A stretch of DNA of 64,000 nt from Clostridia bacterium (GTDB lineage: Bacteria; Bacillota; Clostridia; TANB77; CAG-508). Where the stretch lies: positions 135,628 through 199,627 of the forward strand of contig JAFXVF010000015.1 in NCBI GenBank assembly GCA_017524665.1, given 5' to 3'. Within the stretch, counting starts at the first letter, position 1, and each line of letters opens with the position of its first letter. A model generated the notes under the pieces. That model had not been told where the DNA came from, ran no database searches, and saw nothing but the letters and a program-made list of their open reading frames with translations. The position numbers and the translations under genes were made by a program. Below are positions 1 to 64,000 of the stretch, one piece after another.

Positions 1-527
1 TCTATAGATATTTTATTTAAATCTGTGTATTTTTCATGTCTTTCGGCTACATCAGAATTATTTTCCATAAATCCATTAATAATTAAATAATTCTTTTCAT
101 TGTCCTTCTCAATTGTGTTTTCGAGTGTTTTTGTGTTTTTAATTAAGTCCTGAAGAGTAATCATTTCTTCTGCTATTCCAATGTAAGAATTATTCATTTT
201 GCATTTTTCATAAATGATTATAATGCTGTTTTCAATGCTTCTATAGTAATTCTGTATTGTTTCAAGATTTTTATAAGCTGCATCTGTACTTTGCAAAGCA
301 AGCTCAGAATTACTTACTGTTTCTCTAGCATGTTTAGGGCCATTTTCATTATTTGTTCTACTTTGTATAATTTTTTCGACAATTTTATCTTCACTTGCTT
401 CTAATTGTTTTTTCTTGTTTTCTACATTATTTTTCTTTACTTGTATATTATTTAAAAAATCTATATCTTCGCTAGATAAATATTTTTCTAGTTGTAAATT
501 GCCAAGATTAATTGATTCTGTTTCCAT
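1..527 (-). CDS. hypothetical protein, 5' start in window (ATG at 527), continues past window edge
   Basis: Open frame on the minus strand from ATG 527 (MET ESINLGNLQLEKY...). An RBS GGAGGAAAAAT lies immediately upstream (plus 528-540). The frame stays open to position 1. Coiled-coil-like composition; no recognisable family. Confidence 0.4.
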   Translation of the reverse strand, partial: METESINLGNLQLEKYLSSEDIDFLNNIQVKKNNVENKKKQLEASEDKIVEKIIQSRTNNENGPKHARETVSNSELALQSTDAAYKNLETIQNYYRSIENSIIIIYEKCKMNNSYIGIAEEMITLQDLIKNTKTLENTIEKDNEKNYLIINGFMENNSDVAERHEKYTDLNKISI

Positions 528-766
528 ATTTTTCCTCCGTATTTTTGTAATTCAATGATGTGTATATGTTTTAAATATAATATATCGATAATTACATTAC
601 CATTTATTTACTATTATTTCAATATTTTTCACAAAAACTTAATATTTGTAAAGAAAAAATAATATTCTTGTAATATTTTTGCAGTTTTTGTAATATTAAA
701 TTCAAACAAAAAGAAGCCTATAAGTGTATTTGCTAATTTAAACACACTTATAGGCTTCTTTATAAA

Positions 767-2308
767 TTATTCTTGTTTGTATTTTTCATCAATTTTATAT
801 TTCTTTTCTGCATGTTCTGCTAGTTGCTCCATGTATTTCTTTTTACCCGGTACTCCAGAAACTCTTTTATTGTTAGCACCTCTCATTGTAGAATTAGATA
901 GTCCATGCTCTTTCTTTACAAACTGATCATATTCTCTTAAGTTGCTCATAGTTCTCTTCGTTTCTTTCTCATATGTATGACGTGCATTTTTGTTTCTGTA
1001 TTTTCCATATATAACCATGTAATAAATTATACCTGCAAGTAAGAATATTGCTGGCCACCATTGATTGTCATCATCTTTCTTTACAATGTTTAGATATGAT
1101 AAAACAGTTGCTATAAGTCCTAAAAACTCAACTATTACAGATACCAAAATTAGCTTTGGCTGGTGAATTGGCACGCTTCCCATAGTTTCTTTTGTTCTTG
1201 CATTAACAGCAACATAGTGAAGTAAGTTTTTGTTTCCTTTCTTCTCTAAATAACTATATAGCCATACTGGTAAATATGCAGATCTCCATTGTTGGCCTTT
1301 AATATCAAATTCTTCTTTATCCCATCTTACACCACGGTCATAATGTTTTAAAGTATCATTTGCTGCAAATCTTGCAACATCTTGGCATTGGTCTGCAACC
1401 ATTCCCTTTAATTGGCTAACATTAGTATCTCTTTTTTCTGATGTATAGCCTTTAATATAGTTTGAATCCCACTTTACGCAATTTTCTGTATCAAATGGCA
1501 TAATTGAGTTAATAATATTATTTGTTTTATCTTTAGCATTTGTATCTAATTTATCAGAACTTGATTCAACTGTTAACCCTTCAATTGCAATATCAAATTC
1601 TCTTTCTACATCATAAAGATCGGCATCATAACGTGTTTCTGTACGGTCTCCACGTTTTACAGTATATCTTCTCGTTTCATGTTCGCCTTGTCCCTTCATA
1701 TTTGCATGGCCATTTGCATCAACTATCATATATGGTAAGTAAACGCCCATAACGTTATCTGCATTAAATTCTTTTCTAAATTGTGGATGAGCAAAGAATT
1801 TTCTCTTTCCAACAAATTTTTCAATAGAATCTTTAGCTTCATTTTTTGGAATTTTAAATGGCAAAACAGTATCTGGTACAGCTCCATTTGGAATTTGCTG
1901 ATTTACAGATAGTGTATTTCTACACCAGTGGCATCTTGCTTGTGTTGAGTTTGCAGTATCAACTACAACTTCAGCACCGCAACTGCTACATTTGAATGTT
2001 ACCATGTCGTTTGTGTCAGCTATAATCTCTTGTGCACCTGAACCAATGATTTCTCCTTCAAGTTTGCTTATATCTGTATCCATAGTGTCAAATCTTTCTG
2101 GTTCAAATTCATGTCTACAGAAATTGCATCTTAATTTTCCGTTTTTTACATTAAGTGAAATGTCTGTTGCTCCACATTTAGGACATTTAGTTTGCCCATC
2201 TTTTGCCCCAGATTCAGTATTTACAACAGTAGGGCCTTCGTTTACAACGTTAGCCCCACTGTTTGTTTCTTCCTGATTTAGAGCTTCATTTTCTAAATCA
2301 TTTTCCAT
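767..2308 (-). CDS. double zinc-ribbon membrane protein (two CxxC...CxxC ribbons, C-terminal TM helices); YdjG/YdjH-like partner of the adjacent SPFH protein
   Basis: 513-aa ORF. It carries CPKCGA...CNFC and CSSCGA...CHWC zinc-ribbon motifs. The C-terminus holds two hydrophobic helices (LILVSVIVEFLGLIATVLSYL; WWPAIFLLAGIIYYMVIYG). The stop abuts the upstream SPFH gene (2308/2312), which implies an operon. Confidence 0.55.
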   Translation of the reverse strand: MENDLENEALNQEETNSGANVVNEGPTVVNTESGAKDGQTKCPKCGATDISLNVKNGKLRCNFCRHEFEPERFDTMDTDISKLEGEIIGSGAQEIIADTNDMVTFKCSSCGAEVVVDTANSTQARCHWCRNTLSVNQQIPNGAVPDTVLPFKIPKNEAKDSIEKFVGKRKFFAHPQFRKEFNADNVMGVYLPYMIVDANGHANMKGQGEHETRRYTVKRGDRTETRYDADLYDVEREFDIAIEGLTVESSSDKLDTNAKDKTNNIINSIMPFDTENCVKWDSNYIKGYTSEKRDTNVSQLKGMVADQCQDVARFAANDTLKHYDRGVRWDKEEFDIKGQQWRSAYLPVWLYSYLEKKGNKNLLHYVAVNARTKETMGSVPIHQPKLILVSVIVEFLGLIATVLSYLNIVKKDDDNQWWPAIFLLAGIIYYMVIYGKYRNKNARHTYEKETKRTMSNLREYDQFVKKEHGLSNSTMRGANNKRVSGVPGKKKYMEQLAEHAEKKYKIDEKYKQE

Positions 2309-2311
2309 ATT

Positions 2312-3535
2312 TTACACTCCTAAAATTTTTCTTTTAGCTTCGTCAAATTCTTCTTGAGAAATTACACCATCATCTAATAATTTTTTCATTTTTGCTAATT
2401 TTTCATATGGATCTTCTGCTTGAGCTGCCGGTTGTACTGGTTGTGCTGGCTGAGCAGCTGCTGGTTGTTGTACTGGTTGTTGGAATGCTCCCATTGTTGC
2501 ACCTACGCTATTAATTCCCATTCCCATAAATCCAAGTCCTGTTCCTCCACCATTTTCTCCTGCTGCTTGGAATCCACGTGCAACTGATTGTTGCATAAAT
2601 GAATTTCCTCTTGCTCCTGATAAAGCATCTGCTTTCTTAACGTCGCTAAGAAGCTTCTTAGAATCTTCGTCATATTCTATAGCTGTTATAGCAACTTTTA
2701 CTATTTCTAATCCTCTATCAGATTTCCATTGATATCCTTGTTCTACAGCATATGATAAGCTTTGTGCAAATCCTATTTGATCTCCTTGTATTTTTGTTAT
2801 ACGATTTCCCTTGCTTGGATCGTTTGTATAATTAGAAAATGCTGCTGAAAGGCTTCCAACTACTTCATTGAATAATTGCTCTCCTGCAACGTTATCCATA
2901 TCTGCAAAATCAAATGGTCCAGATTCTGGTCTTAAGTATTCTACTGGTACGAAATTCTTTACAAATAAAATTGGATCAACAATTTTTAATGTATATGTTC
3001 CTCTTGTTACAGCTCCAACTTGTGCATTCATGTATGCATCATCCCAGTAAATTTCAGATTGTGTTCCAAATCTGTTTCCTGGTATTTCCTTTAAATTTAC
3101 ATATATTGCTGTTTGCTCTGTTGCTGGTATTCCACCAAATTTAAATCTTTCCCATGATGCTTTAAGTGAACTCATTATTCCATTTCCAGCTAAGAATGAC
3201 TGAGAATTTGGATCTGTTGAAGAATAAATAAATCCTCCTGGCTCTGTAATACATCCTGTTATAGCTCCATCTTGCATTGTAATTAAAGCTGTTCCTTCTG
3301 GTACAACTATTTTGCTTCCGTTTGAAATAACATTCTCAGATCCTTTTACGTTTGCTCCTCTTCCAGCATCAGTACTATTTTTAACTGCTTTATATATAGC
3401 AGCAGTTGCTGGTACATTTGTTTCTGGAGTCATAAACTCCTTCCATTCATCTGCTAGTGTTCCGCCTAGCGCTCCTGTAAATGCTTTAATAAATCCCATG
3501 TTAGTTTCCTCCTCTAATATTATATTTGCTTGCAT
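2312..3535 (-). CDS. SPFH/band-7-like protein (COG4260 'virion core protein'-like, YdjI-like) with C-terminal SHOCT domain
   Basis: 407 aa. The N-terminal MGFIKAFTGALGG... and overall layout resemble COG4260 SPFH-like proteins. The Q/P/A-rich linker is followed by a ...EDPYEKLAKMKKLLDDGVISQEEFDEAKRKILGV tail typical of SHOCT. Confidence 0.55.
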   Translation of the reverse strand: MQANIILEEETNMGFIKAFTGALGGTLADEWKEFMTPETNVPATAAIYKAVKNSTDAGRGANVKGSENVISNGSKIVVPEGTALITMQDGAITGCITEPGGFIYSSTDPNSQSFLAGNGIMSSLKASWERFKFGGIPATEQTAIYVNLKEIPGNRFGTQSEIYWDDAYMNAQVGAVTRGTYTLKIVDPILFVKNFVPVEYLRPESGPFDFADMDNVAGEQLFNEVVGSLSAAFSNYTNDPSKGNRITKIQGDQIGFAQSLSYAVEQGYQWKSDRGLEIVKVAITAIEYDEDSKKLLSDVKKADALSGARGNSFMQQSVARGFQAAGENGGGTGLGFMGMGINSVGATMGAFQQPVQQPAAAQPAQPVQPAAQAEDPYEKLAKMKKLLDDGVISQEEFDEAKRKILGV

Positions 3536-3587
3536 TATATAATATTATATATTTTTTTACAATATTTTTTTAACATTTTATAAAAAA

Positions 3588-3620
3588 GAAACGTTTGGGA
3601 CGATTCCAAACGTTTCAAAA
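3588..3620. terminator. bidirectional intrinsic terminator hairpin (gaaacgtttggg-acgatt-ccaaacgtttc)
   Basis: 11-12 bp perfect stem with A/T-rich flanks. The same palindrome recurs at 10048-10078. Confidence 0.6.
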
Positions 3621-3724
3621 GTTTTTACTTTTTCGTTACATTCTATTCTTTTATATAGCCACGCAGTAAATACTTTACTAAAAAAACACTTATCTTTCGA
3701 TAAGTGTTTTTTATATTCTTTATT

Positions 3725-4228
3725 TTAACGTTCTTCATCGCCTCTTACTGGCCTTTTTTGTCGTTGTTGTAACCTTAGCCATGCTTGTGTCTCTTCTGTC
3801 GTTGGGTCTCCCATAGTAGCTGCATAATCAATCACATTCGTAACACCAAATGGTGCTCCTAACAGTATTTCTGAAGCATATGTAATGTCTGGATATGTTC
3901 GTTCGTAAAGAGCATCATTTTCTTCTATAGTTTCTAGTTGTTCATAAGTATAATATTTTGAAAGTTGGCTTTGCATATATACTGCCATGGCTCCAGCAGT
4001 ATACCCTTTACTCCATAAGAGCTCTTGATCTATTATTCTTTTAAATAAAGCCATTACTCTAGGATCTTTTAATTCTTCCATGTGATCCATTACTACACTA
4101 GTCGCAGTACATGCATACTGTTTCCATTCTTTTGGTTCTCTATGGTCTAATAATATTTGTAAATCCGCACCATCTATTCCAAGTTTTAGTGCTTCTAAAA
4201 CATCAGTCATTTCAGGATCATATTTCAT
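3725..4228 (-). CDS. hypothetical protein (167 aa)
   Basis: Clean ORF with an RBS-like GGAGGA upstream (plus 4232-4240). No family recognised. Confidence 0.5.
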   Translation of the reverse strand: MKYDPEMTDVLEALKLGIDGADLQILLDHREPKEWKQYACTATSVVMDHMEELKDPRVMALFKRIIDQELLWSKGYTAGAMAVYMQSQLSKYYTYEQLETIEENDALYERTYPDITYASEILLGAPFGVTNVIDYAATMGDPTTEETQAWLRLQQRQKRPVRGDEER

Positions 4229-4390
4229 AATAAATCCTCCTCTAATATATATTTAATATGAAACACGTTATTATTATACTACAAATGCCATTTTATGTCA
4301 AATTCAATATGTCTTGTGTTTTTATTTGAGCAATAAAAAGTACTATCATAAGTATAAAACCAATGATAGTACTTTATTATTTATCTTTTA

Positions 4391-7168
4391 CTATTTTATT
4401 ACCTCTACGCATCTATGGCAAAGTGTTGGGTGGTCATGGTCATGTCCTACTGTTTCGTCATATCTCCAACATCTTTCACATTTTTCTCCAGATGCTACTT
4501 CTACTTTTACTCCGTATTTTTCGCCTTCATCTGCTCTAGAATTTTCCTCTATTACAACTTGTGAAACTATAAATACGTCTTGTAGTTCTTTTTCTACATC
4601 TTTTAAGAAGTCTAAATTTGCTCCTTCTGCATATAGTGTAACTTTTGCATTTAAAGAATGTCCTATTAGCTTTTCATTTCTTGCCATTTCAAGCTTTTTA
4701 GCAACTAATTCCTTTAAGTCTTCAATCTTATCCCATTTCTCTGCAAGTTCTTTGTTTTCATACTTGCTATTTGGTTCTGGGAAATATCCTAGCATTGGGC
4801 TTTGAGCCTTTTCATCAGATTTATGTGGCATAAACTTCCATATTTCTTCTGCAGTGAATACAGTCATTGGAGTTAGCATTTTCACTAAGTCTGATAGTAT
4901 GATAAACATTGTTGTTTGAGCTGCTCTTCTTTCAACTGAATCTGGTTTTGAAGTATAAAGTCTATCTTTTATAATATCTAGGTAAAAATTACTCATGTCA
5001 TTTACACAGAATTTATTTATTTCATGATATGCAATATGGAATTCATAAGTATCATAACTTTGAGTTACAACTTTTATTAATTCATTTAGCTTATATAATG
5101 CATATTTGTCTATGTCCATCAATTTTTCATATGGTACACATTCATCTGGGTTGAAGTCTGAGATGTTTCCAAGTATATATCTTGCTGTATTTCTTATTTT
5201 TCTATATACTTCAGTAATTTGTTTTAGTATGTCTTTAGATAAGCTTATTTCTGACTTGTAGTCTGAAGATAATACCCATAATCTTAATATGTCTGCTCCA
5301 TATTCCTTTATTACGTCTTGAGGGCTTATTACATTTCCTTCAGATTTTGACATCTTCTTGCCCTTTTCGTCTACTATAAATCCATGTGTTAATATTTCTT
5401 TATATGGTGCTACTCCTTTTGTTGCAACGCTTGTAAGTAGTGAAGATTGAAACCATCCACGATATTGGTCATTTCCCTCTAAGTACATATTGGCTGGTGG
5501 TAAACCACGTTCAGCTAAAACTGCTTCATGAGTTGATCCTGAATCGAACCAAACATCCATTATATCATTTTCTTTCTTAAAGTGTTTGCATCCACATTCT
5601 TTACATACAGCACCTTTTGGCATTAATTCTTCTTCTGGTAATTCATACCATACTGTAGAACCTTTTTCTCTAAATATGTCTTTTATTTTCTTTATTGATT
5701 CTGGAGTTATATATTCTTTTCCGCAGTCTTCACAATAGAATATTGGAATTGGAACACCCCAAGTACGTTGTCTTGAGATACACCAATCTGCTCTTTCTTT
5801 TACCATGCTAGAGATTCTTTCTTCTCCCCATGCAGGATACCATTTAACTGTTTTTATTGCTTCTAGAGCTTCATCTCTAAATCCTTCTACTGAAGCAAAC
5901 CATTGGTTTGTAGCACGGAATATTATAGGCTTTTTGCATCTCCAGCAATGTGGATATTGGTGAACCATGCTTTCTTTATGGAATAGATATTTATTGTCTT
6001 CAAGCCATTTTATAATTGCTTCATTTGAATCAGCATAGAACATGTTTTCAAAAGGTCCTGCACCTTCTCTTTGATATCCTTTTCCATCAACTGTTACAAT
6101 TATATCTAATCCATTTTTTAATCCGCAAAGGTAGTCTTCTTTACCATAGCTTGGTGCTGTGTGAACTGCACCTGTACCAGTATCTAGTTCAACTAAGATT
6201 GTATCATCGCTTCCTAATACAACTTTTGAAGTTCTATCAAGGAATGGATGCTTGCAAAGTGTGTTTTCAAGGTCACTTCCTTTGAATGTTTGCACAACTT
6301 TATATGAATCAATTCCTCCAACTTTCATTACTTCTTCAACAAGTTGAGCTGCTAACAAATAGCTTTCGTCTTTTGTTTCAACTAAGCTATAATCATAATC
6401 TCCACCAATTGTTATACCTGTGTTTCCTGGTAATGTCCATGGAGTTGTTGTCCATATTAAGAAATATGTTTTCTTTGTAGTATTTAGCTTAACACTAGGT
6501 TCTGTTACTTCAAATTTTACATATATTGAAGTTGTTTTATCTTCTTGGTATTCTATCTCTGCTTCTGCTAAAGCTGTTTCACAGTCTGTACACCAGTGAA
6601 CTGGTTTTAATCCTTTATATATGTATCCTTTTTCATACATTGTTCCAAATATACCTATTTGTCTTGCTTCAAATTCAGGTTGTAATGTAATATATGGATG
6701 TTCCCAATCTCCTAATACACCAAGTCTTTTGAATCCTTCTGTTTGCTTATCAACAAATGATAATGCAAAGTCACGGCATGTGTTTCTAAATTTGCTTACA
6801 GATACTTCATCACGATTTATTCCAAGTACTTGTATTGCTCTTCTTTCTGTTGGAAGGCCATGTGTATCATATCCTGGTATATATGGTGTGTAATATCCTT
6901 TTAAGTTTTTGTATCTTACTACTGTGTCTTTTAATATTTTATTTAATGCATGTCCTATATGGATTTCTCCATTTGCATATGGAGGGCCATCATGTAACAC
7001 ATAAGGTTCTTTTCCTTCATTCTTTTTTAGTGCTTTTTCGTAGAGCTTTCCTTCTTCGAAAACGGTTTCTAAAACTTTTGGTTCGTTTTCAGGTAAGCTT
7101 GCTCTCATTGGGAAGTCTGTTTTTGGTAAATTAAGCGTTTTACCATAATCTTTCTTTTCTTCTTCCAT
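4391..7168 (-). CDS. ileS: isoleucine--tRNA ligase
   Basis: 925 aa. HIGH motif (HIGHALNKILKD), KMSKS, N-terminal LPKTDFPMRASLPENEP, and C-terminal Zn-binding CxxC...CxxC, all typical of IleRS. Confidence 0.95.
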   Translation of the reverse strand: MEEEKKDYGKTLNLPKTDFPMRASLPENEPKVLETVFEEGKLYEKALKKNEGKEPYVLHDGPPYANGEIHIGHALNKILKDTVVRYKNLKGYYTPYIPGYDTHGLPTERRAIQVLGINRDEVSVSKFRNTCRDFALSFVDKQTEGFKRLGVLGDWEHPYITLQPEFEARQIGIFGTMYEKGYIYKGLKPVHWCTDCETALAEAEIEYQEDKTTSIYVKFEVTEPSVKLNTTKKTYFLIWTTTPWTLPGNTGITIGGDYDYSLVETKDESYLLAAQLVEEVMKVGGIDSYKVVQTFKGSDLENTLCKHPFLDRTSKVVLGSDDTILVELDTGTGAVHTAPSYGKEDYLCGLKNGLDIIVTVDGKGYQREGAGPFENMFYADSNEAIIKWLEDNKYLFHKESMVHQYPHCWRCKKPIIFRATNQWFASVEGFRDEALEAIKTVKWYPAWGEERISSMVKERADWCISRQRTWGVPIPIFYCEDCGKEYITPESIKKIKDIFREKGSTVWYELPEEELMPKGAVCKECGCKHFKKENDIMDVWFDSGSTHEAVLAERGLPPANMYLEGNDQYRGWFQSSLLTSVATKGVAPYKEILTHGFIVDEKGKKMSKSEGNVISPQDVIKEYGADILRLWVLSSDYKSEISLSKDILKQITEVYRKIRNTARYILGNISDFNPDECVPYEKLMDIDKYALYKLNELIKVVTQSYDTYEFHIAYHEINKFCVNDMSNFYLDIIKDRLYTSKPDSVERRAAQTTMFIILSDLVKMLTPMTVFTAEEIWKFMPHKSDEKAQSPMLGYFPEPNSKYENKELAEKWDKIEDLKELVAKKLEMARNEKLIGHSLNAKVTLYAEGANLDFLKDVEKELQDVFIVSQVVIEENSRADEGEKYGVKVEVASGEKCERCWRYDETVGHDHDHPTLCHRCVEVIK

Positions 7169-7194
7169 TTAAATCATTCCTTTCTCTTTTTTTC

Positions 7195-7401
7195 ATGTGT
7201 TCTAAAATAATAAATCTATATCTTACCACTGTTACCGCTCCCGGGAGAGTCTATTTTTTAAATACTCCCCTCTTCCCACTGGCGCTGTAGCAGTACTTCG
7301 TACTTAACAGCGCTCAGCGGTCCCCCCGAGCGGGTCGCCTTAAAAAATAGAAGCTCTCCCTCGCGCTAGTAACTACTTAAATTTATTATTTTAGAACACA
7401 T
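7195..7401. repeat. GC-rich palindromic insert (core 7216-7380) bounded by perfect 21-bp AT-rich inverted repeats (7195-7215 / 7381-7401), located in the ileS 5' leader
   Basis: The inverted repeat atgtgttctaaaataataaat / atttattattttagaacacat is perfect. The 165-nt core is about 55% GC in a 28% GC background. The core holds nested dyads: gctcccgggagagtctattttttaa vs ttaaaaaatagaagctctccctcgc; gcgctgt...acagcgc; agtac-ttc-gtact. Confidence 0.6.
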
Positions 7402-7640
7402 ACAAAAAATCCATTCCATCCTATAACTTAGGACGAAATGGATTAATAATTCCGCGGTACCACCTAATTTAGAAAAGCCTTATTGCTTTTCTCTCTTAAT
7501 TTATCTTTAACGCAAGATTTCAGCGACTTGTCCTACTATTAGTTCAAACAAGCAACTCCTAGGTGATGGCAAATTGTTTTATTCTACCGAACTTTCACCT
7601 TACATCGGCTCTCTAAAGACATATTTTCAATTTGTCGTAT
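7400..7640 (-). promoter_or_regulatory. T-box riboswitch leader of ileS
   Basis: The minus strand reads AATTAGGTGGTACCGCGG (plus 7453-7470), matching the T-box consensus AAUUAGGGUGGUACCGCG. Downstream on that strand is a terminator hairpin TCCATTTCGTCCTA/TAGGATGGAATGGA followed by TTTTTTG (plus about 7402-7445). An upstream AGAGAG (GA-motif-like) element and a candidate ATC specifier are also present. Confidence 0.8.
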
Positions 7641-7741
7641 CCTATTCAAAGTTTTTTAATTGTGTAGAATTATATCATGCAAATCTTAATAATGCAATAT
7701 CTTTATAAAAATTTGTTGTCTTTTTGTGTGAAATGTTTTCT

Positions 7742-8698
7742 TTACAAATATGATTTTAATAATTCCATATTTCCACATAATGTGTACTCTCCAAGTTTAG
7801 CAGGGATTATGAAGCTATCTCCTAGTTTTAAGTTGTATTCCTTATCTTGTACCTTTATTTTTCCTTCCCCTTTAACTACATTCATTGCATAGAAAGAATC
7901 TTTATTTGAGCAATCATTGAATTCCACACATACTGTTATTTTGTCTGTTTTAAAATATTGTGAAGAAATCATGTTGTGTTCGCCCTCTTGCCAGTTATTA
8001 GTTTCTTTAATTTCCGGCTTACTTCCTACATTTGCAACATCTATTGCTTTTTGTACGTGTAATTCTCTTGGCTTTCCATCTTTACCAACTCTTCCCCAGT
8101 CATATACTCTATATGTTAAGTCACTGTTTTGCTGCACTTCGCAAATTAATGTATCTCCCATAATTGCATGTACAGTTCCTGATGGTATGTAAATACAATC
8201 TCCCTGGTTAACCTGTACAAAGTTTAAATATTCTGCTACATTTGGGCTATTTAATACTTGTGGCAAGTCCTCTTTTCTTACACTTTCTTTTATTCCACAA
8301 ATTATTTGTGCGCCTTCTTTGCATTCCATAATGTACCACATTTCTGTTTTGCCCTTTTCGCCATTTTCATGTTCATATGCGTATTTATCATCTGGATGTA
8401 CTTGCACTGATAAATTGCTATTTGCATCAATAAATTTTACTAATAAAGGAAATTTATCTAATTCGCTTGTTTTCGTTCCAAAAATTGCTTCTCTTAGTTC
8501 ATGGTTTTCAAATAGTTCTCCTAAAGTTTTTCCTTTATTCTCACCGTTTGCTATAACACTTTGTCCATTTTTATTGGTTGAAATTTCCCAGCTTTCAGCA
8601 GTAATATCATAAGGTGAATTTTTTCCAAATAGAGTTTTTAATTTATTACCACCCCAGATATAATCTTTAAAAGCTGGTTCTAAAAAAATTGGTTCCAT
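7742..8698 (-). CDS. manA: mannose-6-phosphate isomerase, class I (cupin)
   Basis: 318 aa. N-terminal MEPIFLEPAFKDYIWGG motif and a size and layout typical of firmicute type I phosphomannose isomerase. Confidence 0.75.
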   Translation of the reverse strand: MEPIFLEPAFKDYIWGGNKLKTLFGKNSPYDITAESWEISTNKNGQSVIANGENKGKTLGELFENHELREAIFGTKTSELDKFPLLVKFIDANSNLSVQVHPDDKYAYEHENGEKGKTEMWYIMECKEGAQIICGIKESVRKEDLPQVLNSPNVAEYLNFVQVNQGDCIYIPSGTVHAIMGDTLICEVQQNSDLTYRVYDWGRVGKDGKPRELHVQKAIDVANVGSKPEIKETNNWQEGEHNMISSQYFKTDKITVCVEFNDCSNKDSFYAMNVVKGEGKIKVQDKEYNLKLGDSFIIPAKLGEYTLCGNMELLKSYL

Positions 8699-8822
8699 AT
8701 TTTTTGCCTCCTTAATTTTACTTATTATACCAATACATTTTTATTATTTCAATTGTTTTTGTTGCCTTTTGTTAGTGTATGTGCTAGAATATTAGCTACT
8801 AGAATAATAAGGAGTGAATATT

Positions 8823-10040
8823 ATGTCTAACGTTTTTGATATATTAGAAGAACGTGGTTATGTTGAACAACTAACCGACGAAAAAGAAGTACGTGCTATG
8901 TTTGATAAAGGAAGCATTCCATTTTATATTGGTTTTGACCCAACTGCAGATAGTCTTCATGTTGGTCACTTTGTTTCTATGATGGTTGCATCTCATATGC
9001 AAAAGTGCGGACACAAACCAATTATATTAATTGGTGGTGGTACTGCAAGTATTGGAGATCCATCAGGAAAAACTGATATGAGAAAAATGATGACACGTGA
9101 AGTAATTGACCATAACGTTGCATGTTTTAAAGTTCAACTTTCAAAGTTTTTAGATTTTGAAGGTGATAATGCTGCAATTATAGTAAACAACGCAGATTGG
9201 CTTTGCAATTTAAACTATATTGATTTTATGAGAGATATTGGAAGTAAATTCTCAGTTAATAGAATGCTTGCTGCTGAATGCTATAAATCAAGACTAGATA
9301 CTGGTTTAACTTTCTTAGAAATGGGATACATGTTACTACAATCATACGACTTTTTATATTTATATGACCATTATGGATGCAAGCTTGAAATGGGTGGAAA
9401 TGATCAATGGTCTAATATAATTGGCGGAGTTGAATTAGTTAGAAAAATAGGTCACTCAGATGCTTATGGTTTAACTTTCCGTCTTCTTACTACAAAAGAA
9501 GGTAAAAAGATGGGTAAAACTGAAAAAGGTGCATTATGGCTTGACCCAGAAAAAACATCTCCTTATGAATTTTATCAATACTGGAGAAATATTGATGATG
9601 CAGACGTACGTACAGTATTAAGCCTACTTACATTCTTACCAATGGATGAAGTTAATCGTTTGTCTAATTTAAAAGATGAGCAAATAAATGAAGCTAAAAA
9701 AGTTGCTGCGTTTGAAATAACAAAATTAATTCACGGTGAAGTTGAAGCAAGAAAAGCTGAAGAAGCTGCTTCTGCTCTATTTGGTGGAAATGGTGGAAGT
9801 ATAGAAAATATGCCTTGTGAAAAAGTTGATTCTACTTCTATTTCAATTGTAGATGCTGTTGTTACTGCAAAACTTGCTCCTTCAAAAGGACAAGCAAAAA
9901 CATTGATATCTCAAGGTGCTGTAACATTAAATGACGAAAAAATATCTGATATAGGATATATGTTATCTGATAAAGACTTTAGCGAAGGATACGCTATTTT
10001 AAGAAAAGGAAAGAAAAATTATTGTAAATTAGAAAAATAA
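8823..10040 (+). CDS. tyrS: tyrosine--tRNA ligase
   Basis: HIGH-class motif (HVGH), KMGKT (KMSKS), and a C-terminal S4-like domain. The RBS AAGGAG lies 8 nt upstream of ATG 8823; the ORF track begins at an upstream GTG at 8814. Confidence 0.93.
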
Positions 10041-10047
10041 AAAAGTG

Positions 10048-10078
10048 AAACGTTTGGCATGATTCCAAACGTTTCATT
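10048..10078. terminator. bidirectional terminator hairpin (gaaacgtttggc-atgatt-ccaaacgtttc) + T-tract
   Basis: Perfect palindrome followed by tttttttt. It separates convergent tyrS and clpX and is near-identical to the 3588-3620 hairpin. Confidence 0.65.
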
Positions 10079-10082
10079 TTTT

Positions 10083-11393
10083 TTATGCTGTTTGATTGTT
10101 TCTTTTTTGCTCTACTTTTCTTTTTGAAATTTTCTTTGTTGTTTCTCTATTTTCATTTATTACAAGTTTTGGCTCTACTTTCTTTTCTACTGTTTCTTTT
10201 GTAATAATACATGTTTCTATTTTAGGATTTGATGGTATTTCAAACATGATGTCTCTCATTACATCTTCTATTATAGAACGTAATCCTCTTGCTCCAGTAT
10301 TTCTTTCAATTGCTTTGTCAACAATTAAATTTAATGCTTCTGGCTCAAATTCTAGATTTACATTATCAAGTTTAAATAGTTTCTTATATTGCTTTACAAG
10401 CGCATTCTTAGGCTCTGTTACTATCTTTATTAGTGCTTCTCTATCTAGTTCTCTTAATGTTGCTATTATAGGAAGTCTTCCAACAAATTCAGGTATAAGT
10501 CCAAATTTTAATAAATCTTGAGGTAACAATTCTTCAAATACCTTGTATTTGTCTATTTCTTTTTTGCTTTCTATATGTGCTCCAAAGCCTATTGATTTTT
10601 GGCCTATTCTATCTTTAATTATTTTTTCAAGTCCTTCAAATGCACCACCACATATAAATAAAATGTTTTCTGTGTTGATTTGTAAGAATTCTTGATGAGG
10701 ATGTTTTCTTCCACCTTGTGGAGGTACTGAAGCTGTTGTTCCTTCAACTATTTTTAAAAGTGCTTGCTGTACTCCTTCTCCACTAACGTCTCTTGTTATA
10801 GATGGATTTTCTGATTTTCTTGAAATCTTATCAATTTCATCTATATATATAATACCTCTTTCAGCTTTGCTTATGTCATAATCAGCTGCCTGAATAAGCT
10901 TTAAAAGTATGTTTTCAACGTCTTCTCCAACATATCCAGCTTCTGTAAGTGTTGTTGCATCAGCTATTGCAAAAGGAACATCCAATATCTTAGCTAATGT
11001 TCTTGCTAAATATGTTTTTCCACATCCTGTAGGTCCTAATAGTAATACATTGCTTTTTTGAATCTCTACATCATTATCCTTTTTATTATCTTCTGCATTA
11101 ATTCTTTTATAGTGGTTATATACAGCAACTGCCAAAGTTTTCTTTGCATCTTCCTGGCCTATTATATATTCGTCAAGCACTGCTTTTATTTCTTTTGGAC
11201 TTGGAATGTGTTCTTCTGATATATTGTATTCCATTTCGTCTTCTAGGAATTCATCTTCAATTATTTTATTGCATACGTTTATACATTCATCACATATAAA
11301 TACATTTGGCCCTGCAATTATTTTCTTAACACTTTCTTGTGGTTTCCCACAAAAAGAGCATCTGATATTTTTTTCTTTTTCGTTTTTTTGCAT
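10083..11393 (-). CDS. clpX: ATP-dependent Clp protease ATP-binding subunit ClpX
   Basis: N-terminal Zn-finger (CSFCGK...CDEC) and AAA+ Walker A (GPTGCGKT). Confidence 0.95.
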
Positions 11394-11479
11394 TACAGTT
11401 CTCCTTTATTTATATTTCATTTGCAAATTAATTATAAACAGCCCTCCACGTTTTACGTAGAAGGCCACTTGTATTTTTG

Positions 11480-12079
11480 TTATGGATGTTTATCTAATAC
11501 ACCATCTATTAGCCCATATTCTAATGCTTCTTGGGCTGTCATGAAATTATCTCTTTCTGTATCTTGATTAATTCTTTCTAATGGTTGGCCTGTTCTTTCA
11601 CTTAAAATTCTGTTTAGCTTTTCTCTTGTCTTTACCATGTGGTCAGCATGAATTTTAATTTCTGTTGTTTGACCAGCAAGTCCTCCTGATATTAAAGGTT
11701 GATGTATCATTATTTCAGCATTTGGTGTTGCAAAACGCTTACCTTTTGTTCCTGATGCTAAAAGCACAGCTCCCATGCTTGCTGCCATTCCAACACATAT
11801 TGTTGAAACAGGGCATTTTACATAGTTTATTGTATCAAATATAGCCATTCCATCTGTTATTGATCCGCCTGGACTATTTATATAAAAATATATTTCTTTG
11901 TCAGGGTCTTCTGACTCTAAGAATAACATTTGTGCTACAACTAGGCTCGCTGTAGCTTGATTAACGTCCTCACTTAAAAATATAATTCTATCTTTTAATA
12001 ATCTTGAGAATATGTCATATGACCTTTCTCCTCTGTTTGTTTGTTCAATAACATACGGTACTAAACTATCTTTTATCAT
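11480..12079 (-). CDS. clpP: ATP-dependent Clp protease proteolytic subunit
   Basis: 199 aa, typical ClpP sequence (RIIFL..., GMAASMGA..., HQP). Gene order tig-clpP-clpX. Confidence 0.95.
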
Positions 12080-12165
12080 TTATTTCCTCCTTAATTTGCC
12101 TTTGGCGTTTGGCATTTGGTTATTAGCTTTATTTTTTACTAATTTCTAAATGCTAAATACATTTT

Positions 12166-13449
12166 CTATTTTATTTTAGCATTACTTACTAAGAAGTCAA
12201 TAGCTTTTTCATTCTTTAGGTTTTCTTTTATGTATTCATTAAGTTGAACATTGTTAATAAGTTCTTCTTCTTTTCTATTATAGTTCTTAGCCATTTCTTT
12301 TATTTTTTCTGTTACTTCCTCGTTTGTTGGTTCAATCTTTTCTGCTTTAATAACAGCATCTAAAACTAGTCTTGCTTTTACAGCTTCTTTAGCAGGCTCT
12401 TCGTTTTCTTTTCTAAAGTCTGTCATTGTTTTTCCTACCATTTTTAGATAGTCATCTAGTTTTATTCCTTGATATGAAAGTCTTTGCTCAACATCTTTTG
12501 CAACGTTGTCAATTTCTGTATCTATCATTCCAGAAGGAATATCAATTTCTGTTGCATCAGCTAAAGCTTTAATTACAGCATCTTCTGTTTCGTGCTTTGC
12601 TCTGTGCTCATTTTCATGCTCTAATTTTTCCTTTATATCTGCTTTTAATTCTTTTAATGTATCAAATTCGCTAACGTCTTTTGCAAATTCGTCATCTAAT
12701 TTTGGTAATTCTTTCTTCTTTATTTCATGAACTTTTACTTTAAATACAGCTGGTTTTCCTGCAAGTTCTTTTGAGAAGTAGTCTTCTGGGAATGTTACAT
12801 TGATGTCCTTTTCTTCATCAATTTTCATTCCAATAACTTGCTCTTCAAATCCATTTATAAATGTATGGCTTCCAATTGTTAATTCGTGTCCTTCTGCTTT
12901 TCCTCCTTCAAAAGGAACTCCATCTACAGATCCTTCGAAGTCAATAGTTGCAATGTCTCCATCTTCAACTGGTCTATTGTCTATTGTAACTAATCTGCTA
13001 TTCTTTTCTTGCATATGTCCAAGTTCATGTTCAATATCTTCATCAGTTACATTATACTCTATTTTTTTAATTTCTATACCTTTATATTTTCCAAGTTTTA
13101 CCTCAGGCTTTGTTTGAACTATAGCTGTAAATATAAGGTCTTTACCTTTGCCCATTTGTGTAATATCTATATCAGGTTTACTTACTACTTCTATGTTGTT
13201 GTTCTTTACTTCTTCATCAAATACTTCTGGTACAACTTCATTAAATGCATCTTCATAGAAAACTTCGTCTCCATAAACTTTTTCTACAATGTGCATAGGT
13301 GCTTTACCTTTTCTAAATCCAGGTATATTAAAATATTTCTTGTTTTTTTCATATACTTTCTTTATTCCTTCGTCAAATTTAGCTGCCTCAATTGTAAACT
13401 CTAACTTTACCTCATTTTTGTTTTCTGTCTTACTAACTTTCATACTCAT
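12166..13449 (-). CDS. tig: trigger factor
   Basis: 427 aa. N-terminal ribosome-binding signature GFRKGKAP, a central PPIase-like region, and an acidic C-terminus. Confidence 0.9.
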   Translation of the reverse strand: MSMKVSKTENKNEVKLEFTIEAAKFDEGIKKVYEKNKKYFNIPGFRKGKAPMHIVEKVYGDEVFYEDAFNEVVPEVFDEEVKNNNIEVVSKPDIDITQMGKGKDLIFTAIVQTKPEVKLGKYKGIEIKKIEYNVTDEDIEHELGHMQEKNSRLVTIDNRPVEDGDIATIDFEGSVDGVPFEGGKAEGHELTIGSHTFINGFEEQVIGMKIDEEKDINVTFPEDYFSKELAGKPAVFKVKVHEIKKKELPKLDDEFAKDVSEFDTLKELKADIKEKLEHENEHRAKHETEDAVIKALADATEIDIPSGMIDTEIDNVAKDVEQRLSYQGIKLDDYLKMVGKTMTDFRKENEEPAKEAVKARLVLDAVIKAEKIEPTNEEVTEKIKEMAKNYNRKEEELINNVQLNEYIKENLKNEKAIDFLVSNAKIK

Positions 13450-13558
13450 TTTAATTCATTCCTCCAAAATGTTATTTCTATTTAAATAAAATAGCCTTTA
13501 TACTATATCACAAAGTTTCTTTTGTTGCAAGCATTTTATGTCAATTTAATAATATTGT

Positions 13559-14674
13559 TTACATTTCTAAATCCGGCTTTAATGAGACTAATGGACAAAT
13601 TGCATTATTTGCTATTAGAATTATTTTTCCCATCCAGCCAGAATCTCCTCCACTAACTCCAATTATGTAGCCTTTTGCCCCACAGCTTGGGGAACATAGC
13701 CAAAAGCCATTATAGTCTGATATATAATAAAAGTTGTTTAATATTTCATCTGGTTTGATTATATTAGCATCTGTGTCATAGCCATATCCATTTATAGCTA
13801 CACTACTTGAAGAAGGGCTTACAGCATATCCATAATTATTATCATTAAATGGATACATACATTCTAACTTGGTTCTATTTGAATTCAAATTTTCTGAATT
13901 TGTTTCGTCTGTTAAGCCATAATGTGTATTATAACTGTCTATATACATTTCTACACTTGCTGCGCCAATTACATAATTAATTCTATCAGATAGATTAGGG
14001 TTCACATTATTTTTTAAATTTTCCCATTTTTTTGTATCGGAAAGCCAAATCGCTACCTTCATATTTAAATTATCTGTTGAAGGTGCTAGCGTTTTTTCTT
14101 CACCAATTAATTTTTCTTTTGCATATAGTAGTGGATTTAGCTCTCTAATTTTTGAAGAAGCTAAATTACCCTCAACTGTTTCGAATGTATCAGTATTCAT
14201 AAATGAATAATAATTGTTCGTGCAGTCAGCTCTTAAATATATTGTCCCTGCTCCGTCTCCATATTTATTTTCAAAGTCAATCCAAAAAAGCCTATATTGA
14301 TTAGATACAACATATGTTTTACCATCTATTGTTATATTAGTTGGTGCTCCTGTATAATCTGTTGCAATTTTACCTAAATGTTCTGCAAAATTTGACTTTG
14401 TAAGAGTTAATTCTTCACTATTTCCATCTTTATCTGTTAATTTAATATTTACAGAGATTAAATTTGAAAATGCTTTATTTAATTCTTTTTCCATTAATTC
14501 TGTATTATAACTGTATTTATCTGTAGAATCTTTTGTTTTTGCAAATAGTCCTTCTTCGTTGGCTGAAAATGATATTGCAACTCCTGCTAAAATCAGCAAA
14601 ACAATTACCGTGATTACAAGTGCAATTAAAGTAATTCCTTCATTACGGCCCATAGCCTCTTTACTTTTCTTCAT
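13559..14674 (-). CDS. secreted/surface protein with atypical prepilin-like (class III) N-terminus
   Basis: N-terminus MKKSKEAMGRNEGITLIALVITVIVLLILAGVAIS: basic leader, Gly, then a 20-residue hydrophobic helix, as in type IV pilins, but with Ala instead of Glu at +5. The protein is paralogous at its N-terminus to the 61848-62075 ORF. Confidence 0.5.
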   Translation of the reverse strand: MKKSKEAMGRNEGITLIALVITVIVLLILAGVAISFSANEEGLFAKTKDSTDKYSYNTELMEKELNKAFSNLISVNIKLTDKDGNSEELTLTKSNFAEHLGKIATDYTGAPTNITIDGKTYVVSNQYRLFWIDFENKYGDGAGTIYLRADCTNNYYSFMNTDTFETVEGNLASSKIRELNPLLYAKEKLIGEEKTLAPSTDNLNMKVAIWLSDTKKWENLKNNVNPNLSDRINYVIGAASVEMYIDSYNTHYGLTDETNSENLNSNRTKLECMYPFNDNNYGYAVSPSSSSVAINGYGYDTDANIIKPDEILNNFYYISDYNGFWLCSPSCGAKGYIIGVSGGDSGWMGKIILIANNAICPLVSLKPDLEM

Positions 14675-14699
14675 TTGTTTTCTCCTTTTTATAATATCT

Positions 14700-15398
14700 T
14701 TAGCTTAATTGAATTAGCTTAAAATCTGTATAATCACAACTTACAAGCTTAAATTCTATTCCTTCTATTAGTCCTTCTTTTGCTTCTTTGTGTGATGGTC
14801 CATGTAAATGACCATAAATACACTTTTTTACATTATACTGTTTCATTAAACTTATAAAATTGCATTCTTCATCATCCATTGTATTAAATGGTGGGTAATG
14901 CATACACACTATTATTTCTTTTTTCGTTCCATATTTTGCTATCCCATCTTCTAAAGAAAGCTTTAGCCTATTTCTTTCTCGCTTCAAAATTCTTTTTCCA
15001 TCTTCTAAATCTAAACTTGTCCATCCTCTTGTTCCACATATAATGTGGCCTTCATATTCATAACTGCTGTTATATATAAAATCTATATCTTTATAGTTGT
15101 TCTCCTGCAAATATCTCCTCATTGATGTAATAGTAGTCCACCAGTAGTCATGGTTTCCTTTTAATAGCAATTTTTTTCCAGGTAATTCATTTAAGTAATC
15201 AAAATCGTAGTTGGTGTCCTTTAAATACATAGCCCATGAAAAATCTCCTGGCAATAATACTAAATCATTTGGCTTTACTTTACTAATCCAATCTTCTTTT
15301 ATCTTTTCAGCATGTCCTTCCCAATTTGCACCAAATATATCCATTGGCTTATTTTCGCCAAATGATAAGTGCAAATCAGCGATTGCGTATATACTCAA
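14700..15398 (-). CDS. metallophosphoesterase
   Basis: Motifs IADLH, LPGDF, GNHDYW and HGHLH indicate a calcineurin-like phosphoesterase. TTG start with GGAGG 8 nt upstream. Confidence 0.7.
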   Translation of the reverse strand: MSIYAIADLHLSFGENKPMDIFGANWEGHAEKIKEDWISKVKPNDLVLLPGDFSWAMYLKDTNYDFDYLNELPGKKLLLKGNHDYWWTTITSMRRYLQENNYKDIDFIYNSSYEYEGHIICGTRGWTSLDLEDGKRILKRERNRLKLSLEDGIAKYGTKKEIIVCMHYPPFNTMDDEECNFISLMKQYNVKKCIYGHLHGPSHKEAKEGLIEGIEFKLVSCDYTDFKLIQLS

Positions 15399-15449
15399 TT
15401 AATTCGCCTCCATTTTTTTCGTAATTACATAATGAAATTTAAATCGTCC

Positions 15450-15569
15450 TTAGGTAATATATTATTTATTTTTTGCTCCTTGTTGTCGCTTACGCTCCAT
15501 TCGCCTAGGGTCATTTCCACTCGGGGAGCTTCCCTACGCGTCGCTTAAAATAAATAATATATTACCTAA
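15450..15569. repeat. GC-rich core (15473-15546) bounded by perfect 23-bp AT-rich inverted repeats (15450-15472 / 15547-15569)
   Basis: The arms ttaggtaatatattatttatttt / aaaataaataatatattacctaa are perfect. The core ...cgcttacgctccattcgcctagggtcatttccactcggggagcttccctacgcgtcgc... is GC-rich and internally dyadic. The architecture is the same as the 7195-7401 element. Confidence 0.55.
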
Positions 15570-15591
15570 TTTGATTCAAATGCTTTATCCT

Positions 15592-16581
15592 TTAAATCTT
15601 TAAATTAGGCACTGCATTTAAGTACATGTTTGATGTATTTCCTTCTAAATAATTGTAATATGCTGTAGATGCTATCATAGCAGCATTGTCTGTGCATAAT
15701 ACTGGCTCTGGATAGTAAACTTTTAGGTTTTCTTCTTGGCCAAATTTTAAGAATTGTTCTCTTATATAGCTATTAGCAGATACTCCCCCTGCTAATGCTA
15801 TTGTTTTAATTCCAAGCTGATTTGCAGCTCTTTTAGTATTTTCTATTAGTACTTCAGTTACTGTTTTTTCAAAGCTTGCACATAAGTCGGCTTTATTTAT
15901 GTCTGGGTTTTTATGGTGCATATTTATAATTGCTGTTTTTATTCCACTAAAACTAAAATCCAAATTCTCAAAATGAGTTTTAGGAAGTGCAATATTTGGA
16001 GTTCCTTCTTTTGCAAGTTTATCTACTTTAGGTCCTCCTGGATAGCCTAATCCGACAACTCTTGCAACTTTATCAAATGCTTCTCCAATTGCATCATCTC
16101 TTGTTTTTCCCAATATCTCAAATTCGGTATAGTTTTTTATATGTATTAAATGTGTGTGTCCACCTGAAATTACTAAACATAAAAATGGTGGTTTTAAATC
16201 TTCATGACATATGTAATTTGCTGCAATATGCCCTTGAATATGGTTTGCTCCAATTAGTGGCTTGTTTAACGCATAGCTTAATCCTTTTGCATATGAAACT
16301 CCAACTAATAGTGCTCCAACTAATCCAGGTCCATATGTACAAGCAATTACGTCAATATCTTGAAGTGTTACATTTGCTCGTTTTAATGCTTCTTTTGTTA
16401 CACCATTTATTGCTTCTATGTGATATCTAGATGCAATTTCAGGTACAACTCCACCATATGTCTCATGGATTTTTATTTGTGATTCTATAACATTAGATAA
16501 AACTTCTCTGCCGTTTTTTACAACAGCTACAGAAGTTTCATCACAACTTGATTCGATTCCTAATACTAATATATCTTTCAT
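15592..16581 (-). CDS. tsaD: tRNA N6-adenosine threonylcarbamoyltransferase
   Basis: 329 aa. [13 protein letters not shown] and a conserved His/Asp metal site typical of Kae1/TsaD. Confidence 0.9.
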
Positions 16582-16593
16582 TTCTTTTTCCTT

Positions 16594-17331
16594 TTACATA
16601 AACATTCCAAATAGCCCACCTATTGCCCAGCTTAGACCAGATATAATTGCATTTATTATTGGAGTAATAATTAGGCTTGCTATGTCTGTTATCCATATAA
16701 TTAAAAATATAATATAAAATACATATTCATTTGCTTCCATCCAAACTCTTGCATTGTATGGTAAAAATCTTTTTAATATTTTTGATCCGTCTAGTGGTGG
16801 CAATGGTATTAAGTTAAATACTCCAAGTCCAACGTTTACTATTACTGTATAGCTTAACATTGTTACTATAACTTCACCTACAGTTGAATGTAAAAAACCT
16901 GCACTTGCAAATGTTGTTACAGCATAGAAAATCACAGTAAATACAATAGATAATATAAAATTCATAAGTGGCCCTGCAAATGCAACTATTGCCTCACAAG
17001 TAGATGCCGAAAACTTGCTGTTAAAGTTTCTTGGATTTATTTGTACTGGTTTTCCCCATCCTATATGAGCAAATACTAGCATAAATATTCCAAATGGGTC
17101 TATATGGCTTAATGGGTTTAAATTAAGCCTGCCTTGCATTCTTGGTGTATCATCTCCTAATTTGTCTGCAGCAAATGCATGAGAAAACTCATGAAATGTT
17201 ATTGCAACTAATACACCTGGTAAAGTAAGCAATATATCTACAATACTAAATTGTCCTCTCGTAATGCTCATTATAGCTAGCAATATTAGAATAATATAAA
17301 TATAACTATTTCTATTGGACGAATAAAACAT
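16594..17331 (-). CDS. site-2 protease family (M50-like) zinc metalloprotease, membrane
   Basis: HEFSHAFAA (HExxH) inside a polytopic membrane protein. Trimmed to the internal Met (MFYSSNRNSYIY...) to avoid overlap with the upstream gene; the longer ORF extends to 17460. Confidence 0.65.
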   Translation of the reverse strand: MFYSSNRNSYIYIILILLAIMSITRGQFSIVDILLTLPGVLVAITFHEFSHAFAADKLGDDTPRMQGRLNLNPLSHIDPFGIFMLVFAHIGWGKPVQINPRNFNSKFSASTCEAIVAFAGPLMNFILSIVFTVIFYAVTTFASAGFLHSTVGEVIVTMLSYTVIVNVGLGVFNLIPLPPLDGSKILKRFLPYNARVWMEANEYVFYIIFLIIWITDIASLIITPIINAIISGLSWAIGGLFGMFM

Positions 17332-17350
17332 ATTACTATTCCTTTCACAT

Positions 17351-17881
17351 TTATAATCTATCAACTTTAGAATTAGACTTCTTTGCAAAATCTGTTGCAT
17401 ACTCCATTCCGTTGTATACATATACACTGCATTCCGTATTCTCAAGTCCGCTAGGATCAAAAGATAAATCTGGAGTTACAAATGTCTTTCTTTCTAAAGT
17501 ATTTGGATCAACATATTCGATTTCAACGCTGTATCGTGTAACAAATCTTGTGTTTTGGTATGGCGATGATCTATGTATATAGCCTTTATTTATTTTAGTG
17601 CTCTTTAATGTTCTAATTATAGTTCCTTCAACTCTTTCGCCATTTTCTCTAATTTTTTTATATCTTTCTAACAAAAACTTGTTTTTAATGTACCAGGGTA
17701 CTGAGCATGATAGCTCTATACTAGTCAACACTATAAACATAAATATTGATGGATATAGCATATTATTAATATTGCCATTTATAAAACCAATAACATATAT
17801 TATTATCCCAAAAATGACTATTGTTTCTATGTAATTAAATATTAACTTAACTATAGTATGCTTTTCAATTTCATACATCAT
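17351..17881 (-). CDS. hypothetical membrane protein (176 aa)
   Basis: Two or three N-terminal TM helices; no family recognised. Confidence 0.45.
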   Translation of the reverse strand: MMYEIEKHTIVKLIFNYIETIVIFGIIIYVIGFINGNINNMLYPSIFMFIVLTSIELSCSVPWYIKNKFLLERYKKIRENGERVEGTIIRTLKSTKINKGYIHRSSPYQNTRFVTRYSVEIEYVDPNTLERKTFVTPDLSFDPSGLENTECSVYVYNGMEYATDFAKKSNSKVDRL

Positions 17882-17917
17882 AGTTATTCTTTTCCTTTCC
17901 TTATACAGTTTATTCCT

Positions 17918-18325
17918 CTATTTTTCACCTAGGTCTTCTGAAAATCTTAATAAATACCCATCTGAGTCCTTTACTAAGAATTCTTTGTTACCTAGTTTTT
18001 TGTTTCCTTGTCTATACCAGTTTTCTTCAATTTCAAATGTAATTCCATAGTTGTTCTTTTTTAATGCATCATAGATTTCTTGAACATTAGCTACTTCTAA
18101 TTGAAAATTTATTCCATTGCCAAATGGATATGAAAGAGGTGCTATGTTCCATTTATCATCATCAGATATTTCTTGTAGCATAAACTGTATTTCTCCCATG
18201 GAAATAAATACAAATTTATTTTCTGGTCTCTCATATTCAATTTTAAAACCTATAGTATTATAAAACTCTAAACTATTCTTTAAATTAGTAACACTCAATT
18301 CTGGTATTATTTTATTAAAAAACAT
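17918..18325 (-). CDS. VOC (glyoxalase/bleomycin-resistance) family protein
   Basis: 135 aa. A betaalphabetabetabeta-like pattern, with IPELSVTNLKNSLEFY and an FMLQE fold signature. Weak assignment. Confidence 0.5.
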   Translation of the reverse strand: MFFNKIIPELSVTNLKNSLEFYNTIGFKIEYERPENKFVFISMGEIQFMLQEISDDDKWNIAPLSYPFGNGINFQLEVANVQEIYDALKKNNYGITFEIEENWYRQGNKKLGNKEFLVKDSDGYLLRFSEDLGEK

Positions 18326-18476
18326 AACCTCACCTACATTTTTATCCTAAAGGCTTCATAGAACAAATGACTATTTCTTGATTTTCCTTTATTTATCAAC
18401 ATATAAGCCATTTAAAATTTAAATTTTACAGCTATTTTACAGCTATGCGACTCTATTTATTAGAATACATTAAACC

Positions 18477-18977
18477 TTATTGATTATTTCCTTTTAATGT
18501 ATCATAAAAGCTTTTCTTATATTCTTCTATTTTATCTTTTTCTATTTCTCCAACTTTAAATAATATCTGTTTATCATTTAGTTTATATACTATATCCGTT
18601 TTTACAATACTATCTTTATTAAGATTATTTTTATTATCTTTTTTTATTAGCTTATTTGACTTAAATTTAATCTTTTCTATTTGTGAAGATAAAATCATTC
18701 CAATGTATTCAATTGGTATAGCAGTATTATCTCTATCTATAATTACAAAAAGATGATTACTCCCCATCTTTCCATCAGGATAAAGATATACGCTTACAAA
18801 TACAATATCTCCTATACTATAGTAATCGTACTTTTCACTATATTCATTTAAGACATTTTCGACTTTTCCCTTATGCCATTCCTCTTCAACTGGAAACTCT
18901 TCAAATGCTTCTTCTAAATCTTTAACTCTACCATATTTATATGCTATTTTTAAGAAATCACTTAACTCTTCTTTCAT
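18477..18977 (-). CDS. hypothetical protein (166 aa)
   Basis: Clean ORF; function unknown. See noticed_but_rejected for the MazF-like idea. Confidence 0.45.
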   Translation of the reverse strand: MKEELSDFLKIAYKYGRVKDLEEAFEEFPVEEEWHKGKVENVLNEYSEKYDYYSIGDIVFVSVYLYPDGKMGSNHLFVIIDRDNTAIPIEYIGMILSSQIEKIKFKSNKLIKKDNKNNLNKDSIVKTDIVYKLNDKQILFKVGEIEKDKIEEYKKSFYDTLKGNNQ

Positions 18978-19017
18978 TAAAATTCCTTTCCAATGTTGGC
19001 TTTTCCAACATTGCTTT

Positions 19018-19551
19018 TTATCTTTCTTCGTCTTTTATTTTTTTGTTTTGCTTTCTTGCTAATTCCTGGAATTCATTATACAGATCCATAAAGCATAAAT
19101 TTAATGGATCATATCTAGAGCCAGAGTTAGATATTCTTATCCCTATATTAAAAGAGGGATCATCTTGATTTTGAAAGAAAGTTAATCTAATACCTTCATC
19201 CATTTGCTCTATAAAAAGTTTATTTGCCTTTTCTTCACTAGTATCATCGCTTAATACACTAATACGACCTTCGTCGTCAATTATCCTTTCATGACTTTGA
19301 TATTGCTTGGTTTTAATATTTTTAATTAATTTATGAAATTGTACCCATCCAGCTTCTCCATTTTGAATTAAGAATTCTGATTTGCATATAAATTTAGAAT
19401 CGCTTAATTCTTGTTCATGTCCGAATGTATTAAAGTAAAAATCACCATTCCCCCCATAAAGTATGTTTAAGCCATGCGTTAAATTAGTATTATCTCGTAT
19501 GCAAATATTTTTCAAATTCTCAAAACTGCCATTTTCTTTATATTCTATCAT
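19018..19551 (-). CDS. hypothetical protein (177 aa)
   Basis: Clean ORF; no family recognised. Confidence 0.45.
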   Translation of the reverse strand: MIEYKENGSFENLKNICIRDNTNLTHGLNILYGGNGDFYFNTFGHEQELSDSKFICKSEFLIQNGEAGWVQFHKLIKNIKTKQYQSHERIIDDEGRISVLSDDTSEEKANKLFIEQMDEGIRLTFFQNQDDPSFNIGIRISNSGSRYDPLNLCFMDLYNEFQELARKQNKKIKDEER

Positions 19552-19587
19552 AATTATTTTACCTGTCCAATTTCTTTATATTTGTTC

Positions 19588-21090
19588 TCAAGCTAAAGGC
19601 TTCATAGTTGGGAAGAATAACACATCTCTTATTGATGCGCTGTTTGTAAGTAGCATTATTAATCTATCTAGTCCAATTCCAAGTCCACCTGTTGGAGGTA
19701 ATCCTATTTCAAGTGCATTTACAAAGTCTTCATCCATTCCTCCTGCTTCTTCATCTCCTAAAGCTTTTGCTTCTGCTTGTTTTAAGAATCTTTCATTTTG
19801 GTCAATCGCATCATTCAATTCTGAATATGCATTTCCATATTCACGTCCTCCTATAAATAGCTCAAATCTTTCAACTAAGCTTTTATTAGATGGTTTTCTC
19901 TTTGTTAAAGGTGAAACTTCAACTGGGTAGTCAATTATAAATGTTGGCTGAATTAATGTCTCTTCAACAAATTCTTCAAAGAATGCATTTATAATGTGTC
20001 CTCTTGTATTCTTTATTGGGTCAATCTCAACTTTCTTTTCGTCAGCAAGTTTTCTTGCTTCTTCATCTGTTTTTATAGTATTGAAATCTATTCCTGTTAC
20101 TTCTTTAATTGCATCAATCATTGTAACTCTTCTCCATGAAGGAGTTAAGTCAATGTCTTGCCCTTGATAGTTTATTTTTGTTGTGCCTAATACGTTTTTA
20201 GCTATTGTTGAAATTATTTCTTCTGCGATATTCATCATGTCATTATAGTCCTCATATGCAGAATAAAGCTCTATGTTAGTAAATTCAGGGTTGTGCTTAA
20301 TATCCATTCCTTCATTTCTAAAGTTTCTTCCTATTTCGTAAACTTTATCAATTCCACCTACTATAATTCTCTTTAAATTTAATTCTGGTGCAATTCTTAA
20401 ATACATATCTAGGTCTAATGTGTTATGGTGAGTAATAAATGGACGTGCAGCATCTCCTGTTGCTACTGTTGTAAGTATTGGAGTTTCTACTTCCATGTAT
20501 CCTTTTTCATCAAGAATTCTTCTTAATTCTTTTATTATTTTGCTTCTTAATACAAAGGTTTCTTTTACCTCTGGGTTTACTATCATGTCAACATATCTTT
20601 GTCTGTATCTTAAGTCTGTATCTTTTAAACCATGGAATTTTTCTGGTAATGGACGAAGTGATTTTGAAAGTAATACAACTTTTTTAGCATGAACAGAAAT
20701 TTCTTCTGTTCTTGTTTTAAATACAAATCCTTCTATTCCAACAATATCACCAATGTCATAAGTTTTAAATTCTTTATAGCTTTCTTCGCCCAAATCATTT
20801 ATACTTACATAACTTTGTATTTGTCCATACATGTCCTGAATATGGCAGAATGAAGCTTTTCCCATTATTCTTTTAGCCATAATACGTCCTGCAATTTTTA
20901 CATCTTTTCCTTCTAACTCTGCATAATTATCTTTTACATCAGCGCTTGTATGTGTTCTATCATATTTTGTTATTTCAAATGGATCTTTTCCTGCATCTTG
21001 TAATTCTTTTAATTTTTCTCTTCTAACCTTCATTAATTGATTAATGTCTAATTCTTGCTCTTGTACATTTTCGTTTTCATTTTCGCTCAT
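19588..21090 (-). CDS. lysS: lysine--tRNA ligase (class II)
   Basis: 500 aa. N-terminal OB anticodon-binding domain and class II motifs (FRNEG, GGxGxGxDR at the C-terminus). Confidence 0.95.
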
Positions 21091-21211
21091 AATAATAGCT
21101 CCTCTCCTATTTTATCGCATATATTATATACCACATGTGCTGTTTTGTAAACTAAAAAAAGCAAATTTTTAAGGTTATAATAATTGATTTTTTAGGGGTT
21201 GGAGCTTTTTG

Positions 21212-22840
21212 TTATTTATTGTTTTTTCTTAGCTCTTTTGCATGATTTAATGTTACTTCTGTAATCACTCCGCTTGCAATTCTTGCTATTTCTTGTATGG
21301 TTTCTTCTTCGGTTAATCGTTTTACTTCTGTTTTTGTTTTGTTTCCATGAACTTGTTTTCCTATGAAATAATTGTATTCACCTGTAGCAGCAATACTTGC
21401 AAGATGAGTAACACAAATAACTTGGTGTTTATTTGATATTCTGTTTAATTTTTCTGCTACAGCATTTGCTGCTGCTCCACTAATTCCTGTATCAATTTCG
21501 TCAAATACAAGAATTGGTACTTCATCTACATCTGCAAGAACAGTTTTAATTGCAAGCATTATTCTAGACATTTCTCCTCCAGATGCTATCTTAATAAGAG
21601 GTTTTGCGTCTTCTCCTACATTTGTTTTAATTAAGAATTCTACTGAATCTAGCCCTGTTGATTTAAATTCTCCTTCTTTTAAGTTAATTGAAACTTCAAA
21701 CTTTGCATTTTTCATTTCTAAGTCTTTTAGTTCTTCGTTTATTTTACTTTCTAATATCTTTGCTTCTTTTTGCCTTGTGTCATGTATTTGCTTTGCAATA
21801 TTTGTCATCTCTTCTTCCATATTTTTAGCCTGGTTTTTAAGGTCTATAATATAGTTTTCCAAATTTTCTATTTTAGATATTTCTTGCTCAGTTTCATCTT
21901 TGTATTCAAGAATTTCTTTTATACTGTTACCATATTTTCTTTTTAGTGAAAATATTAAGTCAAGCCTTTCTTCTATTTCTTCAATTCTTTCATCCTCAAA
22001 TGAAACATCTTCTGTATAGCTACTAATATCTCTGCCTGTTTCTTGCAATTCATAATATATATTTTTTAATTCACTAAGAGATTTTGCATAGTCTGCATCA
22101 TATTCTTCTATTTTTTCTAAAGCTCTAATTGCTGAGCTTATTGCATCTATACTAACTTCGTCTATTTGATTATTTGCAATTTGAAGATTCTCAGCTATCT
22201 TCTGTGTGTTTGATATTTTTTCTTTTTGGAGTTGTAGCTCATCATCTTCACCAATTTTTAACTTTGCATCAGATATTTCTTTTGCTTGATATTTAAGCAA
22301 ATCAAGTCTCCTTTGCTTTTCTTTGTCATCACCATAGTTTTCTTTTAAAGCACTTTTTACTTCAAGATATTTAGCATAAATTTCTTGATATCTCTGTTTA
22401 TTGTTTTCTATACATTCTTGACTAAATGCATCTAATAGTGCTAAATGAGTTCCAGCGTTCATTAATGTTTGATTGTCATGTTGTCCATGTATGTCAATAA
22501 TATCTGTCATGAAGTCTCTAAGCTCATTTACAGTAACCATTCGGCCATTTATTTTGCAAAGGTTTCTGCCATTAGTCCATATTTCACGAGATATAATTAT
22601 ATCTCCATCAATGCTATTAGGGTTATTTGGCAAATATAAGCATGCTTCTACAAATGAGCTTTCTTCTCCTTGGCGTATCATTTCTTTTGAAAATCTTTCG
22701 CCAGATAAAATTGATAATGAGTCAATTATTAATGTTTTCCCTGCTCCAGTTTCTCCTGTTAAGACATTTAATCCATTATTTAAGTCAATACTAATATCGT
22801 CTATAATACCTATATTTTTAATATGTAGAGTCGTTATCAT
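21212..22840 (-). CDS. recN: DNA repair protein RecN
   Basis: Walker A GETGAGKT at the N-terminus, a long coiled coil, and a C-terminal ABC signature (SGGEMSRIMLA) with D-loop. Confidence 0.9.
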   Translation of the reverse strand: MITTLHIKNIGIIDDISIDLNNGLNVLTGETGAGKTLIIDSLSILSGERFSKEMIRQGEESSFVEACLYLPNNPNSIDGDIIISREIWTNGRNLCKINGRMVTVNELRDFMTDIIDIHGQHDNQTLMNAGTHLALLDAFSQECIENNKQRYQEIYAKYLEVKSALKENYGDDKEKQRRLDLLKYQAKEISDAKLKIGEDDELQLQKEKISNTQKIAENLQIANNQIDEVSIDAISSAIRALEKIEEYDADYAKSLSELKNIYYELQETGRDISSYTEDVSFEDERIEEIEERLDLIFSLKRKYGNSIKEILEYKDETEQEISKIENLENYIIDLKNQAKNMEEEMTNIAKQIHDTRQKEAKILESKINEELKDLEMKNAKFEVSINLKEGEFKSTGLDSVEFLIKTNVGEDAKPLIKIASGGEMSRIMLAIKTVLADVDEVPILVFDEIDTGISGAAANAVAEKLNRISNKHQVICVTHLASIAATGEYNYFIGKQVHGNKTKTEVKRLTEEETIQEIARIASGVITEVTLNHAKELRKNNK

Positions 22841-22994
22841 ATTACCATCTCCTAAACGTATGTTTGTTTATGGGATGATGATATACCAAACGAATGTTTT
22901 TGTCAATAGTTTTTTTCATTTTTCCAAAATTAGTTTCAAGTATTGACTTTTAGCTTAAAAATATGTTAAACTTAATAAGGTTTCAAGTTAATAT

Positions 22995-23069
22995 GGCCCC
23001 TTGGTCAAGCGGTTAAGACGCAGCCCTCTCAAGGCTGAATCATGGGTTCGATTCCCGTAGGGGTCACCA
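22995..23069 (+). tRNA. tRNA-Glu (anticodon CUC)
   Basis: 75 nt with 3' CCA. Cloverleaf: acceptor GGCCCCT/GGGGTCA; anticodon stem CAGCC/GGCTG with loop CTCTCAA; T-arm GGGTTCGATTCCC. Close to B. subtilis tRNA-Glu. Confidence 0.8.
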
Positions 23070-23071
23070 AA

Positions 23072-23108
23072 AGAAAGACTGGACGAATTAATTCGTTCAG
23101 TCTTTTTA
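23072..23108. terminator. intrinsic terminator after tRNA-Glu
   Basis: Hairpin agactggacgaatt/aattcgttcagtct followed by ttttt. Confidence 0.6.
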
Positions 23109-23498
23109 TATTTCCTCAATGCACATTTTTAAAATGTCTTTTAATCTTTGTTCTTGTCCATTTAAATATAAGTATCCAATAAGTCCTTCTAATGCTGTTG
23201 CTAATCTATATTCCATAACATCAGCACTCTTAGGTAAATGATGGTTTTCGGTATTCCTTGCACGTCTTACAATTTCTAATTCATCTTCTGTAAGTTCTGG
23301 CTTTATTTTTTCTAAAATATTTGCTTGTGCGCCAGCTTTTACATACTTTATTGTTTCAATATGTAGTTTGTGTGGGTTTAGCTTAGTGTTTTTCACTAAA
23401 TGTTTTCTTACATATAGCTCATAAACTGCATCTCCAACATATGCCCATACTAATGGAGATGTTGTATTTAGTTCCATTTCATTTTTAATTTGTTCCAT
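23106..23498 (-). CDS. mrnC: Mini-ribonuclease 3
   Basis: 130 aa. N-terminal LVWAYVGDAVYELYVR motif typical of Mini-III RNase (YazC/MrnC). Confidence 0.85.
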   Translation of the reverse strand: MEQIKNEMELNTTSPLVWAYVGDAVYELYVRKHLVKNTKLNPHKLHIETIKYVKAGAQANILEKIKPELTEDELEIVRRARNTENHHLPKSADVMEYRLATALEGLIGYLYLNGQEQRLKDILKMCIEEI

Positions 23499-23499
23499 T

Positions 23500-24396
23500 C
23501 TACTTCACCTTCTCTAAGGTAATTCTTCCAATTTTTCCGCTTCTAAAATCTTCTAAAATCACTCTAGCTACTTTATTTTGATCTATTGCTCCTCCAGACA
23601 TAATTGCTCCACGCTTTTTACCTATTAGCTCTATAATTTGTATTATTCTTTCTGTATTATCACTGTTGTTTTTGTAAATACTATCTATTTCATCATCAGT
23701 AAGTTTATATCTTGCTTTTAATTCGGTTTGATAATTTTCATTTAAGAAGTTAATCAAATGATATGCAATTTCATATTCGTCTATTATTTCATCTTTAATT
23801 GCTCCAATAAATGAAAGATTTAGTGCAACTTCTTTATTTTCAAACTTTGGCCATAGCACACCTGGTGTATCTAATAGCTCAACATTATTATCTATACGTA
23901 CCCATTGTTTTTGTTTTGTAACACCTGGCTTGTTTCCTACTATTGCTGAATTCTTTTTTGTAATTCTATTTATAAACGAAGATTTGCCTACATTTGGTAT
24001 TCCTAGTACCATTACTCTAATGTTTTTCTGTACTCGTCCTTTTTGTTCATGTTTAATTAATTCGTCTTTCATTATCTCATTTATTTTACCTATTACTTCT
24101 TTTGTTCCAGTACCGGTATTACAATTTGCAATGATTGCAATTGTGTTTTTAGTATTAAAATAGCTTTGCCAACGTTTATTCTCATTTTCATCTGACAAGT
24201 CACTTTTATTAAGTATAACTATACGTTTTTTTCCATCTATGATTTTCGCCATATCAGGATTTTGAGAAGATTTTGGAGCTCTTGCATCTAATATTTCTAT
24301 AACTACATCTACAAGCTTTAAATCATCTTGTATCTGTTTTTTTGTTTTCGCCATATGTCCAGGATACCAATTTATATTAGTTTTATTTTCTTCCAT
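23500..24396 (-). CDS. rbgA: ribosome biogenesis GTPase A
   Basis: Circularly permuted GTPase. INWYPGHMAKTKK at the N-terminus, DARAP, NKSDL, GIPNVGKSS motifs (YlqF/RbgA). Confidence 0.9.
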   Translation of the reverse strand: MEENKTNINWYPGHMAKTKKQIQDDLKLVDVVIEILDARAPKSSQNPDMAKIIDGKKRIVILNKSDLSDENENKRWQSYFNTKNTIAIIANCNTGTGTKEVIGKINEIMKDELIKHEQKGRVQKNIRVMVLGIPNVGKSSFINRITKKNSAIVGNKPGVTKQKQWVRIDNNVELLDTPGVLWPKFENKEVALNLSFIGAIKDEIIDEYEIAYHLINFLNENYQTELKARYKLTDDEIDSIYKNNSDNTERIIQIIELIGKKRGAIMSGGAIDQNKVARVILEDFRSGKIGRITLEKVK

Positions 24397-24411
24397 TTAT
24401 ATCACTTCCTT

Positions 24412-24933
24412 TTATCGTTCTTCTAATTCTTTATCAAATAATAACTCTTTTTCGACACCTCTAAAAAATTTTACTAGTTTTTCTTTAGTATCTAAACCAT
24501 CTCTATCTATTTTAGATCTTCCATCACTCATAATATTTATAATTGTAATAATAAATTTATTAGTTATCGAAGCATCTTTAGAACCATTATAAAAACTAAC
24601 TAATATATCTTGTTTTTGTCTTTGAATTTTCATATATTTTTGTTTTTTTTCTGCTGTCATATCATCCTCTATTACTAAATCACCATTTGCATCCAAAAGA
24701 GTATTTAAGTGTTTATATAACGGATCATATTGAGGAATTGAAAAATTCACACTGTCTGTTTCTTCATCTGAAAAAGTAAAAGCTTCAAATCCAAAATCAT
24801 CTGTCATTGACATTGTTAAGATTTTTGATGGTTCTCCATCTTGCATATATCCTTTATCAATTATCACTCTTCTACCATCATTATTTAATTTGATTATATT
24901 TCCATCATCTAGTATTTTCTTTTTTTCCATCAA
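24412..24933 (-). CDS. hypothetical protein (173 aa)
   Basis: Clean ORF inside the direct-repeat-bounded segment; no family recognised. Confidence 0.45.
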   Translation of the reverse strand: MMEKKKILDDGNIIKLNNDGRRVIIDKGYMQDGEPSKILTMSMTDDFGFEAFTFSDEETDSVNFSIPQYDPLYKHLNTLLDANGDLVIEDDMTAEKKQKYMKIQRQKQDILVSFYNGSKDASITNKFIITIINIMSDGRSKIDRDGLDTKEKLVKFFRGVEKELLFDKELEER

Positions 24934-25110
24934 TTGCGCTCCTTTTATATTAAATATGTAAAAATCTCAATTCCATTTTTTCAGTATTTTCAATGGTTTA
25001 AGTCAATGTTTATATAAATTGGTTTCTCGCAATTGATATTAGTTTTATTTTCATTCATTTGGATCAACTCCTTTTATAACATTCATTTATAATACATACA
25101 TATCATTATT

Positions 25111-25935
25111 TTAAAGATTTGTAATATCATAATAAGACTTTTCAAAATTATCTTTGTATTTGTTTATATTTCTAAATTTACCAGTTAATAATTCTCTAGA
25201 ATAATTATCAAATTCTGGATTATTTTTGCTATCTTCTAATTCTTGATTTATATCATATTTTAAAGAAACAAATTCATATCCTATGTCAGAATATTCTTTA
25301 CTATTTATTTGGCCCTCAATAATCAAATAATCAGCATTTGTTGTATTTTTAGCATTGCCATCTTTTCTTTCATTTCTAATTACATCAAAAGCGTTACCAA
25401 CAGAGCCAACATTTATTAATGTTCTATTGTATAATTTCATTAAATTTTGCATATGAGTATGTGCATATACAATAACATCTGCTACATTATCGCTTGTATT
25501 TTCAGTTGGTAAGAATAGACTGTAAATATCATCTATTCTGTCTATTGATAATATATTATCCCATGCGTTATTAGGATTAGCATGAAACATTCTTACTAGT
25601 CTACCACTAATATATATTTCACAACATAATGGAAGAGATTTCAATCTTGTTTTGTTTTCTTTTGAAAGTTGTTCATTAAGCAAATTATATCTTTCCCATG
25701 CACTATTTGACGAACAAATTCTATTATTAAAAAAGTCCTCCCAATTTCCATAAACCATTGTAGTATTTTTTAATAGATCTAAACATTCATTTGGTCTAGT
25801 TCCCTTTCCAATCGTATCTCCCAAACAGTATATTTGTTCAATGCCTCTTTTTTTTATATCCAATAATATGGTTTTTAATGCTTCTAAATTACCATGAATA
25901 TCAGAAATAACTGCAATTTTTTTCATATATATCAC
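25111..25935 (-). CDS. metallophosphoesterase (PPP-family Ser/Thr phosphatase / PrpE-like)
   Basis: Motifs [15 protein letters not shown] and AHTHM mark calcineurin-like phosphoesterase metal-binding sites. Confidence 0.7.
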
Positions 25936-26127
25936 CTCATTCTTTTTGGTCTTGTCTAGCTGTTCTCACCATATCAATTCCTAAGCAATTTTTACTTAAA
26001 AACTCTCTGTTTTATCTATTTTTCATCAACTTTAGCATATTATATTCTAAAACATGCGAGATCTATTTTTGAGTTTTTCCTTATATTATAAGGATTTAGG
26101 AGTGGTCTTGACTAAATTGTTATCAAC

Positions 26128-26175
26128 CAGTTTATATTAGTTTTATTATCTTCCATCTATATCACTTCCTTATTA
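26128..26175 (-). pseudogene. remnant duplicate of the rbgA 5' end (RBS + first 10 codons: MEDNKTNINW then stop)
   Basis: About 47 nt match 24363-24410 (the rbgA RBS/start) with 4 mismatches. It reads ggaagtgatatag ATG GAA GAT AAT AAA ACT AAT ATA AAC TGG and stops soon after. Confidence 0.6.
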
Positions 26176-26197
26176 TAAAAAATCAATTTTAATTTCT

Positions 26198-26662
26198 TTA
26201 TTCTTCTTTCTTTGTTTTTATCATTGTAAAATGAAATTCCTTCTCTTTATCAGCAATAAAGCCTAACTTTTTATACAACTTTCCAACAGGATTTTGCTTG
26301 AAATATTGAATTTCAATATCAAAATTCTTATATTTTTCTAATATATCTTTTAGAATTTTTGTTCCTATTCCTCTACCCTGATATTCAGGAATAATACATA
26401 TATTACCAATTTCATAATGCCCATTATCTAATAATTCTCCATTATAAAATCCTATCTTTGCATCTCCATAAACAATTATAAATGCATTATTTTTAACTGA
26501 TTCAATAAATTTTTCAAAATACTGTCTTTGAGTTTCTTCAATCCATTTTCCCCAACATTCTTCAACATATTTTTGATATGCATTTTTCTTTACTTTATAT
26601 ACAAATTCATAGTCTTCATCTGCATATGGTACTAATTTAATTTTTTCTTCCATTTTAATCAA
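26198..26662 (-). CDS. GNAT family N-acetyltransferase
   Basis: 154 aa. Acetyl-CoA binding motif (QGRGIGTKIL). Confidence 0.7.
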   Translation of the reverse strand: MIKMEEKIKLVPYADEDYEFVYKVKKNAYQKYVEECWGKWIEETQRQYFEKFIESVKNNAFIIVYGDAKIGFYNGELLDNGHYEIGNICIIPEYQGRGIGTKILKDILEKYKNFDIEIQYFKQNPVGKLYKKLGFIADKEKEFHFTMIKTKKEE

Positions 26663-26670
26663 CTCTTTTC

Positions 26671-27084
26671 TTATTTATTTAAAATCATTCCATACCCTAA
26701 ATTGGCATCAGTTCTTTTTATAAATCCAAATTTTTCATAAAATTTTTCTCTATCTTTAGAAGCACCTAAATACACTCTTAAATCTGGATTTTCTTTTTTT
26801 ATCTCACTTGTTCTTTCTAATATTTTTTTCATTATCATTGTTCCTATTTTATTACCTTGATATTCTGGTTTTACCATAATATCTTGTATATATAGAAAGC
26901 ATATTGCATCTCCTATTATTCTCCCATAACCAACAATTTTTTTATCATCATAAACACTTACTGAATAAAATGTATTATCTAATGCTTTTTTTGTAATTCT
27001 TTCATCATAAGCTCCCCATCCAACTGCATCATATAATAAATTAAACTCCTTAACATTTTTTATATTCTCTTTAATATTTATCAT
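26671..27084 (-). CDS. GNAT family N-acetyltransferase
   Basis: 137 aa. Motif A (QGNKIGTMIMKKI). Confidence 0.7.
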   Translation of the reverse strand: MINIKENIKNVKEFNLLYDAVGWGAYDERITKKALDNTFYSVSVYDDKKIVGYGRIIGDAICFLYIQDIMVKPEYQGNKIGTMIMKKILERTSEIKKENPDLRVYLGASKDREKFYEKFGFIKRTDANLGYGMILNK

Positions 27085-27608
27085 TTAAATTCTCCCTCAT
27101 TAGAACAGTCCTCTTTAATCTTTTTTAAATAGTCGCAAACCTTAGTAAAACAAGAAATCTGATCGTCATTTAATTGTTTTTTATTCACCATTTCTTTTAG
27201 ACTATCCATAGTAAACCACTTTACTTCACTTAATTCATCCTCCTGAATTGTAATATCATTTATTTCTATATCTTTATTTACAAAATACATTTTATAACAA
27301 TCTTTGCCATCACATCCAGAATCATATTCAATAGATTTTTCATTAGAAAAATCTAATCCTAGTTCTTCTTTTACTTCAGTAATAATTCCTTCAATAGGAG
27401 ACTCACCAGATTTTGGGTGTCCACCAGTTACACCCCAATCTCCGCCCTTAGCCTTAACTCTTTTTTGCATTAAAAACTCTCCTTTTGAATTTCTAATTAC
27501 TACCATAACAACCATAGGATAATATCCACTAGGAATTATGTCCCCTTTATGATACGTTTTATTTGTTTTATTACCAAATTTATCATATAAATCTCTTAAT
27601 TCTGCCAT
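27081..27608 (-). CDS. NUDIX hydrolase
   Basis: Nudix box GGHPKSGESPIEGIITEVKEELGL (Gx5Ex7REUxEExGU-like). Confidence 0.75.
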   Translation of the reverse strand: MAELRDLYDKFGNKTNKTYHKGDIIPSGYYPMVVMVVIRNSKGEFLMQKRVKAKGGDWGVTGGHPKSGESPIEGIITEVKEELGLDFSNEKSIEYDSGCDGKDCYKMYFVNKDIEINDITIQEDELSEVKWFTMDSLKEMVNKKQLNDDQISCFTKVCDYLKKIKEDCSNEGEFK

Positions 27609-27686
27609 TTCCCCACACCTTTTTTAAAACTTTAACCATCAATACCAAGTATCGAAAGCTATGCCATTTTGCATATTTTTAATTTT

Positions 27687-28106
27687 TTATTTCTTATATC
27701 TTTTATCTCCCCACCAATTAGGAACCAAATCTTTTAATAAAACTACCTTTCTACTTTCATAATCTGTTAATATTTCCATATTTCTATTTTCATAAGATAA
27801 TTGCATCAAAAATTCTCTGCAAGCACCACAAGGCATTCCTCCATTAATCTTAGGTGGCTCATTTCTAAAAGCTATCATCCTTTTAATTTTTGTTTCTCCT
27901 GTATTAATATACATATTAAGTGCTGCAACTCTTTCTGCACATAAATTCATAACTCCACTTGCACCTTCTATACAAAATCCTGTAAATATTTTCCCACTCT
28001 CACTTTGCACAGCTGCTACAACATGATGAGCTTGTATAAATGGTGAAATATCTTCTGGATGGTATTGTTCTTTTGCTTTTAAATACATTTCTTCCCATAT
28101 ATCCAT
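27687..28106 (-). CDS. cytidine/deoxycytidylate deaminase-fold protein (blasticidin-S-deaminase-like)
   Basis: Zinc ligand motifs CAERVA and PCGACREF. Confidence 0.6.
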   Translation of the reverse strand: MDIWEEMYLKAKEQYHPEDISPFIQAHHVVAAVQSESGKIFTGFCIEGASGVMNLCAERVAALNMYINTGETKIKRMIAFRNEPPKINGGMPCGACREFLMQLSYENRNMEILTDYESRKVVLLKDLVPNWWGDKRYKK

Positions 28107-28195
28107 ATAATTTATCTCCTTTATAAATCTTCACCGTACTTGGTTTAATGTAATAACCTATTTCTTAATTTGTTTTTTATTTAATATGTAAAAAT

Positions 28196-28780
28196 CTAAT
28201 TTTTACCATAAGTTTCTTGTAATTCAATCTCCGCCTTTTTTACAAAAAAATCATTCCCCTTAACTGGTATATTATTATCTATAATAACGTTCTTCATTTC
28301 ATCTATAGAATTATAGAATTTGTTAGCATAATTACATTTATCTTCTATCTCAATATAAATGTGTTTATTATTTACATTTTGAATAACTAATTCATCTTTA
28401 TCTGTTGCATAAACAAGTATATGATCATTTATTCTAATCAGCTCTTCAAAATCTAATTTTTCAAATAAAAATTTTGAGTTATCAATATCATCTATTTTTA
28501 TTTTTACTTTTCCCTGTTTAATAATTTCTTTCTTCTCATTATATTCTTTATATTTATAAGTTAACATTTTGGTTTCTTTGTTTTCTTCAATAATATCTCT
28601 AATTAAGACACATTTATTTAGCATTGATAAATAATCGCCTTTTTTATTATTTTTATTAATTAAATAAATATCATTTAGATCATAAGTCTCTTTTAATTTA
28701 AATCCTCTACTTTTTATAATATCAATTAAATCTTCTAAAGAAGTGTCTACCTCAACAGTTATTTCATTTTCATAATTCAT
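28196..28780 (-). CDS. hypothetical protein, possibly CYTH-like
   Basis: N-terminal NEITVEVD...FKLKET pattern is weakly reminiscent of a CYTH/class IV adenylyl cyclase fold. Low confidence in the function. Confidence 0.4.
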   Translation of the reverse strand: MNYENEITVEVDTSLEDLIDIIKSRGFKLKETYDLNDIYLINKNNKKGDYLSMLNKCVLIRDIIEENKETKMLTYKYKEYNEKKEIIKQGKVKIKIDDIDNSKFLFEKLDFEELIRINDHILVYATDKDELVIQNVNNKHIYIEIEDKCNYANKFYNSIDEMKNVIIDNNIPVKGNDFFVKKAEIELQETYGKN

Positions 28781-28853
28781 CTATATCACTTTCTTTCTAA
28801 GGAATATCCAAGATATTGATTATTCTCATAAAAAATATCAATAAATTCCACAT

Positions 28854-29537
28854 CTATGCTTTTTGAATTAAAACATGATAATGGTATGATTCTGTCACTT
28901 TATTTTCTTTTGCAAAATACTCAATTTCTTGATGTACATTTATAATGTTAAAATTACTAAATAGCTCTTTTACAAGATTATAATCTGCATAAAAATGTGG
29001 TACCTTGTATTCTGGTCCTTCTTCCATTCTAAGTCTCGTATTTTCATCTACTAATGGCCAATCCTCATGCTTAAATCCCCACGTATCTTTTGACCCTAAT
29101 GTTAAATAGCATTCGCCTCCATGTTTCATTACTTTATCTAGTTGTTTTACTATTTGCTTCATTCCTTCTGTGTCGGTATGAGAAATAACATTTCTGCATA
29201 AAATGCAATCAAATTGTTCATTATTATATGGTAATTCAAGCATATCTCCAACCTTATAGTCAAAATACAAGTTTTCACTTTCAGCCCATTGTTTAGTTCT
29301 ATTAATTGCATCTTGGCTTATGTCAAAGCAACTAACATCAAATCCATTTTTTCCAAATAAAACTGAATGTCTTCCTAAGCCACATCCTAAATCAAGAAAA
29401 GATTTTTTGTCTTGGGATTTCCATCTGTTTAGCAGATAATATGATTCCATACTTGGCTTTTTCCAAAATTCTTCTCGTTCATCTTTTACTATCTCCCAAT
29501 TCCATCCTTTTGACTCTATCATATTAATTTCCTCCAT
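28854..29537 (-). CDS. class I SAM-dependent methyltransferase
   Basis: Motif I LDLGCGLGRHS. Confidence 0.7.
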   Translation of the reverse strand: MEEINMIESKGWNWEIVKDEREEFWKKPSMESYYLLNRWKSQDKKSFLDLGCGLGRHSVLFGKNGFDVSCFDISQDAINRTKQWAESENLYFDYKVGDMLELPYNNEQFDCILCRNVISHTDTEGMKQIVKQLDKVMKHGGECYLTLGSKDTWGFKHEDWPLVDENTRLRMEEGPEYKVPHFYADYNLVKELFSNFNIINVHQEIEYFAKENKVTESYHYHVLIQKA

Positions 29538-29543
29538 AATTTT

Positions 29544-30332
29544 CTATAAGGGTTTTATATAATTTAATTCTTCCAAATACTCTACTGATTCTTTTAAATA
29601 TTCTACTTTGCACTCAATATTCCAAATTGCATTTGGTGTATATTGCTCTGCTAAGCTTAGAACTTCCTTAACATTAATTGTTCCATTTGTTAACCCCAAA
29701 TGTTCATCATCTTTGTTATATCCTAATACCGTTTGTTTTCCATGATTATTATGTAGATGATAATATGCAATCCTATCTTTCAGTGTTTTTATCCATTCTT
29801 CAACTGGCATATTTGAATTAGCATTAGCATGTCCTATATCTAAGCATATTTTTACTCTACTATCATTTACTTCATCGATTAAATTCATTAATAATTCACT
29901 ATCTGACTCGAATTGATTTTCTATGCAAATTGTTATGGAATCATCTTTGTCTTCTAAAAATTTGTTTAGAAGTTCTTTTGCTCTTTTTATCCAGCCGTTA
30001 TACCAGTCTGTTCCTGGCTTGTAATTACTATGTATTACCATTTCAGTACACCCTAATTCTTTTGCTATGCAATATGCTTCGTTATATATTTTAAGCATAG
30101 CATCTTGTAATTCAATTATTTTCGTACCTAGGTTTAAATCCCAAAATGGAGCATGATATGATTTCCCTTTGTGAATTCTTTTTATGTTTTCTAAATATTT
30201 AGTTTTTAATCCTTCTTTATTGTCTATATACGGATTATAGAATCCTTGTACCTCTAGCCCCAAATTATTTTTTTCGCATAAATCTATTGTTGTTATTATA
30301 TCTCCATCATCGCATAATCTTATATCTTTCAT
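29544..30332 (-). CDS. sugar phosphate isomerase/epimerase (xylose-isomerase-like TIM barrel)
   Basis: Motifs HAPF, MVIHSNY, ICIENQ and CLDIGHAN are typical of AP-endonuclease-2/xylose-isomerase-like TIM barrel proteins. Confidence 0.65.
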   Translation of the reverse strand: MKDIRLCDDGDIITTIDLCEKNNLGLEVQGFYNPYIDNKEGLKTKYLENIKRIHKGKSYHAPFWDLNLGTKIIELQDAMLKIYNEAYCIAKELGCTEMVIHSNYKPGTDWYNGWIKRAKELLNKFLEDKDDSITICIENQFESDSELLMNLIDEVNDSRVKICLDIGHANANSNMPVEEWIKTLKDRIAYYHLHNNHGKQTVLGYNKDDEHLGLTNGTINVKEVLSLAEQYTPNAIWNIECKVEYLKESVEYLEELNYIKPL

Positions 30333-30355
30333 ATTAATCTCCTTTGCTCTGTATC

Positions 30356-30751
30356 TTATAATTTAAAACCATATGGTAACAAGTCTTTTATTGTGTATTC
30401 TTCAATAGTATTATTTTTACCTATAACTCGTATTTTAAATTCATCATCTACAAATTCACTAATAAACTGCCTGCAATAACCACAAGGCATACATTCGTCT
30501 GTAGGTTCTTCTCCTTTTTTTCCACCTACAATAGTGATGCTTTTAAATTCTTTTTCCCCTTCTGAAATAGCTTTAGCAAAAGCTGTTCTTTCAGCACATA
30601 TTCCCTGTATTCCATGATTCTCAATATTGCATCCTAAATATACTTTTCCACTCTTTGTTCTAAGTACAGCTCCTACCTGAAAATTACTATATGGTGAATA
30701 TGAATTAAGTCTTGCTTGTTTTGCAAGTTCAATATCTTCATCTAGCATCAA
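30356..30751 (-). CDS. cdd: cytidine deaminase
   Basis: 131 aa. CAERTA, and PCGYCRQF Zn ligands. Confidence 0.85.
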   Translation of the reverse strand: MMLDEDIELAKQARLNSYSPYSNFQVGAVLRTKSGKVYLGCNIENHGIQGICAERTAFAKAISEGEKEFKSITIVGGKKGEEPTDECMPCGYCRQFISEFVDDEFKIRVIGKNNTIEEYTIKDLLPYGFKL

Positions 30752-41255: not shown

Positions 41256-43346
41256 ATGTTTGAGAAAGGATCGATATTTATGCTAAGTTTTTCAAAAAAA
41301 TCTGAAGTAAAAAAAGCTATTTCTAGCGAAAGAGAATTAATTAGTTCATATAAAGACTATGAACTTGGAATGAAAGAAACTGTAGAAACATATCTTTCAG
41401 AGTTTAATAATGTGTGTTTTGATAATGACACTTTTAAAACCATGCTTGTAAATAACTTTGAAAACGCGACAACACAATTAGATAATAACATTTTAGATAT
41501 CGAGTCAGTTGAAAATGTTCTAGACATTTTGGAATCACAAAAAGACATATCTACTACTGATGTTGAAACATATAATAAGCTTTTAGAAAAAACTAGAAAA
41601 GATATTGAACTTACTCAAAACTTTATGCAAAAGACTGTAAGTTGTTTTGAAAACATTAGTATGTCAGGAAAGAAAAAATCTATTGCTATATTAGAAGAAT
41701 GCAAAGGTGTAATATTAAATGAATTTCCTTTCTCTAATGTAGTACCTGAACATCAAGAAGTTAAAGAAGTTGTTGAGGAAAAACCTCAAAAGAAAATAGA
41801 GATAAAGTCAAAAACAATTAAAAAGACATTTGACTATGCTTCTTCTGACTTGTTGTGCTTCTTCCCTAAAGATAAAAACGATAACTTAGTTTTGTCAACA
41901 ATTCAGGATAATTATAAAATTTCGTTTAATGATGCAACTGCAACAATTTCAATAGAAAAAGAAAACTTTAATATTTCATTAAATACTCCAGGAGTTCAAA
42001 TTTCAAATTCTAATACAAATAATATACTTTATGTATCACATGCTGGAGGCAAATACACAATAATCACAAATAATCAAATTGAAATACCATATTTTATACA
42101 AGTTTCAAAAGTTGCAAAAAATGACGATTTTCTTGAAATTGAAATTGCTCGCGATAGCTTAACATTAGATGTCGAAGATAATATTTTAAATTTTGAAGAT
42201 AATGAACAAAAAAATAATGTATTCAAAAATATACCTATAAATGATGCAGATGAAATAGTTGAAACAGCACCAGTTAGTAAAGTAAATACTGCTGCTATTA
42301 AAGAAGATTGGTCAAAGAAAAAAATAGTTGAAGACGCTGAGCCTGTTTTATTACCTGGATTAGAGCCAGAAGCAGAAATCGAGCCAGAGCCAGAACCTGT
42401 ACCAGTAGTTAATAAAGTAGAACCTAAGGTAATACCTGTTGCTGTTCCAGAAATAGCACCAACAGCTCCTCAGACTACAGCTGCTCAAGTTGCTACTACT
42501 TCTGCTATAGAAGCCCCAGTTCAAAGTGAACCTGTTCAGCCTGTAACAATACAGCAAACAATTCCAGCACAACCTGCTGTTGCAGAACCAATTGTTCAAG
42601 CTCAAACTGCTACAGTTGCACAACCTGCTGTTACTGTTCAGCCAGCCACTGTTGCACAACCAGTTGTTGCACAGCCAGCAGTTGCTACACCTGTTATTAA
42701 TCCTCAAGTTAATGTTGTACCACAACCAGCCGTTGCACCTCAAGTTGACACTTCAACAGTAGTAGCTATACCTCAGGTTGCACCTGTTCAACAAGTTGTT
42801 ACTCCTCAGGTTAACCCAGTGCAAACAGTCGTTGCTCCTCAAACTGAAGTAGTAAATCCAGTTGTTGCACCTCAAGCAGATCAAGTACAAGAAAGCGCAA
42901 ATACTGGTAAACATTCAGCCGAAGGATATGAAAGTGAAATTGGAGACAATGATACATTAATCATTTCAGATACAAATAAAACAGTTATATTGCCTTACAA
43001 AATTGCAGATTTGGAAAAGAAATTACAAAAGAGTAAAAAATATAAAACATTAAAAGATGTTGTAGATGCAGAATATACTATTCCTATCGATACATTTAAA
43101 AATCCAGTTAAGTCAAGATTTAGAGAAGCATTCCAGTTAATAAAGAAAAAAGAGCATGGTTCTCTTAAAGAAGCTGTGGGATTAGGATTTGAATTAATGT
43201 TTCAGTCAAATTTAAATCCAGCTGTAATAGCTGCATGCAAAGATTTAGATGAACTAGACATTTATCTTGATTGCTTAGATGATAATGAGTTAGATAAATT
43301 CTCTTGTTTTAAGATTTCTTATGCAGTTCCACCATCAAAACATTAA
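41256..43346 (+). CDS. hypothetical protein with about 230-aa P/Q/V/A-rich low-complexity tract
   Basis: 696 aa, no signal peptide. The central tract carries (PQVNVVPQPAVA...)-type repeats. Terminator hairpin at 43354-43400. Confidence 0.5.
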   Translation: MFEKGSIFMLSFSKKSEVKKAISSERELISSYKDYELGMKETVETYLSEFNNVCFDNDTFKTMLVNNFENATTQLDNNILDIESVENVLDILESQKDISTTDVETYNKLLEKTRKDIELTQNFMQKTVSCFENISMSGKKKSIAILEECKGVILNEFPFSNVVPEHQEVKEVVEEKPQKKIEIKSKTIKKTFDYASSDLLCFFPKDKNDNLVLSTIQDNYKISFNDATATISIEKENFNISLNTPGVQISNSNTNNILYVSHAGGKYTIITNNQIEIPYFIQVSKVAKNDDFLEIEIARDSLTLDVEDNILNFEDNEQKNNVFKNIPINDADEIVETAPVSKVNTAAIKEDWSKKKIVEDAEPVLLPGLEPEAEIEPEPEPVPVVNKVEPKVIPVAVPEIAPTAPQTTAAQVATTSAIEAPVQSEPVQPVTIQQTIPAQPAVAEPIVQAQTATVAQPAVTVQPATVAQPVVAQPAVATPVINPQVNVVPQPAVAPQVDTSTVVAIPQVAPVQQVVTPQVNPVQTVVAPQTEVVNPVVAPQADQVQESANTGKHSAEGYESEIGDNDTLIISDTNKTVILPYKIADLEKKLQKSKKYKTLKDVVDAEYTIPIDTFKNPVKSRFREAFQLIKKKEHGSLKEAVGLGFELMFQSNLNPAVIAACKDLDELDIYLDCLDDNELDKFSCFKISYAVPPSKH

Positions 43347-43353
43347 TAAAGTT

Positions 43354-43400
43354 AAAGACTTGATAATTTATAATTATCAAGTCTTTTTTTATATTTTGAT
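43354..43400. terminator. bidirectional terminator (aagacttgataat-ttat-aattatcaagtctt + T-tract)
   Basis: 13-bp perfect stem followed by ttttttt. Confidence 0.6.
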
Positions 43401-43403
43401 TTA

Positions 43404-43980
43404 TTACACTTTATATTTTAATTTTCTTTCGTATTTTTCTCTTTTTTCTTTTCTCTCGATTTTTTTATTTATTTTTTTTCTTTGGTATGAGACACAAGCT
43501 ATCAATATAACAATTGTTATGGTAAATACTATTTTGTTTTTCAATATGCTTACTAATCCACCTATTTTAGGTATTGTCCCTATAAGCTTTCCTTCAACAT
43601 TATTAAAGCTTATTTTTTCATCATCCTCTACTCCATTGTTGTCTCCTTTAGTTGTGTACACTATTTCATTATTTTTCTTATCTATATTTGTCACTCTATG
43701 AGTTATTACTGCATTTTCAGATCTAAATGTTATAATGTCATCAATTTTTATTTCTTCAGCAGGAACTTCCTTAACAAAAACAACGTCATTTATGTTTATA
43801 ATAGGTGCCATACTTCCGAGATACTATATTAAATGTTTTTATACCAAATACATTTGGAGTTTTATATGGGTTAATCATTGTTTGCGCTATTAGAATAAAA
43901 TCATATATTATAATTGGCACAATGATTATATATAATACTCTTATCAAAATGTATTTTATTTGCTCTTTTTTCTCTCCCAC
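43404..43980 (-). pseudogene. SipW-type (archaeal/ER-type) signal peptidase I, disrupted by a +1 frameshift in the catalytic SGSM box
   Basis: The N-terminal TM segment sits in ORF 43786-43980. The catalytic domain sits in ORF 43404-43811 (ITHRV Ser/His-type His motif, second TM, basic tail). At about 43815 the sequence reads aat ata gta tct Cgg aag tat ggc acc; deleting one C restores NIVSGSMAPI. Confidence 0.65.
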
Positions 43981-44000
43981 CTTTTTCCCCTCTTGTAGCT

Positions 44001-45611
44001 TTATTGTTTTTCACGCTCTAAAATCTTATCTGATTCCATTACAAATTTAATATCTTCTAAGCCTAGTCTGCTATTTATAATATAGTTATATTCACAAATG
44101 TTGTTTGCTGTTGCAATAATATTTTCAATATTTTCCTCAGAAAAATCTCCTTTTTCTAAATTTATATTGCACAGATTGTACTTATCTTTTATTACTAGGG
44201 CAATATCTTTGTCTTCAGCAATCTTAATATTGTTTAAAACTGTAGTGTTTGAAAAATTAACAAATTGCCTAAATTCAGTTATCATAGCTGCTATTTGCTC
44301 CTGGTCCATATCTTCATACTGTTTAATTATTACTTTAACTAAAAAGCTATAAAAAACAGAAATTAAAAGTAATACATCATATATTGTTGATGCTTCATTA
44401 AGATTTTCAGCAATAATGTTATTTACTTTATTGTCTTCTAATTCTCTATAAATAGTTTTTAGTTCTAGAATCTGACTGTTAGAATCTATGTTAATTTTGT
44501 CAAGTTTCTTTTGGTTTTTGCCACTAAATAATTTTGATATTAAGCCTTTGTGCTTAGAATACTTTTCAATCTTCTTGTTGCCCTTAAATAGCTTTCCCTC
44601 TAGCTTTTGTATTTGTTTCATTTTGTCATTATATACTTTTTTATATTTTTGTTTATCATTATAAATGGCCATTACTTCATCAAATATAAATTTGAATTTT
44701 AAATAATTTTTGTATTCATTTAAACTGTATGAAAGCTTTTCAATGTTTTGATTGTATTCATCTAATATATGTTTTTCTACTTCGTCTGTAGTACAACCTA
44801 TAAGCTTTTTGTAGTATTTTTGTATATTGCTTGGTTCATAGTCTTTAGTAAATCTTTCCCCACTCTTGAATTTGTCGAGAATAAGAGATGTATCTTTATT
44901 CATCAAATCTTGTAATTTTAATTTCATAGAATCAAGCTTTTTTAAAGCTTCTTCTTTACTAAGTCCTACTTGTTTTAGTATTCTTTTGCTTTCACTTTCA
45001 AAATGGCTAGTTATTGTTTTTTCATTTTTATAATATAAGCTTCTAAAATTTAATTCAATATGAAGAATAATGTCAGAACATTTCCAATATATTTGCTCAA
45101 ATGTATCTTTAACTTTTTGAGAATTCATATCCCCTTTTTTTGTCTCTTCTAAAAATGTTTCCATATATTCTTTTGTATAAATACTATAGTTAAAATCTTT
45201 TGCTTCTAGCTCTACTCCGACTTTTTTAAATATTTCTATACAATTTAAAATACTATTATTTACAAGTTCCAAATTGTTTTTATAAAATCTTTTTAATATA
45301 TATAATGTTTCATCTAACTTCATTTTTTCAAATGGAGTTGCATTGTTGTCTACAAGTCTAATGTCCTCCATTTCTTCAATTTCTGTAGATAATTCAGGAA
45401 TTTTAGGATTTAGACTAATAGAATTAATCTTAACATTTCTTCTTTTAATTTCAGCAGACACATCATTTAAAAAGCTGGCATATTCCTGCTTTATTGCTTC
45501 CGCTTTGTCTTGATATGCTTTGACGTTTTTCTTATTGTTTTTTGGCAAAACAGATAATACTTCCTTGTCAGCATCAATTTGGCTATTTAGTTTATCGATT
45601 ATATCACTCAT
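44001..45611 (-). CDS. hypothetical coiled-coil protein (536 aa)
   Basis: K/E-rich, cytoplasmic, and sits immediately upstream of the disrupted SipW. Its start ATG overlaps the stop of the small upstream ORF (ATGA). Confidence 0.5.
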   Translation of the reverse strand: MSDIIDKLNSQIDADKEVLSVLPKNNKKNVKAYQDKAEAIKQEYASFLNDVSAEIKRRNVKINSISLNPKIPELSTEIEEMEDIRLVDNNATPFEKMKLDETLYILKRFYKNNLELVNNSILNCIEIFKKVGVELEAKDFNYSIYTKEYMETFLEETKKGDMNSQKVKDTFEQIYWKCSDIILHIELNFRSLYYKNEKTITSHFESESKRILKQVGLSKEEALKKLDSMKLKLQDLMNKDTSLILDKFKSGERFTKDYEPSNIQKYYKKLIGCTTDEVEKHILDEYNQNIEKLSYSLNEYKNYLKFKFIFDEVMAIYNDKQKYKKVYNDKMKQIQKLEGKLFKGNKKIEKYSKHKGLISKLFSGKNQKKLDKINIDSNSQILELKTIYRELEDNKVNNIIAENLNEASTIYDVLLLISVFYSFLVKVIIKQYEDMDQEQIAAMITEFRQFVNFSNTTVLNNIKIAEDKDIALVIKDKYNLCNINLEKGDFSEENIENIIATANNICEYNYIINSRLGLEDIKFVMESDKILEREKQ

Positions 45612-45739
45612 TTTACCTTTTTCTCCACTTCAACAGTCTCTATTTCATTATCTAAAAATGAAACGAAATCTTTTGTTTTATTATATAGTTCTAAAAGTTC
45701 ATCATGATTTATTTTATCTAAATCCGTACCTAAATACAT
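45608..45739 (-). CDS. small ORF (43 aa) translationally coupled to the 536-aa gene
   Basis: ATG at 45739 with GGAGAC/AAAGGAG 8 nt upstream. It encodes MYLGTDLDKINHDELLELYNKTKDFVSFLDNEIETVEVEKKVK*. Its TGA stop overlaps the ATG of the next gene (aATGAgtgat). Below the ORF-track length cutoff. Confidence 0.35.
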   Translation of the reverse strand: MYLGTDLDKINHDELLELYNKTKDFVSFLDNEIETVEVEKKVK

Positions 45740-45770
45740 ATTTAAGTCTCCTTTAATGTCTGTAATTTAA

Positions 45771-45807
45771 AAATTGAAGTGAAAGATTTTATTGCCTTAT
45801 CTTTCAC
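45771..45807 (-). terminator. terminator hairpin downstream of the 45855-46985 gene
   Basis: Stem gaagtgaaagat / atctttcacttc, T-rich on the minus strand. Confidence 0.5.
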
Positions 45808-45854
45808 TTCACTCCTTTTTTATATTATATTTATACTAAGTATATAATCTCCTG

Positions 45855-46985
45855 TTATGGTGTTGCAGCACTAGCTTGGTTCTTTGCAGGTTTGCAAAGG
45901 TTGATTTGAATATCAAATGCTCTACCAGTTGATGCTGTATCTATACAGTCTGGATCTTGTCCTTCAAGCCAGATATATACTTTTGCTTTCATTATTGAGT
46001 TTTTCTCAAGCATTAACTGAGTTTCACTTGCTGTAACATCTGTTAAATCAATATCACTACCACTAATAATTGCACCTGTTTCAATTGTATTTGGTATTGC
46101 CATGTATGGATCATCTGATGCATGTGCAGCTACTGCAACGCCAGATAAGTCAACTGATAAACCATCATCTACATCATCGCTATTAACATATTTTATATTC
46201 TTTCCATCTGCTTCTCCTGTTATTGCAAGTGTAGGGAATACTGTATTTGAGGCAGATATTCTATCATCGTTTTGTACAACTTCGCCTATGTGCTGGTTGT
46301 AGTTTGGTTCCCAGAATGCAACCTTAGGATTGTCTCCTGGTAAAAGTCCTGCAATTGTTTTAGCTCCAGATGAAGCATCTGTAGCTGTTGTAAGATTTCC
46401 TAGAGGAGCAGTGAACGTTGTTGAGTTGTCATATAAAAGAACAGCAGCTCTTACGCAGTTCTCCAAACCTGTATTTTCTTTTCCGCCTTCATCAGCATTA
46501 ATTGCTATTGATGAACCTGTTGCTAATTGTAATTTATCACCACTAGCATTTGAAGATGAATTCTTTAAGAAAATATCAAATACTATATATTTTCCACTCG
46601 CAGCTGAAGCTGGTTGAACCCCTGATAAAGTTTCTCCATTTGCACTAATTTCTCCATAATAGAAATCTAATGCACCATCTGTGATTGTTCCATCTGCAGA
46701 TACTGGCTCTAATTCTTCAGCCCAAGTATAATCATTTATTGAAGCTGTTTCATTTACATCTTCCAATGTATCTGCATCTACAGTTACACTTGAACCCCAT
46801 TTTACACCATCTATTGAAATTTGAAGTCCCTCGGCAGCTGCTACCTTAGCAGTAATACCTGTAATAGAAACTTCTCTGTTTGCAGAAAACCATGCGTATG
46901 TTGATACAATCATAAAAATTGTTGTTAAAAGCAACATCATGTAAATTGAGTTTAGTTTTCTTTTACTTTTTCTTGTTCTTCCCAT
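45855..46985 (-). CDS. TasA/camelysin-like secreted protein with SipW-cognate-class signal peptide
   Basis: N-terminus MGRTRKSKRK + hydrophobic segment + STYAWFSANRE (compare TasA GGGTWAAFND). C-terminal motif YIWLEGQDPDCID shared with the neighbouring 47002-47727 protein. Confidence 0.55.
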   Translation of the reverse strand: MGRTRKSKRKLNSIYMMLLLTTIFMIVSTYAWFSANREVSITGITAKVAAAEGLQISIDGVKWGSSVTVDADTLEDVNETASINDYTWAEELEPVSADGTITDGALDFYYGEISANGETLSGVQPASAASGKYIVFDIFLKNSSSNASGDKLQLATGSSIAINADEGGKENTGLENCVRAAVLLYDNSTTFTAPLGNLTTATDASSGAKTIAGLLPGDNPKVAFWEPNYNQHIGEVVQNDDRISASNTVFPTLAITGEADGKNIKYVNSDDVDDGLSVDLSGVAVAAHASDDPYMAIPNTIETGAIISGSDIDLTDVTASETQLMLEKNSIMKAKVYIWLEGQDPDCIDTASTGRAFDIQINLCKPAKNQASAATP

Positions 46986-47001
46986 AATTTTTTTCTCCTT
47001 T

Positions 47002-47727
47002 TTAATCTTGTTTTATATGCTCTTCGGTAATAACCATATGCATTTTCATTTCTCCACCTATAAGCGGATCAACGCAGTCTGGGTCATCACCTTCGATCCA
47101 TATTACGATAGTAAATTTATCAACATCGCCTGATTGAAAATCTTTTCTTTGCTCTAACATTATTTCTTCTTCATTTTTAAAAGCAATGGTGTCTTTTTCA
47201 GGCTGAGATGTATTACTATTAGCTTTAGCATAAACCTTTTTTTCACCGTTTAGATATACTGCAACTCTTATGGCTTCGTCAACATTTTTTACTACATCAT
47301 CAATCATAATTTTGTACCAATAATGTATTTTTTGATCAGCCATATTTTCGACATAGAAAGTATAGGCAATGTAGTTGTCATCATTATGTCCTCCTCCTAC
47401 GACTTCAGTATCAATATCATCTGGAATCCACTCTCCAGAAATATTAGTCATGTAGTCTAGAACGTCAGCTTGTAATTCTCTTCTAGTAATTTTTTCATTA
47501 ATGTTTTCGTACATTACAAGTGCACCTTTCATGTCGGATGAAGAGTCAAGCACAACTGTGAAACGTCCGGTTTCATAAGCTATACGCAAAACAAAATAAA
47601 TAACGATTAAAAAAATTAGCATTAATAAAAGTGTCTTTCGTATCTTTTTTATTTTGTCGTTAGTGTCTAACAGTCTTTTTGACTTTTTTCTTACTTTGTG
47701 TTTTTCAACTACTTCTGTTTCTTGCAT
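47002..47727 (-). CDS. membrane-anchored protein, paralogous C-terminal module (IWIEGDDPDCVD)
   Basis: 241 aa. Basic N-terminus + TM (LLLMLIFLIVIYFVLRIAY). Its C-terminus shares the IW(I/L)EG(D/Q)DPDC(V/I)D motif with 45855-46985. Confidence 0.5.
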   Translation of the reverse strand: MQETEVVEKHKVRKKSKRLLDTNDKIKKIRKTLLLMLIFLIVIYFVLRIAYETGRFTVVLDSSSDMKGALVMYENINEKITRRELQADVLDYMTNISGEWIPDDIDTEVVGGGHNDDNYIAYTFYVENMADQKIHYWYKIMIDDVVKNVDEAIRVAVYLNGEKKVYAKANSNTSQPEKDTIAFKNEEEIMLEQRKDFQSGDVDKFTIVIWIEGDDPDCVDPLIGGEMKMHMVITEEHIKQD

Positions 47728-47946
47728 TGCATTACACCAACTCTGTTCTTTGTATGCTAGGCTATATATACTTTCCAGTACATGCTATCGCTATACTTGT
47801 ATATAATATAGCATAAACAACTGCTAAGTACAATTACAAAACCATTACAGTTTTTTTACAATTCTGTAACATTTTGTTTTTTATTTGTGTTTATTTGTAT
47901 TTTATGTTATAAATTATTGTAGAGATATTGAAAGGTATTTATATAT
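47728..47946. promoter_or_regulatory. divergent promoter region with dyad-symmetric candidate operator (TTACAG-N13-CTGTAA) between 47002-47727(-) and 47947-48615(+)
   Basis: ttacagtttttttacaattctgtaa at about 47845-47869, plus a nearby tatataat -10-like element. Confidence 0.3.
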
Positions 47947-48615
47947 ATGAGAAAAAGAATTATATTTATCATTGCATGTTTTTGGATTATCATTTCTTTT
48001 TTGCTAATACGTGCAACATATTCAAAATATTTAACTTCATTTAATGCTGGAACAAATATTGATATAAGTGTTTGGAACATAGTTTTAAATGATCAAAATA
48101 TAATTAGAGATTCTGATTTTACTGAAAATTTAACATTGGAGTTTCCAGGTGACGATTATTATATAGAAGATTATATAGTTCCTGGTGCAGTTGGTTATTT
48201 TGATTTAGAAATAGATACAACTAGTGTTTCAATGCCTTTTAAGTACACTGTTACAGTTGAACCAGATGACGATAACGAAATAGATGATATAGATGTTATT
48301 GGTTATTCACTAAATGGAAATAATAATACAATTATATATTTAGACGAAACTCACACAGAAATTTCAAACACTGCATTAGCTACTGGCTCAACTTCTTCTA
48401 TCAGGGTTTATGTTCAATGGGTCGATGAAGGCACACAAGTTTTGGATGATGACGACGATACAGATCTTGCATTAAATGAAGCTGTCGCTGTTGTAGTAGT
48501 AACTGTAGATTTTGAGCAAATTTCAGCCGCAACTTCTATGAGTTCAAACACAAATACTAATAATACGACAAATACTACTAATACTAATACCAATACAACA
48601 AATACTATTCCTTAA
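47947..48615 (+). CDS. secreted protein with SipW-cognate-like signal peptide and C-terminal TN-repeat tail
   Basis: N-terminus MRKRIIFIIACFWIIISFLLIRATYSKYLTSF. C-terminal TNTNNTTNTTNTNTNTTNT low-complexity tail. Confidence 0.5.
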   Translation: MRKRIIFIIACFWIIISFLLIRATYSKYLTSFNAGTNIDISVWNIVLNDQNIIRDSDFTENLTLEFPGDDYYIEDYIVPGAVGYFDLEIDTTSVSMPFKYTVTVEPDDDNEIDDIDVIGYSLNGNNNTIIYLDETHTEISNTALATGSTSSIRVYVQWVDEGTQVLDDDDDTDLALNEAVAVVVVTVDFEQISAATSMSSNTNTNNTTNTTNTNTNTTNTIP

Positions 48616-48631
48616 TTAATTTGAGAAAAAT

Positions 48632-48717
48632 TGAGACTAAGATAAATTTGGGGACGTGTCTAAAAATTACCAATTGTGGTAATTTTTAGACACGTCCCCA
48701 AATTTATCTTAGTCTCA
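48632..48717. repeat. 41-bp perfect inverted repeat (hairpin, 4-nt loop attg) between convergent genes
   Basis: tgagactaagataaatttggggacgtgtctaaaaattacca / tggtaatttttagacacgtccccaaatttatcttagtctca. No mismatches over 41 bp. Confidence 0.8.
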
Positions 48718-48724
48718 TCTTACT

Positions 48725-49402
48725 TTAGCTTGTTGCTGGAGTTATCGGTTGATCTTGATGTTGTATAACAGTTATTCTAATGATTGCCTGAATTACAGGT
48801 TCTCCATTATTGTCTTCATAATACTCATATGCTCTTGTACCATAATCTGTATCGGTTTCATCATCACCTGTTTCATATGCCCACCCAAATCTGATTGAAA
48901 TTGAACTACTCTGTCCAGTCTGCAACGTTGCTTGAGCTGTCTGTACAGTAATTTGAAACGGAAAATCATTTTGTAATTTGCTTAGTAATTGTGCTGCTGT
49001 TTGTACTGTTGCTCCCTGTGGAGTGCTTCCCAGTTCTTGAACATATTCTGAAGAATAATATTCATCATCAAATATTCTAATATATTTTACCATGTATGTT
49101 ATGTCTGCTGGTCTTTCTCCAGAGTTTCTTATATCTACAGTTTGAACCCTGTCTTGCATTCCAGGATATGCATGAGTAATAACAAAATTAAACTCTCTTT
49201 CGACCATTTCTTCATCTACTTCAAACTCAACTCTCCACGCATCAACGTGTGCAGTTAAGTTTGTAGATACAGTAGTTGCATATAAAAACCATGCATATGT
49301 ATTAAATATAAGAGTAACTGATAGCAAAAAAAGTGTACGCAAAGTGACTCTATGTTTTCTTCGTCTCTCTTTTCGATTAAGCCTATGATGCTTCCTAGCC
49401 AC
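48725..49402 (-). CDS. TasA-like secreted protein with SipW-cognate-class signal peptide
   Basis: Highly basic N-terminus (MARKHHRLNRKERRRKHR) + TM + NTYAWFLYATTVS. Confidence 0.55.
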   Translation of the reverse strand: MARKHHRLNRKERRRKHRVTLRTLFLLSVTLIFNTYAWFLYATTVSTNLTAHVDAWRVEFEVDEEMVEREFNFVITHAYPGMQDRVQTVDIRNSGERPADITYMVKYIRIFDDEYYSSEYVQELGSTPQGATVQTAAQLLSKLQNDFPFQITVQTAQATLQTGQSSSISIRFGWAYETGDDETDTDYGTRAYEYYEDNNGEPVIQAIIRITVIQHQDQPITPATS

Positions 49403-49419
49403 TTTTTACACCTCCTTTT

Positions 49420-50082
49420 TTACTCTTGTTTCTTTCTTCTTTTTTCTCTTCTCTCTCTTCTTTTATTTCTTTTTGCTTTTCTTTTTTCTTTTTCCTTTTC
49501 AAGCTTTTTTTGTTTTTTATCAGTTATTTCCCCTGTTTTTTCATCTTCAGAATCTTCTTTTTTATCTTTTTTATAATTTATAAATTCAAAAAATATCATA
49601 ATTGCCATTGGCACAACAATTACAAAATACATTCCATACAAGTTGCCTATAATTCCATTAATAAATGAAATTGACTTTATTTTATATATAACCTTACCAT
49701 ATACTTGGGTCTCATTTATTGCTGGGTCTGCTTTGTCATTTGCTATACCTTTTGTTACAATTTTATAGCTTCCGTCTTTGTTTTTGCTTATTTTTTCTAT
49801 CCTGTGCGTAACTATCCTATCTTTAAAAGAATCTTTTTCACCTAAATATGTAATGTCATCTCCCTGTTGTAATTCCTCTGGTTCTACGGATTTTATAAGA
49901 AGTGCATCACCTACTAAATATTTAGGCTTCATACTTTCTGTAGCAACAGTAAAAATTCTTATACCTGCAATAGCCATTTTATTGTCCGAAAGTCTTTGAG
50001 TTAATACAACCGCAAGCAATGCTACTAGTACAATAGTAAGTAAAAATCTAATTACCGCATAGATTGTCCTCAAAATTTTCAT
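49420..50082 (-). CDS. signal peptidase I, SipW-type (archaeal/ER-type, Ser/His)
   Basis: N-terminal TM, then ATESMKPKY (SM-box). The VTHRIEKI (catalytic His), KGIANDKAD box, second TM and KEKEKRKAKRNKRRERR tail follow. Its start overlaps the upstream gene stop by 4 nt. Confidence 0.75.
   Translation of the reverse strand: MKILRTIYAVIRFLLTIVLVALLAVVLTQRLSDNKMAIAGIRIFTVATESMKPKYLVGDALLIKSVEPEELQQGDDITYLGEKDSFKDRIVTHRIEKISKNKDGSYKIVTKGIANDKADPAINETQVYGKVIYKIKSISFINGIIGNLYGMYFVIVVPMAIMIFFEFINYKKDKKEDSEDEKTGEITDKKQKKLEKEKEKRKAKRNKRRERREKRRKKQE

Positions 50083-64000: not shown

Follow-up and report, generated by a model that had tools for sequence, protein, structure and literature searches.

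A GC-rich palindromic insertion, probably a small dispersed repeat, between the T-box terminator and the ribosome-binding site of ileS in a Clostridia bacterium

What kind of element is a GC-rich, palindromic stretch of DNA that lies between the T-box terminator and the ribosome-binding site (RBS) of ileS in an AT-rich genome, and what might it do to the message that carries it? The element, designated E1 herein, occupies 207 bp (7195-7401) of a 64,000-nt stretch of Clostridia bacterium DNA, referred to as the window, and had been singled out in an earlier reading made from the sequence alone. In the present study, we propose that E1 is probably a small palindromic dispersed repeat without coding capacity, whose insertion is specific to the lineage of the window, a MITE/REP-like passenger belonging to an undescribed family. 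The actual repeat unit comprises the inner, GC-rich ~140 nt and is set in locus-specific, perfect 21-bp AT-rich arms.

Anatomy of E1 and its place in the ileS leader

The ileS gene is located on the minus strand (4391-7168, ATG at 7168-7166) as an ORF of 925 aa, whose homologues, named isoleucine--tRNA ligase, carry tRNA-synt_1, Anticodon_1 and zf-FPG_IleRS domains. Upstream, on the same strand, a T-box leader was identified at 7426-7658 (Rfam RF00230, full-length model, 123.2 bits; gathering score, 93), with the Ile specifier AUC as read off the Rfam alignment. The leader is followed by a terminator (7399-7444, minus strand) composed of a hairpin at 7408-7444 and the U-tract AUUUUUUGUA, which the terminator scan reported as 16 pairs and then TTTTGTATGT, and the SD-like sequence GAAAGGAA of ileS is found at 7177-7184 (minus strand). 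E1 starts at 7401, directly past the U-tract, and ends upstream of the RBS, and the distance from the end of the T-box model to the ileS ATG is 257 nt. The placement between terminator and RBS, as claimed by the sequence-only reading, is thus borne out by Rfam, the terminator scan and the sequence. E1 is not part of the T-box structure, because it is outside the RF00230 model (the match stops at 7426, and the terminator at ~7399) and relatives possess a full T-box without it. The same reading had stated that every read-through transcript carries the element in its 5' untranslated region; the anatomy behind this statement is right, and E1 would be transcribed only upon T-box read-through, with only read-through transcripts carrying it. 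Since E1 is located downstream of the terminator, it has no influence on the T-box decision, which precedes its transcription. Two further candidates were rejected, namely an intrinsic terminator within E1 (no hairpin is present ahead of either T-run) and an internal promoter bypassing the T-box (a single weak 9/12 site was present where chance alone predicts 2.5).

The 207 bp of E1 comprise a 165-nt core between AT-rich inverted repeats, ATGTGTTCTAAAATAATAAAT (7195-7215) and ATTTATTATTTTAGAACACAT (7381-7401), which are 100% complementary over 21/21 bp, exactly as had been noticed earlier. In the ileS sense, the 5' arm (7381-7401, minus strand) reads AUGUGUUCUAAAAUAAUAAAU and is identical in three independent Logan assemblies, and the 3' arm (7195-7215, minus strand) stops 26 nt short of the ileS ATG and ~10 nt short of the SD. 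With mismatches allowed, the inverted repeat can be followed to 32 nt at 91% (7187-7218 / 7378-7409), and in this extension the terminator U-tract pairs with the A-run ahead of the ileS RBS. Within the arms, and separated from them by spacers of 8 and 16 nt that are specific to the ileS locus, lies the inner GC-rich palindromic unit (TTAC...GTAA; 7232-7372, minus strand). This unit is an imperfect palindrome with ends of the form TTAC-N8-GGGAGAG(C)T(T)CTATTTTTTAA; the left end (7372) is fixed by a homologous copy in another contig, L032, which is described below, and the right end (7232) is placed only by the GTTAC/GTAAC symmetry. All of the nested dyads reported previously for the core are present, i.e. 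GAGAGTCTATTTTTTAA / TTAAAAAATAGAAGCTC at 7245-7261 / 7340-7356, GCGCTGT...ACAGCGC and AGTAC-GAA-GTACT. The inner dyad is formed by the arm GGGAGAGCUUCUAUUUUUUAA (7340-7360, minus strand) and its partner UUAAAAAAUAGACUCUCCC (7243-7261, minus strand), and the apical hairpin (7282-7313, minus strand) consists of the 7-bp helix GCGCUGU/ACAGCGC, a 5-bp stem and a GAA loop.

The GC content is 50.3% in the core (7216-7380), 53.6% at 7233-7372 and 65% at the 60-nt peak, compared with 31.2% in the whole window. The values given before, 55% for the core and 28% for the genome, are therefore to be corrected, and the contrast is nonetheless real. Stops are present in every frame of the core, which is non-coding, and a coding remnant was rejected on this basis.

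A second element, E2 (15450-15569, minus strand), is located between tsaD and a metallophosphoesterase gene and consists of perfect 23-bp AT arms (15450-15472 / 15547-15569) around a 74-nt core with a GC content of 57%. In both elements, the GC content of the arms is host-like (9-14%), versus 50-57% in the cores. The architecture of E1 had been said to recur at this site, and this holds for the architecture itself and for a short junction motif, but not for the sequence, as no significant similarity between E1 and E2 was detected using blastn or nhmmer; the perfect arms of the two elements are wholly different. The short motifs common to both are CGCG(T)AGGGA(G)AGCT and a T-run + AAG(G)CGAC junction, and the latter is also observed in L032, as TTTTTTTAAGCGAG. 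We regard E2 as another insertion of the architectural class to which E1 belongs, and possibly as a distant relative.

When the window was simulated 60 times under a first-order Markov model, perfect spaced inverted repeats reached at most 17 nt, with a mean of 12.7 nt for the longest in each simulation, and the inverted repeats of E1 and E2 are beyond chance. The fold energy of E1 is -94.8 kcal/mol in the ileS sense (z = -9.9 against shuffles) and -78.6 kcal/mol on the opposite strand (z = -11.6), the inner unit alone (7232-7372) reaches -65.5 kcal/mol (z = -5.9), and the two strands of E2 reach -50.8 and -44.9 kcal/mol (z = -7.9 and -7.7). That both strands fold far better than shuffles is expected of a DNA palindrome. 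In E1, the fold of the ileS-sense strand is more stable by 16 kcal/mol than that of the opposite strand and contains five G-U pairs versus one. Assembly error is not the source of either element: over 20.7 kb, E1 and E2 included, an ENA contig (L029) matches with 100% identity, and the visible parts of both are reproduced exactly by raw-read Logan assemblies (three runs each, four different runs overall). In the ENA assembly ERZ27256873, contig k141_418720 is identical to the window.

Other features of the window were recorded as separate observations. A 41-bp perfect palindrome with a 4-nt spacer (48632-48717), far longer than the other terminator-like hairpins of the window, is located between the convergent ORFs 47947-48615 (plus strand) and 48725-49402 (minus strand), neither of which has a Pfam match. 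A 631-aa alpha-amylase-family ORF (PF00128; 59860-61755) contains repeated stretches of 50-57% GC, with GC-rich DNA continuing to ~62750, and the region 59860-62750 looks horizontally acquired. The only tRNA gene reported by ARAGORN in the window is tRNA-Glu at 22995.

Orthologous sites and a homologue at an unrelated locus

Among the available relatives, the most similar IleS proteins share 80-85% identity with that of the window, and exact-protein searches with this IleS, with P0001 and with TsaD gave no match. In L010/L024, with 82% identity, the gene order is the same as that in the window (M50 peptidase, tsaD, phosphoesterase, trigger factor, clpP, clpX, tyrS, PMI and ileS), the T-box is present at 2734-2961 and the ATG at 3001, and E1 is absent; the L010 terminator runs directly into UUAUUAUUGUUAGGAGG. 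L005, with 80% identity, possesses a complete T-box (2714-2937; ATG at 3001) and also no E1, and the element is likewise missing from L001 and L009. Throughout the related genomes with the same gene order, only 39-63 nt separate the terminator from the RBS, and the T-box is intact in two of them. At the second site, the tsaD-phosphoesterase spacer measures 193 nt in the window versus 82 nt in L024, a gap roughly equal to the 120-nt E2, and E2 is missing at this syntenic L024 spacer. The sequence-only reading had named empty sites among the observations to look for, and such sites are present in the ileS leaders of L010/L024, L005 and L001 for E1 and in L024 for E2. Because E1 and E2 are absent from the orthologous sites, and because repeated independent loss is less parsimonious, both elements were most simply gained in the lineage of the window.

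Several additional observations were made in these relatives. In L001 (2880-3003), the T-box is mostly gone, and a terminator-like hairpin and U-tract remain directly ahead of the RBS; in L009 (1893-2079), only the start of stem I remains of the ileS T-box, and both remnants are below the Rfam threshold. The regulation of ileS seems to be decaying or changing in this clade. Between the trigger factor and phosphoesterase genes of the window, a 371-aa ORF with no Pfam match (13559-14674) is observed that is absent from the otherwise syntenic L024. Downstream of ileS in L010 (5790-6100), several long AT-rich hairpins are present, including a perfect ~22-bp stem (gcattctcattattaacttgta / tacaagttaataatgagaatgc), together with a further dyad-rich stretch, and long AT-rich hairpins may be common in the clade of L010 and the window.

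A homologue of the E1 interior was revealed by searching JGI metagenomes with GCGCGAGGGAGAGCTTCTAT, and L032 (Ga0247609_10650786) was the sole contig found. The homologous segment (L032 1022-1112) is located 28 nt upstream of spoIIIAE (Pfam Spore_III_AE) and faces away from this gene, so that E1 and the L032 copy have opposite orientations relative to their neighbouring genes. The nhmmer comparison with the E1 core gave E = 5e-11, and the homology corresponds to window 7372-7282. It begins abruptly at TTACTAGCG (window 7372), and the left flank in L032 is unrelated to the E1 spacer and arm, so that the 5' AT-rich arm is not present beside this copy. The first 31 nt, which include the inner arm at 7340-7360, are identical (31/31), followed by T7 in L032 versus T6 in E1; beyond this block, the conserved GGGGGGACCGC, GCGCTGTTAAG and TACAGCGCC alternate with diverged stretches. 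The apical hairpin of L032 maintains its architecture of a 7-bp helix, an internal loop, a short stem and a triloop, and the apical stem AGUAC/GUACU of E1 is replaced by AGGC/GCCU with a UUU loop, corresponding to two double compensatory changes. The copy is partial, as the contig stops inside the element and leaves the 3' half and its flank out of view. The SpoIIIAE of L032 has a 100% match in ENA entry P0121 (a 2,044-nt contig), and all of its other relatives show at most 82% identity; on this basis L032 is taken to be an organism other than that of the window, whose own spoIIIAE was not seen. Further copies had been proposed as a check on the earlier reading, and one homologous, partial copy of the E1 interior is thus found at an unrelated locus. 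That reading had taken the arms and core together as the unit. However, since the AT arms are not common to the homologous copy, the segment bounded by the arms is not the repeat unit, and only the inner ~140 nt recurs elsewhere, without the 21-bp arms.

Other searches for E1 were negative within their scope. Neither the 64-kb window nor ~150 kb of related loci yielded a second copy. A collection of 185,579 species-representative genomes was scanned with two patterns, and no real match was obtained: the first, with the central 23-mer of E1, was empty, and the second (GGGAGAGN{0,2}TCTATTTTTTAA) produced 9 matches, approximately the chance number, in terminator-like or unrelated sequence. No E1 match was found in six scans of viral contigs. 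Of the metagenome scans, the first was empty and the second gave L032 only. Two of the patterns used in these genome, viral-contig and metagenome scans demanded ...TTTTTTAA, and an L032-type copy (T7) would fail them. Using blastn against plasmids and phages, chance fragments only were obtained for E1 and none for the E2 core, and a full-text literature search for the E1 19-mer gave no match. Rfam 15, which had been suggested as a check for a known RNA identity, contains no family overlapping E1 or E2, either at the gathering threshold or at E = 10. A side observation from these searches is a terminator-like hairpin between two genes in a Sangeribacter sp. MAG (L021 5560-5625), which shares GGGAGAG-NN-TCTATTTTTTAA-NN-CGACCCG with E1. 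The likeness exceeds the search pattern by CGACCCG, and the nhmmer E-value of 0.011 was obtained in a small database. Judged by its sequence, this hairpin could be either a chance resemblance or a distant relative of E1.

The raw-read assemblies offer a hint of more copies. In Logan k=31 contigs of the species of the window, three runs halt at the same E1 base, after ...TACTAGCGCGAGGGAGAGCTTCTATTTTTT, and this stop point coincides with the end of the block common to L032, at the T7 (L032) / T6 (E1) difference. Contigs in three runs begin at the same E2 base, with GCGACGCGTAGGGAAGCTCCCCGAGTGGAA. CGCG(T)AGGGA(G)AGCT falls within both 30-mers flagged by these breaks. As a control, two Logan contigs end within a 30-mer that codes for the widely conserved TsaD motif GIESSCDET, and it follows from this control that breaks in k=31 assemblies mark 30-mers shared with other DNA of the sample. 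The breaks inside E1 and E2 therefore hint at more copies. The candidate target-site duplications are only the self-complementary dinucleotides AT (E1) and TA (E2), which are indistinguishable from the inverted repeat, and the flanks of the E1 inner unit, AAGTAG / CAGTGG, match at 4/6 positions.

Identity of E1

The sequence-only reading had offered three identities for E1, and that of a MITE/REP-like mobile hairpin is favoured herein based on the empty sites and the one further copy. This interpretation is in keeping with the non-coding nature of E1, its folding on both strands, the opposite orientations of the two copies, an intergenic location within operons, the foreign composition and the empty orthologous sites. 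As in MITEs, E1 is shorter than ~500 bp and non-coding, with terminal inverted repeats and empty orthologous sites; two pairs of candidate termini are available, i.e. the outer perfect 21-bp arms or the inner imperfect GTTAC...GGGAGAG..CTATTTTTTAA. Membership is incomplete with regard to target duplication, a transposase partner and a reliable copy number, an autonomous relative was not found either, and mobility, copy number and mode of movement are what we infer from the features above. In all likelihood E1 is a passenger, either selfish or neutral, its neutrality likewise being judged from these features. Integron attC sites and IS200/IS605-type ends were rejected, as the ends misfit the RYYYAAC/GTTRRRY core sites and there are no individual end hairpins, and a retron ncRNA was rejected because no reverse transcriptase is located nearby.

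Simple transposition of the inner unit does not explain the perfect AT arms. Quasipalindrome-templated mutation is a known mechanism of template switching at hairpins. A tentative explanation, which we consider possible and to which we give less than even weight, is that the arms do not belong to any mobile unit: either template switching across the inserted GC hairpin copied one AT flank in inverted form, or the inner unit is nested in an older AT-rich hairpin element. The host-like GC content of the arms against that of the cores would fit a local origin, as would the fact that the arms are perfect in each element and yet unlike each other in E1 and E2, and the unrelated sequence in L032 at the place of the E1 arm and spacer. 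In addition, the E1 3' arm opens with the same 10 nt that are found past the terminator in L010, ATTTATTATT, but this similarity is one of low-complexity AT sequence, and three candidate ancestral leaders align alike to the relative (scores of 29, 30.5 and 32.5). Against this origin also stand the position of the 3' flank of the L032 copy outside the contig, such that the arms of that copy are not visible, and an intermediate allele that was not seen.

Selection on an RNA is a less favoured explanation, and we regard it as unlikely that E1, and perhaps E2, is a functional RNA module, which would act either as a cis element tuning the stability or translation of the ileS mRNA after read-through or as an sRNA cut from the leader at the 21-23-bp duplex. 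GC-rich islands within AT-rich intergenic DNA serve as the signature by which structured RNAs are sought (PMC6429828, PMC11109978). The 31/31-nt identity between organisms whose SpoIIIAE relatives are at most 82% identical, the two double compensatory changes that maintain the apical stem, the 16 kcal/mol advantage and G-U excess of the ileS-sense strand, and the location of both E1 and E2 in the sense orientation 26-51 nt before the start of the downstream gene are all consistent with such a module. Block conservation, apical compensatory changes and the 5:1 ratio of G-U pairs thus fit a selected structure as well as a selfish repeat; however, the covariation comes from two sequences only, and the G-U excess is weak. 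Moreover, E1 is absent from orthologous ileS leaders with an intact T-box and is therefore dispensable for ileS control, the L032 copy is directed away from spoIIIAE, Rfam gives no match even at the permissive threshold, and E1 has neither a terminator nor, apart from the single weak site at below the chance number, a promoter of its own. The other two identities offered from the sequence, i.e. a second cis-regulatory RNA and a small ncRNA, are accordingly unsupported by the Rfam search, by the orthologous T-box leaders and by the opposite orientation in L032.

A bolder and very improbable view unites these elements. E1, E2 and the L032 copy would form a class of ~75-140-nt GC-rich RNA/DNA modules with a T-run + AAG(G)CGA(C/G) junction, which enter AT-rich leaders and spacers and gain perfect 21-23-bp arms copied from the target. 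The arms would then be made-to-measure RNase III sites, and the modules would behave like an intervening sequence of mRNA, being cut out or cutting the T-box leader off.

The view that E1 and E2 are invertible DNA segments, i.e. phase-variable switches bounded by inverted repeats, is scarcely credible: a short segment between inverted repeats and assembly breaks at the repeat/core junctions would suit it, but a single orientation is observed in all assemblies (three runs at the outer E1 junction and three at the E2 core-to-3'-arm junction), which makes a switch unlikely, the E2 contigs span the whole core and halt only at the far arm, contrary to what inversion polymorphism predicts, the nine neighbouring genes scanned are housekeeping genes with no recombinase among them, and 74-165 bp is very short for recombinase-mediated inversion.

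If a MITE/REP-like insertion is the correct reading of E1, an undescribed small repeat family would be added from uncultured gut-type Clostridia, and a T-box leader would be seen to tolerate 200 nt of structured sequence inserted between terminator and RBS. MITE-like dispersed repeats are an ordinary and well-known kind of element, and E1 most likely belongs to a family of them that is undescribed. Such a case is of use to annotators, who routinely call candidate riboswitches or sRNAs from GC-rich intergenic islands of AT-rich genomes, and it bears on the possible cargo of T-box-controlled mRNAs. The finding would be weightier if the locus-specific AT arms derive from the target or if processing of the hairpin alters the fate of the ileS mRNA.

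Possible fate in the ileS message and the closest known systems

Upon read-through, the RNA of E1 is predicted to fold into an irregular hairpin ~100 bp long, composed of four layers: an AU stem of 21-25 bp, then a GC stem, a second AU stem of 11-12 bp, and an apex rich in GC. In the MFE structure with this hairpin, the SD and the AUG are single-stranded and the RBS is free. The perfect terminal duplexes of 21 bp (E1) and 23 bp (E2) correspond to RNase III substrates in geometry only. RNase III may cleave the perfect 21-bp AU duplex at the base of E1; bacterial RNase III substrates are of this length, and cleavage would part the T-box leader from the ileS message. On this structural model, processing at the E1 duplex would be the most plausible side effect of the insert and its likeliest phenotypic consequence.

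Several known systems resemble E1 in part. The GC clusters of yeast mitochondrial genomes are GC-rich, palindromic, putatively mobile inserts of ~30-60 bp in very AT-rich intergenic DNA; they are eukaryotic and organellar, shorter than E1 and without homology to it, and serve as an analogy only. The intervening sequences (IVS) of 23S and 16S rRNA are sporadic inserts of ~100-200 nt whose ends form a long duplex and which are removed by RNase III. E1 is of similar size and also sporadic with paired ends, but IVS are located in rRNA helices, whereas E1 is located in an mRNA leader, and a cut mRNA would lose its 5' leader rather than fragment harmlessly. Among the Firmicutes, bcr1 of Bacillus cereus is a small, dispersed, hairpin-forming repeat. 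The BOX, RUP and SPRITE elements of pneumococci are described, in two reports, as short, non-coding, hairpin-forming intergenic repeats that are often found within transcription units and have mostly unknown or modest effects on their neighbours (PMC3049150, PMC2229807). E1 resembles BOX, RUP, SPRITE and bcr1 in being short, non-coding and hairpin-forming in a low-GC Gram-positive genome, and differs from them in having no sequence similarity and a layered structure of AT arms, GC stem, AU stem and GC core.

A review of prokaryotic MITEs gives traits of this kind, namely an intergenic position, stable stem-loop transcripts and, for Correia elements, cleavage of the inverted repeats by RNase III (PMC10969869, PMC2649163). 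The Correia elements of Neisseria (CREE, or NEMIS) have terminal inverted repeats of ~26 bp, are co-transcribed, form a transcript hairpin that RNase III binds and cleaves, and can create promoters (PMC2649163, PMC10969869). They differ from E1 in their hundreds of near-identical copies, TA target duplication and IHF site, and share no sequence similarity with it, whereas E1 has one extra partial copy, no evident duplication, a GC-rich composition in an AT-rich host and outer arms that are specific to the locus. In common with the Correia elements of ~100-160 bp, E1 is a non-coding, palindromic, intergenic repeat with terminal inverted repeats.

Follow-up and report, generated by a model that had tools for sequence, protein, structure and literature searches.

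Glu5 is regarded as required almost universally for bacterial type IV filaments to assemble, and the annotation of pilins by motif or by model relies on it. Glu5 mutants in the bacterial systems studied are cleaved yet unable to form homopolymeric pili (PMC4471445). A pilus subunit that lacks Glu5 is known at the tip (PMC10191384). Archaea put the class III signal on many surface proteins that do not form filaments (PMC4471445). The concept of a pilus adhesin made hypervariable comes from Bacteroides, whose type V pilins are varied by diversity-generating retroelements (DGRs; bioRxiv 10.1101/2024.11.15.621889). No link between DGR targets and type IV pilin leaders was found in the literature, and the string 'GITLIALV' was not found there.

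Two genes with pilin-like N-termini are present in the window, which is the whole 64-kb stretch of DNA, from an uncultured gut Clostridia bacterium, that was analysed. An earlier note on this DNA gave the coordinates of both genes correctly but missed the strand. Both are on the minus strand, and a plus-strand reading of the two ranges is ruled out by stops throughout the translations. The features of the two genes are as follows, with a slash marking the putative cleavage position.

13559..14674, minus strand: gene for the 371-aa protein (from the translation), which starts MKKSKEAMGRNEG/ITLIALVITVIVLLILAGVAISFSANEEGLFAKTKDSTDKY and has a pilin-like N-terminal module, a linker, a beta-rich middle and a putative lectin-like C-terminal domain
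14636..14674, minus strand: leader of the 371-aa protein, residues 1-13 (MKKSKEAMGRNEG; translation), ending in Gly at -1
14564..14635, minus strand: hydrophobic helix of the 371-aa protein, residues 14-37 (ITLIALVITVIVLLILAGVAISFS; hydropathy and AF2 model), the predicted counterpart of pilin alpha1-N, with Ile at +1 and Ala at +5
14459..14563, minus strand: amphipathic continuation of the 371-aa protein, residues 38-72 (ANEEGLFAKTKDSTDKY...; BLASTP and AF2 model), resembling pilin alpha1-C
13580..13702, minus strand: C-terminal segment W325-L365 of the 371-aa protein (WLCSPS...AICPLVSL), the equivalent of a DGR variable region (VR) by homology to the VR in locus L001
13601-13684, minus strand: hypervariable core of this segment, residues 331-358 (family entropy)
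61848..62075, minus strand: gene for the 75-aa minimal pilin-like protein (from the translation), which starts MKKDKKYAERG/ITLVALVITVIVLLILAGVTVTLAVGSDGIFTKSNAAVDKY
62043..62075, minus strand: leader of the 75-aa protein, residues 1-11 (translation)
61971..62042, minus strand: hydrophobic helix of the 75-aa protein, residues 12-35 (ITLVALVITVIVLLILAGVTVTLA), placed by the family profile in register with MshA, PilA and geopilin
62083..62090, minus strand: strong ribosome-binding site AAAGGAGG of the 75-aa gene, 7 nt before the ATG (read from the sequence)
62125..62153, minus strand: promoter-like site of the 75-aa gene, about 50 nt upstream of the ATG, matching 12/12 consensus positions (TTGACA, 17 nt, TATAAT), with TG before the -10 box
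61761..61800, strand not assigned: GC-rich 13-bp inverted repeat (AGCAGAGCGGTGA ... TCACCGCTCTGCT) followed by TTTT (read from the sequence)

The 371-aa protein is an exact match to NCBI MBR6034153.1 (IKP28_05430, MAG Clostridia bacterium), which is labelled 'hypothetical protein'. A metallophosphoesterase gene (14700-15398, same strand) is found 25 nt upstream of its gene, and a trigger factor gene is found downstream. The inverted repeat sits between the 75-aa gene and a convergent GH13 gene and is likely a bidirectional terminator. It was not listed by the terminator scan because its loop is 14 nt. The 75-aa gene and its neighbours are arranged identically in three independent assemblies, and misassembly is rejected on this ground as the reason why the gene lies beside the GC-rich GH13 gene. 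A phage origin is unlikely, given nine N-terminal-only relatives in 2.9 million viral contigs versus at least 374 in GTDB genomes.

The first approximately 65 residues of the two proteins are homologous (BLASTP, 33/67 identities, E 3e-16), as the earlier note had claimed. Its term 'paralogous proteins' holds for this common N-terminal module but not for the full-length proteins, as the homology is confined to the module. Both proteins contain a basic leader, a Gly and the sequence ITL[IV]ALVITVIVLLILAGV with Ala at +5, the last as had been reported. The residues before the cut had been given as R/N-E-G. The Gly is correct; what precedes it differs slightly from this, being N-E in one of the proteins and E-R in its partner. 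No charged residue is present among the 24 residues after the Gly in either protein, and the hydrophobic stretch is made up of 23-24 uncharged residues with a mean hydropathy of 2.8. The amphipathic segment is also common to both proteins, with the BLASTP alignment extending to residue 62. In the AF2 model of the 371-aa protein (pLDDT 82), helices at 15-38 and 43-72 are followed by beta-rich domains.

Within the G...V stretch, 11 of the 19 identical residues are encoded by different synonymous codons in the two genes. The identity of the helices therefore reflects selection on the protein, not chance, and recent gene conversion is rejected as its cause. In a six-frame scan of the window, the module motif occurs only at these two genes.

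The 371-aa protein has 1601 homologues at E<=1e-3 and is 35-42% identical to its family over the full length; none of the 120 matches listed contains a Pfam domain. The 75-aa protein has 761 relatives at the same threshold, and the 120 matches listed are mostly 69-88 aa long. The putative cleavage site is nearly invariant across these relatives, with Gly at -1 in 236/238 (Ala in the other two), Ile at +1 in 238/238 and Ala at +5 in 236/238. The motif is conserved to the same degree in a profile-based set of 138 further proteins, where Ala is found at +5 in 133/138. Within the 371-aa family, Gly is present at -1 in 116/118 and the leader has a median of 11 residues and a median net charge of +3. 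Within the 75-aa family, Gly is present in 120/120 and the median leader is seven residues. The leader net charge in the two families is +2 or +3. Column entropy in the 371-aa family is 0.5-0.6 bits at the hydrophobic helix versus 1.5-2.5 bits in neighbouring blocks, and the pattern G..GI[FL].KA..A..Y is found across both families. Judged by these counts, the absence of Glu5 is a family trait.

The module is not limited to these two families. At E<=1e-10, a module profile search returned 21,933 protein clusters; nearly all matches listed have the module at the N-terminus, and the proteins are 70-700 aa long. In GTDB loci, module-bearing proteins are 42-1156 aa long and often occur in tandem arrays.

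The type IV pilin or class III architecture proposed for these N-termini is borne out by profile comparison. The top PDB sequence matches of the short-family profile are all type IV pilins, aligned in register at Gly-1 (MshA, E 0.0015; PilA, E 0.0096; geopilin, E 0.015). A single-sequence search of the PDB sequences returned geopilin alone (E 0.39). These in-register alignments show the module to be homologous to pilin N-termini. Both window proteins have a hydrophilic leader ending in Gly (rarely Ala in pilins) at -1, and 23-24 hydrophobic residues after it where pilins have approximately 21 as alpha1-N. Neither has Glu or Asp at +5. Pfam, NCBIfam and PHROGs returned nothing above threshold for either protein. 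The Pfam N_methyl model (PF07963) matches at the right place with 11.0 and 11.3 bits versus a cut-off of 21.2, and none of the NCBIfam pilin models reaches its threshold. Pilins have a lollipop fold, in which an alpha1 helix of approximately 50 residues packs on a beta-sheet head. The AF2 model of the 371-aa protein has no significant match to a pilin fold, and the 75-aa form is too short for a globular head.

Association of the family with PilB, PilC and a prepilin peptidase is found outside the window. In 14 operons of uncultured Clostridia, module members of 71-168 aa are directly upstream of a PilD-like gene, which is the major-pilin slot. One or more leader-bearing genes immediately precede the PilD-like gene in loci L004-L011 and L019-L020 and in 10/80 GTDB loci. 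The operon order is PilM/N-like, PilO-like, a small membrane protein, the pilin or pilins, PilD-like, one or two minor pilins, PilB, PilT-like and PilC. This gene order marks the short module members as the pilin genes of a pilus operon that is conserved among uncultured gut Clostridia. The operon minor pilins have the motif [KR]G/xTxx[D/S] (KG/VTTAD, RG/VTTTS, KG/YTGID, KG/ATLTD and KG/ITLIS), with Asp or Ser at +5. These leaders point to one shared processing site.

The window itself contains no signature or homologue of PilB, PilC or PilD, in agreement with the earlier note. A search of the window for PilD (GxGDxK) and PilB/PilT motifs returned none, and tblastn of a complete pilus operon against it matches only the two N-termini. 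One of the operons (L019) very probably belongs to the window's own genome, on another contig. The NCBI accessions of its peptidase (MBR6033666.1) and of the 371-aa protein differ by 487, Logan run SRR12529272 contains both proteins and the GC content of both sequences is 0.312, which together argue for one genome. In this operon, a gene for a 75-aa protein is directly upstream of the PilD-like gene, and its product is 72% identical to the 75-aa protein of the window. By this comparison, the window's 75-aa protein is an orphan paralogue, or spare copy, of the putative operon-encoded major pilin.

The MAG very probably encodes a prepilin peptidase homologue (MBR6033666.1, named 'prepilin peptidase' by NCBI), and the refuting case set out in the earlier note, which included the absence of such a homologue, thereby fails. 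The PilD-like protein that very probably belongs to the same genome (P0242, 212 aa) contains A24_N_bact (PF06750, E 1.3e-29), and Peptidase_A24 (PF01478) is not reported for it even at E<=10. In hhalign, the PilD-like profile aligns over its whole length with canonical A24 peptidases at 99.9% probability. The Asp of its AGIDKE motif aligns on the catalytic Asp1. This Asp is conserved in 115/120 sequences as a MAFFT alignment column, and the stricter AGIDKE-type pattern is found in 102/120. The canonical GxGD aligns to non-acidic columns of the family, and the segment is deleted in the genome's 212-aa form. A candidate substitute acidic residue after TM5 is present in 102/117 sequences (D in 76, E in 24, absent from 14). 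The 209-214-aa forms are without two helices. The AF2 model of the PilD-like protein has no significant Foldseek match in the PDB, only rhodopsin-like helical bundles at E>0.5, and the profile matches only zinc fingers among PDB sequences. Aligned in this way, the partner is a non-canonical PilD-like protein in which the N-terminal domain and the first predicted catalytic Asp are kept and GxGD is absent. This agrees with the suggestion of a non-canonical prepilin peptidase as the putative processing enzyme.

The C-terminal domain of the 371-aa protein connects the family to DGRs. In relatives, a C-terminal VR is accompanied by an adenine-mutagenised TR next to bAvd and reverse transcriptase. 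The VR mismatches are at template adenines in 27/28 and 25/25 cases in the L001 homologues; across all pairs in L001, L023, L091 and L076, the counts are 27/28, 25/25, 23/24, 25/26 and 22/25. These VRs are at the 3' ends of leader-bearing genes. Family members conserve the scaffold W-L-x-S-P-S ... C-P-L-V-S-L on either side of a hypervariable core of 27 residues, with an entropy of 2.4 bits in the core versus 0.7-0.8 in the flanks. The family VR contains 3.9% K/E/Q/M/W versus 17% in the rest of the proteins and is rich in G, Y, N and S. The mismatch pattern in homologues places the 371-aa protein in a family that undergoes DGR diversification in relatives.

In the 64-kb window, a repeat search and blastn-short of the VR equivalent found no repeat or template of 13559-13730, and tblastn of the L001 RT and Avd gave only matches at E>2. 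The VR equivalent contains K, W, M and K, residues that AAC-type mutagenesis does not yield, and this copy looks frozen. Foldseek of the 371-aa model against the PDB returned nothing significant; the weak fold matches are TaqVP, TvpA, Lcl-C and the type V pilin 4EPS.

The best explanation, and one that we regard as fairly probable, is that the two N-termini are a lineage-specific version of the type IV pilin N-terminus and that both proteins work via the pilus machinery of the operon. The variant module would consist of a short basic leader, Gly-1, an uncharged helix (ITL[IV]ALVIT...ILAG) and an amphipathic helix. Both proteins would insert in the membrane with the N-terminus in and the C-terminus out. 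The PilD-like enzyme would cut the leader after the Gly on the cytoplasmic face, and the PilB/PilC machine would pull the helix out of the membrane. The 75-aa protein, whose orphan gene has a promoter that fits the consensus perfectly, may polymerise, either as a major subunit or as an alternative one. For the 371-aa protein, the proposed role is that of a modular pilin. Its module would bear a ligand-binding lectin-like domain and either display it on the pilus, for instance at the tip, or keep it at the membrane by the same helix. The copy in the window is probably an adhesin of fixed specificity, because no DGR is nearby and the variable region has drifted. Several observations speak against this explanation. 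The putative major pilin has no Glu or Asp at +5. The only linked peptidase lacks a detectable Peptidase_A24 domain and GxGD. Neither window gene adjoins any pilus gene, and tens of thousands of proteins, many per genome, are far above what is usual for pilins. The sub-threshold N_methyl scores, the variable substitute acidic residue and the lack of a significant PDB match for the peptidase model count in the same direction. The organisms concerned are all uncultured.

Some of these observations would also fit plain signal-anchored surface proteins, an alternative that we consider unlikely, yet the nearest competitor. The pilin-derived helix would now be an uncleaved N-in/C-out anchor, especially in large members such as the 371-aa protein, and only the short, operon-encoded members would be real pilins. 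A run of 23-24 uncharged residues after a basic leader suffices for a stable membrane span, the family is huge (42-1156 aa, many genes per genome), the linked peptidase is without GxGD and the two window genes are away from pilus genes. However, a generic anchor needs no near-invariant sequence, and Gly-1, Ile+1, Thr+2 and Ala+5 are kept, with different synonymous codons, in proteins whose remaining sequences are 35-40% identical or unrelated. Where -1 is not Gly it is Ala, and the literature names these two residues for the prepilin-peptidase cleavage position. Large and short proteins also share an extended module that includes the amphipathic helix.

The same conservation bears on an ordinary Sec signal peptide. 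Signal peptidase I would then cut behind the hydrophobic stretch (in the 75-aa protein, for instance, following TLA) and yield released or wall-associated proteins. Gram-positive signal peptides can be long, and a basic n-region and a hydrophobic core are followed by small residues (AGVA, TLA). The core of 23-24 residues nevertheless exceeds typical h-regions, and conservation peaks at the helix start (G-ITL) and not at the putative A-x-A site, which is variable (ISF/SAN, TLA/VGS, SIN/AVL). The cut 75-aa protein would be a peptide of approximately 40 residues, yet the gene holds the pilin slot of pilus operons. Sec processing is accordingly improbable. Least credible of all is an archaeal-type enzyme, either the FlaK/PibD-like prepilin peptidase that had been suggested earlier or the SipW-type (TIGR02228) signal peptidase I encoded in the window at 55194-55775. 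Archaeal pilins commonly lack Glu5 (PMC4471445). The FlaK/PibD suggestion is not supported, as the synteny-linked peptidase is a relative of bacterial PilD, with a bacterial A24_N_bact domain (E 1e-29) and the hhalign match to bacterial PilD/BfpP/GspO. The SipW gene adjoins its own candidate substrates with different N-termini (...AKYTSEA, ...AKYKTTA), and no FlaK-like gene was seen in the window or any retrieved locus.

Extended beyond the window, the preferred pilus-linked explanation leads to a wider reading that we hold tentatively, as somewhat less than an even prospect. A large clade of uncultured gut Clostridia may use a Glu5-less, pilin-derived class III-type signal (G/ITL[IV]ALVIT...) to export and display surface proteins in general, tens of thousands of them, handled by a type IV pilus machine with a GxGD-less PilD-like enzyme, and a subset of these proteins may be hypermutated by DGRs. 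If this is true, DGR-hypermutated, pilin-headed adhesins would be programmable type IV pilus adhesins, and the system would parallel, in bacteria, both the class III secretome of Archaea and the type V pili that DGRs diversify in Bacteroides. A lineage with Ala5 in its putative major pilins and a GxGD-less PilD-like enzyme would reveal more flexibility in the assembly chemistry than has been assumed. Glu5-less pilins can also escape annotation. The module is found in approximately 22,000 clusters, and no protein examined matches a Pfam family above threshold. The DGR link suggests that gut Clostridia may diversify pilus- or membrane-borne adhesins as Bacteroides does with type V pili. Such diversification would bear on colonisation and phage-receptor dynamics in animal guts.

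Among known systems, the module family shares with bacterial type IVa major pilins (Geobacter PilA-N geopilin, MshA/PilA) a basic leader of 5-13 residues ending in Gly and approximately 21-24 hydrophobic residues after it, in register (lkkqkG/ITLVALVIT... vs MKRQQG/FTLIELVVV...). The genes are likewise next to PilD, PilB, PilT and PilC, and the small size of the 75-aa form is shared by very short type IVa pilins such as geopilin. Unlike these pilins, the module family has Ile at +1, where they have Phe, and Ala at +5, where Glu is almost invariant (PMC4471445), its helix is without any acidic residue, its N_methyl matches are sub-threshold and its cognate PilD-like enzyme is without GxGD. That enzyme shares with PilD/ComC (MEROPS A24A) the N-terminal Cys-rich domain (PF06750), a multi-pass membrane body, Asp1 and a C-terminal P[FI]G[FP]Y motif. 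It differs from them in having no PF01478 match and no GxGD, and its candidate second acidic residue is variable.

The 371-aa architecture resembles that of modular pilins (Streptococcus sanguinis PilB and PilC), in which an unrelated adhesive domain is grafted onto a pilin module. Tip-capping minor pilins of the GspK/PilK class are likewise without Glu5, but here the putative major pilin also lacks it. Compared with both, the module-family repertoire, known from sequences alone, is far larger (tandem arrays, thousands of clusters), and some members are DGR targets. Relatives of the 371-aa protein share a C-terminal VR and an adenine-mutagenised TR with DGR variable proteins that have C-type-lectin/FGE folds (TvpA, TaqVP, Mtd), whereas the window copy is without TR, RT or Avd within 64 kb and has K, W and M in its VR. 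Glu5 is often absent in archaeal class III proteins (archaeal pilins and the sugar-binding proteins of the Sulfolobus bindosome), as in the module family. In contrast to the archaeal proteins, the machinery here is bacterial (A24_N_bact PilD-like, PilM/N/O-like and PilT-like) and the sequence motif is distinct. In contrast to the type V pilins of Bacteroides, the N-terminal module is type IV pilin-like and the hosts are Clostridia.

The genes of the 371-aa and 75-aa proteins share an N-terminal module of leader and helix. Below, a slash marks the predicted cleavage site after Gly.

13559-14674, minus strand: gene of the 371-aa protein, N-terminus MKKSKEAMGRNEG/ITLIALVITVIVLLILAGVAISFSANEEGLFAKTKDSTDKY
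61848-62075, minus strand: gene of the 75-aa protein, N-terminus MKKDKKYAERG/ITLVALVITVIVLLILAGVTVTLAVGSDGIFTKSNAAVDKY

The coordinates in the earlier note hold; the coding strand is the minus strand, and the plus strand is riddled with stop codons. The two proteins share 33 of 67 residues in BLASTP (E 3e-16), confined to the first ~65 residues. The homology that had been read as paralogy is therefore genuine at the N-terminus but does not extend over the full length, and the proteins have a module in common. A six-frame translation of the window contains no further copies of the motif besides these two genes. The identity of the helices is kept by protein-level constraint. Recent gene conversion as its source is ruled out, because synonymous codons differ at 11 of the 19 identical helix residues. 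In both proteins Ala replaces Glu at +5, as previously described, and the 24 residues after Gly are without any charge. The window also lacks pilus assembly genes, in agreement with the earlier note: a motif search finds no PilB, PilC or PilD motifs, and there are no homologues of pilus-operon proteins except the N-termini of the 371-aa and 75-aa proteins.

Other features of the window include a segment at 53758-56765 (minus strand) with a signal peptidase gene and three or four flanking proteins that have no family hits.

55194-55775, minus strand: SipW-type (archaeal/ER-type) signal peptidase I (TIGR02228, 65.1 bits, cut-off 51.85)

In three of the neighbours AKYTSEA, AKYKTTA or ARYVYNT comes after a single N-terminal membrane helix, and the segment looks like a TasA/camelysin-like secreted fibre cluster. 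A near-identical palindromic element (GAAACGTTTGG...ATTCCAAACGTTTC) occurs in inverted orientation in the intergenic regions 3582-3640 and 10023-10081, 6.4 kb apart; the two may be shared terminator hairpins or a small repeat element. An extended tract of degenerate T/C-rich repeats on the plus strand at 40183-40597 lies inside a 1190-aa ORF (37576-41148, minus strand), where it would encode a low-complexity Glu/Lys-rich stretch.

For the Pfam N_methyl model, whose cut-off is 21.2 bits, the window proteins reach 11.0 and 11.3, and neither passes the threshold of any NCBIfam pilin model. With a profile of the short family, the four best matches among PDB sequences are all type IV pilins: MshA (E 0.0015), PilA (0.0096) and two geopilin chains (0.015 and 0.14). 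The MshA, PilA and best geopilin chain alignments keep the processing site in register, as in lkkqkG/ITLVALVITiiVLLILAG against MKRQQG/FTLIELVVVIIILGILA. In class III signal peptides, a hydrophilic leader with a terminal Gly precedes a stretch of 21 residues, mostly hydrophobic, that Glu5 "almost invariably" interrupts (PMC4471445). The window proteins have all of these features save Glu5, a residue that is not needed for cleavage but without which mutants form no homopolymeric pili (PMC4471445).

The 371-aa protein is an exact match of NCBI MBR6034153.1 ("hypothetical protein IKP28_05430", Clostridia MAG). A search at E<=1e-3 gives 1601 homologues, and no Pfam domain occurs among the 120 listed. 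At the same cut-off, 761 relatives of the 75-aa protein are found, and 69-88 aa is the usual length among the 120 listed. Across 238 relatives of both proteins, residue -1 is Gly in 236 and Ala in 2, residue +1 is always Ile, and residue +5 is Ala in 236. The leaders are net positive, and their median length is 7 residues for short-family and 11 for long-family members. When searched against 1.84 billion cluster representatives, the short-family profile finds 32,255 proteins at E<=1e-3 (21,933 at E<=1e-10); nearly all listed hits carry the module at the N-terminus, in proteins of ~70 to 700 aa. The 138 new hits conserve Gly-1 (138/138), Ile+1 (137/138) and Ala+5 (133/138). The motif is real and more than chance.

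The GTDB set comprises 80 loci from species representatives, almost all uncultured Clostridia MAGs, sampled from rabbit, human (Hadza), chicken and rumen. These loci contain 106 leader-bearing ORFs of 42-1156 aa (median 382), often in tandem arrays of 2-4 genes, and a single MAG can contribute several loci. One locus, L090 (CAVFFR010000017.1), has one leader-bearing gene on a contig binned as "Bacteroidaceae bacterium"; the other 79 are nearly all titled as uncultured Clostridia-type MAGs (Clostridia, Clostridium sp., Clostridiales, Eubacteriales). Misbinning, not a genuine presence beyond the Clostridia, probably accounts for the L090 gene. Viral contigs contain only 9 relatives, with matches limited to the N-terminus.

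Genomic context settles the kinship of the module with pilins. The same operon surrounds three short family members of different lineages (P0233, P0121 and P0213).

Gene order of the pilus operon
1: ~545-aa protein, C-terminus weakly PilN-like
2: ~225-aa membrane and coiled-coil protein
3: ~135-aa membrane protein
4: pilin, 71-77 aa
5: 209-270-aa protein, Pfam A24_N_bact
6: one or two small proteins with pilin-like N-termini
7: T2SSE ATPase with MshEN domain (PilB)
8: second T2SSE ATPase, 365 aa (PilT-like)
9: T2SSF protein (PilC)
10: ROK-family gene

The small proteins past the peptidase start KG/VTTAD, RG/VTTTS, KG/YTGID, KG/ATLTD or KG/ITLIS, and +5 of the minor pilin-like proteins is Asp or Ser. 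A [KR]G/xTxx[D/S/A] site is common to four or five proteins per operon, as expected of predicted substrates of one prepilin peptidase. The operon occurs in 10 of the 80 GTDB loci. In all 10, the PilD-like gene is immediately preceded by one to three leader-bearing genes in tandem (74-168 aa). Between lineages, PilB is 61-71% and the PilT-like ATPase 67-74% identical; the PilD-like protein is 41-57% identical across GTDB loci, and for the closest pair of lineages the value is 77%.

Two overlapping ORFs of 242 and 320 aa make up a split PilB in the closest other lineage (L007:12064-13696 and L008:7601-9233). The split is probably real because two independent assemblies show it, and the pilus machine may be decaying in this organism. 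In each of the four pilus-operon lineages with gene calls (L004, L007, L009 and L019), the gene right after pilC belongs to the ROK family and is in some cases split in two; RNase J is nearby in three of the four. The linkage is conserved.

The closest PilD-like relative is P0242 of locus L019 (212 aa), 77% identical to the PilD-like protein of L007. It is NCBI MBR6033666.1 ("MAG: prepilin peptidase [Clostridia bacterium]"), an accession 487 away from MBR6034153.1 with the same source and contig pattern. Run SRR12529272 contains P0242 and both window proteins, and the GC of L019 (0.312) equals that of the window (0.31). L019 carries a complete pilus operon, with a 75-aa pilin 72% identical to that of the window. 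From accession proximity, common run and equal GC, a prepilin peptidase homologue is very probably present in the window's genome, the complete operon of which very probably lies on L019; the absence of such a homologue, which the earlier note would have counted against a pilin-type leader, is thus very probably not the case.

The 75-aa gene of the window is a second, orphan copy, and its predicted expression signals are strong.

62153-62125, minus strand: promoter-like site, 12/12 consensus, extended -10 box
minus strand: ribosome-binding site AAAGGAGG
past the stop codon: 13-bp hairpin, then TTTT
59860-61755, plus strand: GH13 alpha-amylase-family gene
62328-62708: membrane ORF, 126 aa

The AT-rich pilin gene sits between the GH13 gene (45% GC) and the small membrane ORF. 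Misassembly is rejected, since three independent assemblies give the same arrangement. The segment 59860-62790, with a GC of 0.42-0.45 in a genome of 0.31, may be a horizontally acquired island.

The PilD-like protein matches A24_N_bact (E 1e-29), and Peptidase_A24 (PF01478) is not reported in it even at E<=10. In hhalign, the family aligns with a small reference set of canonical enzymes (Acetoanaerobium PilD, BfpP, an A24 peptidase of P. aeruginosa and a GspO-type enzyme of E. coli) at 99.9% probability (E 6.5e-32, 244 columns). The Asp of AGIDKE, present in 115 of 120 sequences, aligns on catalytic Asp1. The columns aligned to the canonical GxGD are non-acidic, and the GxGD-bearing segment is deleted in the 209-214-aa forms, including P0242. 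The GxGD Asp could be replaced in function by the acidic residue with which the fifth helix ends on the cytoplasmic side, D181 of P0242; among 117 sequences it is D in 76, E in 24 and missing from 14. The AF2 model (pLDDT 91) has six helices and a zinc ribbon, with no significant PDB match. The linked PilD-like protein is non-canonical. It is a candidate prepilin-cleaving enzyme, and good conservation of the whole operon across lineages counts in favour of function.

In the alignment of the 371-aa family, the helix is near-invariant, the linker varies and the beta-rich domains are conserved; a hypervariable core of 27 residues (331-358, entropy 2.4 bits) is framed by the conserved motifs W-L-x-S-P-S and C-P-L-V-S-L. 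Locus L001 has bAvd and an RVT_1 reverse transcriptase (RT) beside three tandem paralogues of 378-380 aa. Between Avd and RT is a 120-nt repeat that matches each paralogue at its 3' end, with 27/28 and 25/25 mismatches at template adenines; the third variable region (VR) carries an indel. This adenine-biased pairing is the signature of a diversity-generating retroelement (DGR). Within L001:6900-17000, one template repeat (TR, 15578-15697) serves the three target genes, which alternate with AAA_14/DUF4143 ATPase genes and a SpoU-methylase fragment; bAvd is closely preceded by a MutS_I fragment. Leader-bearing proteins with different C-termini in L023 (23/24 mismatches at A; RT and Avd nearby), L091 (25/26) and L076 (22/25) are DGR targets too. 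The family VR is rich in G, Y, N and S, with K/E/Q/M/W at 3.9% against 17% elsewhere in the proteins. Matches to lectin/FGE folds (PvdO 4.4, Lcl C-terminal domain 4.1, TaqVP 4.0, TvpA 3.7, Mtd 3.2) are consistent in kind but weak, as is a match to the type V pilin 4EPS (4.4).

The 64-kb window contains no TR, RT or Avd. Its counterpart of the VR (13601-13684) is rich in A and T and codes for K, W, M and K, residues that AAC-type mutagenesis does not yield, and the exact 371-aa protein is unchanged in at least nine contigs from several samples. Barring a remote DGR elsewhere in the genome, we therefore regard it as a family member whose VR is fixed and has drifted.

Homology of the module to pilin N-termini, the operon position of short members and DGR targeting of relatives are established, and the window's own genome very probably has the operon. 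A pilin-processing mechanism is somewhat the likelier account. Both proteins would insert N-in/C-out into the membrane, the PilD-like enzyme would remove the leader after Gly, and PilB and PilC would extract and polymerise the subunits, with PilT-driven retraction. The 75-aa protein would be a highly expressed major or alternative subunit, and the 371-aa protein a modular pilin that carries its lectin-like domain for binding either on the pilus or at the membrane. In the main rival reading, large proteins keep the pilin-derived helix merely as an uncleaved anchor; the near-invariance of Gly-1, Ile+1, Thr+2 and Ala+5 makes a generic anchor less likely. The processing mechanism would require that an unpaired N-terminal amine be tolerated without Glu5; archaeal pilins and a Glu5-less tip subunit of bacterial filaments are known precedents.

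The window proteins would work in the manner of type IV pilins and modular pilins. They differ from canonical class III substrates in Glu5 and in the model threshold, and are therefore classed as a variant lineage. By sequence the 371-aa protein belongs with DGR variable proteins, yet operationally it does not qualify as one in the window. No paper was found on this motif or on DGRs tied to type IV pilin-like leaders; the nearest published analogue is the DGR diversification of type V pilins in Bacteroides.

Follow-up and report, generated by a model that had tools for sequence, protein, structure and literature searches.

In the 64,000-nt stretch of DNA from a Clostridia bacterium that was analysed here (the window), a 120-base element at 15450-15569, named E2, is on balance best explained as one member of a group of small mobile elements of uncultured gut-type Clostridia that are non-coding and non-autonomous. 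A long AT-rich hairpin displays a conserved GC-rich core in its loop, and copies of this core make up a family that occurs at unrelated loci in distantly related Clostridia and in either orientation to the host genes. The family is mobile and its arms are not conserved; at one locus, the spacer between gap and pgk, a close relative lacks both the arms and the core. Since a second locus carries the core between unrelated arms, within a 197-nt insertion, E2 is assigned to a mobile family without conserved terminal repeats.

Architecture and setting of E2

The features of E2 and its neighbouring genes in the window are as follows:
15440..15445 with 15573..15578, no strand: possible outer 6-bp stem extension of E2, a weak predicted pairing
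15450..15472, no strand: E2 left arm, AT-rich (2 of 23 bases G or C), half of a perfect 23-bp inverted repeat, TTAGGTAATATATTATTTATTTT
15473..15546, no strand: E2 GC-rich core, the 74 nt between the arms
15473..15483, plus strand: conserved 5' block of the core, TTGCTCCTTGT, identical in the L157, L158 and L159 copies
15484..15498, plus strand: variable middle of the core, in place of which L157 has a longer segment containing a hairpin with a 12-13-bp stem
15499..15544, plus strand: conserved 3' block of the core, ATTCGCYTWGGGTCATTTCCACTCGGGGAGCTTCCCTRCGCGTCGC, with 3 differences from the L157 copy over ~46 nt
15547..15569, no strand: E2 right arm, AAAATAAATAATATATTACCTAA, the exact reverse complement of 15450-15472
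16581..15592, minus strand: tsaD, the host gene upstream of E2 on the transcribed strand
15398..14700, minus strand: metallophosphoesterase (MPE) gene, the host gene downstream of E2

E2 lies inside the 193-nt spacer between tsaD and the MPE gene, upstream of the MPE ribosome-binding site. The original prediction had described perfect 23-bp AT-rich arms around a 74-nt GC-rich core between these two genes; its coordinates are exact, and both genes, identified through Pfam domains found on orthologues, are confirmed and lie on the minus strand. The core has a G+C content of ~57%, while the window around it is at ~30%. Sixty first-order Markov simulations of the window were searched for perfect inverted repeats with a spacer of 40-300 nt: the longest per simulation had a mean length of 11.9 nt and a maximum of 16 nt, whereas the real window holds perfect repeats of 23 nt (E2) and 21 nt (a second element, E1, 7195-7401). 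The predicted outer stem is separated from the arms by a small internal loop and includes one G-U pair on the minus strand. Both E2 and E1 contain stops throughout all six reading frames. Independent assemblies contain the E2 sequence too (three Logan contigs, one ENA contig and a protein record of an NCBI MAG annotated as 'Clostridia bacterium'), so it is no assembly artefact. The locus that encodes the MPE strain variant P0241 (L156) is 99.99% identical to the window locus at the DNA level, i.e. from the same strain, and therefore provides no within-species polymorphism.

Folding analysis indicated that the 141-nt region with E2 folds far better than its shuffles (z of -8.4 and -7.0), with energies of -48.6 kcal/mol on the minus (transcribed) strand and -44.9 kcal/mol on the plus strand. 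The 74-nt core alone folds no better than shuffles, either as RNA (z of 0.0 and -1.4) or as DNA (z of +0.8 and -0.2). All of the structure of E2 is thus contributed by the arms, and it is the sequence of the core, not a fold, that is conserved.

Comparison with known RNAs and signals yielded no class for this structure. No Rfam covariance model matched E2 or E1 at the gathering thresholds, and at E<=10 the sole match of E2 was a plant microRNA model on the AT stem (E=5). ARAGORN called no tRNA in E2. A consensus scan of 15250-15750 found no terminator-like site on either strand, and the same test does call the control hairpin at 62713-62735. Promoter-like matches at E2 numbered 3 against 1.9 expected from shuffled sequence, with those overlapping E2 being weak (9/12). 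An intrinsic terminator was rejected, as the G+C-rich stem and direct T-run on the transcribed strand are absent. A retron ncRNA (msr-msd) was likewise rejected: no reverse transcriptase is adjacent, the neighbours being tsaD and the MPE gene here and gap and pgk at the second locus. Features supporting an integron attC site, a self-cleaving ribozyme or a captured tRNA or rRNA fragment are absent as well. Judged from the sequence, E2 is best read as being co-transcribed within the tsaD-MPE operon as a large stem-loop with neither a terminator nor a recognisable promoter.

The orthologous spacers of three relatives (L007, L006 and L004), whose MPE proteins are 73-79% identical to that of the window, were compared, and E2 is missing from all three. 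The spacer measures 14 nt in L007, 84 nt in L006, where it contains a different small GC hairpin, and 178 nt in L004, where it includes a clear homologue of E1. Because the spacer differs in every relative, E2 is interpreted as an insertion into a repeatedly hit spacer. The empty orthologous sites, together with the lack of a terminator call, agree with the expectation that E2 is an insertion and not a native terminator, and the presence/absence comparison proposed for related genomes gave absence in 3/3. On the other side of the MPE gene, between it and the trigger-factor gene, a 371-aa ORF on the minus strand (13559-14674) has a pilin-like hydrophobic N-terminus and no Pfam match. L004 and L006 lack this ORF at the corresponding place, and L007 has a different 467-aa ORF there.

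A second E2 locus with filled and empty sites

A 24-nt probe from the E2 core matched one JGI contig, L157, in which the copy is located in the gap-pgk spacer and the remainder of the 12-kb locus has no match to the window. E2 is oriented sense to its host genes at this locus and antisense in the window. The arms of the L157 copy (TTCTATATTTAATT(A)TC and GAAATTAAATATAGAA, with an outer pair AGTCAGCC and GGCTGACT) are unrelated to the window arms, while both conserved core blocks are shared. Two earlier proposals, that the arms are not conserved terminal repeats and that the GC-rich core is the conserved part, are thereby upheld. The hosts of the two copies are distant, with PGK proteins 71.6% identical and third codon positions 59% identical; such similar cores in distant hosts imply that the core is either strongly conserved or recently transferred.

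Comparison of the gap-pgk spacers, across relatives graded by the identity of their PGK homologues, revealed both a filled and an empty state of the site. The spacer is 271 nt long in L157, L158 and L159, where the element is present (PGK of L158 and L159 96% identical to that of L157), and 74 nt long in L160 and L161 (PGK 94% identical to that of L157), where the site is empty. The two states, which concern the gap-pgk locus of L157 and not the window locus, differ by a single 197-nt block that comprises both sets of arms and the core together and is placed directly after the T-run of the gap terminator and before the pgk ribosome-binding site. The empty site contains no palindrome, and the inserted arms mirror neither of the sequences next to them. 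A TA duplication would fit the junctions, but is weak evidence, being often expected by chance in AT-rich DNA. Between L157 and L158, one decayed arm differs at five clustered bases (GCACACAAAC versus GTCCCAAAAC), a change that has the look of templating and not of independent point mutations. The inner arm of L157 also matches the spacer from the pgk ribosome-binding site to the ATG over 10 nt, a match that was rejected, being within the estimated chance expectation.

A search of ~212 kb of related low-GC DNA gave no further E2 copies, leaving two independent loci; one copy was found in ~84 kb of the source species. Arm-only copies of either arm set, from the window or from L157, are absent from the 212 kb.

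E1 and other palindromic elements

The window contains a second element, E1, which had been predicted to share the architecture of E2 and does, being one of four copies of a dispersed family. Its features and copies are as follows:
7187..7409, no strand: E1, a separate family of hairpin elements with E2-like architecture
7235-7367: conserved unit of E1 in the window, 133 nt, CCGCTCCCGGG...CCCTCGCGCT
7658..7426, minus strand: ileS T-box leader
~19630-19948 of L148: E1 copy (L148b) of the species that the window comes from, lying between rnr and a small ORF
HD-hexapeptide-transferase spacer of L057: E1 copy in a Clostridiaceae MAG
tsaD-MPE spacer of L004: E1 copy, probably in the species of L057

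The E1 HMM detected four full copies at four loci in two species, together with one solo end. A genome-collection scan with the two E1 terminal blocks returned L057 as the only real copy among the matches listed, the others being chance matches in high-GC genomes, and a metagenome scan with the E1 5' block and T-run gave 0 matches. In contrast to the E2 core, the E1 unit forms a strong hairpin on its own (z about -6.4). The outer arms, which in the window form a perfect 21-bp repeat and pair over 32 nt at 91%, differ in each copy. Between the arms and the conserved unit lie linkers of 10-19 unpaired nt, and no direct target duplication is visible.

In the window, E1 is positioned between the ileS T-box leader and the ileS start, the IleRS identity being taken from the same-strain locus. 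Since it falls between the T-box terminator and the ileS ribosome-binding site, the leader of an essential gene carries a strong hairpin. This hairpin, of ~-97 kcal/mol, has no obvious termination signal, and it is 17 kcal/mol more stable on the minus (transcribed) strand than on the plus strand. Part of the outer repeat is the U-tract of the T-box terminator, whose mirror image is an A-run beside the ileS ribosome-binding site.

Host sequence is mirrored in the L057 copy, where one 24-nt arm is the 3' coding end of the HD-domain gene (its last 8 codons) and the other arm is the mirror of this sequence with one mismatch. The HD-domain C-terminus (..FLDNVHHLKK*) is conserved in orthologues that do not have the element, and the mirror is absent from the orthologous HD loci of L148, L151, L153 and L154. 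The mirroring of host sequence across the element is thus genuine. The suggestion that arms are host-derived or made locally thus holds for this one E1 copy; it does not hold at the gap-pgk locus, the only testable E2 site, where the arms belong to the 197-nt insert.

The outermost arms of L148b (GCACAAAAAAAGAAGATG...) are similar to the bidirectional terminator that L151 natively has at this site, a likeness that fits insertion into an existing terminator palindrome; the inner loop of this copy contains a nested insert of ~98 nt. In the E1 inner repeat (GGGAGAGTCTATTTTTTAA, core, TTAAAAAATAGA..), the terminator-like 3' half and the T-run are core-proximal, which is the polarity expected from mirroring of the upstream flank and the opposite of that expected from loop insertion. 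An ordinary-looking bidirectional terminator between the HD and hexapeptide-transferase genes of the window's species (L148 10463-10499) has ~28 nt identical to the E1 5' end and is either a captured terminator or a solo E1 remnant. A 13-nt arm segment common to the window E1 and L148b at first suggested arm carry-over but is weak evidence, since the window has AT-rich matches of the same length in other places.

The best local alignments of the E1 and E2 cores were equalled or beaten by 152/500 and 96/500 shuffles, and neither of the E1 and E2 HMMs detects the other family in the 212 kb of related DNA. The GC-rich themes that the two cores had been thought to share are accordingly at chance level, and E1 and E2, as far as their sequences tell, share an architecture but no demonstrable ancestry and are separate families. 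The same theme had been seen in a terminator at 62.7 kb; the hairpin there (62713-62735) is, with its T-run, a canonical intrinsic terminator and has no specific relation to the cores. It lies in a segment (59800-62800) with ~43% G+C, compared with ~30% elsewhere, and with plus-strand genes including one for alpha-amylase (59860-61755); this segment was probably acquired horizontally.

Other palindromes were observed in the window and in related contigs. A 41-bp perfect palindrome with a 4-nt loop lies just past an ORF end at 48632-48717 of the window, and shares the motif GGGGACG(T/C)GTCTAAAA with a palindrome with 55-bp arms at L153 2760-2870, into which the HD-gene reading frame runs. The two may represent a third palindromic element family. 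Between the iPGM and TIM genes, L151 carries a 60-bp perfect GC-rich inverted repeat with a 29-nt AT-rich loop (3446-3601), the inverse of the E2 layout, and the GGGGACAGGTC palindrome of L154 (527-585) is related to it. At 199-439 of L148, a 240-nt GC-rich stretch lies in the spacer that separates the start of rpsB from the gene called next (594-1487). Several Logan contigs (k=31; L001-L003, L005, L149 and L150) from different samples stop at the same base in or beside hairpins, the repeats being shorter than k; coverage loss across strong hairpins or hidden strain polymorphism may account for these contig ends.

Mode of movement, alternatives and relation to known elements

We propose that E2 reached the tsaD-MPE spacer by insertion, and that a trans-acting enzyme would recognise the conserved core and not the arms. 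The whole hairpin would move as a unit, at the window locus too. The arms could be kept perfectly complementary while drifting in sequence through hairpin-templated copying, that is, intramolecular template switching comparable to quasipalindrome correction. Such copying might occasionally run into the flank and mirror host sequence, as in the L057 copy of E1. The 24-nt mirror in L057 and the clustered 5-nt change between L157 and L158 are the observations that point to templated arm copying. As for an enzyme or carrier, a Pfam scan of seven window ORFs (six in 57-64 kb and that at 13559-14674) found no transposase family, blastn against plasmids gave no match, and scans of viral sequences gave no match or chance matches only.

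The main alternative, which we regard as possible though not probable, is that mobility is confined to the GC-rich core, which would insert into loops of pre-existing hairpins, either native bidirectional terminators or other palindromes. The arms would then be the stem of the target, and composites could move again to build a nested 'onion'. The native terminators of the window have AT-rich inverted repeats of 16-24 nt, an arm-like length (pairs I4, I6, I8, I11 and I12), and these genomes contain many long palindromes with no core. The terminator-like outermost arms and the nested insert of L148b are in keeping with this model, as is the extra hairpin within the L157 core. Against it, the empty L160/L161 site has no palindrome, so the stem there was not a native target; arm-only copies are missing from the 212 kb; a 23-bp stem with just 2 G-C pairs is unlike the terminators seen here; and the T-run of the E1 inner repeat is core-proximal, the reverse of what loop insertion predicts.

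It is less plausible, and in our judgement improbable, that the arms were made on the spot through inverted duplication of the local flank when the core inserted, for example by fold-back priming, as first proposed for these elements. The L057 arm derived from the HD gene 3' end (..DNVHHLKK*), whose mirror is lacking from orthologous loci, is what this process would produce, and so is the A-run by which the window E1 mirrors the U-tract of the ileS T-box terminator, although the A/T-run part of that mirror could be chance. At the only filled/empty pair of the E2 family, however, the arms lie within the insert and mirror neither flank, and the 10-19-nt unpaired linkers of the E1 copies are not predicted by simple snap-back priming.

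A vertically inherited, native cis-acting RNA of the tsaD-MPE transcript, acting as an RNase III site, an mRNA stabiliser or an attenuator, is very unlikely. E2 is situated within a co-directional gene pair and would be transcribed, a perfect 23-bp duplex is a plausible RNase III substrate, and the transcribed strand folds slightly better than the other (-48.6 versus -44.9 kcal/mol). Nevertheless, E2 is missing from the same spacer in three relatives, its core recurs at a different locus in the opposite orientation in a distant genome, and it shows no T-run or terminator call, no Rfam family and no significant structure of the core. Unlikelier still is an inverton, in which a site-specific recombinase acting at the 23-bp inverted repeats would flip the 74 nt that they enclose: Clostridial phase-variable switches have this layout, with inverted repeats on both sides of a short segment in a 5' untranslated spacer, and the core occurs in both orientations to host genes across the two loci, but each locus has one orientation in 8/8 assemblies (five for the window locus, three for the L157 locus), Logan contigs pass unbranched from flank through proximal arm to core, promoter-like matches are weak (9/12) and no commoner than in shuffled sequence, no terminator is present, and 74 nt is unusually short for an invertible segment.

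E2 was also compared with known classes of small repeats. In MITEs such as Correia/NEMIS of Neisseria and RUP of Streptococcus pneumoniae, the terminal repeats are conserved within the family and match those of a parent IS. E2 resembles them in being small (100-250 bp), non-coding, bounded by inverted repeats, intergenic, variably present between relatives and co-transcribed as a hairpin; the one testable site of the E2 family would be compatible with a short A/T target duplication, which AT-rich DNA often offers by chance. Like MITEs, these elements occupy non-orthologous loci (tsaD-MPE and gap-pgk for E2, four loci for E1), and the gap-pgk site of the E2 family has filled and empty alleles (271 versus 74 nt). 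Unlike MITEs, E2 has terminal repeats that are unrelated between copies and conserves instead an asymmetric core in its interior; few copies were observed (two loci), and a parent IS was not seen.

REP and REPIN sequences, which are mobilised by RAYT proteins, are intergenic hairpin repeats, often near gene ends or terminators, that are presumed to be mobile as single strands in folded form; a REP is a short conserved palindrome, imperfect, that occurs in hundreds of copies (PMC3116915). In contrast, the E2 core is neither palindromic nor structured, and the ~84 kb of the source species hold one copy. E2 therefore qualifies as a small non-autonomous intergenic hairpin repeat that belongs neither to the MITEs, for want of conserved repeats, nor to the REPs, for want of a palindromic core. 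Its general category is that of the stem-loop sequence (SLS) families described by Petrillo and colleagues, repeated non-coding stem-loops of 50-300 bp that include those of low-GC Firmicutes and are defined by a conserved stem sequence (PMC2267715). E2 differs from them in that the stem varies and the loop content is conserved. Literature searches returned general categories only (SLS families and REPINs), among which the E1 and E2 families are not described.

Quasipalindrome correction is a mutational process that acts over a few nucleotides by intramolecular template switching. It would explain the perfect arms, the clustered templated changes and the flank mirroring in L057, whereas an extension of 15-25 nt and a link to mobile elements are not established for it. 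Some known insertions target hairpins: IS1397 and ISKpn1 insert into REP loops, and class C group II introns insert just after terminator hairpins. The elements described here are similarly found at or just after terminator hairpins and T-runs, with some nested in loops; unlike these systems, E2 encodes no protein and has no intron or ribozyme signature.

We suggest, as a doubtful extension of these results, that the elements represent an undescribed class of mobile elements in uncultured Clostridia. Members would be recognised through an unstructured GC-rich core in the loop of a palindrome, and the stem would correct itself, grow outward, mirror host flank, even coding sequence, and nest into hairpins and terminators, by a mechanism distinct from those of DDE-type MITEs and REP/RAYT systems. 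If the favoured reading of these elements is right, bacterial hairpin repeats can be defined by loop content instead of terminal repeats, and repeat finders keyed on conserved inverted repeats would miss families of this kind. The organisms concerned are known only from metagenomes, and the hairpin elements break short-read assemblies at predictable points. The host coding sequence mirrored in the L057 copy of E1 offers a concrete lead to palindrome extension in vivo. Because the elements lie within operons or leaders of essential genes (tsaD-MPE, the ileS T-box leader and gap-pgk), they may reshape mRNA processing in these bacteria.

Follow-up and report, generated by a model that had tools for sequence, protein, structure and literature searches.

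Within the 64-kb stretch of DNA analyzed here (the window; G+C content ~30%), which comes from the NCBI MAG of an uncultured rumen Clostridia bacterium with the locus tag IKP28_05615, the ORF coordinates place two genes, A and B, in convergent orientation, as the first-pass annotation had described, and the spacer of 109 nt between them contains a palindrome of 41 bp as its only hairpin (Table 1). The stem of this palindrome starts 16 nt past the TAA stop codon of A and ends 7 nt ahead of the TAA stop codon of B. B closes a gene row that relatives retain as a block and that encodes a 335-aa protein, an McrB-like ATPase, a DUF2357 protein, a SipW-type signal peptidase and B itself; in the conserved order, B is followed by A and then by three further genes. 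The first three genes of the row (positions 50079-53745), of which the one for the 513-aa McrB-like AAA ATPase matches the PADLOC candidate PDC-M26A (1.4e-35), precede the genes for the SipW-type peptidase and the secreted proteins. The whole block keeps its synteny in all relatives and joins defence-like with secretion-like genes, an unusual combination. The McrB-like ATPase is the sole match of the cluster to a candidate defence family in PADLOC and has no bearing on the hairpin. The region 53758-56414 contains another S24/signal-peptidase-like gene (55194-55775; Peptidase_S24, 8.8e-08) amid small genes without family match, and it may represent a further cluster of the SipW-peptidase type.

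Table 1. Features of the A/B junction and its neighbourhood, in positions of the 64-kb window.
Feature	Position	Strand	Remarks
Gene A, 222 aa	47947..48615	+	hydrophobic N-terminal segment; without family match; weak paralogue of B
Gene B transcript tail	48616..48631	-	ATTTTTCTCAAATTAA, 6 T in first 8
Left arm of palindrome, 41 nt	48632..48672		TGAGACTAAGATAAATTTGGGGACGTGTCTAAAAATTACCA
Outer stem extension, 18 nt	48632..48649		partner 48700-48717
Inner core hairpin, 50 nt	48650..48699		GGGGACGTGTCTAAAAATTACCA-ATTG-TGGTAATTTTTAGACACGTCCCC
Loop ATTG, 4 nt	48673..48676		without self-complementarity
Right arm, 41 nt	48677..48717		exact reverse complement of left arm
Gene A transcript tail	48718..48729	+	TCTTACTTTAGC, 5 T in first 8; overlaps B stop codon 48725-48727
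Gene B, 225 aa	48725..49402	-	last gene of conserved operon-like row including SipW-type peptidase
SipW/archaeal-type signal peptidase I	49420..50082	-	TIGR02228, 1.1e-22; directly upstream of B

The designation of A and B as TasA-like in the first-pass annotation could not be substantiated. Neither protein has a match in Pfam or NCBIfam, even at E <= 10, no PDB-sequence or fold match connects B to TasA or camelysin, and Pfam, NCBIfam and fold comparison give no support for placing A and B in the TasA/camelysin family (Peptidase_M73); the label goes back solely to the adjoining SipW-type peptidase. In its AF2 model (pLDDT 78), B consists of a helix at the N terminus and of beta strands, which we read as a putative beta-sandwich, and the fold matches of the model are weak and confined to generic beta-sandwiches. 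What is supported instead is a predicted SipW-type signal peptidase beside several weakly paralogous proteins with hydrophobic N-termini. It was also considered whether the palindrome is the remnant of an inverted duplication of A and B, and this was rejected because the two are only weak paralogues and because their DNA similarity outside the palindrome consists of a single match of 21 nt (86%), which is asymmetrically placed.

Recomputation reproduced the annotated inverted repeat exactly, as the two arms are 100% complementary with zero mismatches over 41 nt and form, together with the ATTG loop, an element of 86 nt, in which 14 of the 41 stem pairs are G-C. The very high stability that had been predicted for the hairpin was obtained as well, with -79.2 kcal/mol (z = -14.7) for the RNA fold of the plus strand, -71.6 kcal/mol (z = -15.1) for that of the minus strand, and -46.7 kcal/mol (z = -17.9) for the DNA fold. 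By our estimate, a 41/41 match with a short loop is expected by chance in the order of 1e-17 times per 64 kb, and the second-longest perfect hairpin stem in the window has 16 bp. The search for other copies of either arm, which had been proposed before, returned none outside of the element in the 64-kb window at <=3 mismatches, and likewise none in shuffled sequences. The palindrome is real and statistically extreme; it is of an ordinary kind, and its size is the main oddity.

Position and surroundings of the element are those of a bidirectional terminator, a role that the first-pass annotation had listed among several and for which its location, its T-rich tails and the retention of a hairpin at this place in all relatives provide support. 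A transcript from either strand would fold the same 41-bp stem right after its stop codon and would then enter a U-rich tract. The stem-loop lies within a few tens of nucleotides of both convergent stop codons (16 and 7 nt), and a U-rich tract follows the stem on both strands, namely ATTTTTCT (6/8 T) on the minus strand and TCTTACTT (5/8 T), which is moderately U-rich and mediocre, on the plus strand; the longer sequences past the stem are AUUUUUCU for the B transcript and UCUUACUU for the A transcript. Moreover, the other convergent junctions of the window (~10040-10083, 43345-43395, and 61757-61804) contain hairpins consisting of A-tract, stem and T-tract with arms of 22-24 nt that are 83-91% complementary. 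Since these share position and design with the palindrome, the latter is built like the bidirectional terminators of this genome. Unlike them, it is flawless and nearly twice as long, which sets it apart from their imperfect arms as well as from any other perfect stem of the window. Typical terminator stems comprise ~5-15 bp, and 41 bp therefore far exceed what is needed for termination. A consensus terminator scan did not flag the site; the tool counts <=20 pairs, thus seeks the tail inside the 41-bp stem, and is unable to judge stems above 20 bp. Known bidirectional intrinsic terminators carry A and T tails that pair with each other (PMC1852404) and are more constrained than unidirectional ones (PMC5381666). 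The palindrome resembles them in being a single stem-loop directly after both stop codons, with an A-rich and a T-rich side and with tails that extend its pairing (PMC1852404), whereas its low share of G-C pairs is a difference, and its role as a terminator is predicted from sequence.

Orthologous loci were reached via homologs of B with the same gene order and comprise seven distinct species-level variants. A hairpin is present between B and A at every locus recovered, thus in 7/7 variants, with arms from 13 to ~59 bp, and no two species have the same hairpin sequence. With a B identity of 61%, the loci L079-81 have an ordinary 13-bp AAAAACCGTTTAG stem; L084-86 (65%) have a stem of ~27 bp with one mismatch, and L083 (71%) an imperfect one of ~30 bp. 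The loci L076-78 (84% over the half of B that is covered) have a ~20-bp GGGGACGTATTACATTGAC stem plus an imperfect outer stem with G-U pairs. At L074 (76%) there is a canonical terminator and additionally a long imperfect hairpin around a perfect 12-bp GGGGACAGGTT stem, and L070-73 (71%) have a canonical 16-bp terminator together with a giant hairpin of 36 to ~59 bp, which is built from GGGGACGGAGAAG/GACAC units. As the position is conserved while the sequence turns over, these loci fit an element that depends on structure, such as a terminator. The same palindrome conserved in distant relatives, which had been named as the observation that would speak for an ordinary, slowly diverging terminator, was not found; different hairpins occupy the same place. 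Since a separate canonical terminator stands beside the long GGGGAC-type hairpin in L070-73 and L074, the long hairpin is not the sole terminator there, and it may do something other than terminate.

The sister species represented by L070, L071, and L072 offers a view on how such perfect stems can arise. These are three assemblies of one species with identical B proteins, and their aligned intergenic sequences (L070 4653-4873, L071 3500-3700, L072 3368-3601) are identical except for two indels of 33 and 20 nt. The 33-nt insertion lies in the left arm of L072 and also of L073, whose intergenic sequence is identical to that of L072, and the 20-nt insertion lies in the right arm of L070. The segment specific to L072 has an exact reverse-complement match of 31 nt to the opposite arm, compared to 12 nt on the same strand, and the event extended the perfect stretch from 29 bp to 52 bp. 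Similarly, the L070 insertion with its context matches the reverse complement over 29 nt and the same strand over 22 nt; taken alone, the insertion is exact in the reverse complement and missing from the same strand. We regard these matches as direct evidence for inter-arm template-switch (quasipalindrome) events as the origin of the indels in the sister-species hairpin. Replication-associated template switching between the arms (quasipalindrome correction), in which one arm would be copied from the other, would homogenize and lengthen the stem, and template switching has been proposed to create and repair perfect stems (PMC8794818). Like known template-switch mutations, the insertions in the sister species copy the opposite arm and extend the perfect stem, and perfect arms are the expected outcome of such events (PMC8794818; PMC7202029). 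The process is visible as polymorphism in the sister species, and we infer that it has also made or kept the 41 bp of the window perfect. The window differs from a plain case of template switching in that switching within one hairpin leaves the sharing of a core between loci unexplained.

A manual comparison with L076, the closest relative found, bears on the age of the stem. Its flank on the side of B reads ATGAGAGAAGCAAAT and then GGGGACGT, the outer arm of the window ATGAGACTAAGATAAATTT and then GGGGACGT, so that the outer copy proximal to B (48700-48717) resembles the B-side flank of L076. As the flanks of L076 pair imperfectly in our reading of the fold, the long outer stem was probably already present in the common ancestor with this relative and was then homogenized in the lineage of the window. 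By eye, the flanks fit both a fresh copy of 18 nt and a homogenized older imperfect stem, and automatic alignments are weak in this part. The earlier suggestion that the perfection implies recent origin or selection holds in a narrower version, in which the arms are made or kept perfect by copying from one to the other, as the sister-species polymorphisms indicate. We consider it probable, at roughly 60%, that the palindrome is an oversized bidirectional intrinsic (Rho-independent) terminator of A and B that is kept perfect by inter-arm template switching.

The interior of the palindrome is not confined to this locus. Its inner core of 22-23 nt, GGGGACGTGTCTAAAAATTA, is found again in related rumen MAGs, where it forms part of long perfect hairpins at junctions that are not orthologous. 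At the locus L002, which is the same as L011 and L092, a perfect hairpin of 25 bp with the core AATTGGGGACGTGTCTAAAA is located between glmS and a BofA gene. L022, found in a metagenome scan, has a perfect 34-bp hairpin whose loop measures 4 nt and whose core, GGGGACGTGTCTAAAAATTATCA, departs from that of the window in a compensated C-to-T/G-to-A change; its contig contains, at a distance of 3 kb, another hairpin of a related type, GGGGGACGCGTCTAA. The first 22 nt of the 50-nt core are common to the hairpins of L002/L011/L092 and L022. When a 20-mer from the core was searched against 185,579 species genomes, two Clostridia MAGs were matched and no more. In L003, an AT-rich Clostridia MAG, a single unpaired TTTGGGGACGTGTCTAAAAAT copy (3367-3386) lies ~200 nt upstream of a gene; as ~1 chance match of a 20-mer is expected by our estimate in 596 Gb, it is treated as uncertain, being either a chance match or a solitary family member. 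The metagenome scan for GGGGACGTGTC-N4-34-GACACGTCCCC gave 64 matches, mostly in unrelated contigs of moderate to high GC content, which we estimate to be compatible with a background of 11-bp terminator stems. Among these 64, the extended core is found only in the AT-rich L011 and L022, and the stem base in L036 and L039. Run SRR873608, a related sample beside the AUXO assembly, is one that we take to be a cow-rumen metagenome.

The contigs with the core have no genes in common with the window, and relatedness was therefore deduced via GlmS. L092 and L076 both come from assembly ERZ12302818 with coverages of 16.9x and 15.5x; since they share one assembly and have similar coverage, both probably belong to a single organism, which is the nearest relative identified. 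In this organism, the core is located at glmS, and the interior of the B/A hairpin is different. Contigs of run SRR12529283, which also holds the B gene of the window, encode a GlmS that is 80% identical to that of L002 and probably belong to the organism of the window, in which case its glmS junction bears a different hairpin. Identical 22-nt cores at non-orthologous sites together with diverged orthologous hairpins argue for copying between sites or genomes, and it is likely, as judged from these sequences, that the inner core was either swapped with other terminator hairpins in this clade or copied from them.

Such copying raises the question of mobility. The inner hairpin (GGGGACGTGTCTAAAAATTAYCA and its complement) could be a low-copy mobile or gene-converting palindromic cassette that moves among terminator sites, or among rumen Clostridia living together, and that would have replaced the ancestral interior at B/A, with termination as a by-product. 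We regard this as possible, though rather unlikely. The core in the 25-bp (L002/L092, glmS/bofA) and 34-bp (L022) hairpins speaks for it, as do its presence at glmS in the probable closest relative, whose B/A interior differs, and a second dispersed family of terminator hairpins, GAAACGTTTGG-N7-CCAAACGTTTC, in the same organism. Yet the window contains a single copy of the core, there is none further in L092 (21.8 kb) or in L090/L091, and target-site duplications are inconsistent, as the flanks are further palindrome (AAATTT and AATT, but GTTG/CAAC in L022). Furthermore, no transposase or RAYT is present among the nearby genes searched (~20 ORFs of the window), no members were found in viral contigs, plasmids or phages, and both L092/L076 and L090/window are assigned to single genomes by deduction.

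The second family is represented by three copies in ~72 kb, each of which is a hairpin at the end of a gene. Its hairpins of 29-31 nt, (T)GAAACGTTTGG-GACGATT/CATGATT/GACGGTT-CCAAACGTTTC(A), are near-identical and lie at three unrelated gene ends of probably one organism (window 3588-3616, window 10046-10076, and L090 6906-6936). The GAAACGTTTGG word occurs only as hairpin pairs, with four exact copies in the window versus 0.44 chance matches (<=1 mismatch). Because a second hairpin family exists in the same organism, families of terminator hairpins may be a general feature of the genome. An extended version of this idea, which we hold to be speculative and rather improbable, is that the terminator hairpins of the clade are transposase-independent mobile or gene-converting cassettes that spread between unrelated gene ends and even co-resident species and then lengthen in place into long perfect palindromes. 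This would apply to the GGGGACGTGTCTAAAAATTA core and, independently, to the GAAACGTTTGG family, with template switching or micro-homology recombination at their common GGGGACG/CGTCCCC stem base as examples of a possible route.

Known repeat classes match the element in part, and the REP, MITE and uptake-sequence readings each fail on a defining feature. Like the RAYT-mobilized REP/BIME elements, the palindrome is extragenic and lies where genes end, a position often between convergent genes, could act on mRNA 3' ends, and has related copies at unrelated loci. In contrast to the hundreds of imperfect palindromes per genome that are typical of REP/BIME, it is perfect and present once per 64 kb, with no copy in ~12 kb more of probably the same organism and one core hairpin in the 21.8 kb of L092; it also lacks a GTAG-type 5' signature, there is no RAYT among the genes searched, and no transposase among the ~20 window ORFs searched. 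A MITE was rejected, as the flanks of the core are AAATTT/AAATTT in the window, AATT/AATT in L002, and GTTG/CAAC in L022, and hence inverted and not direct repeats. The DUS/USS pairs of Neisseria and Pasteurellaceae (PMC1852404) are comparable in that one short word forms inverted pairs in terminator stems at unrelated genes, a likeness that fits the GAAACGTTTGG family best. They differ in that the words found here occur only as hairpin pairs at low density, with no solitary coding copies and without sign of competence-linked uptake. A terminator made of DNA uptake sequences was rejected for the palindrome, as its GGGGACGTGTCTAAAAA word is confined to the two arms instead of occurring ~1 time per kb. 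Searches in Rfam gave nothing above threshold; the weaker matches were to eukaryotic miRNA precursors, as generic long hairpins, and were rejected. Plasmid and phage BLAST of the element returned nothing relevant. Scans of viral contigs found no member of the hairpin family and two 16-mer matches that are apparently due to chance, and a literature search for the motif yielded only unrelated eukaryotic or viral papers, apparently with primer or sequence strings.

Two further repeats were seen in the course of these searches. Downstream of glmS (L002 4721-4860, corresponding to L092 11835-11960), next to the hairpin with the shared core, the final 12-13 nt of glmS (TATTCAACAGTT) occur twice. Between the two TATTCAACAGTT copies lies another hairpin, CCCAAAGGGGGA..TCCCCCTTTGGG, with a GTCCCC word on either side; this duplication of the glmS 3' end with its hairpin looks like a small insertion, as far as the sequence tells. 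The hairpin GGGGACGTGTCCGCGGACACGTCCCC recurs in most of the GC-rich metagenomic contigs L013, L028, L033, L045, L048, L049, L053, L057, L058, L065, and L068, several of which have neighboring GGGGACAGGT or AACGTCCCC/CCTGTCCC words, so that unrelated bacteria may possess a repeat family of their own.

Apart from termination, the duplex might act mainly on the level of RNA, as an RNase III site or as a block to 3'-exonucleases that would set the stability of the A and B mRNAs, similar to 3'UTR regulation by REP elements. RNase III needs roughly two helical turns, and the 41-bp stem is longer; on both transcripts, 41 bp of uninterrupted double-stranded RNA are predicted. In our reading of the fold, moreover, the outer stem of L076 keeps its pairing partly by G-U pairs, which are relevant in RNA only. 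For REP elements, a preprint (bioRxiv 10.64898/2026.03.23.713779) reports a dual regulatory action in the 3'UTR that depends on context and takes place at convergent genes. A post-transcriptional role of the 41-bp double strand, as RNase III substrate or 3' stabilizer, is thus plausible. However, such a role is compatible with the terminator and not exclusive of it, and that it is the main function of the element appears improbable to us.

We assign even less weight to a function on the level of DNA, be it as a cruciform, as a palindrome bound by a protein or as a site of site-specific recombination or inversion. A DNA hairpin with an AT-rich center is predicted at the energy given above, and a protein that binds in a sequence-specific manner could account for identical cores at unrelated sites. 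Against this, the sequence of the site is not conserved between species, unlike that of an operator, there is no partner site in the 64-kb window, and no recombinase was found among the neighboring genes searched. The recombination or inversion site considered in the first-pass annotation can be dismissed, as the arms enclose only 4 nt, so that an inversion would change nothing, and no second copy exists in the window; the comparison of relatives for inversions, also proposed there, revealed an identical gene order at the locus in all of them, with A and B convergent throughout. Cruciform or dsRNA roles are physically possible, and nothing points to either.

An assembly artefact was addressed with Logan contigs, which derive from a k=31 de Bruijn graph and were retrieved by look-up of the exact A and B proteins. 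In the runs SRR12529272, SRR12529283, and SRR31077518, the flank-to-arm junctions are present from both sides. L004 and L005 end 30 nt into the arm when approaching from B, and L001 ends at 48672, the last base of the arm when approaching from A, exactly there because the ATTG loop is not self-complementary. The contigs thus break as a k=31 graph must break at a true palindrome longer than k, which argues against an artefact. Although assemblers can generate perfect palindromes and every short-k contig breaks at this one, a fold-back or chimeric join is hardly credible in view of both junctions in three separate runs with the predicted break points, of the look-ups of A, B and the peptidase, which each list five index blocks with a longest contig of 0.2-1 Mb, and of the convergent A/B arrangement that is syntenic across all relatives.

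As a terminator, the palindrome is routine; its value is that it illustrates, cleanly and in nature, the origin and persistence of long perfect hairpins, and the alleles of the sister species are population-level evidence of template switching that shapes terminator stems. A practical effect is that the palindrome interrupts k=31 assemblies at this locus. If the copying of the core were confirmed, the reading of intergenic repeats in Firmicute MAGs would change, and if the terminator hairpins of the clade were indeed cassettes, terminators would be disseminated without a transposase.
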